A stretch of DNA of 61,999 nt from an uncultured Azospirillum sp. (GTDB lineage Bacteria; Pseudomonadota; Alphaproteobacteria; RF32; CAG-239), in the NCBI GenBank assembly GCA_900542055.1, contig UQMA01000005.1:1-61999 (forward strand). The letters run 5' to 3'. Positions 1 to 61,999 of the stretch are shown in pieces. Numbering within the stretch: position 1 is the first letter of the stretch; each line of letters begins with the position of its first letter. The notes beneath the pieces are model-generated. The model was not told the DNA's origin, searched no databases, and saw only the letters and a program-made list of their open reading frames with translations. The translations under genes were made by a program, and so were the position numbers.

Positions 1-13
1 TTTTTTTAGCCAT
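1..13 (-). CDS. 5' end of a leftward gene leaving the window (start codon plus 3 codons only)
   Basis: Minus strand reads GAGGA-7nt-ATG GCT AAA AAA (MAKK...) out of the window. Confidence 0.3.
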
Positions 14-171
14 AATTTTATCCTCAATATATTAAATATTGCCCATCTTTTAGCATACTAAAAAAATATTTTCCAGTTAAAAAAACTTTTCAACACTAAT
101 ATTTTGTATTTGCATAAAATGACAAATCTATTATATTGTCGCATAGTTATAATTTAAAGGACAGAAAAGAA

Positions 172-2007
172 ATGATAACCCAATTACGAAAAGCTCAGGA
201 ATCTTGGCTGGCAAAAGCCATTTTAGCCTTGACTGCGCTGAGTTTTATGTCTTTATTCGGCGTTTCGGGCTATTTGAACCGCGCCGCCGAAAATCCGGCT
301 GTTATAAAAGTAAACAACCGTAAACTCAGTTTGGCTGATTTTAATGCGCAGCTTGACGAACAAATCAAAATGGCACACCGCCTTTTTGGTGAAAATATTG
401 AAATAACCGATGAAATGCGCAATGCTATGTCTGCTGAATTGGTGCAAAAAAATTTAGCTGAAATGGTTATTAAAGAAGTTGCAGATGACCAAAATATTGT
501 CGTGGGTGACAACCTTATTCGCAGCCTTATTCTCAGCCAGCCGCAGTTTCGCGATGATAAAGGACGTTTCAACCCTGCCCTTTTCAATAATTTTTTATCT
601 TCTACCGGTTGGAGCGAACAAAAATATATTGAAACTTTACGTGCCGATATGATTAGAAGTTTTCTTATCAGTAATCCGGCGGGAAGCATGAAAGTTTCGA
701 AAACTTTGGCCGATTTGACTGCCAAGGTCGAAGGTCAGCGCAAAATTTTCAAATATATCGAAATCAATCCAGATGAAATAAAAATCAGCCGTCCGATAAC
801 GGAAGAAGAAATCAACCAATATTACAGCGATTTCAGCGGTGAATTTATTGAACCTGAAACCCGCGATATTACGGTTTTGGAACTCACTTTCGAAGACATA
901 GCCGGCAAAACTCCGGTTACAGATGAGGAAATCAAAGAGTTTTACAATAATAATATTGAACGCTTTGTTGTTCCTGAAAAACGCGACATTTTGCAAATGT
1001 TGTTCGCTGATGAAGAAAGCGCTAAAAAAGCAGCTGAAGAATTGAAAAACGGCGCCGATTTTTATAAAACAGCCGAAAAAGCAGCTGAACAAAGCAAAGA
1101 AGATACAAATCTTGGTTATGTTTCAAAAGATATGCTCATTGCTGAAATGGCCGATGATGTATTTGCTGCAGCCAAAGGCGGCATAGTCGGACCGACACAA
1201 TCAGAACTTGGCTGGCATATTATGAAAGTTGCCGATATAAAAGCCGGTTCAAAAGTTGACGATGCAGTTGCTAAAAAGCAAATTACCGAAGCTTTGCAAG
1301 TTGAAAAAGCTTACGAAAATGCTTCCGATGTTATTAAGGAAATCGAAGACAAAATCGGCGCGGGTTCTTCTTTGGAAGAAATTGCAAAGGACTTGGGGAT
1401 TCAGACAAAAAAAATTAAAGGATTGTCTGATACTGTTGTTACGCCTTATATGGAAACCGCTTTTTCTTATAACAAAGATGAAGTCAGTCAGGCTGTGGAA
1501 ACAGATAACGGTTTTGCTTTTGTACGAATTGACGGTATAACAGATTCACATCCGCAGGACATAAAAACCGCCACGCCGCATATTAAAAAATTATGGGCGG
1601 AAGGCGAACGTGCGGCAATAGCGCAGGAAATTATCAACGATGTTACAACCGACATTGAAAATGGGGATAAAATCGATGAAGTTGCAGATCGTTACAAACT
1701 AAAATTGCAAACAACCGGCGCTTTAACGCGCAGCCAGAGTTTTGCCGGACTGAACCAATCTCAAATCATTGATCTTTTTAATGACGCATTGGGAACAGCT
1801 AAACAATTTACTTTGGGCAACAAAACAATTATCGCCGTTGCCGCCCAAAATGCGCCGGCAAAAGAAATGTCTGATGAAGACATGGATATAATAAACCGCC
1901 GTTTAGGCTTGGACATTAACCAACAAGCCACGGCAAGATTAATCGACAGCTATGCTAAAAAATATGATATAAGAGTAAAATATCGCTTGCTTGGTTTGGC
2001 CGATTAA
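172..2007 (+). CDS. ppiD: PpiD-like membrane-anchored periplasmic chaperone / parvulin-type PPIase
   Basis: ORF 136..2007. In-frame ATG at 172 follows AAGGA. N-terminal TM anchor (AILALTALSFMSLFG), SurA-N-like region, parvulin-like GPTQSELGWHIMKV. Terminator follows. Confidence 0.75.
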   Translation: MITQLRKAQESWLAKAILALTALSFMSLFGVSGYLNRAAENPAVIKVNNRKLSLADFNAQLDEQIKMAHRLFGENIEITDEMRNAMSAELVQKNLAEMVIKEVADDQNIVVGDNLIRSLILSQPQFRDDKGRFNPALFNNFLSSTGWSEQKYIETLRADMIRSFLISNPAGSMKVSKTLADLTAKVEGQRKIFKYIEINPDEIKISRPITEEEINQYYSDFSGEFIEPETRDITVLELTFEDIAGKTPVTDEEIKEFYNNNIERFVVPEKRDILQMLFADEESAKKAAEELKNGADFYKTAEKAAEQSKEDTNLGYVSKDMLIAEMADDVFAAAKGGIVGPTQSELGWHIMKVADIKAGSKVDDAVAKKQITEALQVEKAYENASDVIKEIEDKIGAGSSLEEIAKDLGIQTKKIKGLSDTVVTPYMETAFSYNKDEVSQAVETDNGFAFVRIDGITDSHPQDIKTATPHIKKLWAEGERAAIAQEIINDVTTDIENGDKIDEVADRYKLKLQTTGALTRSQSFAGLNQSQIIDLFNDALGTAKQFTLGNKTIIAVAAQNAPAKEMSDEDMDIINRRLGLDINQQATARLIDSYAKKYDIRVKYRLLGLAD

Positions 2008-2029
2008 AAAAAGCTGAATATGGTAATAA

Positions 2030-2059
2030 CCCTCCGCGCAAAACGGAGGGTTTTATTTT
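2030..2059 (+). terminator. Rho-independent terminator after ppiD
   Basis: CCCTCCG-cgcaaaa-CGGAGGG followed by TTTTATTTT. Confidence 0.8.
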
Positions 2060-2207
2060 ATCAATTCAGCTTGCTTTTTGTCAACTTTCGTCATATTATA
2101 TATATACTATCAAAAATTATTCAGACTTATTTTATTCAATTATATCTATCCGGTTATATCTCGAGCAAGTATAACCAAAAAAGGATTAACGCTCAAAATA
2201 TATAGTT

Positions 2208-2966
2208 ATGAACACAAATGCATTTAACAGAGTTTTCAGAACAGTTGACGGCACAGTTTTCACAAAGATTAACGCTAGTGAGACTGAGACATTCAAGGGC
2301 AATTACATTACCGTAATCAATGGTAAGGCAGTTGCAGTTGTTGATGGTGAGGAAGTTGCAATGCCTTCTTCATTGTTCAATGAAATCGGCGTTGAGTACT
2401 TGTTTGTGGACTTTTACGCTCACGGCAAGAAGATGGCTAAGAAGCATGGCGTGTATAATGCTGTCAAGCAAGAAAACATTCGAGTTTGGCGCAACATCAA
2501 GCCTGGAGAGCCGATCAGAACCATCATCGACGGCTATCAGGAGCACGAAGTGATACTGGACGAAAACAGCGTTGCCGCGCAGAATATTGTGAAGAACGAG
2601 TATTATGCCATTCCGAAAGAGGTGCTCGCCAAGAAGTATCAATTTGATCACAGCGAGTTTGACTTTGATGTTTACGTTCCAAAGTCGGATGCTGTTTCAA
2701 GCTGGGTATATTCAGACGTGAACATCTTCGGTGTGTTGTGGGGAGGTCTTGAGTTCCTTACCACTCCTATGATTAACATCACCAATCCTGATGATTGCTA
2801 TGCCTGCAATTACGTGGTTTGGTGGGGAAATGACGGTCGTTTGAGTTCTTATAAGGTTCTCGGCTATTTCCGCGCTTGTGGCACGCAATTCTTTGCGCAG
2901 CCGGTTGCTGCTCCCGTATCAATTGCAGAAGCAACATTCCAGCCGCCAAAAGAGTTGTTTGCATAA
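2208..2966 (+). CDS. hypothetical protein, no recognisable family, atypical codon usage
   Basis: Clean 252-aa ORF between two strong terminators. Visibly richer in G/C-ending codons (AAG, GAG, GAC, CTG) than neighbours. No signal peptide or TM. Confidence 0.65.
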   Translation: MNTNAFNRVFRTVDGTVFTKINASETETFKGNYITVINGKAVAVVDGEEVAMPSSLFNEIGVEYLFVDFYAHGKKMAKKHGVYNAVKQENIRVWRNIKPGEPIRTIIDGYQEHEVILDENSVAAQNIVKNEYYAIPKEVLAKKYQFDHSEFDFDVYVPKSDAVSSWVYSDVNIFGVLWGGLEFLTTPMINITNPDDCYACNYVVWWGNDGRLSSYKVLGYFRACGTQFFAQPVAAPVSIAEATFQPPKELFA

Positions 2967-2979
2967 CTCTTTAAAAAAA

Positions 2980-3013
2980 TACTCCGACATTTTATATGTC
3001 GGAGTATTTTTTT
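2980..3013 (+). terminator. Rho-independent terminator
   Basis: TACTCCGACA-ttttatat-GTCGGAGTA followed by T7. Confidence 0.8.
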
Positions 3014-3084
3014 ACAAACAATTGCAGTTTTTTGTTATTTTATATATTATACAGATAAATTAATTTCATTTGGAAAGATTTTTT

Positions 3085-3513
3085 ATGACCTATAATCAAA
3101 AAACCGTTATCAACGGACAAGACATAACTTTGTCGGACAATGAGCGGCAAAAAGTTGAAAATTTTCATAGAAGCCGTGTTGCTTTTGCTATTTTGGAAGA
3201 CGGGAGCTGTGCCATAAATATAAAAGATAGCCGAGAACATAGAATTTATTTGCAGGAAGATTTCGGAATTTCAACCGATGATTTTGAAAAATTAACACGC
3301 GGATACATAAAATCAGGCCGCATTGTTTTTTATAAAACTTCAAAATTTCTTCCCGTTGAAAATATTTCGGAAAATGTTTTGAAAATTGTAAGCCGGCAGG
3401 CATTAAAATTTTTCGGCAGCGGAAAATATGAAATCTGGAACGGAGTTAAAATCGGAGCCATCGGAGAAGAATGGCTTCCGTTACAAAAAATGCCGGCTGT
3501 TTTCATCAGTTAA
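3085..3513 (+). CDS. hypothetical protein
   Basis: ORF 3070..3513 (TTG). In-frame ATG at 3085 follows GGAAAG. No recognisable motif. Confidence 0.55.
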   Translation: MTYNQKTVINGQDITLSDNERQKVENFHRSRVAFAILEDGSCAINIKDSREHRIYLQEDFGISTDDFEKLTRGYIKSGRIVFYKTSKFLPVENISENVLKIVSRQALKFFGSGKYEIWNGVKIGAIGEEWLPLQKMPAVFIS

Positions 3514-3524
3514 AGATACAAATT

Positions 3525-4943
3525 TTATCTCCCCTGATTGGCTTTTCTTGCCGCAAGCGACATTGAAAACCGTTGACCGTATTTTTTATTCATTTTTTCC
3601 ATTTTTTGTGGATCTTTCAGCATATTGTTAATTGTTTTTTGATCTTTTTTCTGCGCCCCCGGCAAAACATCGCTCAAAACTTTTCCCTGCTCCGGAGATA
3701 TTCCCGTTCTCTCAAATGTTATTTCTCTTGCATAATTTTTACAGCTTTGAGAAAGATGAAAATCAGCAATTTTTCCAGTTTCTTTTCCGTTTGCGGATTT
3801 TTCTTGAGGCAAATATTGTGATAAATCACCGACCTTTATACCACACTCTTTAAAATATGGATTTTGATCAAAAGAAGCAAACATCTTTTGAACTCGTTTT
3901 TGATAATCGGCATCATTTCCGACCATTGCAGCACCGATATTTGTACTATCTATATACTTCATATAATTTTGAATTTGATCTTCATATAGCGGCTGATATT
4001 TTTCTTTCCACATTTTGACAGTTCCCTGCACCATCAATTGCTTAGCTTCTTTGCTATCAGGATTTAGCCCTTTTTCCAAAGCCTCTTTATAAAAATCAAA
4101 GCCGTGCATTGCCATATCAAACGTTTTAAGAGCTTCTTCCCGAGAAACTCCATTTTTTATTTTTTCCTGATATTTATGATTGACCAAAATCAATTGTGAT
4201 ACATTTGCCGAAACTTCATCCCAGCAATTTAATTTTCCGTATTCTTCAGCATTCAGCCCCGGAGCATAAGCATTATTTCTATCATTTATAAAGTGTTCAT
4301 ATTCATGAACAATGGTACTTTTCCTAATATCTTCGGAAAGTAATTCTCCGCTTTTTTCCATAAATCTATTGATATTTTGCCCCTGATTAAAACGCGGATT
4401 TATTTTTTGTTTGCTTTTTTCCGCAACATTCCTCCGTTCTTCCTCTGAAGCATTCAGCACTTTCAATGTTATGTTTTTTTGTTCGTTATCATAATGTCCA
4501 ATTTCAAATGCGCCGGTTTCAACCATTTCATCATAGAGCTGCTGGGCGGTTATGGTATCGTTCACACTGGTTTCAGCATTGGAAAAAGCTTTTTTCTGTT
4601 CTTTTTTATAAGAGCTTTTCTGTTTTTTGGTTGAGGATAAATCCATATCTGTATAAGTTTCATTATCATCTATTTTATCCACCGAACCATCACTGTAATA
4701 ATTAACATCCCCCAAGCCGAAAAAAGACTTTGTCCGAACCGTTAATTTTTCTTGTTTGCTTTGGTTAACGCTAATTTCTTTTTTATCTTCAGTTTTATCC
4801 TTTATAGTCGGTTCTTGAGCTGCAGAAGATAAAGCACCGGAAGCTATAGCCGCTGTCAGCAAAACTTTTCTGACTTTTAATGCAGCTTTTTTAGTAAGTT
4901 TTGCACCGCCATTCATAAATTTTCTAAAAAACTCTTCCGACAT
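3525..4943 (-). CDS. secreted Lys-rich protein with HExxH zinc-metallopeptidase-like motif
   Basis: 472 aa. Charged N-region then hydrophobic segment VLLTAAIASGALSSAAQE. HEYEH encoded at 4293..4307. AGGAGAAGGA RBS. TTGACA/TATGCT promoter-like boxes at 4986..4991 and 4964..4969. Confidence 0.7.
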   Translation of the reverse strand: MSEEFFRKFMNGGAKLTKKAALKVRKVLLTAAIASGALSSAAQEPTIKDKTEDKKEISVNQSKQEKLTVRTKSFFGLGDVNYYSDGSVDKIDDNETYTDMDLSSTKKQKSSYKKEQKKAFSNAETSVNDTITAQQLYDEMVETGAFEIGHYDNEQKNITLKVLNASEEERRNVAEKSKQKINPRFNQGQNINRFMEKSGELLSEDIRKSTIVHEYEHFINDRNNAYAPGLNAEEYGKLNCWDEVSANVSQLILVNHKYQEKIKNGVSREEALKTFDMAMHGFDFYKEALEKGLNPDSKEAKQLMVQGTVKMWKEKYQPLYEDQIQNYMKYIDSTNIGAAMVGNDADYQKRVQKMFASFDQNPYFKECGIKVGDLSQYLPQEKSANGKETGKIADFHLSQSCKNYAREITFERTGISPEQGKVLSDVLPGAQKKDQKTINNMLKDPQKMEKMNKKYGQRFSMSLAARKANQGR

Positions 4944-5025
4944 TTCCTTCTCCTATTTATTTCAGCATATGACGGAATAAAGGTTTTGTCAATTTTTCTG
5001 ATAAATTTCACATTTGCAATTTAAA

Positions 5026-5062
5026 CAAAAAAACTGTTTTCTTTCAGAAAACAGTTTTTTTG
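5026..5062. terminator. bidirectional terminator hairpin
   Basis: A-run, ACTGTTTTC-tttca-GAAAACAGT, T-run. Lies just downstream of the minus-strand gene ending at 5082. Confidence 0.8.
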
Positions 5063-5081
5063 TTTGAGTTGTGTTTTAGTT

Positions 5082-5507
5082 TTACACTGCCACCACACCT
5101 GAGGTATATATTGTATTCTCTCTGGTGAAACCGACAGTCAGACTTGCTCCGCTTCTACGCTGATACTCACTGACTAAACTATTTGCAGCATCAAGCAGAA
5201 GCTGTTCGGGAATTTTTACCCAAATCGGTTCTGAAATCTCTTCGAGCAACTTATCGATATAGTTCAACTGAGCCTTCACATTTGGAGTTTGCTCCATAGT
5301 TTGAAGAGATTCTGCATCTGCCTTCATCAACGACACAAAATCGTCTTTTTTAGCAGTTTTGAACGCAATAACATCGACATGGTTGTTTGAAGAATTCAAA
5401 GTACCAACCCACATAAAATTGCAATTGCTTTGCAAATTTTCAACCGGTACGAGCAATGTACCTTTTAACATTACACTCATATTTATATAATTTAATAATT
5501 TTGGCAT
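5082..5507 (-). CDS. hypothetical protein, atypical composition
   Basis: ORF 5082..5540 (TTG). First ATG at 5507 (MPKLLNY...). No recognisable family. Own terminator. Confidence 0.55.
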   Translation of the reverse strand: MPKLLNYINMSVMLKGTLLVPVENLQSNCNFMWVGTLNSSNNHVDVIAFKTAKKDDFVSLMKADAESLQTMEQTPNVKAQLNYIDKLLEEISEPIWVKIPEQLLLDAANSLVSEYQRRSGASLTVGFTRENTIYTSGVVAV

Positions 5508-5764
5508 TTGTCCGTCAAACTGCGCTTGCCAAAGGCACAACGGATAAAGTTAAATTGCATTCGCCATGTTATTTACGTAATATCATAAAAAACATAATGC
5601 AATCAACTTTTTAATAATAACTAAATAAGACTTATTGTTTTTATTATAACACAAATCTTATACTAAACAAGTGTATTTTATCCAATTATATTAATAAATT
5701 TTAGATTATTTTCAGTTTGATAATATCTAATCTTTTTGTTCTTTAGTTATTTATCATATCTATA

Positions 5765-5800
5765 AAAATCCGGTTTCTTTTTATATGCAAACCGGATTTT
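5765..5800 (+). other. 12-bp perfect stem-loop in the leader of the phosphoethanolamine transferase gene
   Basis: AAAATCCGGTTT-12nt-AAACCGGATTTT ends 13 nt before the ATG at 5814. Confidence 0.6.
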
Positions 5801-5813
5801 ACGGGATTATAAT

Positions 5814-7424
5814 ATGAAAAATTGTTTTAATTTTATTCTATCATCAATTATCGTTTTATTTTTTTTAATGCTTCCTGAAATTATTTACGGTTTTGTAAAT
5901 CCTCAATTTAAAATTTGTTTTATGGGGGAAAAGCTTGCCGTTATTTATATTTTGGCGATTATTTTAACAGCTATGCCTTTTTCAAAATTTAAAGCTGTTT
6001 TTCTTTTTTGCTTTTCAATATTCAGCATTATTCAATTTTGCTATATGCAATATTTTGGCAATTATCTGACCGCTTATGCAATTAATTTTATTTTTTTGGA
6101 AGCTCATGACATTTGGCTTGAATCCAAAAGCATTTGGTTAAATTATATTCCTTTGATTTTATTGGTAGCCGTACCGTATTTTATTTTATTTTTACTCTGG
6201 AAAAAGAATATATTACCTCAATTTGTTTTTCCATATTACCCAATTTGTTTCTTTTTATTTTTCGGCTATTTTATTTATCAGGCAACAACACCTAATGGTA
6301 TTTTTCAAATGCTTTTTAAAAACACCTGTTATGCCTCATACAATACTATAAACAGTTTTTCAGCCTTTTTCGGAAATGTTTTACCGCAGCAATTTTTTAA
6401 AACAGAAAACAAAAAGAACTTTGATAAATATCAAATTACGCACATTGAAAAAGATTTAAAAACTCCGCGCAATATTATTTTTATCGTCGGAGAATCGACG
6501 AATGCCGACAATATGTCTTTATTCGGTTACAATATAAAAACCACCCCAAAACTTGAAGCATATGCAGCTGCTGATAAGAATTTCGTATCAACAAAAGTGT
6601 GGGCTGCTGCCGTTAACACTCTGATTTCGCTACCTATGCTTTACAATATTCAATACCACCCCGAAGATTATAAAAAATTAATCATAAAAGACACAAATTT
6701 ATTGCGATTAGCTAAACTCGGCAATTATCATGTCAGCTATATAGAACTGCAAAATGCCGGTGTTTTCAGAAAAACGAATTTGGATAACTATGATCAACTG
6801 TTTATTTATGACAAAAATAAAGATAAAGAATTTTCGGGAGAAGACGCTTTTTTGGATTTTGTGTTACCGAAAATAAATCTGAAAGAGCGAAATTTTATTA
6901 TTATTCATCAGCGAAACATACATTCGCCCTATACAGACAACTACCAAAATAACGCTGATATATCAACAACAGCATTAAAAACCACAAATTCCAAACGAAT
7001 TGATGATTATAATAAAGCTATGTTTTACGAAGACATGATTCTAGATAAACTGTTAAAATACGCGTCTTCCCTGCCTAACGAAACTTATTTCTATTATGTT
7101 TCTGACCATGGAGAATCTTTGGGACAAAATGGATTATGGGGACACGGACACCTTGATACCTCTGATTTGAAAGTTCCGTTTTTGTTTTCAATGTTTAACA
7201 GCAATGATGCCGATTACCGCGCAAAAATATCTTCCGGTATTTCATGCGCATACGAAGTTTCAATTTTGATTGCCGAAAAATTAGGTTATAAAATAGAAAT
7301 AACCGACAAAGAAGACGGAGTTTGTCTGGTGAACGGCAGAGACTCTATGGGAAGAGCCGGAATCTTAAAAATAAAAGGAAAACCTGACAGCGGAGAAAGC
7401 GTGCAAAAACTTCCCCCGCGTTAA
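5814..7424 (+). CDS. phosphoethanolamine transferase (EptA/CptA-like, sulfatase-fold, polytopic N-terminus)
   Basis: About 5 N-terminal TM helices. Then IIFIVGESTNADNMSLFGYN, HQRNIHSPY and YYVSDHGESLGQNGLWGHG, typical of lipid A/core PEtN transferases. Confidence 0.8.
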   Translation: MKNCFNFILSSIIVLFFLMLPEIIYGFVNPQFKICFMGEKLAVIYILAIILTAMPFSKFKAVFLFCFSIFSIIQFCYMQYFGNYLTAYAINFIFLEAHDIWLESKSIWLNYIPLILLVAVPYFILFLLWKKNILPQFVFPYYPICFFLFFGYFIYQATTPNGIFQMLFKNTCYASYNTINSFSAFFGNVLPQQFFKTENKKNFDKYQITHIEKDLKTPRNIIFIVGESTNADNMSLFGYNIKTTPKLEAYAAADKNFVSTKVWAAAVNTLISLPMLYNIQYHPEDYKKLIIKDTNLLRLAKLGNYHVSYIELQNAGVFRKTNLDNYDQLFIYDKNKDKEFSGEDAFLDFVLPKINLKERNFIIIHQRNIHSPYTDNYQNNADISTTALKTTNSKRIDDYNKAMFYEDMILDKLLKYASSLPNETYFYYVSDHGESLGQNGLWGHGHLDTSDLKVPFLFSMFNSNDADYRAKISSGISCAYEVSILIAEKLGYKIEITDKEDGVCLVNGRDSMGRAGILKIKGKPDSGESVQKLPPR

Positions 7425-7480
7425 ACAATGAATATTTAAAATTTTATTTATAAAGCGGTCGTATTTTTTATAATCATTGA

Positions 7481-7509
7481 TTGACAAAAACTTATGTTGC
7501 CGTTAAAAT
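7481..7509 (+). promoter_or_regulatory. sigma70-like promoter for the CNNM/CorC-family gene
   Basis: TTGACA-17 nt-TAAAAT. Confidence 0.45.
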
Positions 7510-7550
7510 ATAGCATTCTTAATAATTTGAGGTATGATTAAATATTATCT

Positions 7551-8876
7551 ATGAGTCCTGTATATTTATATATTTTTAACCTAGTACTTGTTTTTGTTCT
7601 GGTTTTTGCTAACGCTTTCTTTGTTGTTTCTGAATTTTCAATTGTTAAAATACGCCGCACCAAGCTTGAAGAATTGGCTCATAACGGCAGTAAACGGGCT
7701 AAAATCGGACTAAAAATCAATGAACGGCTCAATACTTATCTTAGCGCTATTCAATTGGGCATTACTTTAGCTTCGCTTGGCCTAGGTTGGATTGGGGAAC
7801 CGGCTGTTTCAAAATTGCTCGAAGCTCTTTTTGGCGCATGGTTTGCCGACAATCCGGTTTTGCTGCATTCTCTTAGTTTTGGTATTGCTTTTGGCTTTAT
7901 TACTTTGTTGCACGTTGTTCTCGGTGAATTGGTGCCAAAATCATTGGCTATTCAGGATACTGAACGTTATGCCTTGATTATTGCTCCGGCTCTTTACACT
8001 TTTAACCGTATTTTTTCGCCGTTCATTTGGGTATTTGACCATGTAACTATCGGAATCCTGAAAATCATGGGTATCAAACCAAGTGATGAAAACGGAGACG
8101 CACATTCCGAAGAAGAAATAAAATTGATCATCGACGCTTCGCAAAAAGGCGGAATTATTGATGACACAGAAGGAGAAATCATCCAAAACGCAATCTGTTT
8201 TTCAGAAACCTGCGCGCACGAAATTATGATTCCGCGGCAAGATATCAAATGCGTTGATAAAAATTCAAGCTATAATGAGGCTATGGATTTTATACGCAAG
8301 CATAATCATACCCGCTTTCCGCTCTGCGACAAGGACAAAGATCATATTGTCGGTATGGTTCATATCCGTGATATTTTGGAACATCCTGAAGATAAAGACG
8401 CCAAAGACTTTTTGAACCGTATTTCACGCCAGATTTTATTTGTTCCAGAAAACAAATCGATTTCGGACATTCTCCACCAGATGATGCTAAAACATATTCA
8501 TTTGGCTATCGTGGTTGATGAATACGGCGGAACAGCCGGAATGCTTTCAATGGAAGATATTCTTGAAGAACTGGTCGGCGATATCAGAGATGAACACGAT
8601 GAGCCCTCTGAGCCAATAAAGAAAATAGATGAAAGCAGCTGCGAATTTGACGGACTTTATTTAATTGAAGACGCTTTTGACTGCATGAACCTCCCGCATT
8701 TTGAACCGGAAGAAAGCACCATTGGCGGTTATGTTTTCGGATTAATCGGCAGAGAACCAAAAGTCGGAGATACGGCTGAAGACGAGTTTTGCCGTTATGA
8801 AGTTATGGCTGTAGATAATATGCGGATAACAAGGGTAAAAATTCATATAAAACCGCAAGAAATATCAGCTGAATAA
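7551..8876 (+). CDS. CNNM/HlyC-CorC family transporter (DUF21-CBS pair-CorC_HlyC)
   Basis: N-terminal DUF21 TM region, tandem CBS region and C-terminal CorC/HlyC-like domain. Overall architecture matches TlyC/CorC proteins. Confidence 0.8.
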   Translation: MSPVYLYIFNLVLVFVLVFANAFFVVSEFSIVKIRRTKLEELAHNGSKRAKIGLKINERLNTYLSAIQLGITLASLGLGWIGEPAVSKLLEALFGAWFADNPVLLHSLSFGIAFGFITLLHVVLGELVPKSLAIQDTERYALIIAPALYTFNRIFSPFIWVFDHVTIGILKIMGIKPSDENGDAHSEEEIKLIIDASQKGGIIDDTEGEIIQNAICFSETCAHEIMIPRQDIKCVDKNSSYNEAMDFIRKHNHTRFPLCDKDKDHIVGMVHIRDILEHPEDKDAKDFLNRISRQILFVPENKSISDILHQMMLKHIHLAIVVDEYGGTAGMLSMEDILEELVGDIRDEHDEPSEPIKKIDESSCEFDGLYLIEDAFDCMNLPHFEPEESTIGGYVFGLIGREPKVGDTAEDEFCRYEVMAVDNMRITRVKIHIKPQEISAE

Positions 8877-8882
8877 AAATGT

Positions 8883-8918
8883 AAAAAAGCAGATTTCAAA
8901 AAGAAATCTGCTTTTTTT
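8883..8918. terminator. bidirectional terminator
   Basis: GCAGATTTC-aaaaa-GAAATCTGC flanked by an A-run and a T-run. Confidence 0.8.
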
Positions 8919-8942
8919 ACATTTTTAACTTGCGTATGCAAA

Positions 8943-9218
8943 TTAACAAAGTTTCTTCTCTGCCGGAACACAATATTGCGTTTCATAAGCCTTATCCACA
9001 CTGCATCTGTGACGACGTGACGGAGGAGGAGGCGCAGGACGATGACGAGGCGGCGGAACCGGATGATAGTGCCGATGAGGTGGAGGTGGCGGAGCCGGAA
9101 CCACATATATCGGCGGTCCATAAGGATCAAGCAATCTATCAACAGTTGCACAACCGGTTAACAACGGAATGCATAACACTGCCCCAAAAATGCATTTAAA
9201 ATAATTTTTCATATTCAA
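8943..9218 (-). CDS. small lipoprotein with Pro/His/Arg-rich core
   Basis: Signal plus lipobox (CIPLLTGC). Core VVPAPPPPPHRHYHPVPPPRHRPAPPPPSRRHR. Cys-containing C-terminus. Confidence 0.6.
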   Translation of the reverse strand: MNMKNYFKCIFGAVLCIPLLTGCATVDRLLDPYGPPIYVVPAPPPPPHRHYHPVPPPRHRPAPPPPSRRHRCSVDKAYETQYCVPAEKKLC

Positions 9219-9270
9219 TATATTTTAAGGATTAATAATTTCTTTGTGTAAAAAAAATAGCACAGAAAAA

Positions 9271-9298
9271 ATATTTTGTCTATAAATAAACAAAATAT
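9271..9298. repeat. 9-bp perfect inverted repeat with 10-bp spacer upstream of the recombinase gene (candidate recombinase/operator site)
   Basis: ATATTTTGT-ctataaataa-ACAAAATAT. The left half contains TGTCTATAA, which resembles resolvase half-sites. Confidence 0.35.
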
Positions 9299-9400
9299 AG
9301 TTTTTATCCGTTTGCCTTAATAACAAAATTTTTAAAATGGCTTTATTTTTCAATCAGTTATCCTGCCTCTGTTTTTAATATCAGAAAAGGATAATATACT

Positions 9401-10003
9401 ATGATTTATGGTTATATAAGAATTAGCACAGATAAACAAAGTGCTGAAAATCAACGTTTTGAAATCAAACGATTTGCGTCGCAAAACAGCATTATTATAG
9501 ATTACTGGATAGCCGAAACCATCAGTTCCACAAAAAATTTACAAAAAAGAAAGCTGGGCGCCCTGTTGGTTAAATTACAAAAAGGAGACATTTTAGTTGC
9601 CAGCGAACTTTCACGTTTGGGACGCAACCTGTTGCAAGTAATGGGGATATTGGCTGAATGTATGAATCGCGAATGTCAGGTCTGGACTATCAAGGATAAT
9701 TATCGTTTGGGATCTGACATTCAGTCAAAAGTTTTAGCTTTTGCCTTTTCATTGTCTGCCGAAATCGAGCGCGCGCTTATATCCTCGCGCACCAAAGAAG
9801 CTTTGGCTCGAATCAAATCCGAAGGCAAAAAGCTCGGACGGCCGCATGGCAGTAAAAGCAAAGGTATATTAAACGATAAAGAAAATCAGATAAAAGAAAT
9901 GATTGGCAGCGGAAATTCTGTTGCAGAAATCGCCAAACACTGCAAATGCAATCGCTTGACGGTCTATCGTTTTCTTGAACAAAAAGATTCTTATCTAAAT
10001 TAA
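9401..10003 (+). CDS. small serine recombinase (resolvase/invertase family) with C-terminal HTH
   Basis: MIYGYIRISTDKQS catalytic-Ser motif, SRLGRN, and C-terminal SVAEIAKHCKCNRLTVYRFL helix-turn-helix. Confidence 0.85.
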   Translation: MIYGYIRISTDKQSAENQRFEIKRFASQNSIIIDYWIAETISSTKNLQKRKLGALLVKLQKGDILVASELSRLGRNLLQVMGILAECMNRECQVWTIKDNYRLGSDIQSKVLAFAFSLSAEIERALISSRTKEALARIKSEGKKLGRPHGSKSKGILNDKENQIKEMIGSGNSVAEIAKHCKCNRLTVYRFLEQKDSYLN

Positions 10004-10068
10004 AGCCTTGCTCAAATCCCCGATTATTCGGGGATTTGATATCACAAAAAAATATTGCAAAAAAACTA

Positions 10069-10099
10069 TTGACTTAGAGTTAACTCTCACATTTATGAT
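10069..10099 (+). promoter_or_regulatory. promoter-like element with 19-bp spacer containing a 12-bp palindrome (MerR-type architecture)
   Basis: TTGACT (10069..10074), 19-nt spacer, TATGAT (10094..10099). Perfect palindrome AGAGTTAACTCT at 10076..10087. Confidence 0.3.
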
Positions 10100-10130
10100 T
10101 ACTTATCAGAATCGAAAAAAGGAGTATTAA

Positions 10131-11261
10131 ATGATAAGTTGCGCTATTATCACGTCATTACTGGGCTGTTTTATAACTTTGTTTTTATTTGCAAGACACA
10201 TCTATTTTCTGGAGCTGCCTTTTTGGGCCGACATTTGCTGTATTGCCGCTATGCTGATAATAGGATGTTTTCCTCTGTTGTCCGAATATAATTTCGAAAA
10301 ATTTTTAGGAGCGGCATATCCTATTTATCGATATACTTTATACTTTGTTTTTGTGGGAAGCATTATCTTTTTCACATTGACTATAATAAGCGATGTATTT
10401 GCTTTTGCTTCATTAAAAATGGGATTAATCAAAAATATGCCGACAGGCATTTACAGTCTTTGCATTTTGGCTGTTTCTGCTTTATGCAGCTTTTATGCAC
10501 TATACGCCGGTATAAAAATTCCAGATGTTAAAAGCATAAATTTATATTCAGATAAAATAACCGAAGCAAAAAAAATAGTATTGCTCAGCGATATTCATAT
10601 CCACCGCGTTATAAATCCAGAAAAAGTTAAAGGAATTGTCGATGCAGCCAATAAATTAAATTCCGACATCATTTTACTGGATGGAGACATCATTGACGAC
10701 GATGTTGAAAAAGTGCACAATATCAGTTTGCTGTTACAAGAATTAAAGGCAAAAGAAGGAATATATTTTGTAACCGGAAATCATGAATTTTACGCAGGTT
10801 ACAAACAATCCGTGCAGGAATTGAAAAGTTTTGGATTTAAATTTTTGGAAAATGACGGCGTATCTCTCGGAAATATTTATTTAGCCGGTATTCCAGATGT
10901 TTTTTCAGGAGCAAATTTCGGGCGGACAGCAAATATTGAAAAGGCTTTTGCCTTTGCCGACAACAACCAATTCAAAATCTTGATGTCGCATACCCCGACT
11001 GATTTTCATGCCGGCAATAATTTTGATTTGGAACTATCAGGACATACTCATGGCGGTCAGATTTTCCCTTTTCATATCCTAACCAAAATTCACAACAAAT
11101 ATTTGGCAGGCATGTATGATATGGAAAATGACGCTAAAATCTATGTTACCAGCGGTTCTGGACAATGGGGACCGCAAATGCGTTTTTTGGCCCCTTCTGA
11201 AATTACATTAATTAATATTTTACCTGAAGGAAATAAAAAAACTGATGCCGAATATAAATAA
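10131..11261 (+). CDS. membrane-anchored metallophosphoesterase (calcineurin-like)
   Basis: Four N-terminal TM helices. Then LSDIHIH, GDIIDD, GNHE and GHTHGGQ metallophosphatase motifs. Confidence 0.85.
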   Translation: MISCAIITSLLGCFITLFLFARHIYFLELPFWADICCIAAMLIIGCFPLLSEYNFEKFLGAAYPIYRYTLYFVFVGSIIFFTLTIISDVFAFASLKMGLIKNMPTGIYSLCILAVSALCSFYALYAGIKIPDVKSINLYSDKITEAKKIVLLSDIHIHRVINPEKVKGIVDAANKLNSDIILLDGDIIDDDVEKVHNISLLLQELKAKEGIYFVTGNHEFYAGYKQSVQELKSFGFKFLENDGVSLGNIYLAGIPDVFSGANFGRTANIEKAFAFADNNQFKILMSHTPTDFHAGNNFDLELSGHTHGGQIFPFHILTKIHNKYLAGMYDMENDAKIYVTSGSGQWGPQMRFLAPSEITLINILPEGNKKTDAEYK

Positions 11262-11270
11262 GTAACTTTT

Positions 11271-11298
11271 AAGCCCTGTTTTTGACAGGGCTTTTTTT
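11271..11298 (+). terminator. Rho-independent terminator
   Basis: AAGCCCTGT-ttttg-ACAGGGCTT followed by a T-run. Confidence 0.8.
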
Positions 11299-11513
11299 AA
11301 ACCTTTTTCAGATTATATTCTAAGAAGGCAATTTATTTACATTTTTTAACAAACGGCTTGATATTCCTGCATATATAGATATCGGATTAATCATATCCGG
11401 AGTTTTAATCGTTAATATTTTTCTCAAACAGTCAAAAACCAGAGTAATAATTCTGATTTTAGCAAGTTGACAAAGCAATGTATTTTGTTTAACATAGTTT
11501 ATCGTTTATCAAG

Positions 11514-12389
11514 GTGTTTCAAAGTATGACAAGTGTTTATTATATCGCCGTTTGGCCGATTGTTCAATTATTGCATAAAATCAGATTTGTAAAAGAAAAT
11601 ACATACAAAGATATGCGCAAAAAATATTATTGCAGCAAAATGACTTTATTTGCGGCTGTACACAATTTTTTAGCCCGCGGAAAAGTCAAACGCTATTTCA
11701 ACTTGCATACAAAAAACTCAAAAATGGTTATTTATACCTGTCTGACCGGCGGTTATGACGCTTTGCTTATTCCAGATTTTATCAATTCGGAATGTGATTA
11801 TATTTGTTTCACTGATGATAAAGAACTTATTGCAAAAGGCTATTTCGGACCTTGGAAAATAGAACCGCTGCATTTTTCGGAATTGAACAACAGCAAAAAC
11901 AATCGTTGGCACAAAATGCACCCTCACCTTTTGTTTCCTGATTATCAAAACAGCCTTTATATAGATTCTAATGTTAATTTCCGCACCGGAAAAGTGTTTG
12001 AATATATTCGTTCGGTTCCCAAAAAATGCTTTATTGCCGTTCCTCGCCACGCTTGTCGGGATTGTATATATGAAGAAGCTGATTTTGTTGTAAGCCATAA
12101 TATTGACACGGCTGAAAATGTTAATCCGCTGATTGAAAAATATCATAATGAAAACTTTCCAGAACATTTCGGTATGGGAGAAAACAATGTTATTTTTCGC
12201 CGTCATCACAATTCCCGCTGTGTCCAGTTAATGGAAGAATGGTGGGACATATTTAACCGTTATTCAAAACGTGACCAACTAACTTTGTTTTATTTGTTTT
12301 GGAAAGAAAAAATAAATTTTGTTTTTTTCGGCCCTTATTCATTCAAAAAAGATCATAAAAATTTCAGAATTTATAAACATAAAGGATAA
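11514..12389 (+). CDS. DUF616-type glycosyltransferase-like protein (start uncertain)
   Basis: MVIYTCLTGGYDALL...CFTDD...NRWHKMHPHLLFP...YIDSN resembles DUF616/TOD1-like surface-polysaccharide enzymes. GTG at 11514; alternative ATG at 11526. Confidence 0.6.
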   Translation: MFQSMTSVYYIAVWPIVQLLHKIRFVKENTYKDMRKKYYCSKMTLFAAVHNFLARGKVKRYFNLHTKNSKMVIYTCLTGGYDALLIPDFINSECDYICFTDDKELIAKGYFGPWKIEPLHFSELNNSKNNRWHKMHPHLLFPDYQNSLYIDSNVNFRTGKVFEYIRSVPKKCFIAVPRHACRDCIYEEADFVVSHNIDTAENVNPLIEKYHNENFPEHFGMGENNVIFRRHHNSRCVQLMEEWWDIFNRYSKRDQLTLFYLFWKEKINFVFFGPYSFKKDHKNFRIYKHKG

Positions 12390-12392
12390 TCC

Positions 12393-13340
12393 ATGAAAAT
12401 TTTAATTACCGGAGGAGCCGGTTTTATAGGGTCAAGTTTGGCCGATTCTTTATTGAACGAAGGCAACGATATTGTCGTTGTTGATAATTTTAACGACTAT
12501 TATGCTTATGAAATCAAAGAAGCTAATGTAAAACATAATTTAGACAATCCTCATTACCATCTTTATAAAATTGATTTGACAGACAAAAATGCTCTTAAAA
12601 ACGTTTTTGCCGAAAATAACTTTGATACAGTTGTTCATTTGGCCGGAAGAGCCGGCGTTCGTCCTTCTATTGAGCGGCCTGAAGATTATGTCGAATCTAA
12701 CATACTCGCTACAATTCATATTTTGGAATTGATGAAAGATTTTAATGTAAAAAAATTGGTTTTTGCCTCATCTTCATCTGTTTATGGAAACTGCAAAGCT
12801 CAAATTTTCAGCGAAGATCTAAAAGTTACTGAACCGATTTCACAATATGCCGCCACAAAATCAGCTTGCGAACAATTTTGTTACACTTACCACAAACTTT
12901 ACAACATGAATATTGTCTGCTTGAGATTTTTTACCGTATACGGACCTCGGCAAAGACCTGATTTGGCCATTCATAAATTCACCGATTTAATCAGCAAACA
13001 CCAACCCATTCCTGTTTTTGGAGATGGAACAACCAAAAGAGATTATACTTACATTGACGATATAATTTCAGGTGTCAAAGCCGCTATTGCATACAATAAA
13101 ACCCCTTATGAAATTATAAATTTGGGCGGCGGAGAACCGGTAAGCCTTTCGCAAATGATAAAAACAATCGAAACAACCTTAGGCGAAAAAGCTATAATCG
13201 ACCGTAAACCAATGCAAAAAGGCGATGTTGACAAAACTGTTTCTGATATAAGCAAAGCACAGCGCTTGTTGGGATACAATCCGCAAACACGTTTTTCAGA
13301 CGGTATTGCAAAATTTATAAAATGGTGGAAAAACAAATAA
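12393..13340 (+). CDS. NAD-dependent nucleotide-sugar epimerase/dehydratase (UDP-glucuronate 4-epimerase-like)
   Basis: GGAGFIGS Rossmann motif, SSSSVYG, YAATKSACE (YxxxK). Lies 3 nt after the preceding gene. Confidence 0.85.
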   Translation: MKILITGGAGFIGSSLADSLLNEGNDIVVVDNFNDYYAYEIKEANVKHNLDNPHYHLYKIDLTDKNALKNVFAENNFDTVVHLAGRAGVRPSIERPEDYVESNILATIHILELMKDFNVKKLVFASSSSVYGNCKAQIFSEDLKVTEPISQYAATKSACEQFCYTYHKLYNMNIVCLRFFTVYGPRQRPDLAIHKFTDLISKHQPIPVFGDGTTKRDYTYIDDIISGVKAAIAYNKTPYEIINLGGGEPVSLSQMIKTIETTLGEKAIIDRKPMQKGDVDKTVSDISKAQRLLGYNPQTRFSDGIAKFIKWWKNK

Positions 13341-13482
13341 TCTCTACCGATATTATCCCTGCGCAATTCAAAAACTGCCTTGTTTTTTAAAGACAGTTTT
13401 TTTTATTATTTATATTTGCAAAATAAAAATTAAATGCTATAATTAGACAAAATATGCAGAAAAGTTTAAAGAGGCAAAAAAA

Positions 13483-14514
13483 ATGGCTGATCGTGAAGAT
13501 GTAAAACGGAAAATAAGTTTGATAAAAGGAGAAAGGGCTGTCAAAAAAGCCGCTGTTATTGCCGGTATCGGTTTATTCTCGCTTTTTCCTAAATTTGCTA
13601 ATGCGCAAACACAGTCAAAAACTGCCAATACATTTAAAACAGAACAAACTGTCGGCAAAAAAAACGCACAGCAAGCTGCAAATAACAAAAAGAGCAATAC
13701 TGCCGATAACGAAACCGGTTTGAAAGCTGCGGCGGCAGAATTGGCTGGAAACGCTGATTTTATGGCTAATTTTCTACTTGAAGAAGGCGAAAATATTGCC
13801 AAAAACTTTGATATGAAAGATTTTGATTTAACAGCTGAGATGACTAAAGGAATTGAAAACGGAAGCAGCTGCGAAGATTTAAACAGATTTGCCTTGAGCT
13901 CCAAGACAGGAAATCCCGACGGTCACCATTGTTATCGCGGAACGAAAGATATATTAAAGAATGTTGGTATAAATTTGTCGGGCGAAAATGCTTATGAAGC
14001 CGTTGGACAATTACGCGCTCTGCCTCAATTTACCGAAATCAAATGCGACTATGATATGCTGCCGTATGTTCCAAAAGGCTCTGTTGTTGTCCAAGGCAAA
14101 GGAAACACTAAGAGCGGGCATATTTTTGTTGTAAGTCAAGACACAAACGGAAACAAATTTCAACGTTGCGGCAGAACTTATCCTTTGCCGAAAAGCAACC
14201 TTCGCAATCGGCGCAGCGGACAAAGATATGGCGGGCTTTATGTTTTTATTCCATCAGACTGCAAATTGGATTTTGAAACGACATTAAATCTCTATAGAGA
14301 AGGAAATTTCAATATTTCGGCAGAAGATATGATATACCAAAGACTCAAAGATGATAAAGGCGATAAAGAAACTGAAGCAAATAAAAACGACAGCCATACA
14401 AAAAATCCAAATGATAAAAATGTGAAAAAACAAGAAAACCAGCATACTGCGACATTGGGAGCAAATGATTTTCTGCGCATAAAAAATAATATTGACCGAG
14501 GTTATAACGGCTGA
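13483..14514 (+). CDS. secreted protein with papain-like (NlpC/P60- or CHAP-like) Cys/His signature
   Basis: Charged N-region plus hydrophobic segment ending FANAQT. Candidate nucleophile GHHCYRGTKD (C150) and GNTKSGHIFVV (H213). Lys/Asn-rich tail. Confidence 0.5.
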   Translation: MADREDVKRKISLIKGERAVKKAAVIAGIGLFSLFPKFANAQTQSKTANTFKTEQTVGKKNAQQAANNKKSNTADNETGLKAAAAELAGNADFMANFLLEEGENIAKNFDMKDFDLTAEMTKGIENGSSCEDLNRFALSSKTGNPDGHHCYRGTKDILKNVGINLSGENAYEAVGQLRALPQFTEIKCDYDMLPYVPKGSVVVQGKGNTKSGHIFVVSQDTNGNKFQRCGRTYPLPKSNLRNRRSGQRYGGLYVFIPSDCKLDFETTLNLYREGNFNISAEDMIYQRLKDDKGDKETEANKNDSHTKNPNDKNVKKQENQHTATLGANDFLRIKNNIDRGYNG

Positions 14515-14590
14515 TTTCCACTATTTACAAACACTCAGAGTTATTATATAAATAATTTAAGAGTAAGAGTTATTTGAGGAGTGTTATTAC

Positions 14591-15301
14591 ATGAACAAGA
14601 TTTTTAATTATATTAAAGCCGGCCGCGGTATCGGCGCAAAATTTTTATTGATTTATGCTTTTATCGTGGCGATTGTATACGCATCATCTGTTAAAATTAT
14701 GGGAAATGAAATTGTTCCCGTATTACAGAATGCAGCAGATCAACTGCTGCCGATTAAAATCGAAAACGGAACAATAGTTGAGCCGGCGGACACAATAAAA
14801 TCCGTTCGTCTTGCGTTACCGGATGTTAACTTTCCTTTTATCTTAGATACAACCGTTGACAATATTGATACTACCGGTTTGAAAGACGGTATTTATATTT
14901 CGAAAAAAGCAATATATTTTGTAAATAAAAAACAGACCAAATCTTATAATTTTGAAGATTCCGTAACTCTTGATAAAGCTGATTATACGGATATGTTCAG
15001 AAAATTTGCCACTTATATTTCTGTGATTTGCGGAATTTTTGCCTTTATCTTTTTATATATTCTTTATTTGGCATTCACTTGCTTTTATGCTCTTTTTGCA
15101 ATGGCTTTTGCCAAAATGTTTAAGGTTTCGCTGGATTATGCAGCAAGTATGCGTTTGAGCGCAGTATCTTATATTGCGACTTCAGCTGTTTCATTGTTAT
15201 TAACATTTGCAGGATTAAGCACAGGAATAAGAGTTTTCTTTGTTTCCATTTTAATTTTGCAGATTATCATCGTTAAAATTCTAAAAACAAACAAAGCTTA
15301 G
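14591..15301 (+). CDS. polytopic membrane protein, DUF1189-like
   Basis: N-terminal TM, about 90-aa loop, then 3-4 C-terminal TM helices. The layout resembles the DUF1189/YvdJ family (weak call). Confidence 0.45.
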   Translation: MNKIFNYIKAGRGIGAKFLLIYAFIVAIVYASSVKIMGNEIVPVLQNAADQLLPIKIENGTIVEPADTIKSVRLALPDVNFPFILDTTVDNIDTTGLKDGIYISKKAIYFVNKKQTKSYNFEDSVTLDKADYTDMFRKFATYISVICGIFAFIFLYILYLAFTCFYALFAMAFAKMFKVSLDYAASMRLSAVSYIATSAVSLLLTFAGLSTGIRVFFVSILILQIIIVKILKTNKA

Positions 15302-15309
15302 TCTTTAAC

Positions 15310-15345
15310 AAAAAAACAGCCTTAATTTTTAAGGCTGTTTTTTTG
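15310..15345. terminator. bidirectional terminator
   Basis: ACAGCCTTA-attttt-TAAGGCTGT flanked by A7 and T7. Confidence 0.8.
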
Positions 15346-15354
15346 TTAATTTTT

Positions 15355-15897
15355 TTATTTATCATAAACCGATATTTTAATTTGAGGAACATAGAACCCC
15401 TCGACAATTGAAAATACGCCGCACATTATCCAATAGAATCCCATAATTGTTGTTATTGTCAAAACTCCAACCATCGGATAAATAAAAATCAGCAAAGAAA
15501 ATACAATTCCCAAAATTCCGACAATAATCCCAGATTTCCATAAAAAATTATATTTTCTATTTTTCCATGACATTGTTGCCTGTATTATACCGACAATCAA
15601 AGTCCAAACCGCCAATATCGCAGGCAAGGCCGCCATAGTAAAATTAAGATTAAAAGCTAAAATAACTCCTATAAACACGTCTATTATACCAACAGACAAT
15701 TCCCATCCCAGTTCAAAAGAAAAAGAATTTATAATGTATCCGACTCCGACAATAATAAAAACTATTCCAATATAAAGCGCAAGCGCCGCCAAACTGGCTA
15801 ACGGATTAAATAATACAAAAATTCCGGTTATGACCATCATAATCCCGACGAACCATCGCCAAAAATCGGCTCTGTTCCACATATTTTTTATAAACAT
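15355..15897 (-). CDS. hdeD: HdeD/DUF308 family membrane protein
   Basis: ORF to 15921 (GTG). ATG at 15897 follows GGGAG. WRWFVGIMMVITGIFVLFNPLASL and repeated DUF308-like TM pairs. Confidence 0.7.
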   Translation of the reverse strand: MFIKNMWNRADFWRWFVGIMMVITGIFVLFNPLASLAALALYIGIVFIIVGVGYIINSFSFELGWELSVGIIDVFIGVILAFNLNFTMAALPAILAVWTLIVGIIQATMSWKNRKYNFLWKSGIIVGILGIVFSLLIFIYPMVGVLTITTIMGFYWIMCGVFSIVEGFYVPQIKISVYDK

Positions 15898-16018
15898 ATA
15901 TTTTCTCCCATAAAAACACACTCAATATTTATATAGTTATAAAAAATATATTTTGTATAATTTTTAGGTTGATTTTAGACAAAAAAATACACTATAATCT
16001 TATAAAGGATGGTGTAAT

Positions 16019-17422
16019 ATGAACACGGATTATTCAAAATATGACAATGCTCCGCAACGTTCCGGAATGGGACGCAGAGAAGACCGGCCTTCGACCGGAG
16101 CACGTATTCATGAAATCAAACAAAAAATTTCCGGCAATCAAAATAATGCCTCAGCTAAATTTTCAATTTCAAATACAAAACGCGATGATTTTCTGCAAAA
16201 GCAGCAAGAAATAAGCGAACAATTTGACAAATTGTGGAACGCTTACCGCGCCTCGTTCAGTTTGGAAGATGAAAAAAAATTACAGGATTTTGCTCAAAAA
16301 TACCAAATAAAACTCTCGCTTAAACATGAAGTTACTAAAGATGAACGCAGTGAAATTGCCCGCATGGCATTTAATGGTACTGTGGAGCGCCCTCAATGCA
16401 AAACCTACCAATCAAACAAAAACAATACCGGTAATTCTTTCAGCCCCAAACCTAGGGAATATTCAGAAGAATACAGCAAAATTGTAACCAATCCTTTAGA
16501 ATATGCCAAGAATCCGCGTGCAAAAGAGGATTACAATTTAGATGACAACGGCTTATGGCATGTGATGAAACAATTTCCAGAATTTGAAGGCATAAAAGAC
16601 CGTATCACTTCCGGTTTGGCGCAAGCTGGTGTTCCCCCTGAAATTTTGCCGCAAATGAATCTGAATGATTTTAAACATTTTCTAACCACTCATTGCAGCG
16701 TTGGACAATCATCTTCTTTTGCCAAAATATTTCCACAGACCGATGAAAAAGGAAATATTGTGCGCGATTTTAGAACACAAAAAGCCTTAACAACTAGTGC
16801 TAAACAACGCAACACCATACGCTTTATCAATGAACATCCTGAATTTGCTGATTTAATGATGCGTATCCCTGGAGCTCGAAAAGATTATGTCGATGAATTA
16901 GTCAGACAAATGAAAAAAGGCAACACCGACATGACCTGCTTTTTAAAAAATCATCCCGAATGGAAAGACCAAACAGCCATCAATGTTCACCACATCATAA
17001 ATGTAAAAGATTGCCGTACTCTTGAAGAAAAAGGATTGCCGCTCAGCTATATAAATGACTATGACAATATGTGCATTATGGGGTGCGGAACTCTCGGCGA
17101 GGTTATGCAAAAGAGCTGTTCAAAAAATCAAAAACATACAAAACTTCCGGGAATTCATGGTGAAATGCACAATCATGATACAACGTTCCGTGACTCAAAA
17201 CTTTACCGTGCAAAATGGGGAGAATATACCAAACCAAAAGAAAATGATGTAATTGCCCGCATGGAACCAGCCCCCGGAGTTTGCTGTATGTTAGCTTTCG
17301 GCGATGAATATTGCATTGTCGATGAAAACAGAAAACAACGCCAAACAGAACTGCAAAAAGCACAAAAGCAGCAAAGTTCTTTTGTTCCTCATCCCAACGC
17401 GCCGGCAAAAACAATGGAGTAA
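16019..17422 (+). CDS. putative toxin: novel N-terminal region plus C-terminal HNH/EndoVII-fold (AHH-like) nuclease signature
   Basis: 467 aa with no signal peptide. C-terminus has INVHHIINV (HH codons at 16988..16993), YINDYDNMCIM and LPGIHGEMHNHD, i.e. an HH..N..N..HxxxH pattern. Confidence 0.5.
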   Translation: MNTDYSKYDNAPQRSGMGRREDRPSTGARIHEIKQKISGNQNNASAKFSISNTKRDDFLQKQQEISEQFDKLWNAYRASFSLEDEKKLQDFAQKYQIKLSLKHEVTKDERSEIARMAFNGTVERPQCKTYQSNKNNTGNSFSPKPREYSEEYSKIVTNPLEYAKNPRAKEDYNLDDNGLWHVMKQFPEFEGIKDRITSGLAQAGVPPEILPQMNLNDFKHFLTTHCSVGQSSSFAKIFPQTDEKGNIVRDFRTQKALTTSAKQRNTIRFINEHPEFADLMMRIPGARKDYVDELVRQMKKGNTDMTCFLKNHPEWKDQTAINVHHIINVKDCRTLEEKGLPLSYINDYDNMCIMGCGTLGEVMQKSCSKNQKHTKLPGIHGEMHNHDTTFRDSKLYRAKWGEYTKPKENDVIARMEPAPGVCCMLAFGDEYCIVDENRKQRQTELQKAQKQQSSFVPHPNAPAKTME

Positions 17423-17427
17423 TGTGA

Positions 17428-17847
17428 ATGAACCTTGAACACCTAATCCAAATTTTAGATAAAAATGAAGAAGTCGGAAAAAATGACAGTGATATTAATG
17501 ATGTGCAAATATCCGTTGCCAATATCAAATTACGCAAAAACGGCATTGCGCAAATTCCTGATGACTTTGCTAAACTTTTAAAAAAATATAACGGGCTATC
17601 ATGCGGAGGCAATACCATCTTCGGTATTAACACCGGCACCTCATTTTTTCCAGATCTCGTTGATTTTAATCTTAATATGCTTGCTGATGAAGATGTTTCG
17701 TGTGTTATTCTCGGACAAGACGATGATTTTTATCTTATCTATGACGAGGAAAAATTATGCTACCGAATTATTGACCAATCCGACTTTTTTGAAGAACTAA
17801 GCACCGATGATTTAACAACTGCAATAACTTGGATTTTAAAAATCTAA
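17428..17847 (+). CDS. SUKH/SMI1-KNR4-like putative immunity protein
   Basis: 139 aa, acidic. IPDDFAKLLKKYNGLSCGGNTIFGI resembles the SMI1/KNR4 core. Starts 5 nt after the toxin stop, with its own GGAG. Confidence 0.55.
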   Translation: MNLEHLIQILDKNEEVGKNDSDINDVQISVANIKLRKNGIAQIPDDFAKLLKKYNGLSCGGNTIFGINTGTSFFPDLVDFNLNMLADEDVSCVILGQDDDFYLIYDEEKLCYRIIDQSDFFEELSTDDLTTAITWILKI

Positions 17848-18665
17848 TAGCGTTTGCGACCATTGCTGTATCCATCGGGATCATAGCCGTCGTCATCATA
17901 ATTTCCCTGATTGTTAAAGCCGCCCTGATTATATCCCGAACCATTGTTATAGGCGCCGTTGTTTTGGGAACCATAGTTATTTCCCTGATTATAACCATTG
18001 CCGTAGCCATACCCGTTCGGAGCATTATAACCGCCCTGATTATTGTAATTGTTATATCCGTTTTGATTATAGCCGTTAGGGTTATTGTAACCGCTCTGGC
18101 TGTTATAATCGTTTTGTCCGTTATATCCATACTGCTGTTGTTTATAATCGCGCTGGCGTCCCTCTTCCTCCTGCTGCAATTCATAAATTGCAGAAATAAC
18201 TGTATCCCGAAACTCACGCGGACGGTTTACATCTTCAATGCAAATACGGCTTTCATCATTACCGACCTGAATAACCACTGTTCCGGCTCCAAAAATTCTC
18301 TGTGCCAAACTTTGCATAATCTGCACGTCGTTTATTTTGGCTAAAGGAATATCTTTTTCATGAATATTGATAATTCCGCGGCGGATATAAACCCTTTGAT
18401 TTGTGACAGCATAAATCTTCAGCCTGTTGTCTATACGTTTGTAAACATACGGAATAAACAAAATAAGCCCCAACAGCATAAATAAGGAAGAAACTTTTAC
18501 AATTTTTCCCATCCAATGAACATTAAGGTCACCGAACACCCCCGACCAAACGGCAAAAAATATCAAAATTCCGATAGACATTAACAACATCGGAAAAACA
18601 AAGACTTTATAGCTAAAATGAACTTCGATTTTAACATATTCATTTGGTCTGAGTTCTAGTGACAT
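17844..18665 (-). CDS. bacterial PH-domain (bPH_2/DUF304) membrane protein with N/G/Y/Q-rich low-complexity tail
   Basis: Two TM helices. YAVTNQRVYIRRGIINIHEKDIPLAKINDVQIMQSLAQRIFGAGTVVI (bPH_2-like). The last ~100 aa are almost only N, G, Y, Q, S and D. Confidence 0.75.
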   Translation of the reverse strand: MSLELRPNEYVKIEVHFSYKVFVFPMLLMSIGILIFFAVWSGVFGDLNVHWMGKIVKVSSLFMLLGLILFIPYVYKRIDNRLKIYAVTNQRVYIRRGIINIHEKDIPLAKINDVQIMQSLAQRIFGAGTVVIQVGNDESRICIEDVNRPREFRDTVISAIYELQQEEEGRQRDYKQQQYGYNGQNDYNSQSGYNNPNGYNQNGYNNYNNQGGYNAPNGYGYGNGYNQGNNYGSQNNGAYNNGSGYNQGGFNNQGNYDDDGYDPDGYSNGRKRY

Positions 18666-18819
18666 ACAAGCTGCTCCTTTAGCAAACGTAAACTGTTATC
18701 AATATAAATTATTTTTTTTCATCAAGCAACAAATAAACATATTTCAATTGAATTTTATCTCATAAAGCACTACTTTGTAAGTAGGTATTATTATAACTTT
18801 TATTGAGGAGATATCTAAT

Positions 18820-19983
18820 ATGACTACAAAACGTTTTATATTAAATGAAACCAGCTATCACGGACAAGGCGCCATTGAAGCTATTGTTCCTGAGGCTAAA
18901 AACCGCGGTTTTTCCAAAGCGCTGATTGTTACCGATGCCGATTTGGTTAAATTCAATGTAGTAAAAAAAGTAACCGATTTATTGGATAAAGCAGGAATGG
19001 CTTATGCAATATTCGATAAAGTAAAAGCCAATCCGAGTGTTGAAGTAGTAAAAGCAGGCGTTGAAGCTTTCAAACAGGCCGGCGCTGATTATATGATTGC
19101 CATTGGCGGTGGTTCTCCTCAAGATACGGCTAAAGGTATCGGCATTATTATCAACAACCCAGAATTTGCCGATGTTGTATCGTTGGAAGGCGTTGCCCCC
19201 ACAAAACATAAAAGCGTGCCGGTAATTGCCGTAGCGACAACGGCAGGAACACCAGCCGCTGAAACAACAATAAACTATGTAATTACCGATGAAAGCAAAC
19301 GCCGTAAATTTGTTTGCGTCGATCCTCATGACATTCCTGTTGTTGCCGTTGTCGATCCCGACATGATGGCTTCTATGCCAAAATCTTTGGCCGCCGCCAC
19401 AGGAATGGACGCCCTCACCCACGCTATTGAAGGCTATACGACTCTGGCATCTTGGGAGTTGGCAGATACTCTTAACTTAAAAGCAATTGAAATTATTTCA
19501 CGCTCTTTGCGCCAAGCTGTAGCCAAAGAACCTAAAGCTATGGAAGATATGGCTTTGGGACAATATGTGACCGGCATGGCATTTTCTAACGTCGGATTAG
19601 GCGTTGTTCATGGCATGGCTCACCCGTTAAGCGCTTTTTACAATACACCCCATGGAGTTGCAAACGCTGTTTTACTGCCTTATGTTATGGAATTCAACGC
19701 TCCTTATACCGGCAGCAAATTCAGAGAAATCGCCCGCGCTATGGGTGTGAAAGGCGTTGACAGCATGAGTGAAGAACAATACCGCAAAGCTGCAATTGAT
19801 GCGGTAAAACAACTCAAAAAAGATGTTAACATTCCTGAAACGCTAAAAGAAATCGGCGTTAAGGAAGAAGACTTGGAAGCTTTGTCTGAAGCTGCAATGG
19901 CCGATGTCTGCACCGGAGGCAACCCGCGTCCTTGCACCAAAGAACTGGTTTTTGAAGTTTATAAAAAAGCTTTCGGAAAATAA
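18820..19983 (+). CDS. fucO: lactaldehyde reductase / L-1,2-propanediol oxidoreductase (Fe-dependent ADH)
   Basis: Close to FucO along its length: GGGSPQDTAKGIGII, INYVITDESKRRKFVCVDPHDIP, VHGMAHPLSAFYNTPHGVANA. Confidence 0.85.
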   Translation: MTTKRFILNETSYHGQGAIEAIVPEAKNRGFSKALIVTDADLVKFNVVKKVTDLLDKAGMAYAIFDKVKANPSVEVVKAGVEAFKQAGADYMIAIGGGSPQDTAKGIGIIINNPEFADVVSLEGVAPTKHKSVPVIAVATTAGTPAAETTINYVITDESKRRKFVCVDPHDIPVVAVVDPDMMASMPKSLAAATGMDALTHAIEGYTTLASWELADTLNLKAIEIISRSLRQAVAKEPKAMEDMALGQYVTGMAFSNVGLGVVHGMAHPLSAFYNTPHGVANAVLLPYVMEFNAPYTGSKFREIARAMGVKGVDSMSEEQYRKAAIDAVKQLKKDVNIPETLKEIGVKEEDLEALSEAAMADVCTGGNPRPCTKELVFEVYKKAFGK

Positions 19984-20043
19984 TTTATAAAAAAATGAAC
20001 CAAAGGCTTAGCTTTTTCGTTTTAGCTGTGTAAGGAGGTCAAA

Positions 20044-20295
20044 ATGGACGATATTTCACAACTTTTGCAAGAGGCTAAGCCTCTTTATTTCTCCCGAAAA
20101 AAACGGCGCAGCCGCATAAAAGCCGGAATATGTATGCTTGTCGGTCTTGCAATGCTCGGTGCTTTGTACCCGCAAAAATCTACATTGATAGACAATGGAG
20201 AATGGATAGATTATGAACAATACATAAGCCAGTCTTCTCCTATTGAAAAGATGGGATTACCTGTTGATGAATATGGATTTTTGATGGTTGGCTGA
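20044..20295 (+). CDS. small single-pass membrane protein (possible anti-sigma-like partner)
   Basis: 83 aa. KKRRSRIK then a TM (AGICMLVGLAMLGAL). AAGGAGG RBS. TGATG overlap with the sigma gene. Confidence 0.55.
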   Translation: MDDISQLLQEAKPLYFSRKKRRSRIKAGICMLVGLAMLGALYPQKSTLIDNGEWIDYEQYISQSSPIEKMGLPVDEYGFLMVG

Positions 20296-20789
20296 TGAAA
20301 GATATTATAACTGAAAACAAAGGTTTTATCAGATCCGTTATTCATAAAGTGACCGGCGGATATAATGAAGACATTGAACAGGAAGTCTATATAAAAACCT
20401 GGAGAAACATCGAAAACTATCAAGAACAAGGAAAATTCAGACAATGGCTGAGTGCCTTAACCGCCAATGTTTGCCGTGACTATTTTCGTTCTAAAATCAA
20501 CCGTGAACGTAATATGGAACTATGCGACGATGAAGTTCTTGAAAATATTGCAAGCGAACAGCTTCAAGAAGAAGTTTTAGACGCTAAAAAGCGCCAAAAA
20601 CTTATATTGAAAGCCGTCGACAATCTTCCCTATAAAATGCGTAAAATCGTTGTATTGCACGAATTTGAAGATATGCCTCTTGAAAAAATAGCCGATAAAA
20701 TGGGAATTCCGCTCGGAACGGTAAAATCTCGTTTATTTAATGCAAAAAAAATTTTAAGCCAAAAATTGGCCTTTCTGAAAGGAGAATAA
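20295..20789 (+). CDS. ECF-type RNA polymerase sigma factor
   Basis: Region 2 (FRQWLSALTANVCRDYFR) and region 4 HTH (LEKIADKMGIPLGTVKSRLFNAKK). Confidence 0.85.
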   Translation: MKDIITENKGFIRSVIHKVTGGYNEDIEQEVYIKTWRNIENYQEQGKFRQWLSALTANVCRDYFRSKINRERNMELCDDEVLENIASEQLQEEVLDAKKRQKLILKAVDNLPYKMRKIVVLHEFEDMPLEKIADKMGIPLGTVKSRLFNAKKILSQKLAFLKGE

Positions 20790-20791
20790 AT

Positions 20792-21280
20792 ATGAACAAA
20801 AAACTTTTAACTATTGCTTGCGCATCGTTACTTTTGTTTGCCGGCAACAATGTTATCGCCGCTGAGGGAGAAAGTGTTTTAAACAACCACCCCGCACAAA
20901 ATGATATGCCGATACCACCTAAACACAGAAAAATGAAATCGGGAATGCATACTGACCAACTAGCAAAAGAGCTGGATTTAACAGCAGAACAAAAAGAAAA
21001 AGCCGAAGCTCTCCGCAAAGCTGATTTTGAAAAAATGAAGCCATTGATTGAGCAAATGAAAGAACTGCACAAAAAAATGGATGAATTGCGCAAAGAAAAT
21101 ATGAAAAACTTTGAAGCAATTTTAACGCCTTTGCAAAAAGCCAAATTAGACGGCATTATGTTGGAACGTAAAAAACAAATGGAACATTTCAGAAAAGATT
21201 TTCAAAACAAAAAACGCCCAAATGCTCCTTTTCCACCTATGGACGAACACTTTCCGCCTAAACCCATGCCTGAAGAATAA
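20792..21280 (+). CDS. periplasmic LTXXQ-motif protein (Spy/CpxP/ZraP family)
   Basis: Signal peptide, two LTxxQ motifs (LTAEQKEK, LTPLQKAK), helical K/E-rich. Lies 2 nt after the sigma gene. Confidence 0.7.
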   Translation: MNKKLLTIACASLLLFAGNNVIAAEGESVLNNHPAQNDMPIPPKHRKMKSGMHTDQLAKELDLTAEQKEKAEALRKADFEKMKPLIEQMKELHKKMDELRKENMKNFEAILTPLQKAKLDGIMLERKKQMEHFRKDFQNKKRPNAPFPPMDEHFPPKPMPEE

Positions 21281-21297
21281 GCTTTCTGATTTAATAT

Positions 21298-21330
21298 AAA
21301 AAAAATCCTCGATTTTCGAGGATTTTTTTT
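21298..21330. terminator. bidirectional terminator
   Basis: AAATCCTCG-atttt-CGAGGATTT flanked by A8 and T8. Confidence 0.85.
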
Positions 21331-21334
21331 ATAT

Positions 21335-22573
21335 TTAGCGTCTGCGGGGTTTATTTTTCGATTGCCCCAATAACAGAGTGATAACATACAAAGCTCCGTT
21401 TATTATGGTTTTGCGTTCACGAACTTTTAATGAACTCCACCAATCCAATGCTCGACGAAATATTCCCATTTTTTCTTTATTTTTAGGAGTTTCCTCTTGT
21501 TTTTCTTCTCTTTCAGCAATCTGACCATTACTCAACGGCTCAACCTTTGCCCGATAAGGCTCTAAAATTGAGCTTATTTCATTATCGGAAACGTAGGCAC
21601 CATGAATTCTTTTCAGTTCACCGCTTTGCGGCAAATATAAAGAATCTCCCCTTCCCAATAATTCTTCAGCTCCAGGCATATCCAAAATAGTACGGGAATC
21701 TGTTTGTGAAGCCACTTTATAAGATAATCTGGTTGGAAAATTTGCTTTTAATACTCCCGTAACAACATCAACGGATGGGCGCTGCGTCGCCAAAAGTAAA
21801 TGTATTCCAGCTGCGCGGGCTTTTTGCGCCAATCTTTGAACAGAAATTTCGACACTTTTATCGCCAGCCATTAAATCGGCAAACTCATCAATTACACAAA
21901 CAATATATGGCAGTTCTCCGCATCTTTCGTGATATTCTCCGATATTACGTACTAATTCTTTTTCAAAAAGCGCATATCTATGTTCCATTTCATCAATCAA
22001 ATAAACCAGTGTATCAGCGGCTTGTCGATTATCGGTTACAACAGGAACCAACATATAGCGTTGATTGTTATATACGGAAAATTCTATACGTTTGGGATCT
22101 ATTAGAACAAATTTCAATTCAGACGGCTTTTTACGGGCAATCAGAGAAAGTATAAAACTATTCAAACCGACTGACTTTCCAGAACCGGTAGTTCCTGCAA
22201 TCAACAAATGCGGCATTTTAGCCAAATCTGCAAAGACAGGCTGTCCGGATATATCCACACCAAGGCATAACGGCAAATCACCTTTTGCATTTTTAAATTC
22301 AGCGCTATTTAAAATATTTGAAAAATTTACTGTTTTCATTTCTGCAGCCGGAATTTCAAATCCAAGTTTTGAAGTTCCGGCAATAGCTTCAACACGCAAT
22401 GAAGTTACTCCCATCTCACGGGCAATATCCGGTAAAGATGATGTAATATTTTTGATTTTGGTTCCGGCTGCCGGTAGAAATTCTATTTGTTTTATCATAG
22501 GGCCTGTATTTTCGCCGGTTATTTCACCTTTGACCCCATAATGGAGCAATATTTCAGCCAAGTTTTGCAGCAT
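21335..22573 (-). CDS. FtsK/SpoIIIE-family motor (alpha+beta domains only) with predicted C-terminal tail anchor
   Basis: Starts at the alpha domain. Walker A GTTGSGKS, DEFADL, ATQRPS. Ends in charged linker EREEKQEETPKNKEK, then TIINGALYVITLLLG, then KNKPRRR. No N-terminal TM and no gamma domain visible. Confidence 0.8.
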   Translation of the reverse strand: MLQNLAEILLHYGVKGEITGENTGPMIKQIEFLPAAGTKIKNITSSLPDIAREMGVTSLRVEAIAGTSKLGFEIPAAEMKTVNFSNILNSAEFKNAKGDLPLCLGVDISGQPVFADLAKMPHLLIAGTTGSGKSVGLNSFILSLIARKKPSELKFVLIDPKRIEFSVYNNQRYMLVPVVTDNRQAADTLVYLIDEMEHRYALFEKELVRNIGEYHERCGELPYIVCVIDEFADLMAGDKSVEISVQRLAQKARAAGIHLLLATQRPSVDVVTGVLKANFPTRLSYKVASQTDSRTILDMPGAEELLGRGDSLYLPQSGELKRIHGAYVSDNEISSILEPYRAKVEPLSNGQIAEREEKQEETPKNKEKMGIFRRALDWWSSLKVRERKTIINGALYVITLLLGQSKNKPRRR

Positions 22574-22586
22574 TATTTTTTATTCC

Positions 22587-23141
22587 TTATTTTATCAGTT
22601 TCTGCGCAATTTCTTTTGCCATTTTATTAATTAATTGGCTTTGCCCTTCAGCGACACCATCAAAACCACTGGAAATTTTTACTTCTGCGGTTGTGCGTCC
22701 ACGTGCGGAAATTTTATCATTTTTATAAATTGTCCACCAAGCATCCAACATTGCTTTTTTATTCATAACCGCATCAAATTTATTGATTTCAACCGTTACA
22801 GCATAATTAAAATCTTCAGAAGCGTATGATTTAGGCTTGATTAGAGAATTAGGCAAATACAAAGACATATCATCAGCTAAAACTCTGGCGATGGACATAT
22901 TAAGAGGTTCTGCCCAGCGGTTGAACTCGGAAACTTTTAATTCGTTGGAATCAGTTTCGGTTATCACTATTTGCGGACGATCCACATAAGTCGGAATTGA
23001 AATATCATTAATTCCGATAATCATTTTGCGGTTTGACAAACTTTCATCTCCGGTTGCCGCTTGCAATTGATAAAATCTAGAATTAGGCGTTATTGAACAG
23101 GCTTCAATTAAGAAAATAAACAAAATTATATATTTTTTCAT
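22587..23141 (-). CDS. PqiC/DUF330-like ABC-transport auxiliary lipoprotein
   Basis: Lipobox FLIEAC followed by SRFYQL, typical of the PqiC/YmbA family. Confidence 0.7.
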   Translation of the reverse strand: MKKYIILFIFLIEACSITPNSRFYQLQAATGDESLSNRKMIIGINDISIPTYVDRPQIVITETDSNELKVSEFNRWAEPLNMSIARVLADDMSLYLPNSLIKPKSYASEDFNYAVTVEINKFDAVMNKKAMLDAWWTIYKNDKISARGRTTAEVKISSGFDGVAEGQSQLINKMAKEIAQKLIK

Positions 23142-23927
23142 TTAATATCCTCCTTTTCCACGCAAAAGCGACTCTGGGTGTCTTTCTACATAATCTGCAA
23201 AATTATTCAGCGATTTTGCCGCATTTGAAATATTTTGCATTGCACGGTTAAAATTGTTCAAAGCTTCAGGCATAGCGCGTGTTCTTCCCGGAATTACGGA
23301 AAAACTTTCCATTAATTTGCTTGTTTTCGGAACAATATCATTATTTAAACTGTCAAAAAAAGTATTCACTTTATTTAAGGTTTCGCGCAAAGGTAATTCC
23401 TGAATACCGCGGGAGAGTTCCGCAAACTGAGAAAGAACCGTGGGAATTTCTGGAATTTTACTGTCCGGTTGAGAACGATAAACCGCTTCATCGTTTTTAG
23501 CAACAAATTCAAGTTCTATCATCAATTGTCCGGTTAAATAGTTTTGAGTAGACAATCTGGCGCGCAAACCGTTTTTGACCAATTCTTTCAAGACCTGACG
23601 CGCATTTTGGTGCGGTTTGTTGGAAGATATTTTTTTTTCATTAAAAGCCACATAAACCGGAATGCTGAAATCAAAATCGCTCAAATCGGTTATAATATCG
23701 ATTTTTGCAACTCGTCCAATGGCAACACCTTTGAAAACCACAGGTGAACCGACATCAAGTCCTTTTATTGATTCCGAAAAATACATAACAACCAAACGAT
23801 TGCTGTCTTTCATAATTTTATCCGACACAAACATACCAACAGTGGCAAAAAACAGTGCCACTCCGCAGAGGATAAACAGACCGATAAGTTTATTATTTGG
23901 TTTTCTGCGCATTTTTACCTTCTCCAC
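23142..23927 (-). CDS. MCE/MlaD-family substrate-binding protein
   Basis: N-terminal TM then MCE domain (GLDVGSPVVFKGVAIGRVAKI). Alternative start at 23912. Confidence 0.8.
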   Translation of the reverse strand: MEKVKMRRKPNNKLIGLFILCGVALFFATVGMFVSDKIMKDSNRLVVMYFSESIKGLDVGSPVVFKGVAIGRVAKIDIITDLSDFDFSIPVYVAFNEKKISSNKPHQNARQVLKELVKNGLRARLSTQNYLTGQLMIELEFVAKNDEAVYRSQPDSKIPEIPTVLSQFAELSRGIQELPLRETLNKVNTFFDSLNNDIVPKTSKLMESFSVIPGRTRAMPEALNNFNRAMQNISNAAKSLNNFADYVERHPESLLRGKGGY

Positions 23928-24669
23928 GAGTTAAAAATTGAAACACTTTTTCATTAGGCGGATTTTTTAGAAGTTCGCGAGGATTGCCCCGCGCCAAAAT
24001 TGATTTGCTGTCGCCATCCAAAAAAATAGAATTGTTGCCGACTGCAAAAATAGAACTCAACTCATGCGTAACGATAACAATCGTTGTGCCCAAGCTTTGA
24101 TTTATATCCAAAATTAAATCATCCAGCAATTTTGAACTTACGGGATCGAGCCCTGCCGACGGCTCATCAAAATAAACCGTTTCAGGGTCAAGCGCTAAAG
24201 CCCGAGCCAAACCCGCACGCTTTTTCATTCCGCCGCTGATTTCGGACGGATAAAATTCTTCAAAACCGCTCAATCCAACCAGCGCTAATTTTAAAGACAC
24301 CAATTCTCTTATTTCAGCATCAGAATAATTTTTGTACAACTGTAAAGGCAAAGCAATATTTTCTGCCAATGTCATTGAACTGAACAAAGCTCCGCTTTGA
24401 TACAATATTCCATTATTTTGCATAATTTTATTTTTGGTCTTCATTGGTGCGGATATAAAATCGACACCATCAACAAAGACCTTTCCGGATAAAGGAGAAA
24501 CCAACCCTGTTAAGACACGCAGCATACTGCTTTTTCCGCAGCCTGATCCCCCCATTATAATAAAAATATCATGCTGATTTATTACAAAATTTAAATTTTG
24601 CAACAATACAAAATCACCATAACCGATAGTCAAATTTTTCGCTTCAATTTGTGCTTTGTTTTCTGTCAT
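23893..24669 (-). CDS. ABC transporter ATP-binding protein (MlaF-like)
   Basis: Walker A GGSGCGKS, signature SGGMKKRAGLARAL, Walker B VYFDEP. Confidence 0.9.
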   Translation of the reverse strand: MTENKAQIEAKNLTIGYGDFVLLQNLNFVINQHDIFIIMGGSGCGKSSMLRVLTGLVSPLSGKVFVDGVDFISAPMKTKNKIMQNNGILYQSGALFSSMTLAENIALPLQLYKNYSDAEIRELVSLKLALVGLSGFEEFYPSEISGGMKKRAGLARALALDPETVYFDEPSAGLDPVSSKLLDDLILDINQSLGTTIVIVTHELSSIFAVGNNSIFLDGDSKSILARGNPRELLKNPPNEKVFQFLTRGEGKNAQKTK

Positions 24670-25784
24670 ATATTCAGCACCTCACAAGCAACCGTAATTA
24701 TTCCGGTCATAACTATCATCCAAACGATTGCAGCCACAACTGCTTTAGTGGTCGCTGTACCGACACTATCGGCATTGCGTCCGCAGAAAATTCCATAATA
24801 ACAACCGCAAATTGCCGTAACTATACCAAAAACCAAACCATGAAAAAGTCCTACAAAAAAATTATTCAAAGCAATGGCTGAAATAGACATGTCCCAATAT
24901 TTTTGCAGAGGAATCCCCAACATGGTCACCCCTACAAAACCACCGCCCAGCATTCCCATAAAATCTGCCCACATGGTTAAAATCGGCATTGTAATTGTTA
25001 ATGCCAAAATTCGCGGTAGAACCAGAAAATCAATCGGATTTATACCCATTGTTTTAAGAGCATCAATTTCTTCGTTAACCTGCATTGTCCCGATTGTCGC
25101 CGCATAAGAAGCGCCGGTACGGCCGGCCATAATAATTCCGGTCATAATTGCCCCCATAATACGGGTCATACCTATGGTTACCAAACTGGCAACATAAATC
25201 TGAGCTCCAAATGTTTTAAGCTGCACAGCGCCGACAAAAGCTAAAATAAGCCCGACCATAAAACTTATTAAAGAAACTATCGGCAACGCACGATATCCGC
25301 AATCTTCTAAAGCAAAAGAAAAATCTATAGGACGCATAACCGATTTTCCGGCAAAAATGCGTAAAAAAGCTTGTCTTGATTGTATTAAAAAAGCTCTGCC
25401 GCGTTTAAAACTTTCATAAACGTTTACACCCCATATCCCGACTTTTTCAAGCATTTTTGCCTTTTCGTTTTTTGGTTGCGCTGGGTTGCGATCAACCGAA
25501 AAAGCTAAAGAAATCAATCTTGATAAACCGGCAGGAAAAGAGCGCTGTTCTATTTTTATGCCGCGGCGGCGGGAAATTTTTTCGAGTTCGAAAATAATAG
25601 CTACCAATGATGAATCCCATTGCACAAGTTTTGAAGCGTCTATAATTATACTCCGCACTTGCTGATTATGAGCCGCGGCATATAAACGCAATTTTTTATC
25701 TTGATTTTTATAGGAAGCAAAACTTCCTTCAAGAACCAAGGTTAAAACAGCTCCATTTATGTTAAAATTCAAGTTTTCTGTCAT
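24666..25784 (-). CDS. MlaE-family ABC permease with N-terminal STAS domain
   Basis: STAS-like N-terminal ~100 aa, then MlaE-type permease (EEIDALKTMGINP). Confidence 0.85.
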   Translation of the reverse strand: MTENLNFNINGAVLTLVLEGSFASYKNQDKKLRLYAAAHNQQVRSIIIDASKLVQWDSSLVAIIFELEKISRRRGIKIEQRSFPAGLSRLISLAFSVDRNPAQPKNEKAKMLEKVGIWGVNVYESFKRGRAFLIQSRQAFLRIFAGKSVMRPIDFSFALEDCGYRALPIVSLISFMVGLILAFVGAVQLKTFGAQIYVASLVTIGMTRIMGAIMTGIIMAGRTGASYAATIGTMQVNEEIDALKTMGINPIDFLVLPRILALTITMPILTMWADFMGMLGGGFVGVTMLGIPLQKYWDMSISAIALNNFFVGLFHGLVFGIVTAICGCYYGIFCGRNADSVGTATTKAVVAAIVWMIVMTGIITVACEVLNI

Positions 25785-25820
25785 TACTATAATGTATTAT
25801 CATTTCTTTCGATGTCAATA

Positions 25821-25860
25821 AAATTTAACCTCGGAAACAGCAGTTCCGAGGTTAAATTTT
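25821..25860 (-). terminator. long-stem terminator after the orphan gene at 25882..26334
   Basis: AAATTTAACCTCGGAA-acagcag-TTCCGAGGTTAAATTT. Confidence 0.75.
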
Positions 25861-25881
25861 GTCACTTTGCGTTCAAGCAGT

Positions 25882-26334
25882 TCATGCCAACAACTGATTT
25901 TGGCGAAGTGTGTACATAAGACTATCACATTCTGCATAACAAACTGCGTTCAATGCAATTTGCTGTGCAGTCCGACAACGACGCGTCTTCATAACCTCAT
26001 GCGATTGACGAATGCGGTATGAAATCGTTTTCCAATTGGTAGACGGGCACTTTTTCAATAAGTAGACCACCCAACGGGCTACACACAAAAAGCTTTTGCC
26101 GGAACGGAGCTTGTCCAAACTTTTCACCAGATCCGCACGGTCTTCATCAGACAACACACGACCAGCGGTAAGCTGTTTGAGCCAAAGTTTAAGTTCTGAC
26201 AAATTGTCATCGTCAACCAACTTGAGCGCGATGTTATCATCATCTGCTGGAGCAGTGATAAACATAGGCAACGCGCACACAATCATTAAAATCATAAACA
26301 GCCCGAAAGCTATCCATACAAAAACTTGTACCAT
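25882..26334 (-). CDS. hypothetical membrane-anchored protein, atypical composition
   Basis: 150 aa. N-terminal TM (VFVWIAFGLFMILMIVCALPMF), Cys-rich C-terminus. G/C-richer codons than neighbours. Confidence 0.55.
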   Translation of the reverse strand: MVQVFVWIAFGLFMILMIVCALPMFITAPADDDNIALKLVDDDNLSELKLWLKQLTAGRVLSDEDRADLVKSLDKLRSGKSFLCVARWVVYLLKKCPSTNWKTISYRIRQSHEVMKTRRCRTAQQIALNAVCYAECDSLMYTLRQNQLLA

Positions 26335-26408
26335 TTGTTTAATAATTTAAAATTAGTAATTTGATTAACTATTTTGTATTATATACTTTTTTGTATTTTT
26401 GTCAATTT

Positions 26409-26807
26409 TTAGAAATTAATTTTTTGTAATTTTTTTATAATTTCCACGTCTGCACGCGGAAAATCATAATTTTTTAATTCTTCAGGCGTAACCCAAGCTG
26501 AATTTTGATGAACATTCAGTTTTATAACGGCATCATCTGGAATATGCACAAAAAAGACTTTTAAGTCAAATTCTGCATTAAGTTCGGGATATCTATAATC
26601 AATATCAACTATATGTTCGCCAATTTCAGCCTCAACATCCAATTCTTCTTTCAATTCACGTTTTAGGCATTGCTCTATGGTTTCACCGGCTTCCAATTTT
26701 CCCCCCGGAAACTCCCACAGTCCTGCTAACGGTTTTCCTTCAGGCCTTTGACCGATAAATATTTTTCCGTTTCTGACAATAATGCCTGTTCCTACTTCTT
26801 TTACCAT
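26409..26807 (-). CDS. mutT: NUDIX hydrolase (MutT-like)
   Basis: Nudix box GGKLEAGETIEQCLKRELKEELDV. Confidence 0.8.
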   Translation of the reverse strand: MVKEVGTGIIVRNGKIFIGQRPEGKPLAGLWEFPGGKLEAGETIEQCLKRELKEELDVEAEIGEHIVDIDYRYPELNAEFDLKVFFVHIPDDAVIKLNVHQNSAWVTPEELKNYDFPRADVEIIKKLQKINF

Positions 26808-26811
26808 ATGT

Positions 26812-28245
26812 TTATCCTATCTTCTTCAAAGCATTTTCCACACGAAGCAAAGTTTCTTCTTTACCCAAAATCGCTGCAATTTCAGTAGCGCCGCCGGAAG
26901 TTGTTTCTTTTCCGCTTAAAGCTATGCGCAAAGGATAGAGGATTTGTCCGTTTTTCAGTCCTTTTTCTGTCGCCAAAGCTTTAAGAGTTTCAAACAGTTT
27001 TTCATTTGTCCATTCTGTTACATTTTCCAAAGCAGGCAAAATATACTGCAAAGATTGCTTGGCAACCTCAACATCTGTTTTCATTTTTTTATTGGTGTAC
27101 AAGGTCAAATCATATTCCGGCATTTTTTCAAAGAAATCTGTCTGTGCCGCAATATCGTTAAAAGTTTCAATACGAGGCTGCAAGACACTGCTCAGCATAT
27201 TTAAATCAAGCTTGCGGGTTAAATATTTTTCGTAATAAGGCAGAGCCAAAGCATGAAATTTTTCGGCGGAAAGCTCTCTTATGTAGCAGCCGTTCATCCA
27301 TGTTAATTTTACTAAATCAAAAATTGCGGGAGATTTATTCAAACGTTCAGCAGAAAAACATTTTTTCAGTTCATCCAGTGAAAAAATTTCCTGATCATTT
27401 CCGGGGTTCCACCCCAACAGAGCAATATAATTCAAGATTGCTTCAGGCAAATAGCCTTTGGCAACTAAATCCTGAAAAGAAGCGTCTCCGTTGCGTTTGC
27501 TCAATTTATGCTGAGCATCTTTCATAACTGGAGGAACATGCACATATACAGGAGGTGTCCAGCCGAAAGCTTCATAAATCAAATTATATTTCGGAGTAGA
27601 TGAAATATATTCATTGCCACGGACGACATGGCTGATCGCCATTAAGTGATCATCTACGACATTGGCAAAATTATAAGTCGGCAAGCCATCGGTTTTCAGC
27701 AAAACGCCTTCATCCAACTCGTCATAATCAATTTCAATATCACCGTAAACTTCATCATGAAAATGCGATACGCCTTTTTTATTGATTGTCTGTCGAATCG
27801 TATAAGGTTCGCCGGCTGCAACACGTTTTTTTGCCTCTTCAAGGGGAATGCGTTTGCACGGATCCTTAAACTTGGTTGGAATTTTATCATCTTCTTCATT
27901 TTCATCTTCATCATGAGCAGCGCAGAAACAATAATGAGCTCCGCCGAGTTCAACCAATTTTTCGGCATATTCTTTATAAATAGAACGACGTTCCGACTGA
28001 ATATAAGGACCATAATTTCCTCCGATATCCGGACCTTCATCCCAGTCCATATGCACAGTTTTCAATGTGTTAAAAATGATGTCGGTTGATCCTTCGACAT
28101 ATCGCTTTTGGTCAGTATCTTCAATACGCAACAAAAAATCACCGCCGTTTGATTTGGCAATTAAATATTCGTACAAAGCTGTACGCAAATTACCGATATG
28201 CATATATCCGGTCGGTGATGGAGCAAAACGAGTTCTTACTTTCAT
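26812..28245 (-). CDS. gltX: glutamyl-tRNA synthetase
   Basis: RFAPSPTGYMHIGNLRTAL (HIGH) and KLSKRNG (KMSKS). Confidence 0.95.
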   Translation of the reverse strand: MKVRTRFAPSPTGYMHIGNLRTALYEYLIAKSNGGDFLLRIEDTDQKRYVEGSTDIIFNTLKTVHMDWDEGPDIGGNYGPYIQSERRSIYKEYAEKLVELGGAHYCFCAAHDEDENEEDDKIPTKFKDPCKRIPLEEAKKRVAAGEPYTIRQTINKKGVSHFHDEVYGDIEIDYDELDEGVLLKTDGLPTYNFANVVDDHLMAISHVVRGNEYISSTPKYNLIYEAFGWTPPVYVHVPPVMKDAQHKLSKRNGDASFQDLVAKGYLPEAILNYIALLGWNPGNDQEIFSLDELKKCFSAERLNKSPAIFDLVKLTWMNGCYIRELSAEKFHALALPYYEKYLTRKLDLNMLSSVLQPRIETFNDIAAQTDFFEKMPEYDLTLYTNKKMKTDVEVAKQSLQYILPALENVTEWTNEKLFETLKALATEKGLKNGQILYPLRIALSGKETTSGGATEIAAILGKEETLLRVENALKKIG

Positions 28246-29927
28246 TATTCTATCCTTATTGATGATGACTTAATTAAAACTTTTGCGGCGGCTCTGGCTT
28301 CATCGGAAATCTGTTCTCCTGCCAACATACGGGCAATTTCCTCTTCACGTTCCTGTTCAGACAGTTCCGTTACATACGTTGTAGTTATATTATTTTGAGT
28401 TTTCTTTTCAACTTTAAAATGATGAGAACCGCAGGCTGCCACTTGCGGCGAATGCGTAACCAATAAAATTTGAACTTTTTGAGCCAATTTTGCCAAACGA
28501 TTACCTACAGCCTGAGCTGTCGCACCGCCGACACCGGCATCGACTTCATCAAAAATCATTGTCATATTATTGGCCGAATTAACCAAATTGACTTTTAACG
28601 CCAGCATAAAACGCGCTAATTCCCCGCCGGATGCGATTTTACTCAGAGGTCCTTGCGGAGAATTCGGATTGGTCGAAACCGTAAACGTCACATTGTCAAT
28701 TCCCTGAGTATTCCAAGCGCTTTCAGGCAGTTCATTTATCTGAGTTTCAAATCTGGCTTTTTCCATTTTCAGAGGAGCCAATTCAGCCATAATCTTTTTA
28801 TCAAGAATTGCCGCTGTTTTTTTTCTGCAATCACTCAGCAGCCGCGCCTGTTTCAAATATTCTATCCGGCTTTTTTCTTCTTGACGAAGCAAATCAGACA
28901 CACCATCTTCACCCAGTTCTATTGCATTTAAGCGGTTTTGCATTTCCGCTTGTTTTTGAGGCAATTCATCAATAGAAACCTGATGTTTGCGGGCAGCGTC
29001 ACGCAGTGCAAAAAGGCGCTGTTCAATATTATCAGCTTCTTCCTGATTATAGCTCAATGTTGAACTGATTTCTTCTATTTGACGTATTGCTTCTTCGGCA
29101 TTCAACAGAGTTTGTTCCAAAATTTCTTCAATATTCTTATATTTTCCGCCAACCAAAATATCAGCTTTACTTATCGCTGACTGCGCATGCCGAATTGATG
29201 ATACAATATTTGAATTAACTGCCAGCGAAGCATAAGCGTTGTTCAAACTTTCTACCAATTTTTCGGCATTTATGATTTCATTGCGGCGGCGGTTAAGTTC
29301 TTCTTCTTCACCGACAACAGGTTTTAGCTTATTAAGTTCATCCACCCAATGTTTGAGGTTGTCTTCTTCCAACCGACCGGCTTGCAGGCCTTTTTCAGCT
29401 TCCATACGTTCTTTGCGGAATTGGCGGAATTTTTCAAAAGCATTTTTAACAGATAAAAGCTCTTTGGCATAATTTCCGTAATTATCCAAAATACTCAGAT
29501 GATTTGCCTGATTTAACAGCCCCTGATTATCAAATTGTCCGTGAACTTCCACAAGTTCTGCTCCGAATTCTTTTAATAATTTTAATGAAATCGGCTGGTC
29601 ATTTATAAATATCTTACTTTTACCATCGTTGCTTAACGTGCGTTTTATAACTAAAGAATCTTCCAATTCAATATCGTTCTCCGCTGCTAAATCGAATAAA
29701 CGGCTCTTTTGAGGAGGAAGAGAAAAAACTGCCGTTACCGAAAGTTTATCCGCGCCATGACGGATTAAGGCCGTATCAGCTCTGCAACCTAACACTAAGC
29801 CTAATGAATCAAGCAGAATCGATTTTCCGGCACCGGTTTCACCGCTTAATATGGTCAAGCCTTCAGCAAACTCCAAATCAAGCTTGTCGATTAGTACCAC
29901 ATTGCGAACAGATAGACTTTCCAGCAT
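28245..29927 (-). CDS. recN: DNA repair protein RecN
   Basis: GETGAGKSILLDSL, long coiled coil, C-terminal SGGELARFMLAL and IFDEVDAGVGG. Confidence 0.95.
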   Translation of the reverse strand: MLESLSVRNVVLIDKLDLEFAEGLTILSGETGAGKSILLDSLGLVLGCRADTALIRHGADKLSVTAVFSLPPQKSRLFDLAAENDIELEDSLVIKRTLSNDGKSKIFINDQPISLKLLKEFGAELVEVHGQFDNQGLLNQANHLSILDNYGNYAKELLSVKNAFEKFRQFRKERMEAEKGLQAGRLEEDNLKHWVDELNKLKPVVGEEEELNRRRNEIINAEKLVESLNNAYASLAVNSNIVSSIRHAQSAISKADILVGGKYKNIEEILEQTLLNAEEAIRQIEEISSTLSYNQEEADNIEQRLFALRDAARKHQVSIDELPQKQAEMQNRLNAIELGEDGVSDLLRQEEKSRIEYLKQARLLSDCRKKTAAILDKKIMAELAPLKMEKARFETQINELPESAWNTQGIDNVTFTVSTNPNSPQGPLSKIASGGELARFMLALKVNLVNSANNMTMIFDEVDAGVGGATAQAVGNRLAKLAQKVQILLVTHSPQVAACGSHHFKVEKKTQNNITTTYVTELSEQEREEEIARMLAGEQISDEARAAAKVLIKSSSIRIE

Positions 29928-29932
29928 AAAAC

Positions 29933-30676
29933 TCAGCCTTTGATGATACGGGCAGACTTTTTAGTCCACTCGCCTTTCGGATAGTTATATTTTAACACTT
30001 CATATGCTTTTTGCGCCTCTGTTGACAGCCCCAAAATAGTATAAATTTCGACTTGTCGATATAAAGCCTCTTCAATATAAGCCGTGTTTTGATATTTCGA
30101 AACCACGCCTGAAAAACGATTCAGCGCCGAAAGATAATTGTTTTGCGCCAAATAATAGCGTCCGACTTCCATTTCCTGTCCGGCTAAATTTCCACGGGCA
30201 TAAACAATTTTTTCGCGGGCATCATCTGCATATTTAGAAGAAGGAAAACGCATAACCAATTGCTGCAGCGCTTCTAAAGCATTAGCCGTTTCACCCTGAT
30301 CACGGTTAGCATCCGAAATTTGATCAAAATAGCAAATAGCTTTCAGATAATACGCATAGGCAATATTTTCGTTTCCGGGATGAAAACGGATAAAACGATC
30401 CAAAGCCATTACGGCATCATCGTAATTTTCGTTTTTGTAATAAGCATACGCCCCCATAAGCTTTGCTTCCGTTGCCCAACGAGAATACGGATATTCCAAT
30501 TCAACCTTTTCAAAAGTTTCGGCCGCTTTTTTGTATTTGGTTTTAACCAGCTGCTTATGACCGCGGTTATAAAGTCTTTCTACCGCGATATGTTCATCAA
30601 CATCCTTATCAGAAGCACAACCGCAAAGCAATCCACAGGCGACAAATGCCCCTAAAAACAATCTTATTTTTGCCAT
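29933..30676 (-). CDS. bamD: outer membrane protein assembly factor BamD
   Basis: ATG at 30676 gives lipobox LLCGCAS. TPR-like YfiO repeats. Confidence 0.85.
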   Translation of the reverse strand: MAKIRLFLGAFVACGLLCGCASDKDVDEHIAVERLYNRGHKQLVKTKYKKAAETFEKVELEYPYSRWATEAKLMGAYAYYKNENYDDAVMALDRFIRFHPGNENIAYAYYLKAICYFDQISDANRDQGETANALEALQQLVMRFPSSKYADDAREKIVYARGNLAGQEMEVGRYYLAQNNYLSALNRFSGVVSKYQNTAYIEEALYRQVEIYTILGLSTEAQKAYEVLKYNYPKGEWTKKSARIIKG

Positions 30677-30677
30677 T

Positions 30678-31532
30678 TTACACCAATTCATAATTTGAGC
30701 TATCAGAAAATAGCTTTTTTAATACTTCGTTATTATGGAAATGTCCGGACTTCATTGCCTTCAAATTGCCGATAACAGAATACCCCGATGTATACATATC
30801 GCCGATTGCGTCCAGAACTTTATGATTAACACACTCATTGGTATTTTTCATTCCGTTTGGATTCAGTACTTTTTCACCATCGAGAACCAACGCATTATCT
30901 AAACTGCCTCCTTTAATCAATCCCAAAGACTGCAAATAATCAATTTGCGCTTTTTCGCAAAATGTCCGGCAAGGAGCAATTTCTTCAGCAAAAAGTTTTT
31001 CGGAAATTTTCCCATGAAATTCTTGGTGTCCGACGATTTTTGAAGGAAACTCTATTGTAAAATCAATTACCAATCCGTCATCTGCCGGACTAAGCTCAAC
31101 TCCGCACCCTTTTTCATCCGTAAATGAAACTTTTTTAAGAACTTTCAAAAATTTGCGCGGAGTATTTTGTTCTCTCAGAGGAATTTGTTTTAATCTTTTA
31201 TATAATGTTTCTGCACTGCCATCCAAAATAGGAATTTCAGGATTAGAAACTTCTATTTTAGCATTATCAACACCCAATATGTACAAAACAGACATCAGAT
31301 GCTCGATTGTACTGACAATATTTTTATTGCTGTCGGCAAGACAGGTGCAATTGCGCGTATCAGACACCTGCGAATACAAAGCTTTCATTTGCGGTTTTTC
31401 CGGCAAATCCGAACGAATAAAAACAATTCCGCTGTTTTCGTCAGACGGAAAAAAAACGAGCTTTGACGGCAACCCCGAATGAAGACCTATTCCGCTGATT
31501 TCAAATTTTTCCGCAAAAGTATGCTGCAGCAT
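30678..31532 (-). CDS. lpxC: UDP-3-O-acyl-GlcNAc deacetylase LpxC
   Basis: ATG at 31532 follows GGAGG (MLQHTFAEKFEISGIGLHSG...). Motifs TIEHLMS and HKVLDAIGD. The ORF-track extension to 31619 overlaps rnpB and is rejected. Confidence 0.9.
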   Translation of the reverse strand: MLQHTFAEKFEISGIGLHSGLPSKLVFFPSDENSGIVFIRSDLPEKPQMKALYSQVSDTRNCTCLADSNKNIVSTIEHLMSVLYILGVDNAKIEVSNPEIPILDGSAETLYKRLKQIPLREQNTPRKFLKVLKKVSFTDEKGCGVELSPADDGLVIDFTIEFPSKIVGHQEFHGKISEKLFAEEIAPCRTFCEKAQIDYLQSLGLIKGGSLDNALVLDGEKVLNPNGMKNTNECVNHKVLDAIGDMYTSGYSVIGNLKAMKSGHFHNNEVLKKLFSDSSNYELV

Positions 31533-31555
31533 AAAATCCTCCGTATAAAAACTTT

Positions 31556-31948
31556 CAGGCAGCCTATAAGCCGGGTTCTGTATTTTGCTTATCCTAAAGG
31601 AAAACAAAACGATAGCCATTCATCTGGGCACTGCATCACTGACGTGCTCATCGCGACCTACCTCTGGAGCAGAGTGGAAACGCTCCGTTTAACTTTGAAA
31701 AAATCAAAGCCCTCCTAATTTGGTCTTGCTTCAGACAGGGTTTACCTTGCCAAAAACATTGCTGTTTTCGCGGTGAGCTCTTACCTCGCCTTTTCAACCT
31801 TACCGGAATCAAGTCCGGCGGTAACTTTCTGCGGCACTTTCCCTTGGATTTCTCCAGCCAGACGTTATCTGGTGTCTTGTTTCCATAAAGCCCGGACTTT
31901 CCTCATTAACGGATTTTACCTTCCGCAACGCGGCTATCCAGCTGCCTG
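31556..31948 (-). ncRNA. rnpB: RNase P RNA, bacterial type A
   Basis: Minus strand contains GAGGAAAGUCCGGGC, GGUAAGAGCUCACCGCG, AGCAAGACCAAAU, CCAGAUGAAUGGCU and ACAGAACCCGGCUUAU. P1 pairs CAGGCAGC with GCUGCCUG. Confidence 0.93.
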
Positions 31949-32107
31949 TGTATAAAATTAATCTATTCCGCATGAAAAGCAAGCAAAAAGTTATTTTTTT
32001 AAGACCTGTTATAATAGCTTACAACTCTTTGTTTTATATGATTTTATATTTATTAAAGCACATTTACATAAAGAACATAACATGAACAGTTAATAAAACA
32101 CTAAATT

Positions 32108-32133
32108 TTCCCATTGATTCCCAAAAATTCCCA
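32108..32133 (+). promoter_or_regulatory. MraZ operator: three direct TTCCCA (TGGGAA on the opposite strand) boxes at exact 10-bp spacing, overlapping a promoter-like TTGATT-17-TATACC
   Basis: TTCCCA at 32108, 32118 and 32128. TTGATT at 32114..32119 and TATACC at 32137..32142. Confidence 0.6.
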
Positions 32134-32202
32134 TGTTATACCATAACAGTAGGTAATCTAAAAATTTAAAGGGCAAAAAAGTTGAGAAAAACATTTCTCT
32201 TC

Positions 32203-32646
32203 ATGGATACAATAACAAACAAGGTGGACGCAAAAGGCCGCGTTTCACTGCCCGCAGATTATCGTGCAATTGTTAAAGATTTATCAACGGAAATCGTTTG
32301 TTACCGCAGCTTGACTTCGCCCTGCATAGAAGGCTGCGCCGAAGAATTGCTTGAAAAAATTGCCACCGATATGGAAACTTCTCTCGACTTTTTTTCACAA
32401 ACTCAAGACGATTTGACCAATCTTATTTTCGGAGATGCCCGCCGTTTCAGTTTTGACAGCACCGGAAGAATTATGCTGAGCGAAAAGCTCTTAAAACATG
32501 CTCAGATTACCGATACCGCCGTTTTTGTGGGAAAAGGCCGAAAATTTCAAATTTGGAATCCTGAAAATTGGGCTAAGGAAGAAGCCCGCATTCGCGCCGA
32601 AGTTATGAAAAAACGTCCTTCACTGAGTGTACAAGGAGGATGTTAA
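32203..32646 (+). CDS. mraZ: transcriptional regulator MraZ
   Basis: ATG at 32203. Duplicated KVDAKGRVSLP / DSTGRIML SpoVT-AbrB-like motifs. Confidence 0.9.
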   Translation: MDTITNKVDAKGRVSLPADYRAIVKDLSTEIVCYRSLTSPCIEGCAEELLEKIATDMETSLDFFSQTQDDLTNLIFGDARRFSFDSTGRIMLSEKLLKHAQITDTAVFVGKGRKFQIWNPENWAKEEARIRAEVMKKRPSLSVQGGC

Positions 32647-32650
32647 GACA

Positions 32651-33577
32651 ATGGTACAAAAACATATTCCGGTTATGTTAAAAGAAGTATTGCAAGCCTT
32701 ATCTCCTGTTGACGGGGGCATATATGTTGACGCAACTTTTGGCAACGGCGGATACAGCGAAGCAGTTTTGCAAACTGCAAATTGCAAAGTTATAGCCATT
32801 GATCGCGACCCTAATGTTCGCCAAAGAGCTGAAGAATTAAAATCAATTTATGGAAATCGTTTCGAATTTTGTTCAGGATGCTTCGGCGATATAAAAACTT
32901 TGATAAATACTACCGTTGACGGAATTATGTTTGACATCGGCGTATCTTCAATGCAGTTGGATCAAGCTGAACGAGGTTTTTCTTACAGTAAAGACGCTCT
33001 TCTTGATATGCGTATGTCCTGTTCGGGAATATCTGCTTTTGATCTGGTAAACAATACGGCTGAAAAAGACTTGGCCGATATTATATACAAATACGGAGAA
33101 GAACGTAAATCCCGCCAAATTGCCGCAAGAATTATTGCGGAAAGGCAGAAATCGCCTATAAAAACCACACGAGAACTTGCTGAAATTATCTATTCGGTTA
33201 TTCACAAAAAAGCCGGACAACCCGATCCGGCAACCAGAACATTTCAGGCTTTGCGAATTGCAGTCAACGATGAACTCGGAGAACTTGAACGCGGATTATC
33301 AGGCGGTTTATCCGTGTTAAAATCAGGCGGTAAAATTGTGGTTGTTACTTTTCATTCGCTTGAAGATCGTATTGTCAAAAACTTTTTCAATCAAAAATCT
33401 GGACGCCATGCCAATGCGTCACGCTATATGCCGCAAATAATTGATACCGTTCCGGCGGAATTAGAAAATTGTTCAAAAGCAATTTTGCCGTCTGAAGAAG
33501 AAATTGCGGCTAATTCGCGCGCACATTCCGCAAAAATGCGGTTTGCAACCAAAATAACGGAGGCTGAACATGAATAA
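32651..33577 (+). CDS. rsmH: 16S rRNA (cytosine1402-N4)-methyltransferase RsmH
   Basis: AAGGAGGA then ATG at 32651. HIPVML, DATFGNGGYS, DIGVSSMQLD, SLEDRIVK. Confidence 0.93.
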   Translation: MVQKHIPVMLKEVLQALSPVDGGIYVDATFGNGGYSEAVLQTANCKVIAIDRDPNVRQRAEELKSIYGNRFEFCSGCFGDIKTLINTTVDGIMFDIGVSSMQLDQAERGFSYSKDALLDMRMSCSGISAFDLVNNTAEKDLADIIYKYGEERKSRQIAARIIAERQKSPIKTTRELAEIIYSVIHKKAGQPDPATRTFQALRIAVNDELGELERGLSGGLSVLKSGGKIVVVTFHSLEDRIVKNFFNQKSGRHANASRYMPQIIDTVPAELENCSKAILPSEEEIAANSRAHSAKMRFATKITEAEHE

Positions 33578-33956
33578 CACAAAACCTGCCATCGTCTGCT
33601 TGTGGTTTGCTCTTGCCATATTTATGGCCTTTTGGACTTTTGCTATGAAAAATTCTGTTGAAGATCTTGAAAAGGAACTGGCTCAAATTAACAGTAAAAT
33701 CAATGAAGATGTAAAATCGATACATATTCTCAAAGCGGAATGGAGTCACTTAAACAATCCTGAGCGTCTGAGAAATTTAGCTGCCAAGCATATTGCTCTT
33801 GAACCGGTTAAAGCCGAGCAAATAATCAATTATGCCTCTTTGCCGTTTGAATATGAATCAGATGCAACAACGCGTAAAATGCTGGCTCGCCGCAATATAA
33901 ACAGCCGCGCCACAGAAAACAAAGAACTGCGCCGACTGGCTAAAGCCCAGAGGTAA
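33570..33956 (+). CDS. ftsL: cell division protein FtsL-like
   Basis: Position between rsmH and ftsI. Single TM then coiled coil. 8-nt overlap with rsmH. Confidence 0.7.
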   Translation: MNNTKPAIVCLWFALAIFMAFWTFAMKNSVEDLEKELAQINSKINEDVKSIHILKAEWSHLNNPERLRNLAAKHIALEPVKAEQIINYASLPFEYESDATTRKMLARRNINSRATENKELRRLAKAQR

Positions 33957-33962
33957 AGTTCT

Positions 33963-35702
33963 ATGAAACTATGGTTTAAGAAAAAAGAAAAATTTTATTT
34001 GCCGGGGGAAGAAATTAAAGTCAACCGGTCTTTTTCTTTTAGTAATTACAATATTGAAAAAGACCCTTTGGCTAACTGTAAAGTCAGAATGGCTTGGGTA
34101 ATTTTAGGCATTGCTATTATTTATATAACCATTGCCCTTCAGACCTTTCTTATTTGTTTCAGCGGGTATAAACCCAATGTCAATAGTGTTGAAGAAGACG
34201 GCGATTTGCCGCAGGTTCAAATTGAAAATCCAATTACGCGCGCTGATATTGTCGACAGAAACGGCACTGTTTTAGCTACTTCTTTGCCAACAGTAAACCT
34301 GTACGCCAAACCCAAACTTATTCGCGATAAAGAAGCTGTTGCCTCAAAACTAAGTGAATTTATTCCGGATATGCTGTATGAAGATATCTTAAGCAAAATC
34401 AGCAAAAAATCTAAATTTGTTTATATCAAGCGCAATCTCTCGCTGGCACAAAAATACCAAATTTACGCTTTGGGAATTGAAGGTTTGGGATTTGAAGATA
34501 TGGAAAAACGCGTGTATCCGCACAAAAACCTTTTTTCGCATATTTTAGGAAAAACCAATATAGATAACATCGGCATCTCCGGTATAGAAAAAGAACTTAA
34601 CGAACGTTTGACAACTTCGGATGTAGCTCTAAAATTAAGCATTGATTCAGGAATTCAAGACACTATACGCGAAAAATTGGAAAGCGCCGTAAATAAATTT
34701 AACGCCCTTGGCGGGACTGCTATTTTAATGGATGTCAACAGCGGTGAAATTATTTCTATGATATCTCTTCCCGATTTTGATCCCAATTTAAGCGCTGCTC
34801 CGGAAGAGCGGGCGCAGTTTAATTTTGCAACCAAAGGATTATATGAACCGGGATCTGTTTTAAAAATATTCAACGCCGCTATGGGATTGGAAAGCGGAAA
34901 AATAAATTTAACCGACAAATTTGACGCCACAAAACCTCTAAAGCTCAGATATAACACAATTAAAGATTATCGAGGTGAAAACAGATGGTTAAATTTGCAG
35001 GAAATTCTTATTTACTCTTCCAATATAGGCTCCGCACAAATTGCTCTGAAAGTAGGCAAAGAAACACAGCAAAAAATACTCGGCAGTTTAGGCTTGTTTG
35101 ACCCGATTAAAAATTTTGAAGTTGCCGAAAAAGCAAGTCCGAGTGTGCCTCGCCGATGGGGAGAAGAAACAACGGCAACCGTTGCTTACGGATATGGAAT
35201 TTCAGTTACACCTTTGCATTTGATTTCAGCTTTTGCTGCTGTTGTTAACGGAGGAACTTATTATACGCCGACTTTGCTGAAATATAATGAAAAACCAAAA
35301 GGAAAAAAAGTTATTTCTACAAAAACCTCAAAAATGATGCGTGAACTGCTAAGAGGCGTAGTTGTTAAAGGTTCAGGAAAGCGAGCTAATGTCGCCGGAT
35401 ATGAAGTTGCCGGCAAAACCGGAACAGCGCAAAAATTGGTAAATGGCAAATATATTGATAAAAAAGTAATGACTTCTTTTATTGCCACTTTCCCTGTATC
35501 CGCTCCGCGCTATGCTCTGCTGTTGATGATGGATGAACCTAAAGCAAGTAAAGAAACTTATGGTTTTGCAACATCCGGTTGGAATACGGTTCCGACTGCC
35601 GGCGCAATCATAACGGCAATTGCTCCGCAGCTCAATATCAAAGCTAATTATGATATTGACGATAAAAGAATGAAAATGATTGAAGCGTCATTTTTACGCT
35701 AA
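33963..35702 (+). CDS. ftsI: penicillin-binding protein (FtsI/PBP3-type transpeptidase)
   Basis: N-terminal TM, SVLK (SxxK), SSN, KTGT. Confidence 0.9.
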   Translation: MKLWFKKKEKFYLPGEEIKVNRSFSFSNYNIEKDPLANCKVRMAWVILGIAIIYITIALQTFLICFSGYKPNVNSVEEDGDLPQVQIENPITRADIVDRNGTVLATSLPTVNLYAKPKLIRDKEAVASKLSEFIPDMLYEDILSKISKKSKFVYIKRNLSLAQKYQIYALGIEGLGFEDMEKRVYPHKNLFSHILGKTNIDNIGISGIEKELNERLTTSDVALKLSIDSGIQDTIREKLESAVNKFNALGGTAILMDVNSGEIISMISLPDFDPNLSAAPEERAQFNFATKGLYEPGSVLKIFNAAMGLESGKINLTDKFDATKPLKLRYNTIKDYRGENRWLNLQEILIYSSNIGSAQIALKVGKETQQKILGSLGLFDPIKNFEVAEKASPSVPRRWGEETTATVAYGYGISVTPLHLISAFAAVVNGGTYYTPTLLKYNEKPKGKKVISTKTSKMMRELLRGVVVKGSGKRANVAGYEVAGKTGTAQKLVNGKYIDKKVMTSFIATFPVSAPRYALLLMMDEPKASKETYGFATSGWNTVPTAGAIITAIAPQLNIKANYDIDDKRMKMIEASFLR

Positions 35703-36454
35703 TCAGAACAAAGACCGCTTTCATACTGATAATTTTGCCTGTTGTCCAAGCGTTGCTGCTCATTCTGCAATGTTATCTGAAAGCGATTGATTAAAGGTCT
35801 TATCGCATTTGCATAATTTGCATTCATATCATCGGTTATAACATCAGTATCTTCATCCGCGTTTGCACCTCTGGTTTGCAACACAGCCAGCTGTTCCTTT
35901 AATCCTTTTTTCAAAGTTGGAAGATAATAGTCCAAAACCGAAACATTAATTTGCTGATGCTGGCGCTCATGGCGTAAAACAACTTCATAAGTACAAGTTC
36001 CCTCATCTATATCATTGCTGATATAAATAACGGGATTACGATAACCGATAAAAACATCGACACTCGCCGGAATAACGCAGATTCTTCCATTGATACTGCG
36101 GGATACCGTATTTAAGGATACTGACCAATCAACGTCTACCAATGACAAACCGGCAGTAAACATCCCCTCTTCAGTCAAATTATTGCGGGCTGCCATTATG
36201 TCCAGATTTTCGCGGTCATAATCAAAATTATATGTCAATTTTCCGTAAGAACTACGCAAACGGAGCTGCGGTTTTATATTTTTAAAACGATCGCAAACAT
36301 CTGCTTTCTTTTGCTTTGCTTCGGAAGTTTTATTTTCCACTGCCGAATCTGCTGCAGGCGTATCGTTTTTTATTGCAATTTTTTCCTGTGCGCTAACCGA
36401 ATTATTTAAACAGGCAAAAATGCAAAATATTGATGTCAAAAATGTTTTTTTCAT
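35699..36454 (-). CDS. secreted protein with HExxH motif (family uncertain, possibly DUF922-like)
   Basis: Signal peptide ending SVSAQE. VVLRHERQHQQI contains HERQH. Convergent 4-nt overlap with ftsI. Confidence 0.5.
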   Translation of the reverse strand: MKKTFLTSIFCIFACLNNSVSAQEKIAIKNDTPAADSAVENKTSEAKQKKADVCDRFKNIKPQLRLRSSYGKLTYNFDYDRENLDIMAARNNLTEEGMFTAGLSLVDVDWSVSLNTVSRSINGRICVIPASVDVFIGYRNPVIYISNDIDEGTCTYEVVLRHERQHQQINVSVLDYYLPTLKKGLKEQLAVLQTRGANADEDTDVITDDMNANYANAIRPLINRFQITLQNEQQRLDNRQNYQYESGLCSD

Positions 36455-36504
36455 GTATGCTAGTTTATATAATATTTATTAACATTATGTTTAGAGTTTT
36501 TAAA

Positions 36505-37146
36505 ATGGTTGTTTCAAAAATTTTAACACTGGCTGCTCTTTCCGCCATAATGGCAATTTCAGCAAAAGCCAATGACAGCGGAAGATATACCCGCAAAGCT
36601 GTACGCCCGAGTTTTTTTGTACCCGATAATGAATTTAACAAACAAGAGCATTTACCTGCTTTCCCGACAATTGATAATGGTACAATAAAAGTAAGCAGCG
36701 ATGGACAAATTATGATAAAAAATGAAAATGAACCCGTTGCTTACAAAACGACAGCCACACAACAGAACAAATTAAAAAACAAAAAAAACAAAGAGGTTCA
36801 TCTCCCCTCATTTGCAAGCAAATTGCGCAAACAAGAAAATAAATCCGCTGTCAATGAAGAGATTTATGACGATAATGACGAATTTAACGAAAACGCTTCT
36901 GAACAAAATTCAGATAATATCATAAACAACACTCCCATCAGTGTTAAAGCTCCCGTTAAAAAAACTTATACTGCTGAAGACGGATTAGGAAATGCCTTAA
37001 GTTCAGATGCCGCTTATTTGGCTAAAGAAAAAGCTTATGAGGAAGATTTAAGAGCTATGGCTAAAACCGGTTCCATGCCGGAAAACAGCAATCTGAATGC
37101 TGATTTGCAAAAAATGGATAGCGACATATCTTTCAGTGTTGATTAA
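36505..37146 (+). CDS. secreted low-complexity (N/K/E-rich) protein
   Basis: ATG at 36505 (or 36487) gives signal peptide ILTLAALSAIMAISAKA. No known domain. Confidence 0.5.
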   Translation: MVVSKILTLAALSAIMAISAKANDSGRYTRKAVRPSFFVPDNEFNKQEHLPAFPTIDNGTIKVSSDGQIMIKNENEPVAYKTTATQQNKLKNKKNKEVHLPSFASKLRKQENKSAVNEEIYDDNDEFNENASEQNSDNIINNTPISVKAPVKKTYTAEDGLGNALSSDAAYLAKEKAYEEDLRAMAKTGSMPENSNLNADLQKMDSDISFSVD

Positions 37147-37151
37147 TTAAT

Positions 37152-37183
37152 AAAAAAACCTCTGACAAATCAGAGGTTTTTTT
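37152..37183. terminator. bidirectional terminator
   Basis: AACCTCTGA-caaa-TCAGAGGTT flanked by A7 and T7. Confidence 0.85.
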
Positions 37184-37200
37184 ATTATAAACATTGCTAA

Positions 37201-38277
<1,077 letters not shown>

Positions 38278-38314
38278 TTAGTTATTTTTTATAACATTAC
38301 AGAAATTTGTGCAA

Positions 38315-39268
38315 TCATTTATATTGTTTTTTCACATCATTTATAAAATTACTTTGACCATTATAACATTCGCAAAAAGTTAAATCTGCTTTGAATTTAT
38401 TACGAAACCAGGTCAATTGGCGTTTGGCATATTGTCTGGTATGCAATTTTGACAACTCTGCAGCTTCTTCAAAAGAAACAGCTCCTTCAATTGCCGCCAT
38501 CAATTCAGGAACGCCTTTAGCCCGCATAGCCGGTAAATTAACAGGCAAATCGCGGCTTATCAAATATTTAACCTCTTCAACTGCCCCTTGCATCAACATT
38601 TGTCCAAAGCGCATATCGCAACGAAAATCCAGCTCTTTTTTAGCGGGAAGCAAAGCTATGGTTAAGAAATCAGCTTCTGGGATTTTTTGCACCATGGGTT
38701 CTTTATACCATTCGGCGATAGAACGTCCGGTTGAACGCCAAATTTCATAAGCGCGGCGCACACGGGTCGCATCCATGGGATTTAACATTGCAGCGCCTTG
38801 AGGATCTTGGATTTGCAAGCAGTCATATAAAGCCTGCTGTCCGTTTTGTTCGGCAAAAGCCGCAACTTCTGCCCTTATTTTAGAATCTACTTCCGGAATC
38901 GGGGTCGTGCCGTTTATTAAATTATCCAAATACAAACCGCCGCCGCCGACGACAATCGGCGTTTTTTTTCGACTCCACACTTCCCGTATGGTTTGAACCG
39001 CTTGTTCAAGCCAAAGGCAAACATTACCATTAACGCTAACATCAAGATATTCATACAAACGATGTTCAACTTTGGCATAATCTTTAGCGGATGGAGCCGC
39101 CGAAATAACCGGTATTCCCTTATAAACCTGACTGGCATCGGCATTTATCACCACACCGTTCAGAGCCACAGCCAAATCAATGGCCAAACCTGATTTGCCG
39201 GATGCGGTCGGACCGCCTATAACAATTACATTTTTCGGCACGCTGCTTCCTCTACCAAAATTCTGCAA
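38315..39268 (-). CDS. miaA: tRNA dimethylallyltransferase MiaA
   Basis: GPTASGKS P-loop and QRTWFR-like QLTWFRNK. The start may be internal, because the 5' end overlaps ddl. Confidence 0.88.
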   Translation of the reverse strand: MQNFGRGSSVPKNVIVIGGPTASGKSGLAIDLAVALNGVVINADASQVYKGIPVISAAPSAKDYAKVEHRLYEYLDVSVNGNVCLWLEQAVQTIREVWSRKKTPIVVGGGGLYLDNLINGTTPIPEVDSKIRAEVAAFAEQNGQQALYDCLQIQDPQGAAMLNPMDATRVRRAYEIWRSTGRSIAEWYKEPMVQKIPEADFLTIALLPAKKELDFRCDMRFGQMLMQGAVEEVKYLISRDLPVNLPAMRAKGVPELMAAIEGAVSFEEAAELSKLHTRQYAKRQLTWFRNKFKADLTFCECYNGQSNFINDVKKQYK

Positions 39269-40134
39269 AGTTTTCCGTAAGTGCCGCCGGCATGAGCATA
39301 TTGTTCAGGCACCAATGAAAGCGGTGTCATCCCAGGAGCCGTATTAATTTCAAGCAAAACAACTCCGTCTTTTTCGTTATAGCGCATATCGCTGCGTGAC
39401 AAGGTTTGACAGCCGAGAGCTTCATGTAATTTTTCGGCATATTTCAATGCGGTTTGAAAAGCTTTTTGAGGAATTTGCGCCGGTATAATATGGTCTGTCG
39501 CCCCATCAGTATATTTGGCTTGATAATCATAAAAACCTTTTTTTGGACGCATTTCTGTAACTGTTATGGCTTTTCCACGCAAAACAGCCACTGTCAATTC
39601 CTGCCCTTCAATATATTTTTCAATTAAAATTTCGCTGTTTTCATCATCAAATTTTACTTTTTTTAAATCTTCAGCATCATTGATAATATAAACGCCGACG
39701 CTGGAACCGTCGCTTACCGGCTTTATAACATACGGCATAGCAATTTCAGTGCCTTTATCCACAAAATTTTTATACGATATTTTTTCTCCGTCCGGAACTT
39801 TTATACCTATAGAACGGCAAACCAGTTTGGTTAAGTTTTTATCCATGCCGATTGCCGAAGCTCTTAAACCGGAATGAGTATATGGAATTTGCAACATATC
39901 CAACAACCCCTGAATTTCGCCGTCTTCCCCCCAATTTCCATGCAAAGCGTTGAAAACCACATCGGGTTTTTCTTTTAATAAAACTTCCACAAATTTGCCG
40001 GCATCTGTCAAATCATGGCTTACAACTTCATAACCTTCCTGCTGCAAAGCTTTAACTATTTCTCTGCCGCCGGTAAGGCTTACATTCCGTTCGGCGGAAA
40101 AGCCGCCCATAACTACCAAAACTTTCTTTGACAT
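39226..40134 (-). CDS. ddl: D-alanine--D-alanine ligase
   Basis: ATG at 40134 (MSKKVLVVMGGFSAERNVSL). ATP-grasp motifs. The ORF-track N-terminal extension is rejected. Confidence 0.9.
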   Translation of the reverse strand: MSKKVLVVMGGFSAERNVSLTGGREIVKALQQEGYEVVSHDLTDAGKFVEVLLKEKPDVVFNALHGNWGEDGEIQGLLDMLQIPYTHSGLRASAIGMDKNLTKLVCRSIGIKVPDGEKISYKNFVDKGTEIAMPYVIKPVSDGSSVGVYIINDAEDLKKVKFDDENSEILIEKYIEGQELTVAVLRGKAITVTEMRPKKGFYDYQAKYTDGATDHIIPAQIPQKAFQTALKYAEKLHEALGCQTLSRSDMRYNEKDGVVLLEINTAPGMTPLSLVPEQYAHAGGTYGKLCRILVEEAACRKM

Positions 40135-40195
40135 TTGCGCAAATTCCTTATAATAACTTAATTCTGGTTGGCAATTTAGCAAAATTTTTTTGAGA

Positions 40196-40990
40196 ATGAA
40201 AGATATTTTAACAAAAAAAGCCTTATTGGTGTTGTTCTTCTGTTTTTTCGGCATACAATCCGCAAAAGCTTTATCTGTGAAACATCATTTCACTGCCGTT
40301 GTCGGGCCTTTCAATGCAAGCACAGCAGATTTCAAATATGAATTGAACAATACATTTTATGCTGTACATTCAAACATCTACACTCATGGATTGTTTGATA
40401 CGCTTTATCCTTTTTCCGCTCATTATGCCACAACCGGTTCTTCGAAAAATAACAAATTTAAAACCGACACATACAGCTATAAATCAAAATCGCGTTTTTC
40501 AACCCGAACCAAAGAAGTTATTTACAGTTCCAACGGCGTTCCTTTGCAAATCATAAGCAGTAAAAACGGACGCGAAAAAGTAAAAGAAATAAAAAATAAA
40601 GAAAATATAACTGATACAACCGACTTGCAGACCGTAGTCGCCAAAATTGTCCGACAGTATCACAAAACCAAAAATTGCAATGCCAAGATGAAAGTTTTTG
40701 ACGGTAAAAGACGATTTGATGTTATATTTAAGGATTTGGGCTCTGATGAAATTGGCCAAGATGAAAAATCTCCCTATTTTGGAAAAGCTGTTAAATGTTC
40801 AATGTATATTGACAAGCTTAAAGAAGAAGGCGATGATTTACTGTGGAAAATGACTTCGGAAAGTCCGGTTTATTTTTGGATTATGCAGGACAATACCCGC
40901 AAAGCTCCGTTTATAGCCCGAATTTCGGTTGAAAAAACGCCGCTTGGTGAAATGAATGTTTATACTACAAAAATTGAGGTGAGCGAATAA
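40196..40990 (+). CDS. DUF3108-like secreted protein
   Basis: Signal peptide. Beta-rich sequence with YKSKSRFSTR...KVFDGKRRFDV, reminiscent of DUF3108. Confidence 0.5.
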   Translation: MKDILTKKALLVLFFCFFGIQSAKALSVKHHFTAVVGPFNASTADFKYELNNTFYAVHSNIYTHGLFDTLYPFSAHYATTGSSKNNKFKTDTYSYKSKSRFSTRTKEVIYSSNGVPLQIISSKNGREKVKEIKNKENITDTTDLQTVVAKIVRQYHKTKNCNAKMKVFDGKRRFDVIFKDLGSDEIGQDEKSPYFGKAVKCSMYIDKLKEEGDDLLWKMTSESPVYFWIMQDNTRKAPFIARISVEKTPLGEMNVYTTKIEVSE

Positions 40991-42378
40991 TGAAATCAGA
41001 ATTATTACTGCCAGCAGGTTCGCTGGTAAAATTAAAAACAGCAATTCTTTACGGAGCCGATGCCGTTTATGCCGGAACGCCGGATATGAGCCTGCGTACA
41101 CAATCAAAATTTTCACTCGAAGACATAAAAGAAGGCATTGATTTTGCTCACAGCCATGGCAAAAAAATTTATTTAACGCTGAATTTATATACCCACAACA
41201 GCGATGTAGCAAAATTGCCGCACTTTATTGACACCCTGCGTGAACTTAAACCAGATGGTGTTTTGGTTGCCGACCCCGGAGTATTTTTATATTTAAAAGA
41301 ACACGCTCCTGAACTGAAGCGCTTTGTTTCAACTCAAGCTAATATCTGTTCTTATCAAACAGTTAAATTCTGGCAAAGTCTGGGGGCTGATTTGTGCGTT
41401 TTGGGACGTGAAGTTTCTTATGAAGAAATGAAAGAAATTCGTCAAAAATGTCCTGATATGGCACTGGAAACTTTTATTCACGGCGCAATGTGCATGTCTT
41501 ATTCGGGAAGATGTCTTATTTCAAATTTTTTAGCAGATAGAAGCGCTAATCAGGGAAAATGCGCCCACTGCTGCCGTTGGCATTATCAATTGCATATACG
41601 CCTTAAAGACGGAACGGTAAAAGATTTAGAAATAAACGAACAAAATAAAAATATGTTTGAATATTTGCTCAAAGAAGATTTTCGCCCTGGGGAACTTTAT
41701 GAAGTTGTAGAAGATGAACACGGCGGGTATATATTAAATTCAAAAGATTTATGCATGATGCCGAGGTTAGATAAAATTTTGGATTTGGGATTACACTCGC
41801 TCAAAATCGAAGGCCGCAACAAAACAGAATATTATGCAGCAATCACAGCCCGCAGCTACCGTCAGGCTATCGACGATTATTATCAAAATCCTCAAAATTG
41901 GAATAGCGAAAAATATATGGCGGAATTAAATACTTTACAAAACCGCGGATATTGTCTTGGTTTTTATGAAGGACATCTAACTAATATCAGCCAAAATTAT
42001 GAATATACCCGCACTTTGGGAGATTGGCTCTTTGCAGGTTCTATTGTTAAGTGGGACGGCGATGACGCAATTTTTGAAATTCGCAATTTTATAAACAGCA
42101 ATGAAGAATTTGAATTTTTAATTCCGAATAGTTTAGAAGTTATCAAATTAAAATTAAGCGAATTTGAAGATGCTGAAAGCGGCGAAATAACCCCAAAGGT
42201 TTCCGCTGGTCAGGAAAAGAAAATAAGACTGCGCCCGACTGTTTGGAATAAGCCTATTGCCGAAATTAAAAAATTATTGCCTCAATATGTTATTGCCCGC
42301 AAATTTATGCCCTTATCCGGCGAAAATGCAGCAATGCTGCAGCATAAAAAAGACGAATTTGAAATTATCTGCAAGTAA
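40990..42378 (+). CDS. U32-family peptidase-like protein (RlhA/TrhP-type)
   Basis: ELLLPAGSLVKLKTAILYGADAVYAG, cysteine cluster MCMSYSGRCLISN...CAHCCRW, SLKIEGR. Confidence 0.85.
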   Translation: MKSELLLPAGSLVKLKTAILYGADAVYAGTPDMSLRTQSKFSLEDIKEGIDFAHSHGKKIYLTLNLYTHNSDVAKLPHFIDTLRELKPDGVLVADPGVFLYLKEHAPELKRFVSTQANICSYQTVKFWQSLGADLCVLGREVSYEEMKEIRQKCPDMALETFIHGAMCMSYSGRCLISNFLADRSANQGKCAHCCRWHYQLHIRLKDGTVKDLEINEQNKNMFEYLLKEDFRPGELYEVVEDEHGGYILNSKDLCMMPRLDKILDLGLHSLKIEGRNKTEYYAAITARSYRQAIDDYYQNPQNWNSEKYMAELNTLQNRGYCLGFYEGHLTNISQNYEYTRTLGDWLFAGSIVKWDGDDAIFEIRNFINSNEEFEFLIPNSLEVIKLKLSEFEDAESGEITPKVSAGQEKKIRLRPTVWNKPIAEIKKLLPQYVIARKFMPLSGENAAMLQHKKDEFEIICK

Positions 42379-42386
42379 GGAAAAAG

Positions 42387-42674
42387 CTAGGCGCGGCGGA
42401 AAATGCCTTCTTCAATAGGAGGCAAAAATCCGCTGCGCCGTCCGACTATAAATTCCACACTGTCAACACGGGATAAGGCTGGTCCTTTATGGCATGAAAT
42501 AAGCATTTCATCAATTTTATCATCTTCTCCGCTCATTAAAATTTCAACGCTGCCATCGGCTTCATTGCGCACCCAGCCTGAAATTCCGCCGATACGTTTT
42601 GCTTCATGCACGGCAAACCAACGAAACCCTATTCCCTGTACACGTCCTTTAATTTTTATATAGACTTCTTTCAT
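42387..42674 (-). CDS. acyP: acylphosphatase
   Basis: IKGRVQGIGFRWF and GWVRNEADGSVE. Confidence 0.88.
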   Translation of the reverse strand: MKEVYIKIKGRVQGIGFRWFAVHEAKRIGGISGWVRNEADGSVEILMSGEDDKIDEMLISCHKGPALSRVDSVEFIVGRRSGFLPPIEEGIFRRA

Positions 42675-43171
42675 TTTCTTAAAAAATTTTCAATAGCTGA
42701 AAGTTCGTTTTTCATATTCTGCCGGCGTTCTTCAGCTATTTCATCGTGTCCCCAGCGGTCTGCCTGACTGAGTTCTTCCAAATAAGCAGCATCAAATGCC
42801 TGTGCGGCGTTGATGTGGCCTTTTACCAAAGCTGCTGCTAAAAGTTCTGATTTCATATTCATTGAAGCCAAATAAAAAGCAGCCAATTCTTTATCGCTCA
42901 TACCTTCCATAAAATGACGCAAACCAGTTAGACTGTTTTTATCAAGTTCTTTCACTTCAAACTTGTCCGTTGACGTATATCCAGCATTAAGGGTTTGATT
43001 GGCCCACTTCAGCACCGGAGCCCACAGTTGTTCCTGTTTTTCGGCAACCAAAGCATCTGTGTCCCAAAACAGCAATGAATCTGTTTTGGAAAATTGTACC
43101 AATTTCGAAATTATATCATCGCGGTGTTGTTCAATTTCGCACACTGCCTGTTCAAGTTTTTCTTTAGTCAT
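42671..43171 (-). CDS. ATP12-family F1-ATPase assembly chaperone-like protein (short form)
   Basis: Resembles the C-terminal two-thirds of ATP12 (WAPVLKW..., KSELLAAALVKGHINAAQAFDAAYLEELSQADRWGHDEIAEERR). Confidence 0.6.
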   Translation of the reverse strand: MTKEKLEQAVCEIEQHRDDIISKLVQFSKTDSLLFWDTDALVAEKQEQLWAPVLKWANQTLNAGYTSTDKFEVKELDKNSLTGLRHFMEGMSDKELAAFYLASMNMKSELLAAALVKGHINAAQAFDAAYLEELSQADRWGHDEIAEERRQNMKNELSAIENFLRK

Positions 43172-43216
43172 TATTGCACCTATTTACTTTTTTAACCGGC
43201 GCGGATTTTAGCCTGA

Positions 43217-45346
43217 TTATTTTAAAATGTTCTTAATAAGCCCTTTTGCTGTGTTTTTTATTTCTTTTGCGCTGTCTTTTACCATATCAATGCCGTTACT
43301 TACTGCCTGAGATGCACCTTGATAAGTTTTTTGAGCAGTATTGGCAACGCCTGTCGGTTTTGAAAATTTATTTTTATAGATTGTATTTTCCAAAGCCGTA
43401 TAGCATGGAGCTGTATCTTTATCAAGCAGCATCTGTGCTCCGTTAAGAGCACCGCCGGTTGCAGCAATTCCGGCTATTGTTTTGATCGCCCCGCTTTCAT
43501 CAATAGCTATTTTAGGCGACTGTAAAGTTCCGTTAACTTTTATCAAATTAGATAAAGCATGAACAATACTGACATTTGCAACGCCGCTGCGATAAGCATT
43601 TATATTGAAACTAAGTTTATCATTCCGCAAATTAAGCGTTCCGTTGCTTACCAAATTGAGTTTGTCTGAATCGATAGCTATTCCTTTTGGAAAAGTTATT
43701 TTTCCGTTTTCAAAATCAGCACGGACGACCGCGCATTTCAAGCTTACATTCTTACTTTTTTGAGTATCTATTTTCAAAAGATTGAGTAATTGCGATACAA
43801 AACTGTTAGTCAAAAATTTCAAACTTCCGCTTTGCAATTCTGATTTATCAACAATAGCAATGACTTGTCCGTTCAGATTGTCGGCCACGTCACGCAGCGT
43901 TGAACCGCTGCCATTCAAATCAATATAAGTTTGAGTGCTGCCGCCGGAAAGAAAACCAAAGTCATATTCATTTTCAACTAAAAATTCACGATGAATATCG
44001 TTCATCAATATCCCATCTGTCGTTCCTTTGATTGCAATGCTGTGAGAAGCGGCCGACACCACAGCCGTTAAACTTGCTTTTCCTTGCCCTAAATTAAAAT
44101 CAAATGGTTTAATATTCAGCATGCCATCGTTTAAATTTGCTTGCAAATTAATATTTGCTAACGACAAATCAGAATCAACGACCAATCGTTTTAATTTCAA
44201 CGAAATTTTTGCATTAACCATTTTCAGTAAATCATAAGGAATAACTTCTGGCGGAATAATGGCACTTGCCTGCGCCGACTTGATAAGTTCAATATTAAAG
44301 GCAGTAGGCGAAGAAGAATTTAAACTTTGCAAATCAAATTTATCACCTTCTACATAAGCGGTTATATACGGAATTTTTTCCGATATATTTGCACTTATTT
44401 TGCCTTTTAACAAATTTTTCACAACATTCAAATTTGTTATATCAAGATTAATCTGAGCAAGCGTAGCATTGCCGGTACCGATAAGCGTTGTTTCAGGAGC
44501 ATTCATATTGCCAGCCGGATTATATATATTATAATCAAAAACCGCGCTTAATTTGTCAGATGTCAAATTTTTTATTTTAGCATTCAGCAGAGCTTTTATT
44601 CCTAATGCTTCAGCATCCAATTTTAATGGATATTCGCCCATTCCCGACAAAAGCGCAGACAAAGAACCAAGCTCGCCTTTGCCGTTAAACTCCATTCCGT
44701 TAAAAACTAAGCCCCAACTGACATTCATCGGGCTGTTTATTCCTTCAGTGTTAAAACTGATTTGATTGATATTCAGATTTATTTCTGATTTTGCTTTATG
44801 ATCATAGTATTTAACAATTCCATTTTTTATTGCCACTTCACGCGCTACAAAATCAGACAGAAAATCCGCCATGCTGTCTTTTTCAGCCGCATTTGCCGAT
44901 TTTAACAGCCAACCGCCTTCCGATATGGCTACAGATTTATCACCTGAGCCAAACGAAATATCCCAACTATTTTTTCCATCTTCTGAAGTTTCCAAATATA
45001 TTTGAGGTTCCTTCAAAAGCGCCCTATCGACCACAATTTGTTTAGACAGCAACGGCAATAATGAAAAACGCAATTCGATTGTTTTAATTTTTGCCATCTG
45101 CGGATTTTTTGCCCAAGCAGGATTGGCAAAAGAAATATCATTGATTACAATCGTCGGTATTAATGAAATTCCCAAACTGGCCTCTCCGGCAATTGTTAAT
45201 TTACGTCCGGTTTGTTCATAGACCATATTTTCGGCAAAGGTCTTATACTTGTTTAAATCAAAATTTTTCAGAAAAACATATACAAGAACCGCAATTGCCA
45301 AAATGACAACAAAAACTATCCCAAAAAGCCATTTTAAGAATTTCAT
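43217..45346 (-). CDS. AsmA-family outer-membrane biogenesis protein
   Basis: N-terminal TM, long beta-rich repetitive body, C-terminal AsmA-like region. Confidence 0.7.
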   Translation of the reverse strand: MKFLKWLFGIVFVVILAIAVLVYVFLKNFDLNKYKTFAENMVYEQTGRKLTIAGEASLGISLIPTIVINDISFANPAWAKNPQMAKIKTIELRFSLLPLLSKQIVVDRALLKEPQIYLETSEDGKNSWDISFGSGDKSVAISEGGWLLKSANAAEKDSMADFLSDFVAREVAIKNGIVKYYDHKAKSEINLNINQISFNTEGINSPMNVSWGLVFNGMEFNGKGELGSLSALLSGMGEYPLKLDAEALGIKALLNAKIKNLTSDKLSAVFDYNIYNPAGNMNAPETTLIGTGNATLAQINLDITNLNVVKNLLKGKISANISEKIPYITAYVEGDKFDLQSLNSSSPTAFNIELIKSAQASAIIPPEVIPYDLLKMVNAKISLKLKRLVVDSDLSLANINLQANLNDGMLNIKPFDFNLGQGKASLTAVVSAASHSIAIKGTTDGILMNDIHREFLVENEYDFGFLSGGSTQTYIDLNGSGSTLRDVADNLNGQVIAIVDKSELQSGSLKFLTNSFVSQLLNLLKIDTQKSKNVSLKCAVVRADFENGKITFPKGIAIDSDKLNLVSNGTLNLRNDKLSFNINAYRSGVANVSIVHALSNLIKVNGTLQSPKIAIDESGAIKTIAGIAATGGALNGAQMLLDKDTAPCYTALENTIYKNKFSKPTGVANTAQKTYQGASQAVSNGIDMVKDSAKEIKNTAKGLIKNILK

Positions 45347-45350
45347 TTTT

Positions 45351-46283
45351 CTATCCTTTTAAATTAAGTCCCGCTGTTTTTAAGCTTTCTTCAAAATAAG
45401 CCGGAAGCGGAGCACTGATAACGGTTTTTTTATTATATATAGCCGACAAATCGATTTTGTAGGCATGTAAATGTAATTTATCAGCAAACAGACTGCATTT
45501 GGCACGTGTTTGACCGCCAAAGTACTTATCATCGCCGACTATCGGACAACCTATAGACTCAAGATGAGCTCTGATTTGATGTGTGCGCCCCGAAAGAGGA
45601 CTGGCTTCAATAAGGGCAAATTTTTCACCAACATTATCAATAACTTTATAAAGGGTTTTAGCGCTCTGCCCTTCGGGATTCACCTGCATTTTTTCGCCGA
45701 TTTTCAACAACGGGGCTTTAATTTCGCCTGTTTTTTGATGGGGACAGCCGTTTACCAGCGCCAGATATGTTTTTTGCAATTTATGTTCGCGAAAAGCTTT
45801 AGTCAACATATCCGCTGCTTTGCGATTTCTGGCCAAAAGCAAAACCCCGCTGGTATCTTTATCTATACGGTGCACCAATTTCGGACGTTCTTCTTTTTCA
45901 AAAATCAGCGCGTCAAGCAAACCATCAACATGAAAACGCGTGTTTGTTCCTCCTTGCACAGCCAAACCTGACGGTTTATTTATAGCGATAATGTCATTAT
46001 CTTTATAAATGACCAAACTCTGCATAAACTCAATTTCTTTAGGCAGCAATGTTTTGCTTTTTTCGGGCAAGGCTTCATCATTTTTAAGCGGCGGAATTCT
46101 TATCACTTGTCCGGTTGTTAATTTTAAGGAAGCCTCTGCACGCGCTCCATCCACTTTTATCTGTTTGGTACGCAGCAATTTTTGCAGTCTTCCCATTGTA
46201 ATATTGGGATAATATTTCAAAAACCAGCGGTTAAGGCGCATTCCGTCATCGATTTCTTTAACTTTTACTAAGTCCACAGCCAT
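45351..46283 (-). CDS. rluC: RluA-family pseudouridine synthase (RluC/RluD-like) with S4 domain
   Basis: S4-like N-terminus, HRIDKDTSGVLLLA, GRTHQIRAHL. Confidence 0.88.
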   Translation of the reverse strand: MAVDLVKVKEIDDGMRLNRWFLKYYPNITMGRLQKLLRTKQIKVDGARAEASLKLTTGQVIRIPPLKNDEALPEKSKTLLPKEIEFMQSLVIYKDNDIIAINKPSGLAVQGGTNTRFHVDGLLDALIFEKEERPKLVHRIDKDTSGVLLLARNRKAADMLTKAFREHKLQKTYLALVNGCPHQKTGEIKAPLLKIGEKMQVNPEGQSAKTLYKVIDNVGEKFALIEASPLSGRTHQIRAHLESIGCPIVGDDKYFGGQTRAKCSLFADKLHLHAYKIDLSAIYNKKTVISAPLPAYFEESLKTAGLNLKG

Positions 46284-46287
46284 ATTT

Positions 46288-47097
46288 TCATCCTCTGCTC
46301 ATTTGTTTTTTGAGCAATTCAAGTTGCATAAAATAATCTTCTTTTCCAGCTTTCAGCATTCTGTCTTTCAACTTATCACACCGTTCAATATGTTCTTCCA
46401 TCGGCTTTAATTGTAAGTTTTCTATAAATTTATCAAAATCATCACCGGTTTTGAAAGACGGTTTATCTTTGCCGAATTCATATATTTCAATCGGAAATCC
46501 CAATTCAACCGCCTTTTGCACAAAATCGTCGACCGCACAAGACACATTGCCCGAAACATTAGGCATAACATGCAAAGGATTTCCCTTTGGATAGGGTGCT
46601 CCTTCGTGGCGAAAACGTTTGAACCGAGTAAAAGCATCATCATAATCAGCTTTGCGTTCCGCTACATTCATAGCGGCCTGATATTCGTCAACCAACATAA
46701 CTTTTATATCTGTTTTATACCCTTTATTTTCCATCCACTCAATCATACTCATTGTCTGCTTAATTGCAGAAGTGTCATAGGTAATATTATATTGTTTTTT
46801 GATTGCTTCCGTAATAATTTTTTTATTAACGTTTGAAGCAAATTTGGCTATATCTTTATCGAGAAAATCTTTTTCCCGAACGTCAATATCAAGTTCTTTG
46901 GCATATTCGGCAATAACGTTGTCCGCCGAAATAATCACGCTGTTTTTAATTTTAGCTGCCAGAGTCGACTTTCCCGATCCCGGAGCTCCTACCAATGCCG
47001 TAAAAACTGGCTTTTTGACTGGAGTTTTACCTTCAAAAGCCATTTTTTTCATTTTTTCGAAAAAATAAATTTGTTCATCTTCAGCCAATTCAAGCAT
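46288..47097 (-). CDS. zeta-toxin-like / P-loop kinase family protein
   Basis: Walker A GAPGSGKSTLA followed by IISADNV. Size and layout resemble zeta/AAA_33 kinases. TGATG overlap with rarA. Confidence 0.55.
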   Translation of the reverse strand: MLELAEDEQIYFFEKMKKMAFEGKTPVKKPVFTALVGAPGSGKSTLAAKIKNSVIISADNVIAEYAKELDIDVREKDFLDKDIAKFASNVNKKIITEAIKKQYNITYDTSAIKQTMSMIEWMENKGYKTDIKVMLVDEYQAAMNVAERKADYDDAFTRFKRFRHEGAPYPKGNPLHVMPNVSGNVSCAVDDFVQKAVELGFPIEIYEFGKDKPSFKTGDDFDKFIENLQLKPMEEHIERCDKLKDRMLKAGKEDYFMQLELLKKQMSRG

Positions 47098-48416
47098 CAG
47101 TTTTCCTCCTGAGATTTATTTTTATTCTTTTCATATCTTAATTTATCAAAATACTCAATTCGCTTTTTGATTTCACGTTCAAAACCCCGTTCAACCGGCT
47201 CATAAAGTTTTACCCGTTTCATACCATCAGGAAAATAATTTTGTCCTGAAAAGCCATCGGCAAGATCTTGGTCATAAATATACCCTTCATGATACCCCAG
47301 TTGTTTCATTAACTTTGTCGGAGCGTTCAAAATATGCTTTGGAGGCATAAGAGAGCCTGTTTGCTTGGCTAAATCAAAAGCTTTATGCATTGCCTTATAC
47401 ACACCCGCCGATTTTGGCGCGGTTGCCAAATAAGCTACCAGCTGCATAATAGCCAAATCACCTTCCGGCGAGCCAAGCCGTTCATAGGTTTCCCAACAGG
47501 CGATAGCCTGTGTCACCGCATTTGGATCAGCTAAAGAAACATCTTCAACAGCAAACCGTGTCAGCCTTCTTAATATATATTTTGCATCTTCACCCGAAGT
47601 CAGCATACGCGCCGTCCAGTAAAGAGCGGCATCGACATCGGAACCGCGTAATGATTTATGCACAGCCGAAATCAAATTATAGTGGCCGTCGCGCCCTTTA
47701 TCATACACCGGCGCGCGGGAACGTATAATATTTATAAGGCTTTCCTTATTAAATATTTCGCCTGATTTTGCATAATTAAAAACACTTTCAGCCATATTCA
47801 AAATGTAGCGGCCGTCACCGTCGGCAATTGCTTTCATTAAATCTCTGGCTTCTTCATCAACCGGCAGCTTGCGTCCGATTTCTTTTTCGGCACGCTGAAG
47901 CAAAACTTCAAAATCATCCGGTGTCAGGCGATTAAGAACAAAAACCTGACATCTCGACAATAACGCGGCATTAAGTTCAAAAGATGGATTTTCGGTTGTT
48001 GCTCCCACCAAAATAATCGTACCATCTTCCACATAGGGCAAAAAACCGTCTTGCTGTGATTTGTTAAAGCGATGAATTTCATCAACAAAAAGCAATGTGC
48101 CTTTACCTTGAGTTGTACGGCGGTCAATAGCATATTGAAACACTCTTTTTAAGTCGGCAACACCCGAAAACACTGCCGATATTTGTTCAAAATACAAATT
48201 TGTATGCTCTGCTATCAAGCGGGCTATGGTTGTTTTACCGCACCCCGGAGGTCCCCATAAAATAAAAGAACTGATTTTTCCGGCTTTAACCATACGCCCC
48301 AAAGGCGAATTTTCGCCGACAATATGATCTTGTCCGACGACTTCGCTCAAAGTCTGAGGGCGCAAACGATCTGCCAAAGGACGTTTTACTTGATGGGAAA
48401 AAAGCGTGTCTTCCAT
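47097..48416 (-). CDS. rarA: replication-associated recombination protein A (RarA/MgsA)
   Basis: GPPGCGKTT, LFVDEIHRFNK, MgsA C-terminal region. Confidence 0.93.
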   Translation of the reverse strand: MEDTLFSHQVKRPLADRLRPQTLSEVVGQDHIVGENSPLGRMVKAGKISSFILWGPPGCGKTTIARLIAEHTNLYFEQISAVFSGVADLKRVFQYAIDRRTTQGKGTLLFVDEIHRFNKSQQDGFLPYVEDGTIILVGATTENPSFELNAALLSRCQVFVLNRLTPDDFEVLLQRAEKEIGRKLPVDEEARDLMKAIADGDGRYILNMAESVFNYAKSGEIFNKESLINIIRSRAPVYDKGRDGHYNLISAVHKSLRGSDVDAALYWTARMLTSGEDAKYILRRLTRFAVEDVSLADPNAVTQAIACWETYERLGSPEGDLAIMQLVAYLATAPKSAGVYKAMHKAFDLAKQTGSLMPPKHILNAPTKLMKQLGYHEGYIYDQDLADGFSGQNYFPDGMKRVKLYEPVERGFEREIKKRIEYFDKLRYEKNKNKSQEEN

Positions 48417-48423
48417 AATTCAC

Positions 48424-49698
48424 CTACCGGCCGCCTCTGTCATATCCTATATTTGTTTGTTGTTTTTGATGATGGCGCGATGCCAATTCCTGTTTTTTTC
48501 GTTCTTCAATAACCTGCCGCAACTCTTCTTTGTTGGCTCTATTCTGCTGGCGGATATATTCCAAACTATCCTTATCTTCAACCGGAGCTTTTTCTTTTCC
48601 AGCAACAGCTTTATGTATTTGCTGCCCTATTTTAACCAGCTTGTCAACATTCATTCCGTCAAATCCGGCAACATTGATAACGCCGAATTGTTTGCCTCCG
48701 TTCAGAAAAATCTCAGTTAAATCAATATTCATCCCCCCTCGTGCTTTTTTGTTTTTAGGAGCTAAAATACGTTTTAATTCGGCTGCTGACGGAGGGTATC
48801 CCAAAGCTTGTGCAATTTGCTCCGGCGTAATAATGCATTCGCTTAAATCAAGTTCCAAAATATTAACACCGGTAAAGTCGACACCGCTGAAATCAACACC
48901 CCGCAAACTGACTCTGGTTAAATCAATTTTCTTCAAATCGAGCATCGTCAGATTTAAACGCGTTAAATCAAGTTTTTCAGGATAATATTTTGCAACAAAT
49001 TCTATCAGTTGCTGAAGTTCTTCAAGACTGATATCATCTATTTCCAAATCCAACAAAATTGCATTTTGAAAAAAAGCATCGGTAAAAACGGCATTTTTCA
49101 AAATAGCGCCTGTAAAATTGGTGCCGATAAGTTGCGCGCCGGCAAAAGTAGCTCCCGACAAATCAGCTCCCGAAAGATCCGTATTGGTTAAATTTGCACC
49201 AGAAAAATCAGCCCCCCGCAAATTGGAGCCGGAAAAATTAACGCCTGACAAGTTAGCCGCAGAAAAATTGGCATCTTGTAAATTTTCGTGATCAAACTCT
49301 CCGTTTTCGAGGTTTTTACCATTAAATTCGATATTAAGCAGAGGTAAATCATCTTCATCTTCTTCAGGCAAAGACACAGCGTGCCACCCGCTATCATCGC
49401 CATCACCAGCCGGCGCAGTTTTTTTCGGATTATCCGCATCATCGTCAGAAACATCATCGTCTGTTTCTTCGTTGACATCTTCATCTTCCGCTAAAAATCC
49501 GCCGTTAATAAAGTCATCTTCATCATAAAACGAGCTTTGAGGCAAATCTTCTTCAAAATCTTCGTGAGGCGGAAAATCGTCATCTTCTTCAAGATATTGG
49601 TCTTGAGGAATTAAAGGAGCTTCTGCCGCCGCCATTTCAGCACGGGTTTTATCTCTGATTGCTTTCAGAGCGGCGATTTTCTTTTCTTTAGCAGCCAT
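48424..49698 (-). CDS. pentapeptide-repeat protein with highly acidic N-terminal region
   Basis: About 110-aa D/E-rich N-terminus. Then tandem A(D/N)LSG-type pentapeptides (NFSAANLSGVNFSGSNLRGADFSGANLTNTDLSGADLSGATFAGAQL...) and a second block. Confidence 0.8.
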   Translation of the reverse strand: MAAKEKKIAALKAIRDKTRAEMAAAEAPLIPQDQYLEEDDDFPPHEDFEEDLPQSSFYDEDDFINGGFLAEDEDVNEETDDDVSDDDADNPKKTAPAGDGDDSGWHAVSLPEEDEDDLPLLNIEFNGKNLENGEFDHENLQDANFSAANLSGVNFSGSNLRGADFSGANLTNTDLSGADLSGATFAGAQLIGTNFTGAILKNAVFTDAFFQNAILLDLEIDDISLEELQQLIEFVAKYYPEKLDLTRLNLTMLDLKKIDLTRVSLRGVDFSGVDFTGVNILELDLSECIITPEQIAQALGYPPSAAELKRILAPKNKKARGGMNIDLTEIFLNGGKQFGVINVAGFDGMNVDKLVKIGQQIHKAVAGKEKAPVEDKDSLEYIRQQNRANKEELRQVIEERKKQELASRHHQKQQTNIGYDRGGR

Positions 49699-49769
49699 TT
49701 ATCCCCCAAAAAATCTCGTCAAAACACTAATTCGTATAATAGCTTATTTTTTTGTCTTTTACAAACTTT

Positions 49770-50351
49770 TTATAAGCAATCGTCAAGATTTTCGGCTTCA
49801 ATAATCTGAAGCGACACTTCGTATTTGAAACCGGCGCGAACCAATGTTGCCAAATCCTTTTGCCGATTAGCTCGGCGGCTTTCTTCATCAGAGCGGAAGG
49901 GACCTATTTTTTTCTTTGCCGCAAAACGTTTTGCCATTTCAGCCTCGTCAAATTCACGATTTTGTAAAATTTGATCAATAACGTCTTCTGAAACCCCTTT
50001 TTGCTGCATTTTTTGACGTATATACCGCTCAGGTTTGCCCGCTAAAAGATAGTTATCAATTTTGAATTCAGCATAACGGTTGTCATTTAAATATCCAAGC
50101 TCTTCAAAATGGGAAGTTATTTCATCAATCCATTCCTCGGCTTCCGTTCGGCTAAAATCAGCATCGCAGCGAGCGTAGTCCGAAACCTTTCGTTTTAAAA
50201 CTTGACGAAGATTTGCTATCGACGAATCGAATCGCTCAAGATAGTAAAGAGCAATATTCTGCAGCCGTGTTTTAGTCATTTTTCGGATTCGTTTTGCAAA
50301 TTTTGGTTCATTTTTTATTTTTTCAATCATAAAAAACCTATTTTCTTGCAT
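49770..50351 (-). CDS. recX: recombination regulator RecX
   Basis: RLQNIALYYLERF... with three helical repeats. Start may be 50330. Confidence 0.75.
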   Translation of the reverse strand: MQENRFFMIEKIKNEPKFAKRIRKMTKTRLQNIALYYLERFDSSIANLRQVLKRKVSDYARCDADFSRTEAEEWIDEITSHFEELGYLNDNRYAEFKIDNYLLAGKPERYIRQKMQQKGVSEDVIDQILQNREFDEAEMAKRFAAKKKIGPFRSDEESRRANRQKDLATLVRAGFKYEVSLQIIEAENLDDCL

Positions 50352-50429
50352 TTTATATTAACTTCATGTTAAACAATAAATAATATTTTGCAATAAGAAA
50401 CATGTTTTAACAACTATGGATTTTTGATA

Positions 50430-51035
50430 ATGAAAAAATTTCTAGCCGTATTAGCTGTATTAGCTATGGTAAGTGCTTGCGCTTCCACCGAAGACCAAGC
50501 CGCCCCTAAAAAATTTAAAGAATCTCGTTTTGATGCGCAGCAGCAAATTAATCTCAAAGTTAACAAAGTTGAAGTCGTATCCGAGTTTGTTCCGTCTTTC
50601 ACACGTCCGAACGTTGAACATTTGTTCCCTGTTTCAATTGAGAAAACAGCAATCAATTGGGCTAATGATCGTTTGAAAGCAGTTGATTTTTCATCCAACA
50701 AACAAGCTACATTCACTGTAAAAGACGCCAGTGTTACAGAAGAAATTATCAAATCTGAAAAACTGTTTGAAAAAGACAGCATTAAATATCGTGCAAAACT
50801 GTCTGTTGTCTTAAAGGTTAGCGACCCATATAAATTTTCAAGCGCTGAAACTTCTCTTGACGCGTGGAGAGAGTTGACAATTCCTGTTGACACACCTATT
50901 GAAGAAAAAGAAGTTTATTGGAAAAATATGGTCGATAAATTGTTTGAAGAATTTAATGCCCGTATGCAGCTGAATATTCACAAATATTTGAATATGTACA
51001 TTGAAAACAGCCAATACATCGCTGAATACGAATAA
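50430..51035 (+). CDS. lipoprotein of unknown function
   Basis: ATG at 50430 gives MKKFLAVLAVLAMVSAC lipobox. Confidence 0.65.
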   Translation: MKKFLAVLAVLAMVSACASTEDQAAPKKFKESRFDAQQQINLKVNKVEVVSEFVPSFTRPNVEHLFPVSIEKTAINWANDRLKAVDFSSNKQATFTVKDASVTEEIIKSEKLFEKDSIKYRAKLSVVLKVSDPYKFSSAETSLDAWRELTIPVDTPIEEKEVYWKNMVDKLFEEFNARMQLNIHKYLNMYIENSQYIAEYE

Positions 51036-51041
51036 TTTCGG

Positions 51042-51458
51042 CTAGTTAGCGCAAGCCATTATCGAATCGCCCGCATTAAATTGCAATATCGGCATTTTAA
51101 TGTTTTGGGCGATTTTTTTGCTTGCTTTTATAATGCTGCAACTGCCATAAAAAACAGCGTTAGAAGATTTCAGCGGAGCTTGCGAACTAAACTCAAAATA
51201 TTCTCCAGGTTCAATTTCAGGAATTTCTCCTTGAAACCCCGGTGTAGTATCGGAGAAAGAATTACCGCAAGAATCGGTAATATTCCAGTCTTTGCCGACC
51301 AATGTAATTTTTTCATCAGAAGTGTTTTCAATGCAAAAATAATACCCCCATACAAACTCTTTGCCAGAAGCGTTTGTATGTGTATCAACCAATTCGGAGG
51401 CGGCTGTAATAACCAAGCCGTCTTCTTGCGTTGTAATCATTTCTTCCGTAGTTTGCAT
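51042..51458 (-). CDS. apaG: ApaG (DUF525) protein
   Basis: YYFCIENTSDEKITLVGKDWNITDSCGN...GEIPEIEPGEYFEFSS. Confidence 0.85.
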   Translation of the reverse strand: MQTTEEMITTQEDGLVITAASELVDTHTNASGKEFVWGYYFCIENTSDEKITLVGKDWNITDSCGNSFSDTTPGFQGEIPEIEPGEYFEFSSQAPLKSSNAVFYGSCSIIKASKKIAQNIKMPILQFNAGDSIMACAN

Positions 51459-51593
51459 TGTTTAACCTTCTATTAACCTTTATTAAAAAAAGGTTATGCT
51501 GAGTCTGATAAATATGCAAATACGGAATTACTTTGTTCACAAAGTTATACACATTTAAATGATGACAATAATGAAAACAGATATCCTTCATTG

Positions 51594-51755
51594 AACCGGT
51601 GGAGGTGCTTATCAGCTAAAAACCGCATGGTTTAACCGCGATCGCCGGTGTGAAATGATGCTAACAGCATCTTTACATTCTAACCTCGGCATCGCAAGAG
51701 GGCTGCAAGGTATGAATATCCCCTGTAAACCGGAGGGCAGCAAAGCTTGCAATCA
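51594..51755. ncRNA. GC-rich structured intergenic element; candidate ncRNA of unassigned class and strand
   Basis: Clearly more G+C than surrounding spacers and no ORF over 12 codons. Helix 51638..51647 / 51687..51695 encloses the hairpin at 51657..51671. A terminator lies adjacent. Confidence 0.4.
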
Positions 51756-51790
51756 CAAAAAAGGCTCTCTTTCGAGAGCCTTTTGCTTTT
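51755..51790. terminator. bidirectional terminator
   Basis: AAGGCTCTC-tttc-GAGAGCCTT flanked by A6 and TTTTGCTTTT. Confidence 0.85.
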
Positions 51791-54698
51791 ACCATGTATA
51801 GCTTATTCCTATCCCAGCAGAGAAAGAATCATAACTTGAGCCGTAAGTATAATTGCCCCAAGAATAGCCGTATATACTATCGTTAAAATGATAATTTCCA
51901 CCAACTTCAATGCGAGATAAAGTCTGATCGTGATATGTGGTCAGTTCATTCATTCTTGAAATTTTAACATTATCATCGGCAGTTATGGTCTGTATTATGC
52001 TAGGTTTAACATAAACACGTCCATCAATATAATCTTTTTCTATTTTAACTCCCAATTCTGCTTCAAAATATTTTATATTATCCCAGTTATAATTTTTTCC
52101 CATATTATCAGAAGCAGAATCGAAGTTTAATTGAGTATAGTAAAAACCAATACTTGGGGACATTGTTAATTTCTTTCCGATATCATAAGTTTTACCATAT
52201 TCAGTCATTAAGCCAAATTCAACTCCGTCCGTATCAAAAGACATTCCATCATCAGTGCCAATTTCAGCCTTTTGTCCCCCTCCATATACACTGGCAAACA
52301 ACCAATGCATATTTTTATCATAGCGATAATATAATCCGCCTAGATAGCTATCAATTTTAATATCGCTGCCGATTGACGAATGAAGTTTAGTTCCTTTTCC
52401 CGATAAGTCATAACTGCCGTCACGATAAGAAACAAAGACACCTAATGTATTATTGATGTCATTTTGAAGGTCAAAACCACCTTCGACTCCCCAAATTTTG
52501 GCATCCATACTCACAGGTTTGTCAATATTAGCATTTTCTCCTTGTGTTAATACCCATGCATTGCGAAGTTTTTCTCCATTCCACGCATCTGATGCGATTT
52601 TGGTTTCCGAAACCTTATTATTAACATTTCGGAAAACGTTGCGAGTTTGTTCAACAGCTGCCTCATGCAAACCTACTCCCGCAATAATTTCCGGATTATA
52701 TACTATTGCTTTGGAAGCAGCTGGTTTTCCAGGCTCCGGAAACGTAAATTCATCGTCAATAGATAATATCGGAGGAACAAAATCTACATAGTCTTTTTCA
52801 TTATTTTCTTCTGTTCCGACCAAATACCAATAACTTCCTTGTGTTTCTCCATTTATATTATAGGCTACAGTCCATTTATACGGACTTCCGTATACTCTAA
52901 ACACACTAGGGGTTGTTCCGTTAACATCATTTGGAGCTTCTATAAATAAAACGCTTGCTCCTCTGTTATCTTCTCTGGTTTTATCATAAACTACAACCTG
53001 TGTCGTTCCCTCTATTTGACCACTGATTGACAAAATATCTGCAACCCATTTATCATTATTTTTCAACACATCGACGTGAAGGAATGTGTCTCCGGATGCT
53101 GTATAATTTTTCATTTTAATTTTATCAGCATAGTCATTATATAAGTAGAACCAAGAATCATTCAGCGTTAAGCTTGTTACTGCGTCAGCATCAAAATCAG
53201 GCGCTTTATAATTATTTTTTGCTGTTGCAACAAAGTTTCCTCTACAATTATCACCACAACCATAATCATCAGTATATGGAGCTTTGTTAAAAGACAAAAC
53301 AGCTCCGTCAACAGCGACTTCTCTAGCGTTAGAAATATAATTATTCATAAAGAATTTGCCGCTTCCATAACCTTTTATAGCAATATCATAAACCGCATTT
53401 TCTCCGGTTGCAATTCTTCCCATTATACTATCATTAAAGTATAAATTTCCTTTTCCTGTAATATCAAAAGTCAGCTTAACAGGTGTATTGCTCTCATTGT
53501 CAACAAATATCGCATTATACGCTTTGCCATATTCATTTTTTGCATAGTTACCGGTAAAATAATTATCTAAACCATTAGCAACAAACGTCATATCACCGCC
53601 AATGTACAGTGCGCCTCCATAAGCGTGTGTTGATGAGCTTTCCGCATAATTATTTATAAAGCTTCCTGTAATAGTATTTATACCGTTAGCTGAATGTATT
53701 GCTCCGCCTAATGCTTGCGGCGCTGAAACATAATTCCCAATAAAATTGCCATATATATCCGGCATAACACCTGTTTCCGCATTCATAATAGCACCGCCGT
53801 AAGCATAACTGCCTGCTTTAGCATAATTTCCGATAAAATCAGCCTGAATTAAAGGAATAATAATACCGCCTTCTACATTTTCATTACCTATTCTGGCAGC
53901 AGCGTTAAAAATTGCTCCTCCTCTAGCGTGTACTCCGCCTTCCACATAATTTCCAATAAAGGTTCCTTTTATTTTTTCAATAGTGCCGGTAAGATTAACA
54001 ATAGCCCCTCCCCCGGAAATTCCATTTGAAAAAACATGATTTCCTATAAAATTAGCATTTATTTCCTTAAAGCTACTTATTAAATTAGCCAGCGCTCCGC
54101 CAGCGGCCCGTGCATCACTGCTCGGTTTTTGGTGATTTACAGAATTGCCTATAAAATCACCTACCAACAAATTTACGCTTCCAGGCATGTTATAAGAGGC
54201 TCCGTTTTGCATGGCTCCGCCATATCCCACCGGATCGGATGTTCCAAGTTGCAGTTCATTACCAATAAAATCAGCTGTTAATTTTTCTATTTTTCCTCTG
54301 TTTACAAATGCACCAGGACTTAACCAATTTGTTCCTTGGGATTTATAAAAATACCCAGTGTATTCATCTATATTACTTGAATTGTCTTGTCTGGTATTAT
54401 GAACTTGTCCTAACTTATCTTCTCCAAGAAAATCAAGAGATATTTTTTTATACACCGGAGAGGTTGTCAAATCATCGTTAATTTTATAAAAAACAAAATC
54501 ATTATCATTCACAGAAGCAGGAGCATCAAATGTTATGCTGTACCCGCTATTTATCGAAGATTGATTTTTTTCATAGGCTTTATCAAGTGAGGGAACATAT
54601 TTATTAAAATCATACAAAACGGTTTCGCCTGAAATGGCTGCACTTGAATATAAAAATGGGCTAAGAGCTAATAATTTTGCGTAATTTTTAGTTTTCAT
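51789..54698 (-). CDS. autotransporter with Pmp-type (GGA[ILV] / FxxN) passenger repeats
   Basis: Signal peptide. Many alternating GGAI/GGAL and F(I/T)GN motifs (ADFIGNYAKA...YGGAIMNAE...). C-terminal beta-barrel ending SAGIGISYTW. Confidence 0.85.
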   Translation of the reverse strand: MKTKNYAKLLALSPFLYSSAAISGETVLYDFNKYVPSLDKAYEKNQSSINSGYSITFDAPASVNDNDFVFYKINDDLTTSPVYKKISLDFLGEDKLGQVHNTRQDNSSNIDEYTGYFYKSQGTNWLSPGAFVNRGKIEKLTADFIGNELQLGTSDPVGYGGAMQNGASYNMPGSVNLLVGDFIGNSVNHQKPSSDARAAGGALANLISSFKEINANFIGNHVFSNGISGGGAIVNLTGTIEKIKGTFIGNYVEGGVHARGGAIFNAAARIGNENVEGGIIIPLIQADFIGNYAKAGSYAYGGAIMNAETGVMPDIYGNFIGNYVSAPQALGGAIHSANGINTITGSFINNYAESSSTHAYGGALYIGGDMTFVANGLDNYFTGNYAKNEYGKAYNAIFVDNESNTPVKLTFDITGKGNLYFNDSIMGRIATGENAVYDIAIKGYGSGKFFMNNYISNAREVAVDGAVLSFNKAPYTDDYGCGDNCRGNFVATAKNNYKAPDFDADAVTSLTLNDSWFYLYNDYADKIKMKNYTASGDTFLHVDVLKNNDKWVADILSISGQIEGTTQVVVYDKTREDNRGASVLFIEAPNDVNGTTPSVFRVYGSPYKWTVAYNINGETQGSYWYLVGTEENNEKDYVDFVPPILSIDDEFTFPEPGKPAASKAIVYNPEIIAGVGLHEAAVEQTRNVFRNVNNKVSETKIASDAWNGEKLRNAWVLTQGENANIDKPVSMDAKIWGVEGGFDLQNDINNTLGVFVSYRDGSYDLSGKGTKLHSSIGSDIKIDSYLGGLYYRYDKNMHWLFASVYGGGQKAEIGTDDGMSFDTDGVEFGLMTEYGKTYDIGKKLTMSPSIGFYYTQLNFDSASDNMGKNYNWDNIKYFEAELGVKIEKDYIDGRVYVKPSIIQTITADDNVKISRMNELTTYHDQTLSRIEVGGNYHFNDSIYGYSWGNYTYGSSYDSFSAGIGISYTW

Positions 54699-54748
54699 GA
54701 TAGTCTTCTCAAAATAGTTATAATTATTTTTTAAGTATTTAAATCAAA

Positions 54749-54775
54749 GAACAAGACTCGCATGGAGTCTTGTTC
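54749..54775 (-). terminator. terminator after the small lipoprotein gene
   Basis: GAACAAGACTC-gcatg-GAGTCTTGTTC, with TTTGATTT on the minus strand. Confidence 0.75.
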
Positions 54776-54791
54776 TAAAAAGCATACAAAT

Positions 54792-55085
54792 TTAATCGTT
54801 ATCTTCACTTGTATTCGTGACAACAGGCTTTTTAACCTCTTTTTTCTTTTGCATAAACATATTTGGAACCGGCTCTTGTTTGCCTTCTATTTCCATCTGT
54901 GGATTAACAAAATTAATGGTTCCTTTTTCATAGAAATAAAAATCACGGCGAATATTTGCTTTGTCCTTTATAGACAATTCATTCCACTCTTTTTCGCTCA
55001 TATCATAAGGATAAGTTTCTTTTGGACCGGTATTGCATGCGGACAGCAAAACAACAACACTCAGCAAAGCAACATTTTTCAGCAT
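54792..55085 (-). CDS. small lipoprotein
   Basis: MLKNVALLSVVVLLSAC lipobox. Confidence 0.6.
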   Translation of the reverse strand: MLKNVALLSVVVLLSACNTGPKETYPYDMSEKEWNELSIKDKANIRRDFYFYEKGTINFVNPQMEIEGKQEPVPNMFMQKKKEVKKPVVTNTSEDND

Positions 55086-55123
55086 CTGTTTTTCCTCTCA
55101 AAAAATCATAAACAAAACAAATT

Positions 55124-55645
55124 TTAGGCAGCTATTGCATTTGTTTCCAAAATATTAAGCAATTTTTTCGTAGCGTCATCAGCGGAAATATTTTGACAAA
55201 TAGCATACTCACTGGCCAAACGATCTAAAGCCTGTTCATAAATCTGTCTTTCGCTGTAAGACTGTTCCGATAAATTTTCGCGACGATACAAATCACGCAC
55301 CACTTCGGCAATAGCTACCGGACTGCCGGAATTAATTTTATTTTCATATTCCTGTGCGCGGCGCGACCACATAATTTTTTTAACTTTGGCTTTTCCTTTC
55401 AACACTTCCACAGCATCATCCATAACCGATGTTTCGGAAATTTTGCGCAGACCATTGCTGCTGGCTTTTGCCAAAGGGACACGCAGTGTCATTTTATCTT
55501 TATCAAAATTAACAACAATCAGTTCCAATTCGGATCCGGCAACATTTTGAGTGTATATATCGGCAACCTTACCAACGCCTTGTGCCGGATAAACCACATA
55601 TTCACCAGAATTAAAAGCAATTTTAGATGTTGTTTTTTTAATCAT
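55124..55645 (-). CDS. carD: CarD-family transcriptional regulator
   Basis: FNSGEYVVYPAQGVGKV (Tudor-like RID) plus a helical C-terminal domain. Confidence 0.88.
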   Translation of the reverse strand: MIKKTTSKIAFNSGEYVVYPAQGVGKVADIYTQNVAGSELELIVVNFDKDKMTLRVPLAKASSNGLRKISETSVMDDAVEVLKGKAKVKKIMWSRRAQEYENKINSGSPVAIAEVVRDLYRRENLSEQSYSERQIYEQALDRLASEYAICQNISADDATKKLLNILETNAIAA

Positions 55646-55756
55646 ATTAAATTCCCACCGTTCAAAATTTAAAAACCTTTAAAGCCTTGTTTTCCGCAAG
55701 ACAGGTGACAATATACCATATTTTGCCCCCTAAATCCAGTAGTTTTTTAATTTTTG

Positions 55757-56236
55757 TCAAGAGCGCTTAATTTTCGGAAAAAGTCCAGTTTGACGCAAAG
55801 CTTCTCCCAATACCATAGTGGCAGACACAGCCACATTTATAGAACGGGCTTTTTCCGTCATCGGAATAAGCAGCCGCGCATCAACGGTTTGGTGAACCTG
55901 TTCGGGAACACCGGCGCTTTCACGTCCTAGTAAAATAACGTCATTTGCTTTAAATTCAAATTCTGTATAAGGACTGGAAGACTTTGTCGTCAATAAAACC
56001 AACCTTCCATATTCATCGGGATGAGCTTCGGCATAGGCCATAAAATCCTCCCACGAGTTATGGCGACGATATTTTACCAATTCCAAATAATCCATACCAT
56101 AACGCCTGAGGGCATGTTCACTGAACAAAAAACCGCATGGCTCAATAATGTCCACTTCTACCCCGACACAGGCACCAAGCCGCAGCATGGTGCCTGTGTT
56201 TTGCGGCATATCAGGCTGAAAAAGCGCCAAACGCAT
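55757..56236 (-). CDS. trmL: tRNA (cytidine/uridine-2'-O)-methyltransferase TrmL (SpoU family)
   Basis: LFQPDMPQNTGTMLRLGA, LLGRESAGVP, SINVAVSATMVLGEALRQ. Confidence 0.88.
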   Translation of the reverse strand: MRLALFQPDMPQNTGTMLRLGACVGVEVDIIEPCGFLFSEHALRRYGMDYLELVKYRRHNSWEDFMAYAEAHPDEYGRLVLLTTKSSSPYTEFEFKANDVILLGRESAGVPEQVHQTVDARLLIPMTEKARSINVAVSATMVLGEALRQTGLFPKIKRS

Positions 56237-56237
56237 T

Positions 56238-59200
56238 TTAGGCTCCTTTTAAAACAGAAGTTGCAACTTCCGCATCAAAACAAATTTTAACTCCGTCAAT
56301 GTCTGCCAGAGTTCCCTGTTGGCAAGAAGAAATAACTTTAACAGCCAACACCTGTTCAGCGATATAATTTTCGTTTTCTTTTAAGGCAACAGCTAAATTT
56401 TCATCAGCCGTATGCCAATTCAAAACAATGCGATCGGAAATATTAAAATTCTTATCTTTACGCAAAGTTTGAACCAAACGGACAAAGTCGCGTGCCATGC
56501 CTTCGCGCTTGAGTTCAGGCGTTACATTTGTATCAAGCAGAACCACCGCTTTGTTATCAGCAAAAGCTTGTCCGGCGATACCTTCTTTCATTTCCAAACG
56601 CACTTCAAATAAATCATTATTCAAAGTTTGTCCGCCAATATTCAAACTACCATCAGAGCTTAACTCCCATTGTCCCTGCTTATAAGCAGCCATAACAGCT
56701 CCCATTGCTTTCCCCAAAGCTTTACCTAGCAAAGGCGTATAAAGATATATTTTTTTATCAGCATAGTGAGCAAGATTATCGTCGAAACGAACTTCTTTTA
56801 CATTCAATTCGTCTTTAACAATTTCCTGATATTCGCCGCCGAAATGTCTGCCCACAACTGTTAAGCTGTTCAAAGGCAGGCGGTTGCGCAAATTTTTCTC
56901 TTCACGAATAAATTTGCCGGCAGAACACAGTTCTTGCAGAAAATCCATTTCTGACATCAAAGTTTCGTTGGTTTCAACAGCTGACAAATCTGGATAATCA
57001 GCTAAATGAACCGACTCGCCTCCGGTTAATTTTTGATATACGTATTCACAGGTAAACGGCATTAGAGGAGCCATAATTTTGCTTAAATTTGTAAGCACTG
57101 TATACAGCACATCAAAAGCCATGCCGTTTCCTTCCCAAAAACGGTCACGTGTGCGGCGAATGTACCAGTTATTCAAAATTTCCATAAAAGATGAAATTTC
57201 ATTGCAGGCCATTGCAACATCATAAGTTGACAGGCCTTTCTTAACAACAGCTGCCAAATGTTTTAATTTTGCCAGAATATAATTATCCAGAGATTCTGTT
57301 GACGAGCTGACTTCTTTGGCTTTATAACCTTCGGCATTTGCGTACAATGTGAAGAAATAAAAAGCATTCCACAATGGAATTTGCGCTATGCGGGCTGCCT
57401 TTACAATTTCTTTGCCTTCTTGGTCAACAGCCAAATTTCCGCCTTTCAAAACCGGAGAAGAAACCAAGAACCAACGTAATGTATCCGAACCGATTGTATC
57501 CAAAACCATTGTCGGATCAGGATAATTTTTAAGGCGTTTTGATAACTTTTGTCCGCCCTCAGCCATCAGCAGTCCGGTGCAAATACAATTTTTGAAAGCT
57601 GGTTTATTATGAAGCGCCGTTGACAATACAGTCAAAGTATAGAACCAACCGCGGGTCTGATCCATTGCTTCAACAATAAAATCAGCAGGAAAATGTTCTT
57701 CAAACCACTGCTTGTTTTCAAACGGATAATGAACCTGCGCATAAGGCATTGACCCAGATTCAAACCAACAGTCAAATACGTCAGATACGCGGCGCATCAT
57801 AGTCTGTCCGGAAGGATCATCAGGGTTCGGATAAACAACATCATCAATATAAGGCTTATGCAAATTATTTACGCTAAAACCTGTTTTTTCTTTGATTTCG
57901 GCAACCGAACCGAAAACATCAATCCGCGGAAATTTAGGATTATCCGATTTCCAAACCGGAATCGGCGTACCCCAAAAGCGGTTACGGGAAATCGACCAGT
58001 CACGGGCGCCTTCCAGCCATTTGCCGAAACGTCCGTCTTTAATATGTTCCGGAACCCAATTGATTTGCTGATTGTTTTTAACCATTTCATCACGGAAATC
58101 CGTTACTTTTACAAACCAGCTTGACATAGCTTTGTATATCAAAGGAGTGTCCGTGCGCCAGCAAAACGGGTATGAGTGTGTATATTGTTCTTTTTTAACC
58201 AACAATCCATTAGATTTTAACCATTGCATAATTGGTTCGTTAGTTTCAAAAACCTGTTTGCCTTGATACTCAGGAACTTCTGCAGTAAATTTACCAGCCT
58301 CATCCACAGGGCAGACAATCGGAAAGTTTTCATCATAAGCGCGGCAGGCTTCAAAGTCATCTTGTCCGAATCCGGGGGCAATATGAACAACACCGGTGCC
58401 ATCTTCAACCGATACAAACTCACCGCTTAAAACTTTAAAGCAGCCTTTTGATTTCAAATGCTTAAAATAAGGGAACATCGGCTCATAGCTCAAACCGATT
58501 AAATCGGATCCTTTTAGCGTCTGAACTTTAACTGCATGTTCCAGCTGTTTTTTGTAGCGTCCCAGCAACGCCTCAGCCAACACATATTTTTGACCGTTTT
58601 CTTCCATAACGGCGTAGGTAATGTCTTTGCCGACAGCCAACATAAGGTTGGAAGGCAAAGTCCAAGGCGTAGTTGTCCAAACTAAAATATTCAAACCGTT
58701 TTCCAGTTTGAACAAAACCGTAATTGCGTTGTCTGTTTTATCCTGATACCCTTGATTGACTTCAAAGTTTGATAACGGGGTTTCAGCCGCCCATGAATAA
58801 GGCAGAACCCTGTAATCTTCATAAACCAATCCTTTTTCATACAGTTGTTTAAAATTGGAAATAACACTTTCCATAAAAGGAAGATCCATAGTTTTGTAGT
58901 CATGATTAAAGTCCACCCAACGCCCAATGCGTTTGAACATATCAACCCAAATTCCAGAATACTTCAAAACATCCGAACGGCAAAAATCATTAAATTTTTC
59001 CACCCCGAAAGCTTCAATTTGCTTACGTCCCGAAACGCCGAGCTGTTTTTCGGCTGACATCTCTGCCGGCAACCCGTGACAATCCCATCCCAAACGGCGT
59101 TCTACTTTTTTGCCGCACATTGTTTGAAAACGAGCAACCACGTCTTTTACATACGACACCATGATATGTCCGTAGTGCGGTGTGCCATTGGCAAACGGAG

Positions 59201-59348
59201 GACCGTCATAAAAAACAAACTCAGCGGCGCCATCGCGATTATGCACTGATTTTTCAAAAGTTTTGTCTTCTTCCCAAAAATTGAGAACTTCTTTTTCTAA
59301 TTCTACAAAGTCAGGCTTTGCCTTAACTTCCGGGTAATATTTGGTCAT
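56238..59348 (-). CDS. ileS: isoleucyl-tRNA synthetase, type 2 (eukaryote-like) form
   Basis: PFANGTPHYGH (HIGH), KLSKRLKNYPDP (KMSKS), CP1 editing region. 1036 aa with no C-terminal Zn-finger Cys cluster seen. Confidence 0.93.
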   Translation of the reverse strand: MTKYYPEVKAKPDFVELEKEVLNFWEEDKTFEKSVHNRDGAAEFVFYDGPPFANGTPHYGHIMVSYVKDVVARFQTMCGKKVERRLGWDCHGLPAEMSAEKQLGVSGRKQIEAFGVEKFNDFCRSDVLKYSGIWVDMFKRIGRWVDFNHDYKTMDLPFMESVISNFKQLYEKGLVYEDYRVLPYSWAAETPLSNFEVNQGYQDKTDNAITVLFKLENGLNILVWTTTPWTLPSNLMLAVGKDITYAVMEENGQKYVLAEALLGRYKKQLEHAVKVQTLKGSDLIGLSYEPMFPYFKHLKSKGCFKVLSGEFVSVEDGTGVVHIAPGFGQDDFEACRAYDENFPIVCPVDEAGKFTAEVPEYQGKQVFETNEPIMQWLKSNGLLVKKEQYTHSYPFCWRTDTPLIYKAMSSWFVKVTDFRDEMVKNNQQINWVPEHIKDGRFGKWLEGARDWSISRNRFWGTPIPVWKSDNPKFPRIDVFGSVAEIKEKTGFSVNNLHKPYIDDVVYPNPDDPSGQTMMRRVSDVFDCWFESGSMPYAQVHYPFENKQWFEEHFPADFIVEAMDQTRGWFYTLTVLSTALHNKPAFKNCICTGLLMAEGGQKLSKRLKNYPDPTMVLDTIGSDTLRWFLVSSPVLKGGNLAVDQEGKEIVKAARIAQIPLWNAFYFFTLYANAEGYKAKEVSSSTESLDNYILAKLKHLAAVVKKGLSTYDVAMACNEISSFMEILNNWYIRRTRDRFWEGNGMAFDVLYTVLTNLSKIMAPLMPFTCEYVYQKLTGGESVHLADYPDLSAVETNETLMSEMDFLQELCSAGKFIREEKNLRNRLPLNSLTVVGRHFGGEYQEIVKDELNVKEVRFDDNLAHYADKKIYLYTPLLGKALGKAMGAVMAAYKQGQWELSSDGSLNIGGQTLNNDLFEVRLEMKEGIAGQAFADNKAVVLLDTNVTPELKREGMARDFVRLVQTLRKDKNFNISDRIVLNWHTADENLAVALKENENYIAEQVLAVKVISSCQQGTLADIDGVKICFDAEVATSVLKGA

Positions 59349-59526
59349 TTTGAACCCCTGTCTAACAAATAAATTATTGAACGGATTGTTTTTGAAAAAA
59401 TAAAGAATGTATAAAGAAAAGCATATCCCCTAAGGGATAATAATCGAATTTATATGTATTATGCTTTTAAGCATTGATTTTTCTTCCTTTGAACTGCGGA
59501 TAAATTTAATACAATATATATGACAA

Positions 59527-59569
59527 GTCAAGTTTTTATAGAGAAGCATAAAACATCATAAAACTTGAC
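59527..59569. promoter_or_regulatory. back-to-back divergent promoter-like elements whose -35 boxes form a 10-bp inverted repeat
   Basis: GTCAAGTTTT-23nt-AAAACTTGAC. Rightward TTGACA-17-TAATAT; leftward TTGACT-17-TAAATT. Confidence 0.4.
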
Positions 59570-59612
59570 AAAAATATAAAAACAGCATAATATTTGTCTA
59601 TAAAATATTTTT

Positions 59613-60116
59613 ATGTCAAATTTAAATTATTATCTGCGTATGAATGCATTTTTTAAATTTATCGGTGCTCATGATGAAAAAATTTCAAAAGTAGAGTTAA
59701 GCGTTATTGCCTGCATTGCAATATGTGCCTGCTTTCTTTTTATTTTTTCTTTGTCATTGGAAGACAAAAAATCGAGTGTTGCTTTGTTTTTTATGATTAT
59801 TTTAGGACTGCTTTCCCTGCGGTTTTTCTTAGTGTTTTTGGCGAATTACATAGCATTCGGCAAAAAAATCAAAGAAGCAGAGAAACAGCTTGAAAAAAAG
59901 TTTGGAAAAACTAAAGACGATTTTTTGAACAAGACAAACGCCGAATTTGCTGTAATAAACAGAAATCTGCAAATTGATGCCGTCAAATTCGGATTGTTGT
60001 TTCTTCCGGTCGGCTTTTTAGGATGGCAGGTTGATTGGTGGCCTATTTTTCACAATGTAAAAGAATGGCTCGCCTCTTTGGTAAATATTTTCATTGGAAT
60101 GTTTACCGCATTATAA
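59613..60116 (+). CDS. membrane protein of unknown function
   Basis: 167 aa. 2 TM, then a K/E-rich loop, then 2 TM. Confidence 0.55.
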   Translation: MSNLNYYLRMNAFFKFIGAHDEKISKVELSVIACIAICACFLFIFSLSLEDKKSSVALFFMIILGLLSLRFFLVFLANYIAFGKKIKEAEKQLEKKFGKTKDDFLNKTNAEFAVINRNLQIDAVKFGLLFLPVGFLGWQVDWWPIFHNVKEWLASLVNIFIGMFTAL

Positions 60117-60136
60117 TTAATTCTGTCTAAAATGTT

Positions 60137-60173
60137 AAAACTGCGAAATCATAATTGATCTCGCAGTTTTTTT
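60137..60173 (+). terminator. Rho-independent terminator
   Basis: CTGCGAAATC-ataatt-GATCTCGCAG (one mismatch) followed by T7. Confidence 0.75.
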
Positions 60174-60269
60174 ATAATCTGTTTTAAAATTGAAAATGCT
60201 TTATACGTTGACCAAGATGCAAAAAAATGATACAATTATTTATTGAATTTAATTTGAAAGGCTTAAAAT

Positions 60270-60557
60270 ATGAGCGAAGCTGCAAAAAAAGGCGTTGATA
60301 TCGCCACCACTTTAGCAAAATACGGCATAAAAGGCGCCGGAATTGCCATACGGTGCGGAGCGAGAGCATCGGGAGCAATGTTGAGCGAAGTAGGCAGTAT
60401 GGCTTCTTATTTTTCAGGTTGCAGTTTAGGAAACAGCATAGGGAATTTTTTAATATCCGAATCTCAAAAAGCCCTTAATTCCGTAACTAAAAAAGCAGAA
60501 AATATCGGCATTTCCGGAATTAACGCATTAGCTGCAAAAGTCAAGAGCAGACTTTAA
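60270..60557 (+). CDS. small Gly/Ala/Ser-rich protein of unknown function
   Basis: 95 aa: GIKGAGIAIRCGARASGAMLSEVGSMASYFSGCSLGNSIGNFL. Preceded by AAAGG. Confidence 0.5.
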   Translation: MSEAAKKGVDIATTLAKYGIKGAGIAIRCGARASGAMLSEVGSMASYFSGCSLGNSIGNFLISESQKALNSVTKKAENIGISGINALAAKVKSRL

Positions 60558-60844
60558 TGAAAAACGCTGAAGATTATCAGGTTATTGTCGCGGATGACGG
60601 CAAAATTGCCGTTATTATTTCTGCTTGCAATGGTCTACCCTCTTCTCATCCTTATATCTTATATAAAAAGGAGCTGACAGCAGCTTTACTTTATAGAACA
60701 AGCGCCGATATTATTGTCTTGGATAAATTGCACGAACAAGCGATGAAAATTTTTGAGAATGCCGACAAAGTTGTTGTAATTGAAGCCGATTATGCAAGCA
60801 AAACTGCTGTTTACGATTATGAAGCCAGAATTATACATGAATAA
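60557..60844 (+). CDS. small cytoplasmic protein of unknown function, translationally coupled to the previous ORF
   Basis: 95 aa. TAATG overlap with the upstream ORF. Confidence 0.5.
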   Translation: MKNAEDYQVIVADDGKIAVIISACNGLPSSHPYILYKKELTAALLYRTSADIIVLDKLHEQAMKIFENADKVVVIEADYASKTAVYDYEARIIHE

Positions 60845-60877
60845 TTTCGTCTGGTAACTTTTATTTACTTAAGATTA

Positions 60878-60918
60878 AAAAAATCCCCTTTTGCATAAAA
60901 GCAAAAGAGGATTTTTTT
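60878..60918. terminator. bidirectional terminator
   Basis: ATCCCCTTTTGC-ataaaa-GCAAAAGAGGAT (one mismatch) flanked by an A-run and a T-run. Confidence 0.75.
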
Positions 60919-61666
60919 AGTGTTCAAAGTCAACGGAATAAGCCACATTGTGCACAACAGATTCAAATGATGGTTGTTTTTTTATCGAATCGACGATTTC
61001 TTTCGATACTTCGCCCATCAAATCACCGTTGTTTGAAAATTTTTGCCACTCAACGCCGTTTCCAGCTAACAAATACTCTTCAGTAACCACACTTTTGTGT
61101 TTTTTGATTAAAGTATTTATTTTTTCGGTAACAAAAATCACCTGTGAATACTCATTTGGCAAAATTTTCATTCCATCAAAAGAGTACATTCCCCAACTTA
61201 AATTTTGTTGATACATAATGGCATGTTTACCATAAACAATTTTAAAGTTTTGGCAAGGACCTATAACTTTGCCTGATTCTGCTAAAAGCACATACGCTTT
61301 GCCATCTTCGTCTTCAATTGAAAAATATGGCTCTGAGTCATTTTCACAAAAGATAACCGATGATTTTTTCACTTCAGGCAAAATACTGTCACCACTGACA
61401 GTAAAGAGGTCTATACTACTGTTGTCATAGTAATAAGCCACAATGTAACCAGCTTTTTCTTCGACACTGTAATACTTGGCATCACGAAAGACAACACCCA
61501 TACTGTCACAAATTCCAACTTTTTTACAACCATCCACGCGTTCAACATAAGATGTAAAATTGGTTTTGCCGATTTCTGCGTAATCCTTTTTTTTGTCATG
61601 AAATGTCAAAAAACCGACAATCAAAACAAATGCCAAGAAAATAAATATTTGCTTCATAAATTGCAT
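60917..61666 (-). CDS. membrane-anchored/secreted protein, possibly WG-repeat-like
   Basis: N-terminal hydrophobic anchor. SWGMYSFDGMKILPNEYSQV resembles WG-containing repeats (weak). Confidence 0.45.
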   Translation of the reverse strand: MQFMKQIFIFLAFVLIVGFLTFHDKKKDYAEIGKTNFTSYVERVDGCKKVGICDSMGVVFRDAKYYSVEEKAGYIVAYYYDNSSIDLFTVSGDSILPEVKKSSVIFCENDSEPYFSIEDEDGKAYVLLAESGKVIGPCQNFKIVYGKHAIMYQQNLSWGMYSFDGMKILPNEYSQVIFVTEKINTLIKKHKSVVTEEYLLAGNGVEWQKFSNNGDLMGEVSKEIVDSIKKQPSFESVVHNVAYSVDFEH

Positions 61667-61753
61667 AATAATTAGTATTAAAAATTTTTATTGTAAATTA
61701 TGATACATCGTTTTTTATTTTTTTGCAAGCAGTTAGACAAAAAAATATCAATT

Positions 61754-61999
61754 TCAAGGTTCAAAAACTTCTCCACAAATACACGGAACGGGAACGCCAG
61801 TTGTAAATGGAAAGCTAATAGGTAAAAGATTTAAACGTCGAACCGCCCAAAAAGCAGCAGCCTGCGCATCTATAGCATCTACATTCCACCCTTTTTCGGC
61901 AGTTGTTTTAACTGTTGTTTCAGGCAGCCTTTGTCTTAAAAAACGCATTAAAGTCGGATTTTTTGCTCCGCCGCCGCAAACATAAACTTCTATCGGCGG
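61754..61999 (-). CDS. anmK: anhydro-N-acetylmuramic acid kinase, C-terminal part (N-terminus outside the window)
   Basis: Continues in frame to the window edge: ...PPIEVYVCGGGAKNPTLMRFLRQRL...AFWAVRRL...PISFPFTTGV. Confidence 0.75.
   Translation of the reverse strand, partial: PPIEVYVCGGGAKNPTLMRFLRQRLPETTVKTTAEKGWNVDAIDAQAAAFWAVRRLNLLPISFPFTTGVPVPCICGEVFEP

What the first reader, a model, noticed from the sequence alone, without database searches (positions are those of the whole stretch)
16019..17847. Orphan toxin/immunity-like pair: HNH/AHH-like C-terminus plus SUKH-like protein, with no recognisable delivery domain
Seen in sequence: a 467-aa ORF has no signal peptide, and I cannot assign its first ~310 aa to any family. 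Its last ~80 aa carry INVHHIINV ... YINDYDNMCIM ... LPGIHGEMHNHD, i.e. an HH..N..N..HxxxH pattern. Five nt downstream, with its own GGAG, lies a 139-aa acidic ORF containing IPDDFAKLLKKYNGLSCGGNTIFGI. Established knowledge: AHH and other HNH/EndoVII-fold nucleases are common C-terminal toxin modules of polymorphic toxin systems. SMI1/KNR4 (SUKH-1) proteins are the commonest cognate immunity proteins and are encoded immediately downstream. Inference: this is a toxin-immunity cassette. However, no Rhs/YD, CdiA/TPS, PAAR, LXG, MAFB or T6SS/T7SS marker lies in the protein or in the 62-kb window. The N-terminal region may therefore be a new trafficking or adaptor module, or the pair may act intracellularly (abortive-infection or addiction type).
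Basis: partly seen in the sequence, partly recalled or inferred. Interest (0 to 1): 0.7.

Follow-up and report, generated by a model that had tools for sequence, protein, structure and literature searches.

The report
Lineage-fixed HNH nuclease with SUKH inhibitor
A two-gene operon in an uncultured gut alphaproteobacterium encodes a likely DNA-cutting enzyme with a new front half and, just downstream, a small acidic protein with the fold of known nuclease-blocking immunity proteins; unlike ordinary bacterial toxin cassettes, the pair is inherited vertically and does not swap its toxic end.

Summary
Both ORFs are real: 16019-17422 (467 aa, "T") and 17428-17847 (139 aa, "I"). I has a SUKH fold: its AF2 model (pLDDT 94) matches 2ICG, 3D5P, 2PAG and Syd. 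Curated sequence models fall just below their cut-offs. T carries HH..N..N..H...H, invariant or nearly so across about 140 relatives. Relatives give weak hits to AHH, HNH_2, HNH_3, LHH and colicin-DNase models, and the profile aligns in register with the HNH motif of E. coli YhhZ (hhalign 88%). Foldseek found no match for the confident whole-protein model, and T is not an AHH-family member. The first ~300 aa match nothing known. T and I are adjacent in 36 of 36 informative GTDB loci, usually with overlapping codons. The pair is not a polymorphic toxin. The N-terminal part is always joined to the same HNH domain. The locus is syntenic down to 38% identity and under purifying selection (dN/dS 0.03 for T, 0.17 for I). 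It is absent from the phage, plasmid and viral collections searched, and no secretion genes lie beside it. Best reading: an HNH nuclease held inactive by a cognate SUKH inhibitor, fixed in gut Alphaproteobacteria. Whether it is exported or acts inside the cell is unresolved.

The parts
15969..15998 (+). sigma-70-like promoter candidate (TTGATT-18 nt-TATAAT) in the 97-nt intergenic region upstream of T; AAGGA Shine-Dalgarno at 16005-16009
   Evidence: Consensus scan, 10 of 12 matches; sequence read. This is a consensus match only, and the region as a whole is not enriched over shuffles.
16019..17422 (+). T: 467-aa cytoplasmic protein made of a family-specific N-terminal part and an HNH-type nuclease domain
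   Evidence: ORF. 25 full-length homologues and 158 representatives by profile search. AF2 pLDDT 83.7, pTM 0.79. dN/dS 0.031.
16019..16168 (+). T residues 1-50: predicted disordered, basic N-terminus carrying a motif conserved among close homologues (M..D..K..N.P.R.GMGRG)
   Evidence: pLDDT below 60 for residues 1-50; consensus of alignment A1; pI 10.
16169..16960 (+). T residues 51-314: mainly alpha-helical region with invariant E85, A114, F118, G120, Y172, W180, E188, D217, K262, F269, F276, Y290; no match to any known family or fold
   Evidence: Alignment A1. Confident AF2 model. No Pfam, NCBIfam, PADLOC or PHROG hit. No Foldseek hit in PDB or BFVD. No PDB profile hit.
16961..17188 (+). T residues 315-390: HNH (His-Me finger) core. 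Strand 319-325 ends in H324-H325. N346 and N350 precede strand 351-358. A ~25-aa inserted helix follows, then helix 378-385 with H380 and H384.
   Evidence: In 37 diverse relatives HH and H...H are invariant and both Asn nearly so. Secondary structure from the AF2 model. Weak hits of relatives to AHH, HNH_2, HNH_3, LHH and Col-Pyo_DNase. hhalign to YhhZ gives probability 87.8% with the motif in register. McrA HNH aligns in register but weakly. A PHROG HNH family hits P0128.
17189..17323 (+). T residues 391-435: conserved beta-rich extension after the HNH core (invariant R414, P417, G420, M424)
17324..17419 (+). T residues 436-467: helix followed by a disordered Q/K-rich basic tail that varies among homologues
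   Evidence: pLDDT below 50 for residues 454-467; alignment A1; pI 10.
17416..17419 (+). GGAG ribosome-binding site for I, inside the last sense codons of T and 8 nt before the ATG of I
   Evidence: Sequence read. In relatives the junction is an overlap in 31 of 37 loci, 16 of them the 4-nt type.
17428..17847 (+). I: 139-aa acidic (pI 4.1) SUKH-fold protein, the predicted cognate inhibitor or immunity protein of T
   Evidence: AF2 pLDDT 94.4. Foldseek: 2icg E 1.5e-4, TM 0.71; 3d5p (SMI1/KNR4) E 5e-4; 2pag; 3ffv. Sub-threshold SUKH_5/6 and YrhA-family HMM hits. A homologue is named 'YrhA family protein' by NCBI.

Best explanation
T and I form a nuclease-inhibitor pair of the toxin-immunity type, transcribed as one operon. 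T is made in the cytoplasm. Its C-terminal third is an HNH (beta-beta-alpha-metal) nuclease. By analogy with xHH/HNH toxins, H324 and H380/H384 would hold the metal, H325 would activate water, and N346/N350 would brace the hairpin. I is an acidic SUKH-fold protein, translated from an adjacent or overlapping start, that would bind T one-to-one and block the active site in the producer. Both halves resemble the enterobacterial YhhZ (Hcp-HNH) / YrhA module, but here the Hcp carrier is replaced by a ~300-aa mostly helical region of unknown fold that always accompanies this HNH domain. The pair is not a shuffling polymorphic-toxin cassette. It is fixed in the chromosome of a clade of gut and rumen Alphaproteobacteria and descends vertically under purifying selection. 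Shown: the gene pair, its linkage, the SUKH fold, the conserved HNH motif, and the evolutionary mode. Inferred: DNase activity, inhibition by I, and any toxicity. On where T acts, I lean slightly towards a cell-intrinsic, latent nuclease (about 0.4) over an exported weapon (about 0.3 to 0.35). The data do not decide this.
For: SUKH fold of I: Foldseek top hits are 2icg, 3d5p, 2pag and 3ffv. These are four of the five structures (with 2PRV/YobK) on which the SUKH superfamily was based (PMC3113570). 9 of 26 partners hit SUKH_6 and 5 of 26 hit SMI1_KNR4. The YrhA-family HMM scores E 1e-11. HNH in T: HH and H...H are invariant and both Asn nearly so across 37 diverse relatives. Weak hits converge on AHH (5/37), HNH_2 (4/37), HNH_3, LHH and Col-Pyo_DNase, pyocin AP41 DNase (E 0.73) and a PHROG HNH family. 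hhalign to YhhZ gives probability 87.8%, P 3e-6. The strand-strand-helix order in the AF2 model fits. Linkage: I lies directly downstream in 36 of 36 informative GTDB loci and in several unrelated neighbourhoods. 31 of 37 junctions overlap. T and I identities fall together. I is acidic throughout the family, pI 4.1 to 5.2. Function is maintained: dN/dS 0.031 for T and 0.168 for I. Vertical and fixed: synteny is conserved down to 38% identity of T, and T and I diverge in step with their neighbours. Loci recovered through the neighbouring bPH gene also carry I, and T where the contig reaches that far.
Against: The window protein reaches no curated HNH model, even at E<=1. Foldseek with the confident full-length model finds no nuclease, though the ~40-residue His-Me finger is small for that method and I could not inspect the active-site geometry. 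The partner's sequence hits are all below curated cut-offs. Some distant relatives keep an intact HH..N..H...H motif but have no SUKH gene beside them (L048, L050, L054), so the nuclease may not always need this inhibitor. No binding, nuclease or toxicity data exist.
Confidence: 0.65

Rival explanations
1. Exported antibacterial DNase. T leaves the producer by a route not yet recognised: as a cargo effector of a secretion system encoded elsewhere, by lysis or vesicle release like a colicin, or using its conserved disordered N-terminus or basic C-terminal tail as a signal. It kills neighbours that lack I. The N-terminal ~300 aa would be a new trafficking or receptor-binding module.
For: Both halves resemble a T6SS-type Hcp-toxin / immunity module, YhhZ/YrhA. 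Hcp-ET HNH-DNases are reviewed in PMC6099711. SUKH proteins next to HNH nucleases are classically immunity proteins for secreted toxins (PMC3113570). A large N-terminal extension and a conserved N-terminal peptide motif are present. The operon has the layout of a nuclease bacteriocin, with the immunity gene directly downstream.
Against: T has no signal peptide or TM segment and no PAAR, Rhs, LXG, TPS, MIX or Hcp domain. Among 36 window ORFs scanned, the only secretion-related gene is an autotransporter 34 kb away. All neighbourhoods of relatives are housekeeping genes. There is no C-terminal polymorphism. No orphan immunity arrays were seen in 37 loci. The pair is vertical and syntenic with dN/dS 0.03. 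AF2 predicts one compact unit (pTM 0.79) rather than beads on a string.
Confidence: 0.3
2. Phage-defence or addiction module. T is a latent nuclease released when I is degraded or titrated, for instance on infection or stress, as in abortive infection or a type II toxin-antitoxin system.
For: The two-gene inhibitor logic fits. T is cytoplasmic and there is no export machinery nearby. I evolves faster than T and than its neighbours (dN/dS 0.168).
Against: There are no PADLOC hits for T, I or distant relatives, apart from one marginal hit (E 0.008, 14 bits) of P0128 to the candidate family PDC-M13C. The locus is not in a defence island and is flanked by housekeeping and envelope genes. Known defence and TA systems are patchy and mobile, whereas this pair is syntenic across species and absent from the plasmid, phage and IMG/VR collections.
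Confidence: 0.15
3. T is not a toxin but a DNA-processing enzyme of normal physiology (repair, recombination, DNA uptake or nucleoid turnover). Its N-terminal region recognises substrate, and I acts as a regulator or adaptor rather than a life-saving antidote.
For: Invariant residues are spread over the whole protein and AF2 predicts an integrated fold. Inheritance is order-level, vertical and at fixed sites, e.g. pepA|T|I|tsaC in a second clade. Purifying selection is strong. Some relatives lack I yet keep the catalytic motif. Lys-rich tails of the DNA-binding type occur in distant relatives. SUKH domains can be non-immunity adaptors, such as Syd and Smi1 (PMC3113570).
Against: In the window clade I is never missing and is translationally coupled, as expected for an antidote. 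The closest recognisable relatives of both halves belong to a toxin/immunity context. The family is confined to one group of uncultured bacteria, which is unlike a general housekeeping enzyme.
Confidence: 0.15
4. A classical polymorphic-toxin cassette: a conserved delivery N-terminus with swappable C-terminal toxins, horizontally mobile.
For: There is an HNH-type C-terminal region with a SUKH gene directly downstream.
Against: 143 of 171 relatives carry the same C-terminal domain. Of the other 28, most are short fragments, and several longer ones (P0071, P0093, P0152) score just below the 1e-3 cut against the same domain. Only P0163 (646 aa) has a long tail with no match. Synteny and co-divergence with neighbours hold. 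No trafficking domain was found. There are no phage, plasmid or viral copies.
Confidence: 0.03

Closest known systems
E. coli YhhZ / YrhA (Hcp-fused HNH endonuclease of the Hcp-ET type, with the YrhA-family protein encoded downstream)
   Same: The C-terminal HNH motif aligns in register: NVHHK..DGG..NDFENLVL..PYH against the HH..D..N.F.NLCL..PYH..LH of T relatives (hhalign probability 87.8%). The partner I matches the NCBIfam YrhA-family model (E 1e-11), and one partner homologue is named YrhA family by NCBI. The gene order is the same, with a 4-nt overlap in E. coli.
   Different: YhhZ has an N-terminal T6SS Hcp domain, which T lacks. The window T has a ~25-aa insert between the Asn strand and the His helix. 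I scores below the YrhA family cut-off (44.8 against 55 bits), and hhalign to the truncated K-12 YrhA fragment is weak (probability 18%). That YhhZ itself is the characterised Hcp-ET1 is my inference, not something tested here.
xHH families of HNH/EndoVII toxins with SUKH immunity proteins (AHH, LHH, WHH; Zhang, Iyer & Aravind 2011, PMC3113570)
   Same: An HH dyad sits on the first strand and two further His on the helix, which is the pattern described for these families. A SUKH gene lies immediately downstream. Weak Pfam AHH and LHH hits occur in relatives.
   Different: The residue before HH is not conserved (V, I, L, M, A, G, F, P, R or K). No member reaches a curated threshold. Those families are C-terminal modules of polymorphic, horizontally shuffled toxins with recognisable trafficking domains, whereas this one has a fixed architecture and vertical descent.
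Colicin / pyocin DNase with Im protein
   Same: The active-site signature is a four-histidine H-N-H. The nuclease is made in the cytoplasm without a signal peptide, with a disordered N-terminus, and the acidic inhibitor gene lies directly downstream. There are marginal profile hits to pyocin AP41 DNase (E 0.73) and Col-Pyo_DNase (E 0.09).
   Different: The inhibitor has a different fold (SUKH, not the four-helix Im fold). There is no lysis gene, receptor or translocation domain, and no plasmid or pyocin locus. The sequence similarity is not significant.
Secreted nuclease with intracellular inhibitor, e.g. barnase-barstar or Anabaena NucA-NuiA (from my own knowledge)
   Same: These are chromosomal, monomorphic, vertically inherited enzyme-inhibitor pairs in which the inhibitor only protects the producer.
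   Different: Those nucleases carry signal peptides and belong to other families. No homology was detected.

Membership tests
HNH / EndoVII (His-Me finger) superfamily | HH (or xH) dyad at the end of the first beta strand | tested here: met
   H324-H325 are invariant in 18 close and 37 diverse relatives. They lie at the end of strand 319-325 in the AF2 model.
HNH / EndoVII (His-Me finger) superfamily | Conserved Asn on or near the second strand, and metal-binding His residues on the following helix (H-x3-H) | tested here: met
   N346 and N350 are nearly invariant. H380 and H384 are invariant and lie on helix 378-385.
HNH / EndoVII (His-Me finger) superfamily | Beta-beta-alpha-metal fold recognisable by structure comparison | tested here: inconclusive
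   The order of secondary-structure elements fits. Foldseek with the full-length model gave no hit with E<0.8 in PDB or BFVD. Coordinates could not be inspected.
HNH / EndoVII (His-Me finger) superfamily | Significant match to a curated HNH-type sequence model | tested here: inconclusive
   The window protein has no hit at E<=1. Relatives hit AHH 5/37 (best 6e-4), HNH_2 4/37 (6e-4), and HNH_3, LHH, Col-Pyo_DNase and HNH once each, none shown to reach a gathering score. hhalign to YhhZ gives 87.8%. McrA aligns in register with P 0.005.
HNH / EndoVII (His-Me finger) superfamily | Metal-dependent nuclease activity | not testable with these tools
   Needs purified protein.
Pfam AHH (PF14412) | Nearly absolutely conserved Ala-His-His tripeptide and a match to the family model | tested here: not met
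   The tripeptide is V-H-H in the window protein and the first residue varies across relatives. The window protein has no AHH hit.
SUKH superfamily (SMI1/KNR4, SUKH_1-6, YrhA) | SUKH alpha+beta fold | tested here: met
   AF2 pLDDT 94.4, pTM 0.89. Foldseek: 2icg E 1.5e-4 (TM 0.71), 3d5p_A SMI1/KNR4 E 5.3e-4, 2pag TM 0.68/0.71, 3ffv Syd. These are four of the five reference SUKH structures used in PMC3113570.
SUKH superfamily (SMI1/KNR4, SUKH_1-6, YrhA) | Score above the curated cut-off of a family model | tested here: not met
   SUKH_6 21.5 bits against 27, SUKH_5 20.7 against 27, and YrhA family 44.8 against 55. 9 of 26 and 5 of 26 partners give sub-threshold SUKH_6 and SMI1_KNR4 hits. One homologue (P0208) is named YrhA family by NCBI.
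SUKH superfamily (SMI1/KNR4, SUKH_1-6, YrhA) | Encoded immediately downstream of a nuclease toxin gene (immunity context) | tested here: met
   Found in 36 of 36 informative GTDB loci, with 31 of 37 junctions overlapping.
Polymorphic toxin systems (Zhang et al. 2012, PMC3482391) | Recognisable N-terminal trafficking or secretion domain | tested here: not met
   No Pfam or NCBIfam domain in the first 310 aa of T or of 17 homologues. No signal peptide or TM segment.
Polymorphic toxin systems (Zhang et al. 2012, PMC3482391) | Variable C-terminal toxin domains on a conserved N-terminal scaffold | tested here: not met
   143 of 171 relatives have the same HNH-type C-domain. Most of the other 28 are short fragments, and several longer ones score just below the cut against the same domain.
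Polymorphic toxin systems (Zhang et al. 2012, PMC3482391) | Sporadic, polymorphic distribution between related genomes; orphan cassettes or immunity arrays | tested here: not met
   Synteny is conserved down to 38% identity of T, with co-divergence with neighbours. There is a single I per locus. Loci found through the neighbouring gene all carry I, and T where the contig extends (only 4 informative loci).
Known anti-phage defence systems (PADLOC) / type II toxin-antitoxin | Match to a catalogued defence protein; location in a mobile or defence island | tested here: not met
   No PADLOC hit for T, I or their neighbours; one distant relative (P0128) has a marginal hit (E 0.008) to candidate family PDC-M13C. 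The context is housekeeping genes. No phage, plasmid or IMG/VR copies.
Hcp-ET (Hcp fused to an extended toxin) effectors | N-terminal Hcp domain | tested here: not met
   YhhZ has T6SS_HCP. T has none.

The most novel reading that the evidence does not exclude
A toxin-immunity pair that has been domesticated. An HNH nuclease was fused to a previously unseen ~300-aa fold, together with its SUKH inhibitor, and has been kept at fixed chromosomal sites across an order-level clade of gut Alphaproteobacteria. There it would serve a cell-intrinsic function, such as regulated self-DNA cleavage, a latent suicide or defence switch, or DNA processing, rather than interbacterial warfare. The N-terminal region would then be a new substrate-recognition or regulatory domain, not a trafficking module.
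Probability: 0.3. Interest if true: 0.65.

Novelty: new variant of a known kind. Interest (0 to 1): 0.45.

Why it matters
HNH-plus-SUKH pairs are a textbook form of bacterial conflict system, so the pair itself is not new. Three things are new. The nuclease family has no model in Pfam, NCBIfam, PADLOC or PHROGs. Its N-terminal two-thirds have no detectable relative in sequence or structure libraries. And its evolutionary behaviour (fixed architecture, conserved synteny, strong purifying selection, no mobile-element copies) is the opposite of what defines polymorphic toxins. If the pair is exported, the N-terminal region marks an unrecognised delivery route in abundant but uncultured gut and rumen Alphaproteobacteria. 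If it acts inside the cell, it is a case of a conflict module turned into a stable lineage gene. Either way it supplies seed alignments for a new protein family of about 160 representative sequences.

Tried and rejected
- Foldseek of the full-length T model against PDB and BFVD gave nothing below E 0.8. The weak RelA/SpoT and ACE rows are noise (TM below 0.1).
- Sequence and profile searches of T against PDB chains gave only chance hits. Pyocin AP41 DNase, at E 0.73, is suggestive but not significant.
- PADLOC and PHROGs gave nothing for T or I. One distant relative has a weak PHROG HNH hit.
- tblastn of T and I against the INPHARED phage and PLSDB plasmid collections, and a pattern scan of IMG/VR, found no relatives.
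- Tox-REHH, a newly described divergent HNH toxin family that is sometimes paired with SUKH (bioRxiv 10.64898/2026.09.22.753552), was considered. T has a canonical HH..N..H...H motif and no stated link to STox_30, and no sequence was available to test, so I make no claim.
- I looked for internal repeats in the 1032-aa relative P0113 and for copies of the T 255-312 segment. Nothing was significant, so I make no repeat claim.
- The idea that the conserved upstream block (343-aa secreted protein, DUF1189, DUF308) and the downstream bPH gene belong to the system was rejected. More distant T-I pairs sit in entirely different neighbourhoods.
- A literature search for YhhZ/YrhA found no functional study.
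Full report
**Observation**

The window has a 467-aa ORF at 16019-17422 (+), called T here, and a 139-aa ORF at 17428-17847 (+), called I. They are separated by 5 nt.

T has no hydrophobic segment (maximum 19-residue Kyte-Doolittle mean 0.96). I is strongly acidic, with pI 4.1. A sigma-70-like site (TTGATT-18-TATAAT, 15969-15998) and an AAGGA precede T.

One detail needs correcting. The His/Asn motif lies at residues 324-384. It is followed by about 50 conserved residues and a disordered tail, so it is not in the 'last 80 aa'.

**The partner**

Sequence models place I just below threshold:
- SUKH_6: 21.5 bits against a cut-off of 27.
- SUKH_5: 20.7 bits against 27.
- NCBIfam YrhA family: E 1.1e-11, 44.8 bits against 55.

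Among 26 diverse partners, 9 hit SUKH_6 and 5 hit SMI1_KNR4, all sub-threshold. NCBI names one homologue 'YrhA family protein'.

The structural test is clear. An AF2 model built on 32 homologues has pLDDT 94.4 and pTM 0.89. Its best PDB matches are 2icg (E 1.5e-4, TM 0.71), 3d5p (SMI1/KNR4 family, E 5.3e-4), 2pag and 3ffv/Syd. These are four of the five structures (with 2PRV/YobK) on which Zhang, Iyer and Aravind based the SUKH superfamily (PMC3113570). The partner is a SUKH-fold protein.

**The large protein**

T has no hit in Pfam, NCBIfam, PADLOC or PHROGs. It has only 25 homologues in the 5.8-billion-protein collection, all full-length and none carrying a functional name.

An exhaustive profile search found 158 representatives with E<=1e-3. 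In 18 close homologues the following are invariant: H324, H325, K330, D331, N346, N350, C352, H380 and H384. In 37 diverse relatives, HH and H...H stay invariant and the two Asn nearly so.

Distant relatives have the compact, canonical arrangement HHK.AVKD..(8-10)..VN.F.NLCL....PYH..LH. The window protein carries an extra ~25 residues between the Asn strand and the His helix.

The AF2 model (pLDDT 83.7, pTM 0.79) places HH at the end of strand 319-325, N350 just before strand 351-358, and H380/H384 on helix 378-385. That is a beta-beta-alpha order with one inserted helix.

Independent weak signals converge on HNH/EndoVII:
- Pfam hits among relatives: AHH in 5 of 37 (best E 6e-4), HNH_2 in 4 of 37, and HNH_3, LHH, Col-Pyo_DNase and HNH in one each.
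- Pyocin AP41 DNase is the fourth of four PDB profile hits, at E 0.73.
- A PHROG HNH family hits P0128.
- hhalign of the C-terminal profile against E. coli YhhZ gives probability 87.8% and P 3e-6, with the motifs in register.
- The bona fide HNH of McrA also aligns in register, but weakly.

The pattern of an HH dyad plus two helix histidines is the one described for the xHH toxin families. However, the residue before HH is Val here and varies in relatives, and the window protein does not hit the AHH model. I therefore file T in the HNH superfamily, not in AHH.

Foldseek with the whole model found nothing. This leaves the fold claim resting on motif, profile and secondary structure. It also shows that the N-terminal ~300 residues, which are confidently modelled, resemble no solved or viral predicted structure. 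Profile searches of the whole protein against PDB, and Pfam scans of 18 homologues, also found nothing for that region.

**Linkage**

I lies directly downstream of T in every GTDB locus where the contig allows a test, 36 of 36. The junction is an overlap in 31 of 37 loci, the 4-nt type in 16, and otherwise a gap of 17 nt or less.

The pair recurs in unrelated neighbourhoods:
- DUF1189 - DUF308 - T - I - bPH, as in the window.
- SufE - T - I.
- GreA - T - I - GT2.
- pepA - T - I - tsaC.

The flanking genes are therefore not part of the system. Identities of T and I fall together across species: 66/68, 45/63, 41/44, 38/38 and 31/32%.

**Evolutionary mode**

1. The proposed survey for variable C-termini is negative. 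143 of 171 relatives have the same HNH-type C-domain. Of the other 28, most are short fragments, and several longer ones score just below the 1e-3 cut against the same domain.
2. All 37 genome hits are gut or rumen Alphaproteobacteria MAGs, labelled 'uncultured Azospirillum', Rhodospirillales and similar. The one exception is labelled Bacteroidaceae and is probably mis-binned.
3. The block around T-I is syntenic down to 38% identity of T, and T and I diverge in step with their neighbours.
4. In a second clade, a T-like gene of 399 to 1032 aa always sits between pepA and tsaC.
5. Against a 98%-identical locus, dN/dS is 0.031 for T and 0.168 for I, compared with 0.014 to 0.10 for neighbours.
6. 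No relative exists in the phage, plasmid or IMG/VR collections.
7. Loci recovered through the neighbouring bPH gene all carry I, and T where the contig reaches that far. Only four of these loci are informative.
8. The 62-kb window is ordinary chromosome, with SurA-type chaperone, GltX, RecN-like, BamD, LpxC, MraW, PBP, MreB, MiaA, Ddl, IleRS and Mla genes. Its only secretion-related gene is an autotransporter 34 kb away.

Zhang et al. stress that SUKH loci differ between close relatives that otherwise share genome organisation. This pair does the opposite.

**Mechanism**

The best-supported reading is a nuclease-inhibitor pair. T is a cytoplasmically made HNH nuclease. I is an acidic, translationally coupled SUKH protein that binds T and blocks it in the producer.

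Both halves have their nearest recognisable relatives in the YhhZ (Hcp + HNH) / YrhA module of Enterobacteriaceae. HNH-DNase Hcp fusions with downstream immunity proteins are established T6SS effectors (PMC6099711). Here the Hcp carrier is replaced by a new domain.

Nuclease activity, binding and toxicity are all inferred. As a caution, three distant relatives (the loci of P0052, P0128 and P0070) keep the catalytic motif but have no SUKH gene next to them.

**Where it acts**

An exported weapon is favoured by ancestry and by the large N-terminal extension with its conserved disordered N-terminal motif.

A cell-intrinsic role is favoured by:
- the lack of any export signal or machinery;
- the compact single-unit model;
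- invariant residues spread across the whole protein;
- vertical fixation and the absence of polymorphism.

I put about 0.3 to 0.35 on export. I put about 0.4 on an intracellular role, of which defence or addiction is about 0.15. The remainder goes to other or no function.

**Novelty and score**

The kind of system, an HNH nuclease with a SUKH immunity protein, is well known. The family, its N-terminal fold and its stable, non-polymorphic inheritance are new variants on that theme. Interest is moderate (0.45). It would rise if a new export route or a domesticated intracellular function were demonstrated.

Noticed in passing
window 13483-14514 (+): A 343-aa protein with a signal-like N-terminal hydrophobic segment and a Cys...His pattern (HHCYRG ... 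SGHIFVV) that resembles a papain-like/NlpC-CHAP amidase. It has no Pfam, NCBIfam, PADLOC or PDB sequence hit. It is the fastest-evolving gene of the conserved block upstream of T (28-52% identity).
   Followed up: partly
window 17844-18665 (-): A bacterial PH-domain (bPH_2) membrane protein with a ~110-aa N/G/Y/Q-rich low-complexity C-terminal tail. It converges on the SUKH gene, and the two stop codons overlap by 4 nt. It is a conserved neighbour in the window's clade only.
   Followed up: partly
window 9401-10003 (+): A serine resolvase (PF00239) lies 6 kb upstream of T. No other mobile-element gene was seen nearby, and a homologue is present in the syntenic locus L014.
   Followed up: no
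window 46288-47097 (-): A Zeta_toxin-like P-loop kinase (PF06414, E 6e-11) lies between a pseudouridine synthase and MgsA. No obvious epsilon-type antitoxin was looked for.
   Followed up: no
window 51789-54698 (-) and 48424-49698 (-): A 969-aa autotransporter, which is the only secretion-related gene found among the 36 scanned ORFs, and a 424-aa pentapeptide-repeat protein.
   Followed up: no
L046, L050, L054, L055, L056 (second alphaproteobacterial clade): T-like genes occupy a fixed site, pepA(-) | T | (I) | tsaC/Sua5(+), but range from 399 to 1032 aa. The SUKH partner is present in L046, L055 and L056. It is absent in L054, and L050 has two tandem T paralogues instead. Several of these proteins carry long Lys-rich tails resembling histone H1.
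   Followed up: partly
L031 2954-4234: The T homologue is split into two ORFs (273 + 120 aa) while the partner is intact. This is either a decaying nuclease gene with retained immunity or a MAG assembly error.
   Followed up: no
L009 (CAVIWQ010000037.1): The locus 98% identical to the window is deposited as 'Bacteroidaceae bacterium'. The other 36 loci are from Alphaproteobacteria or unclassified proteobacteria, so this contig is probably mis-binned.
   Followed up: no

Follow-up and report, generated by a model that had tools for sequence, protein, structure and literature searches.

The last gene of a five-gene minus-strand unit in the window (the whole 61,999-nucleotide stretch of alphaproteobacterial DNA that was analysed) encodes a 412-aa protein that is a genuine FtsK alpha-beta motor and a member of the FtsK/SpoIIIE superfamily. 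Here, we report that it belongs to a distinct and apparently undescribed clade of motor-only double-stranded DNA translocases with a conserved tail. With moderate confidence, we read the family as tail-tethered motors with phage sisters that probably clear DNA from the septum, and its position in a lipid-transport (MCE) operon as hitch-hiking.

The original prediction of a 412-aa FtsK/SpoIIIE motor with the Walker A motif GTTGSGKS was borne out by Pfam domains, fold, and invariant motifs (Table 1). The protein aligned end to end with Pseudomonas aeruginosa FtsK (2IUU; E value, 1e-99), and its motor was 43 to 48% identical to structurally characterised, DNA-pumping FtsK. The AF2 model (pLDDT 89) matched FtsK motors in Foldseek (2IUS, 2IUT, and 6T8B; TM 0.76 to 0.83, rmsd ~2 Å), compared with TM 0.55 for TcpA and at most 0.57 for EccC. 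Walker A, DEF, and ATQRPSVD were all invariant across 50 aligned sequences. The short FtsK presumably forms a hexameric double-stranded DNA pump.

Canonical FtsK consists of an N-terminal 4-TM division domain, a linker, alpha/beta motor domains, and a KOPS-reading gamma winged helix; in textbooks, it ties cell division to chromosome segregation and XerCD dimer resolution. Pfam found neither the 4-TM divisome domain (PF13491) nor gamma (PF09397) in the 412-aa protein, which begins at position 27 of the alpha-domain profile. Its whole-protein PRK10263 score, 327 bits, fell below the cut-off of 1566 for the canonical FtsK equivalog. An in-frame stop lies directly upstream of the gene in the window, and the open frame upstream of short ftsK spans only 0 to 10 codons at 13 of 13 short-form loci (L001 to L013). 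No gamma was found in the window or at any short-form locus with an Escherichia coli gamma query (tblastn); the same query was positive in 75 of 76 long-FtsK control loci, the 76th having a divergent gamma by eye. The N-terminal domain is thus truly absent, as had been claimed, and so is gamma. Without gamma, short FtsK is predicted neither to be steered by KOPS nor to activate XerD at dif.

The protein ends in ...TIINGALYVITLLLGQSKNKPRRR, which runs from a charged linker through a Trp-rich amphipathic helix and a weakly hydrophobic helix to a polybasic end. This four-part tail was seen in nearly all of 120 homologs examined. Both helices were predicted with confidence (AF2), and W379 of the amphipathic helix was invariant (column conservation). 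A C-terminal anchor formed by a single hydrophobic helix had been proposed; the conserved, predicted membrane-associating tail was upheld, but a TM-grade helix was not, since the best Kyte-Doolittle 19-residue window scored 0.84 against a classical TM threshold of ~1.6. The same measure had a median of 1.21 in the short clade (10% at or above 1.6) and reached 1.97 to 2.73 in the phage sisters described below. In 36 of 119 homologs, K or R fell within the hydrophobic segment. The helix is flanked on either side by basic residues, which argues against a true membrane span in the window FtsK, and "tail-anchored" is a doubtful label for so weakly hydrophobic and amphipathic a tail. The most likely role of the module is to hold the hexameric motor at the inner membrane, on its cytoplasmic face.

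The sister lineages of the short-FtsK clade reside in phage genomes of ~75 kb. Genes for a portal protein, YopX, Kyano_Gp96, and an RNA ligase occur on both of two such contigs (L090 and L091), together with dozens of tiny open reading frames (ORFs), and a relative at 81% identity was present in IMG/VR. C-terminal segments were TM grade in nine of nine phage-branch proteins. A neighbor-joining (NJ) tree on Kimura distances separated short and phage forms from all long FtsKs (bootstrap 1.00), a grouping that long-branch attraction between two fast-evolving groups could inflate; the chromosomal short clade also received 1.00. The window protein matched the PHROG 1358 profile (323 bits) and PHROG 3551 ("FtsK/SpoIIIE-like protein"). 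The closest relatives of the family are phage genes, a point absent from the original prediction. The window and the loci of 18 relatives are chromosomal housekeeping contexts, and no viral contig exceeded 48% identity to the window protein. Short ftsK appears to be inherited vertically, as a chromosomal gene, across a wide range of uncultured Alphaproteobacteria from gut and rumen.

Five genes packed as one minus-strand unit had been described, and the ORFs, junctions, and motifs all match: a 4-nt overlap, a longer overlap, zero gap, and a 13-nt gap follow one another from mlaE to ftsK. The gap before ftsK measures 8 to 9 nt in four relatives (L005, L007, L009, and L010). Upstream, a strong terminator ends a hypothetical gene and insulates the unit, and a promoter-like site stops ~7 nt ahead of the mlaE ATG, which would possibly leave the mlaE transcript near-leaderless. 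Downstream, a second, very strong terminator directly follows the ftsK stop and is common to a convergent plus-strand gene ending at 21280. The five genes are delimited as a single transcription unit by the flanking terminators and promoter-like site, and ftsK is very probably co-transcribed with the MlaFE/MCE/PqiC-like operon as its last cistron.

Table 1. Features of the five-gene unit and its flanks (window coordinates)
Feature	Position	Strand	Evidence
Bidirectional intrinsic terminator (A-run, hairpin, T8)	21293..21335	.	RNA fold dG -22.7 kcal/mol, z -9.45
Short FtsK, 412 aa, alpha-beta DNA-translocase motor	21335..22573	-	FtsK_alpha (PF17854) 51 bits; FtsK_SpoIIIE (PF01580) 185 bits
Weakly hydrophobic C-terminal helix TIINGALYVITLLLG, aa 389-403	21365..21409	-	Flanked by RERK and the polybasic end
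Trp-rich amphipathic helix GIFRRALDWWSSL, aa 370-382	21428..21466	-	Hydrophobic moment 0.61; pLDDT ~88-91
Charged variable linker, aa 345-369	21467..21541	-	pLDDT ~51-53; length and sequence vary among 120 homologs
Walker A GTTGSGKS, aa 127-134	22172..22195	-	Columns G127-S134 invariant (50-sequence alignment)
pqiC-ftsK spacer, 13 nt	22574..22586	-	Sequence; AAGGA (within TAAGGA) overlaps pqiC stop; a terminator or promoter would not fit
PqiC-like ABC_trans_aux (DUF330) lipoprotein, 184 aa	22587..23141	-	PF03886 106 bits, profile positions 1-161 of 161
Single-MCE-domain protein (MlaD/MCE)	23142..23927	-	PF02470 41 bits
MlaF-like ABC ATPase, 258 aa	23893..24669	-	PF00005 85 bits; 4-nt overlap with mlaE
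MlaE-family ABC permease, 372 aa	24666..25784	-	PF02405 232 bits; TIGR00056 209.1 bits (cut-off 212.2)
Sigma-70-like putative promoter TTGACA-16-TACATT	25791..25818	-	Consensus scan, 10/12 matches; consensus match only
Intrinsic terminator hairpin and T-run	25820..25860	-	RNA fold dG -21.5 kcal/mol, z -4.96, 0/200 shuffles as good

Pfam profiles agreed with the earlier naming of the first four genes as an MlaE permease, an MlaF-like ATPase, an MCE/MlaD protein, and a DUF330/PqiC-like lipoprotein. Permease, ABC ATPase, and MCE protein occur together, all above Pfam cut-offs, as in an Mla/MCE ABC transporter. The top NCBIfam match of the ATPase was MlaF (172 bits; equivalog cut-off, 441); as the MlaF and MlaD equivalog cut-offs were both missed, the genes are Mla-like rather than orthologs of E. 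coli MlaFED. The permease had been called "STAS-MlaE," of which MlaE stood, but STAS stayed sub-threshold: the N-terminal extension of ~125 aa is weakly STAS-like (PF01740, 19.4 versus 22.6 bits; PF13466, 17.2 versus 29.2 bits). The MlaE ortholog at locus L007 has a weak STAS_2 match on record too. The MCE protein combines an N-terminal TM helix with a PqiB-like C-terminal helical region (partial PqiB match, profile positions 282 to 497 of 542). Gene calls in five relatives start mlaD at an ATG six codons downstream (23912; 256 aa), likely the true start, which would give a 20-nt overlap instead of 35 nt. The fourth protein matches the whole PF03886 profile and has a lipoprotein signal peptide (...LIEAC, with the cysteine), as in PqiC/ABC_trans_aux lipoproteins; its NCBIfam pqiC score (58 bits) lay under the cut-off of 200, and we therefore call it PqiC-like only.

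The five-gene order was kept in relatives only in part. MCE genes stood upstream of short ftsK in the subclade of at least 68% identity (6 lineages) and were absent, within the available flanks, at 12 lineages with 57 to 67% identity, where the gene lies behind argS or DUF308 or stands alone. No neighbor gene was common to all short-ftsK loci among those examined. Motor and tail were conserved equally in the lineages without MCE linkage. The linkage had been taken as a pointer to a different membrane process; being confined to the one subclade, it does not serve as such, and coupling to lipid transport is unsupported because 12 lineages lack it. Behind the lipid-transport genes, ftsK has ended up by a local chance of gene order, as a transcriptional hitch-hiker and not a functional partner. 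The tight 8- to 13-nt pqiC-ftsK spacing, kept across ~30% divergence in the linked subclade, may have selective value for co-expression. Tight operon linkage should not be read as function without a look at relatives.

In the short FtsK, the alpha-beta motor alone is kept, with the 4-TM divisome domain and the KOPS-reading, XerD-activating gamma gone. Behind it, a flexible charged linker of ~25 aa leads to the Trp/Arg-rich amphipathic helix, the weakly hydrophobic helix, and the polybasic end. In the mechanism that we propose, a membrane-tethered ring would pump DNA with ATP, its direction not guided by sequence, and would probably clear the septum of DNA as it closes. The gene has become the last cistron of the MlaFE/MCE/PqiC-like operon in the window's own subclade.

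Three other explanations carry little weight with us. That a frameshift, mis-assembly, or decaying ftsK made the short form has a practically negligible chance: its unusual length suggests this and nothing else does. The length and architecture recur in independent assemblies (NCBI, ENA, JGI, and Logan), in more than 120 protein clusters from alphaproteobacterial MAGs of gut and rumen, the best-scoring 120 homologue clusters measuring 349 to 436 aa with the same Pfam architecture. Mean column identity among short-form sequences is 61%, and stop codons sat directly upstream in all 13 loci first examined. An artefactual or pseudogene origin is effectively refuted by these clusters, the upstream stops, and the confident fold. 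It is slightly less far-fetched, though still very improbable, that the protein is an anti-phage defence component using an FtsK-type motor (SspH-like or MADS mad8-like). PADLOC gave domain-level matches (SspH, 194 bits; mad8, 113 bits), but these cover only the motor embedded in 1,561- to 1,766-aa proteins and score under the FtsK matches (327 to 337 bits). Ssp or MADS partner genes were not found nearby, the neighbors being housekeeping and MCE genes, and we rejected membership in either system. Recruitment of an FtsK-like ATPase to the MCE transporter, acting with MlaFE/MCE/PqiC in envelope lipid trafficking, is improbable as well. The single terminator-bounded unit and the conserved spacing in the subclade speak for it; the 12 unlinked lineages of the same family speak against it, and the MCE transporter comes with an ABC ATPase of its own. 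The motor, moreover, keeps its identity to DNA-pumping FtsK, its alpha-beta fold is intact, and its catalytic motifs are invariant; no FtsK-MCE link was found in the literature.

A stronger contender, which we nonetheless hold to be unlikely, is that short ftsK is an extra paralog: a domesticated phage gene beside a canonical full-length FtsK, with a task outside division (dealing with foreign or phage DNA at the membrane, for instance) and not the main septal translocase. The phage-borne sisters, the position of the short-plus-phage clade outside the long alphaproteobacterial FtsKs, and the two PHROG matches would fit such an origin. Motor-only FtsK-like genes are also common in phages (387 INPHARED records), and long FtsKs occur in other alphaproteobacterial MAGs. 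Yet the gene lies in a conserved syntenic setting of housekeeping genes, never in prophage, its divergence follows synteny groups as vertical inheritance would give, no viral contig carries a close copy, and a co-resident long ftsK was not seen, in what is a very weak test. Comparably tentative is the proposal that an order-level group of gut and rumen Alphaproteobacteria has replaced canonical FtsK with a phage-related, gamma-less, C-terminally tethered motor. If so, these diderms would finish segregation and dimer resolution without KOPS reading, gamma-mediated XerD activation, or the FtsK-N divisome domain; as the sole FtsK, the short form would leave a diderm proteobacterial lineage without three standard features, namely FtsK-N-based divisome assembly, directionality set by KOPS, and gamma-driven XerD activation. 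An extra paralog descended from phage would represent long-term domestication of a phage DNA pump. Motor-only, in many lineages, and common to phages, the family offers a natural test of which FtsK functions cells can do without.

Compared with known systems, the septal DNA-clearing motor that we favor is closest in its catalytic core to canonical FtsK (E. coli and P. aeruginosa; PRK10263), which it matches at TM ~0.8, with Walker A, Walker B, and TQRPS motifs invariant. It differs by lacking the 4-TM domain, long linker, and gamma, by a predicted shift of membrane association to the C-terminal tail, and by a predicted loss of KOPS reading and gamma-mediated XerD activation. Also missing are the first ~26 of 101 positions of the Pfam alpha profile and a beta-domain loop of ~27 aa present in P. 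aeruginosa FtsK. To our knowledge, the three-part design (membrane/divisome domain, motor, and gamma) is regarded as near-universal in bacteria. SftA of Bacillus subtilis is an FtsK-family translocase without TM helices that acts at the septum beside a membrane-bound paralog; unlike short FtsK, it keeps gamma and an N-terminal soluble targeting domain and has no C-terminal membrane tail. As far as we know, SftA always coexists with SpoIIIE.

FtsA and MinD carry C-terminal amphipathic membrane-targeting helices, rich in basic and aromatic residues, on a flexible linker. The hydrophobic moment of the E. coli FtsA helix (0.57, from a reference peptide) is close to that of the window helix; here, the amphipathic helix is followed by another of higher hydrophobicity and then by the polybasic end, and the cargo is a DNA motor. 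Phage FtsK/SpoIIIE-like proteins (PHROG 1358 and 3551; for example, in cluster J mycobacteriophages and Bacillus phages) are likewise motor-only, without a divisome domain, and the phage branch (P0173, P0331, and relatives) shares the alpha-domain start and the lack of gamma and has a C-terminal hydrophobic anchor. The window gene, by contrast, is chromosomal, lies in housekeeping synteny, and appears vertically inherited, and its tail is a Trp-rich amphipathic motif with a polybasic end, not a plain TM helix. The first four genes resemble MlaFEDB and PqiABC as a hybrid, ABC-driven and joining a single-MCE protein with a PqiB-like helical tail to a PqiC-like lipoprotein. The unit has no separate MlaB, MlaC, or MlaA gene, and a weakly supported STAS-like region is fused to MlaE.

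The fifth gene of the mlaE-mlaF-mlaD-pqiC-ftsK unit encodes an intact FtsK alpha-beta motor that lacks both the four-transmembrane (4-TM) and gamma domains, and the remodelled architecture of the original prediction holds. The 412-aa protein aligned end to end with the crystallised P. aeruginosa FtsK alpha-beta motor (E, 1e-99). Its AlphaFold model (mean pLDDT, 89; input alignment of 50 sequences) superposed on the E. coli and P. aeruginosa FtsK motors with TM scores of 0.76 to 0.83 (rmsd, ~2 Å), and much more poorly on TcpA and EccC. Walker A, DEF, and ATQRPSVD were invariant (50-sequence alignment). The best-scoring 120 homologue clusters from a collection of 5.8 billion proteins were 349 to 436 aa long, 58 to 99% identical, and carried the same two Pfam domains, and in the first 13 short-form loci retrieved (L001 to L013) the frame remained open upstream for just 0 to 10 codons. 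The short form was present in at least four species among the GTDB matches listed. No Pfam gamma domain was detected in the protein. The window contained no FtsK paralog and, with an E. coli gamma query, nothing gamma-like; this query detected gamma in 75 of 76 control long-FtsK loci from GTDB genomes. Fold, invariant motifs, homologue lengths, upstream stops, and gamma controls together exclude a frameshift, mis-assembly, or pseudogene. The 76th control locus (L046) was considered as a possible gamma-less intermediate, but a divergent gamma was found on reading its sequence and the idea was rejected.

Features of the five-gene unit and of its surroundings in the window
Feature	Position	Strand	Evidence or remarks
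MlaE permease	first gene	minus	232 bits (Pfam/NCBIfam assignment)
MlaF-like ABC ATPase	second gene	minus	Pfam and NCBIfam
Single-MCE protein (mlaD)	third gene	minus	C-terminal half like end of PqiB
PqiC-like ABC_trans_aux lipoprotein	fourth gene	minus	106 bits, full profile covered
ftsK, 412 aa	fifth gene	minus	FtsK_alpha (profile positions 27-100 of 101) and FtsK_SpoIIIE, no other domains
Hairpin and T-run, terminator of upstream gene	25820-25860		dG -21.5, z -5.0
Promoter-like TTGACA-16-TACATT	25791-25818		directly before mlaE ATG
Bidirectional terminator, very strong	21293-21335, starting at ftsK stop		dG -22.7, z -9.5
Anti-sigma-like gene (83 aa), ECF-type sigma-70 (164 aa), LTXXQ/Spy-like periplasmic protein (162 aa)	20044-21280	plus	
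Hypothetical protein, 150 aa	25882-26334	minus	N-terminal hydrophobic segment; no Pfam, NCBIfam, or PADLOC match
lpxC, RNase P RNA, then divergent mraZ, rsmH (mraW), ftsI	30678-35702		dcw cluster stops at minus-strand gene, 35699
Class A RNase P RNA	31551-31949	minus	
AsmA-family protein, 709 aa	43217-45346	minus	
Autotransporter, 969 aa	51789-54698	minus	
SurA/PpiD-like protein	136-2007		

All five minus-strand open reading frames lay exactly where they had been predicted. The junctions were also as predicted except for the mlaD overlap, as gene callers in five relatives use an ATG six codons downstream, which shortens the overlap to 20 nt. The first gene, described earlier as a STAS-MlaE permease, is an MlaE protein, but its STAS-like N-terminal region is weak and sub-threshold. 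The flanking terminators, the promoter-like site, and the 13-nt pqiC-ftsK spacer, too small for a terminator or promoter, make co-transcription of all five genes most likely, as judged from sequence features. The -10-like element ends only ~7 nt ahead of the mlaE start codon (ATG at 25784), and the operon mRNA may have little or no leader.

The C terminus had been predicted to anchor the protein by a hydrophobic helix; a conserved C-terminal module is indeed present, but it is no proven tail anchor. In nearly all homologs a variable charged linker is followed by a Trp motif ([GS][FW][FW]RRx[LW][NDE][FW]WsSLRx[RK][ED][KR]K, with W379 invariant), a segment of ~15 to 17 residues (pattern xI[IV]xG......G), and a polybasic end. 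AlphaFold placed two helices (371-381 and 384-401; pLDDT, ~88 to 91) downstream of the low-confidence linker. The first is strongly amphipathic, with a hydrophobic moment of 0.61 versus 0.57 for the FtsA membrane-targeting helix. The second is weakly hydrophobic, its best 19-residue Kyte-Doolittle window (KD19) scoring 0.84 in the window protein; the median across the short clade was 1.21, and just 10% of members reached the transmembrane-grade value of at least 1.6. K or R occurred within the first 11 residues of this segment in 36 of 119 homologs, and basic residues on both sides of the second helix do not favour a true membrane span. Taken together, the conserved design, the amphipathic helix, and the weak second helix suggest a membrane-associating module, whether spanning or in-plane.

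Conservation of the five-gene order was checked in relatives, with contexts sorted as linked or unlinked by MCE genes within the available flanks. The order, with 8- to 13-nt spacing, was kept in the window, in L192 (same species), and in relatives L005/6, L007/8, L009, L010, and L180, all at ≥68% identity, but no MCE genes were found in the available flanks of 12 lineages at 57 to 67% identity (L001, L002-4, L011, L012, L013, L092, L183, L186, L187, L188, L189, and L191). Upstream bamD-recN-gltX-NUDIX synteny was shared by every linked locus whose contig reached far enough, which the short contigs L006 and L008 did not. In unlinked lineages, ftsK was preceded by DUF308 (L001), argS (L092), or a divergent gene (L002 and L011), and in the last two it is presumably under its own promoter. 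When nine neighbourhoods were compared all against all, ftsK was the only gene present in every one, and a literature search on an FtsK-MCE link returned nothing relevant. The linkage most plausibly reflects an operon fusion specific to this lineage. Recruitment of ftsK to lipid transport, raised in the original prediction, is argued against by the 12 unlinked lineages, in which motor and tail are as conserved as in linked ones, and by the transporter having an ATPase of its own.

Two neighbouring features also recur among relatives. The plus-strand sigma/anti-sigma trio is convergent with ftsK, has the bidirectional terminator in common with it, and is kept beside ftsK in L005, L009, L010, and L192. 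The 150-aa hypothetical gene, parted from the operon by a terminator, is kept between NUDIX and mlaE in L005, L007, and L192 and is absent in L009.

The original prediction missed a phage connection. In an exhaustive search of 1.84 billion representatives, the short family formed a few 50%-identity clusters amid thousands of long FtsKs. One protein from the representative search (P0173; 381 aa, 51% identity) starts at the same alpha-domain position, has no gamma and a very hydrophobic end, and finds its best matches outside its own clade in the chromosomal short family (top 120 matches all 369 to 448 aa). Its close relatives lie on ~75-kb contigs that are plainly phage, with a Mu-type portal, YopX, Kyano_Gp96, a T4-type RNA ligase, a cell-wall hydrolase, an intein-bearing DNA methylase, and dozens of very small ORFs that lack annotation. 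IMG/VR contains a relative that is 81% identical. C-terminal helices of this branch were transmembrane grade in 9/9 proteins (KD19, 1.97 to 2.73). Phage FtsK/SpoIIIE-like proteins form an established annotation category (PHROG 1358, PHROG 3551, and 387 INPHARED records). In these phages, of ~33 to 37% GC (contigs L090, 1-21146, and L091, 1-21173, of 74 and 77 kb; L093 from IMG/VR), the FtsK consists of the motor and a true TM anchor at its C terminus, and the L090 methylase (1-1483) is split by an intein that carries a LAGLIDADG domain.

A neighbour-joining tree (57 motor domains, 344 columns, 300 bootstraps) gave support of 1.00 both for the chromosomal short clade and for the separation of short and phage forms from all long FtsKs; long alphaproteobacterial FtsKs (Micavibrio, Hyphomicrobiaceae, P0163, and others) clustered elsewhere. 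Mean identities were 0.66 (short-short), 0.50 (short-phage), 0.47 (short-long), and 0.57 (long-long). The nearest long forms came from an Alphaproteobacteria MAG and Holosporaceae, and the exact protein of the window had no database record. No viral contig searched with the window protein exceeded 48% identity. The chromosomal short clade is cellular, and the ftsK of the window is chromosomal and appears vertically inherited. It may be the cell's only FtsK, a replacement of the canonical form, at somewhat less than an even chance, or instead an additional paralog of phage ancestry, as its grouping with phage forms might suggest, at a similar or slightly lower probability. A role in a defence system was also weighed and discarded.

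Several other records were noted. A "Bacteriophage sp." contig of 11.7 kb that lacks annotation (INPHARED MT836231.1, human faeces) carries the gene for a full-length short FtsK that is 59% identical; the contig may come from a chromosome and be misfiled as phage, or this may be a true phage copy nearer the chromosomal clade. The top bit scores in the representative search (P0150 to P0155; 935 to 1,227 aa, at least two separate matched stretches) may be tandem FtsK motors or chimeric predictions. P0364 (629 aa), a relative of P0163 with 4-TM, alpha, and motor but no gamma on record, may be truncated or have lost gamma independently.

Elsewhere in the window, the AsmA-family protein, autotransporter, BamD, LpxC, and SurA/PpiD-like protein confirm a diderm envelope. 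The mechanical lpxC ORF, at 313 aa, runs into the RNase P RNA, and the overlap is gone at the 284 aa called in relatives.

The short FtsK would form a hexameric ring on double-stranded DNA and pump it by ATP hydrolysis, with six C-terminal tails probably tethering the ring to the cytoplasmic face of the inner membrane. According to earlier work (PMC3130261, PMC4744071), gamma-deleted FtsK and SpoIIIE still translocate but lose sequence-guided direction and XerD activation; by that precedent, KOPS would go unread while the short motor clears DNA. In the literature searched, a chromosomal FtsK that lacks gamma and is tethered by its C terminus was not described, and nothing relevant turned up on tail-anchored FtsK, gamma-less FtsK in Alphaproteobacteria, or the RF32 gut alphaproteobacterial group, the suspected host clade. 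Compared with the canonical FtsK equivalog, the motor would work alike, but the protein departs from it in three defining respects (4-TM domain, gamma domain, and curated score). Phage motor-only FtsK-like proteins share its architecture, whereas the window gene is chromosomal. SftA, a septal paralog of FtsK that has no TM helices, offers a functional parallel, and the tail is reminiscent of the helices that target FtsA and MinD to the membrane.
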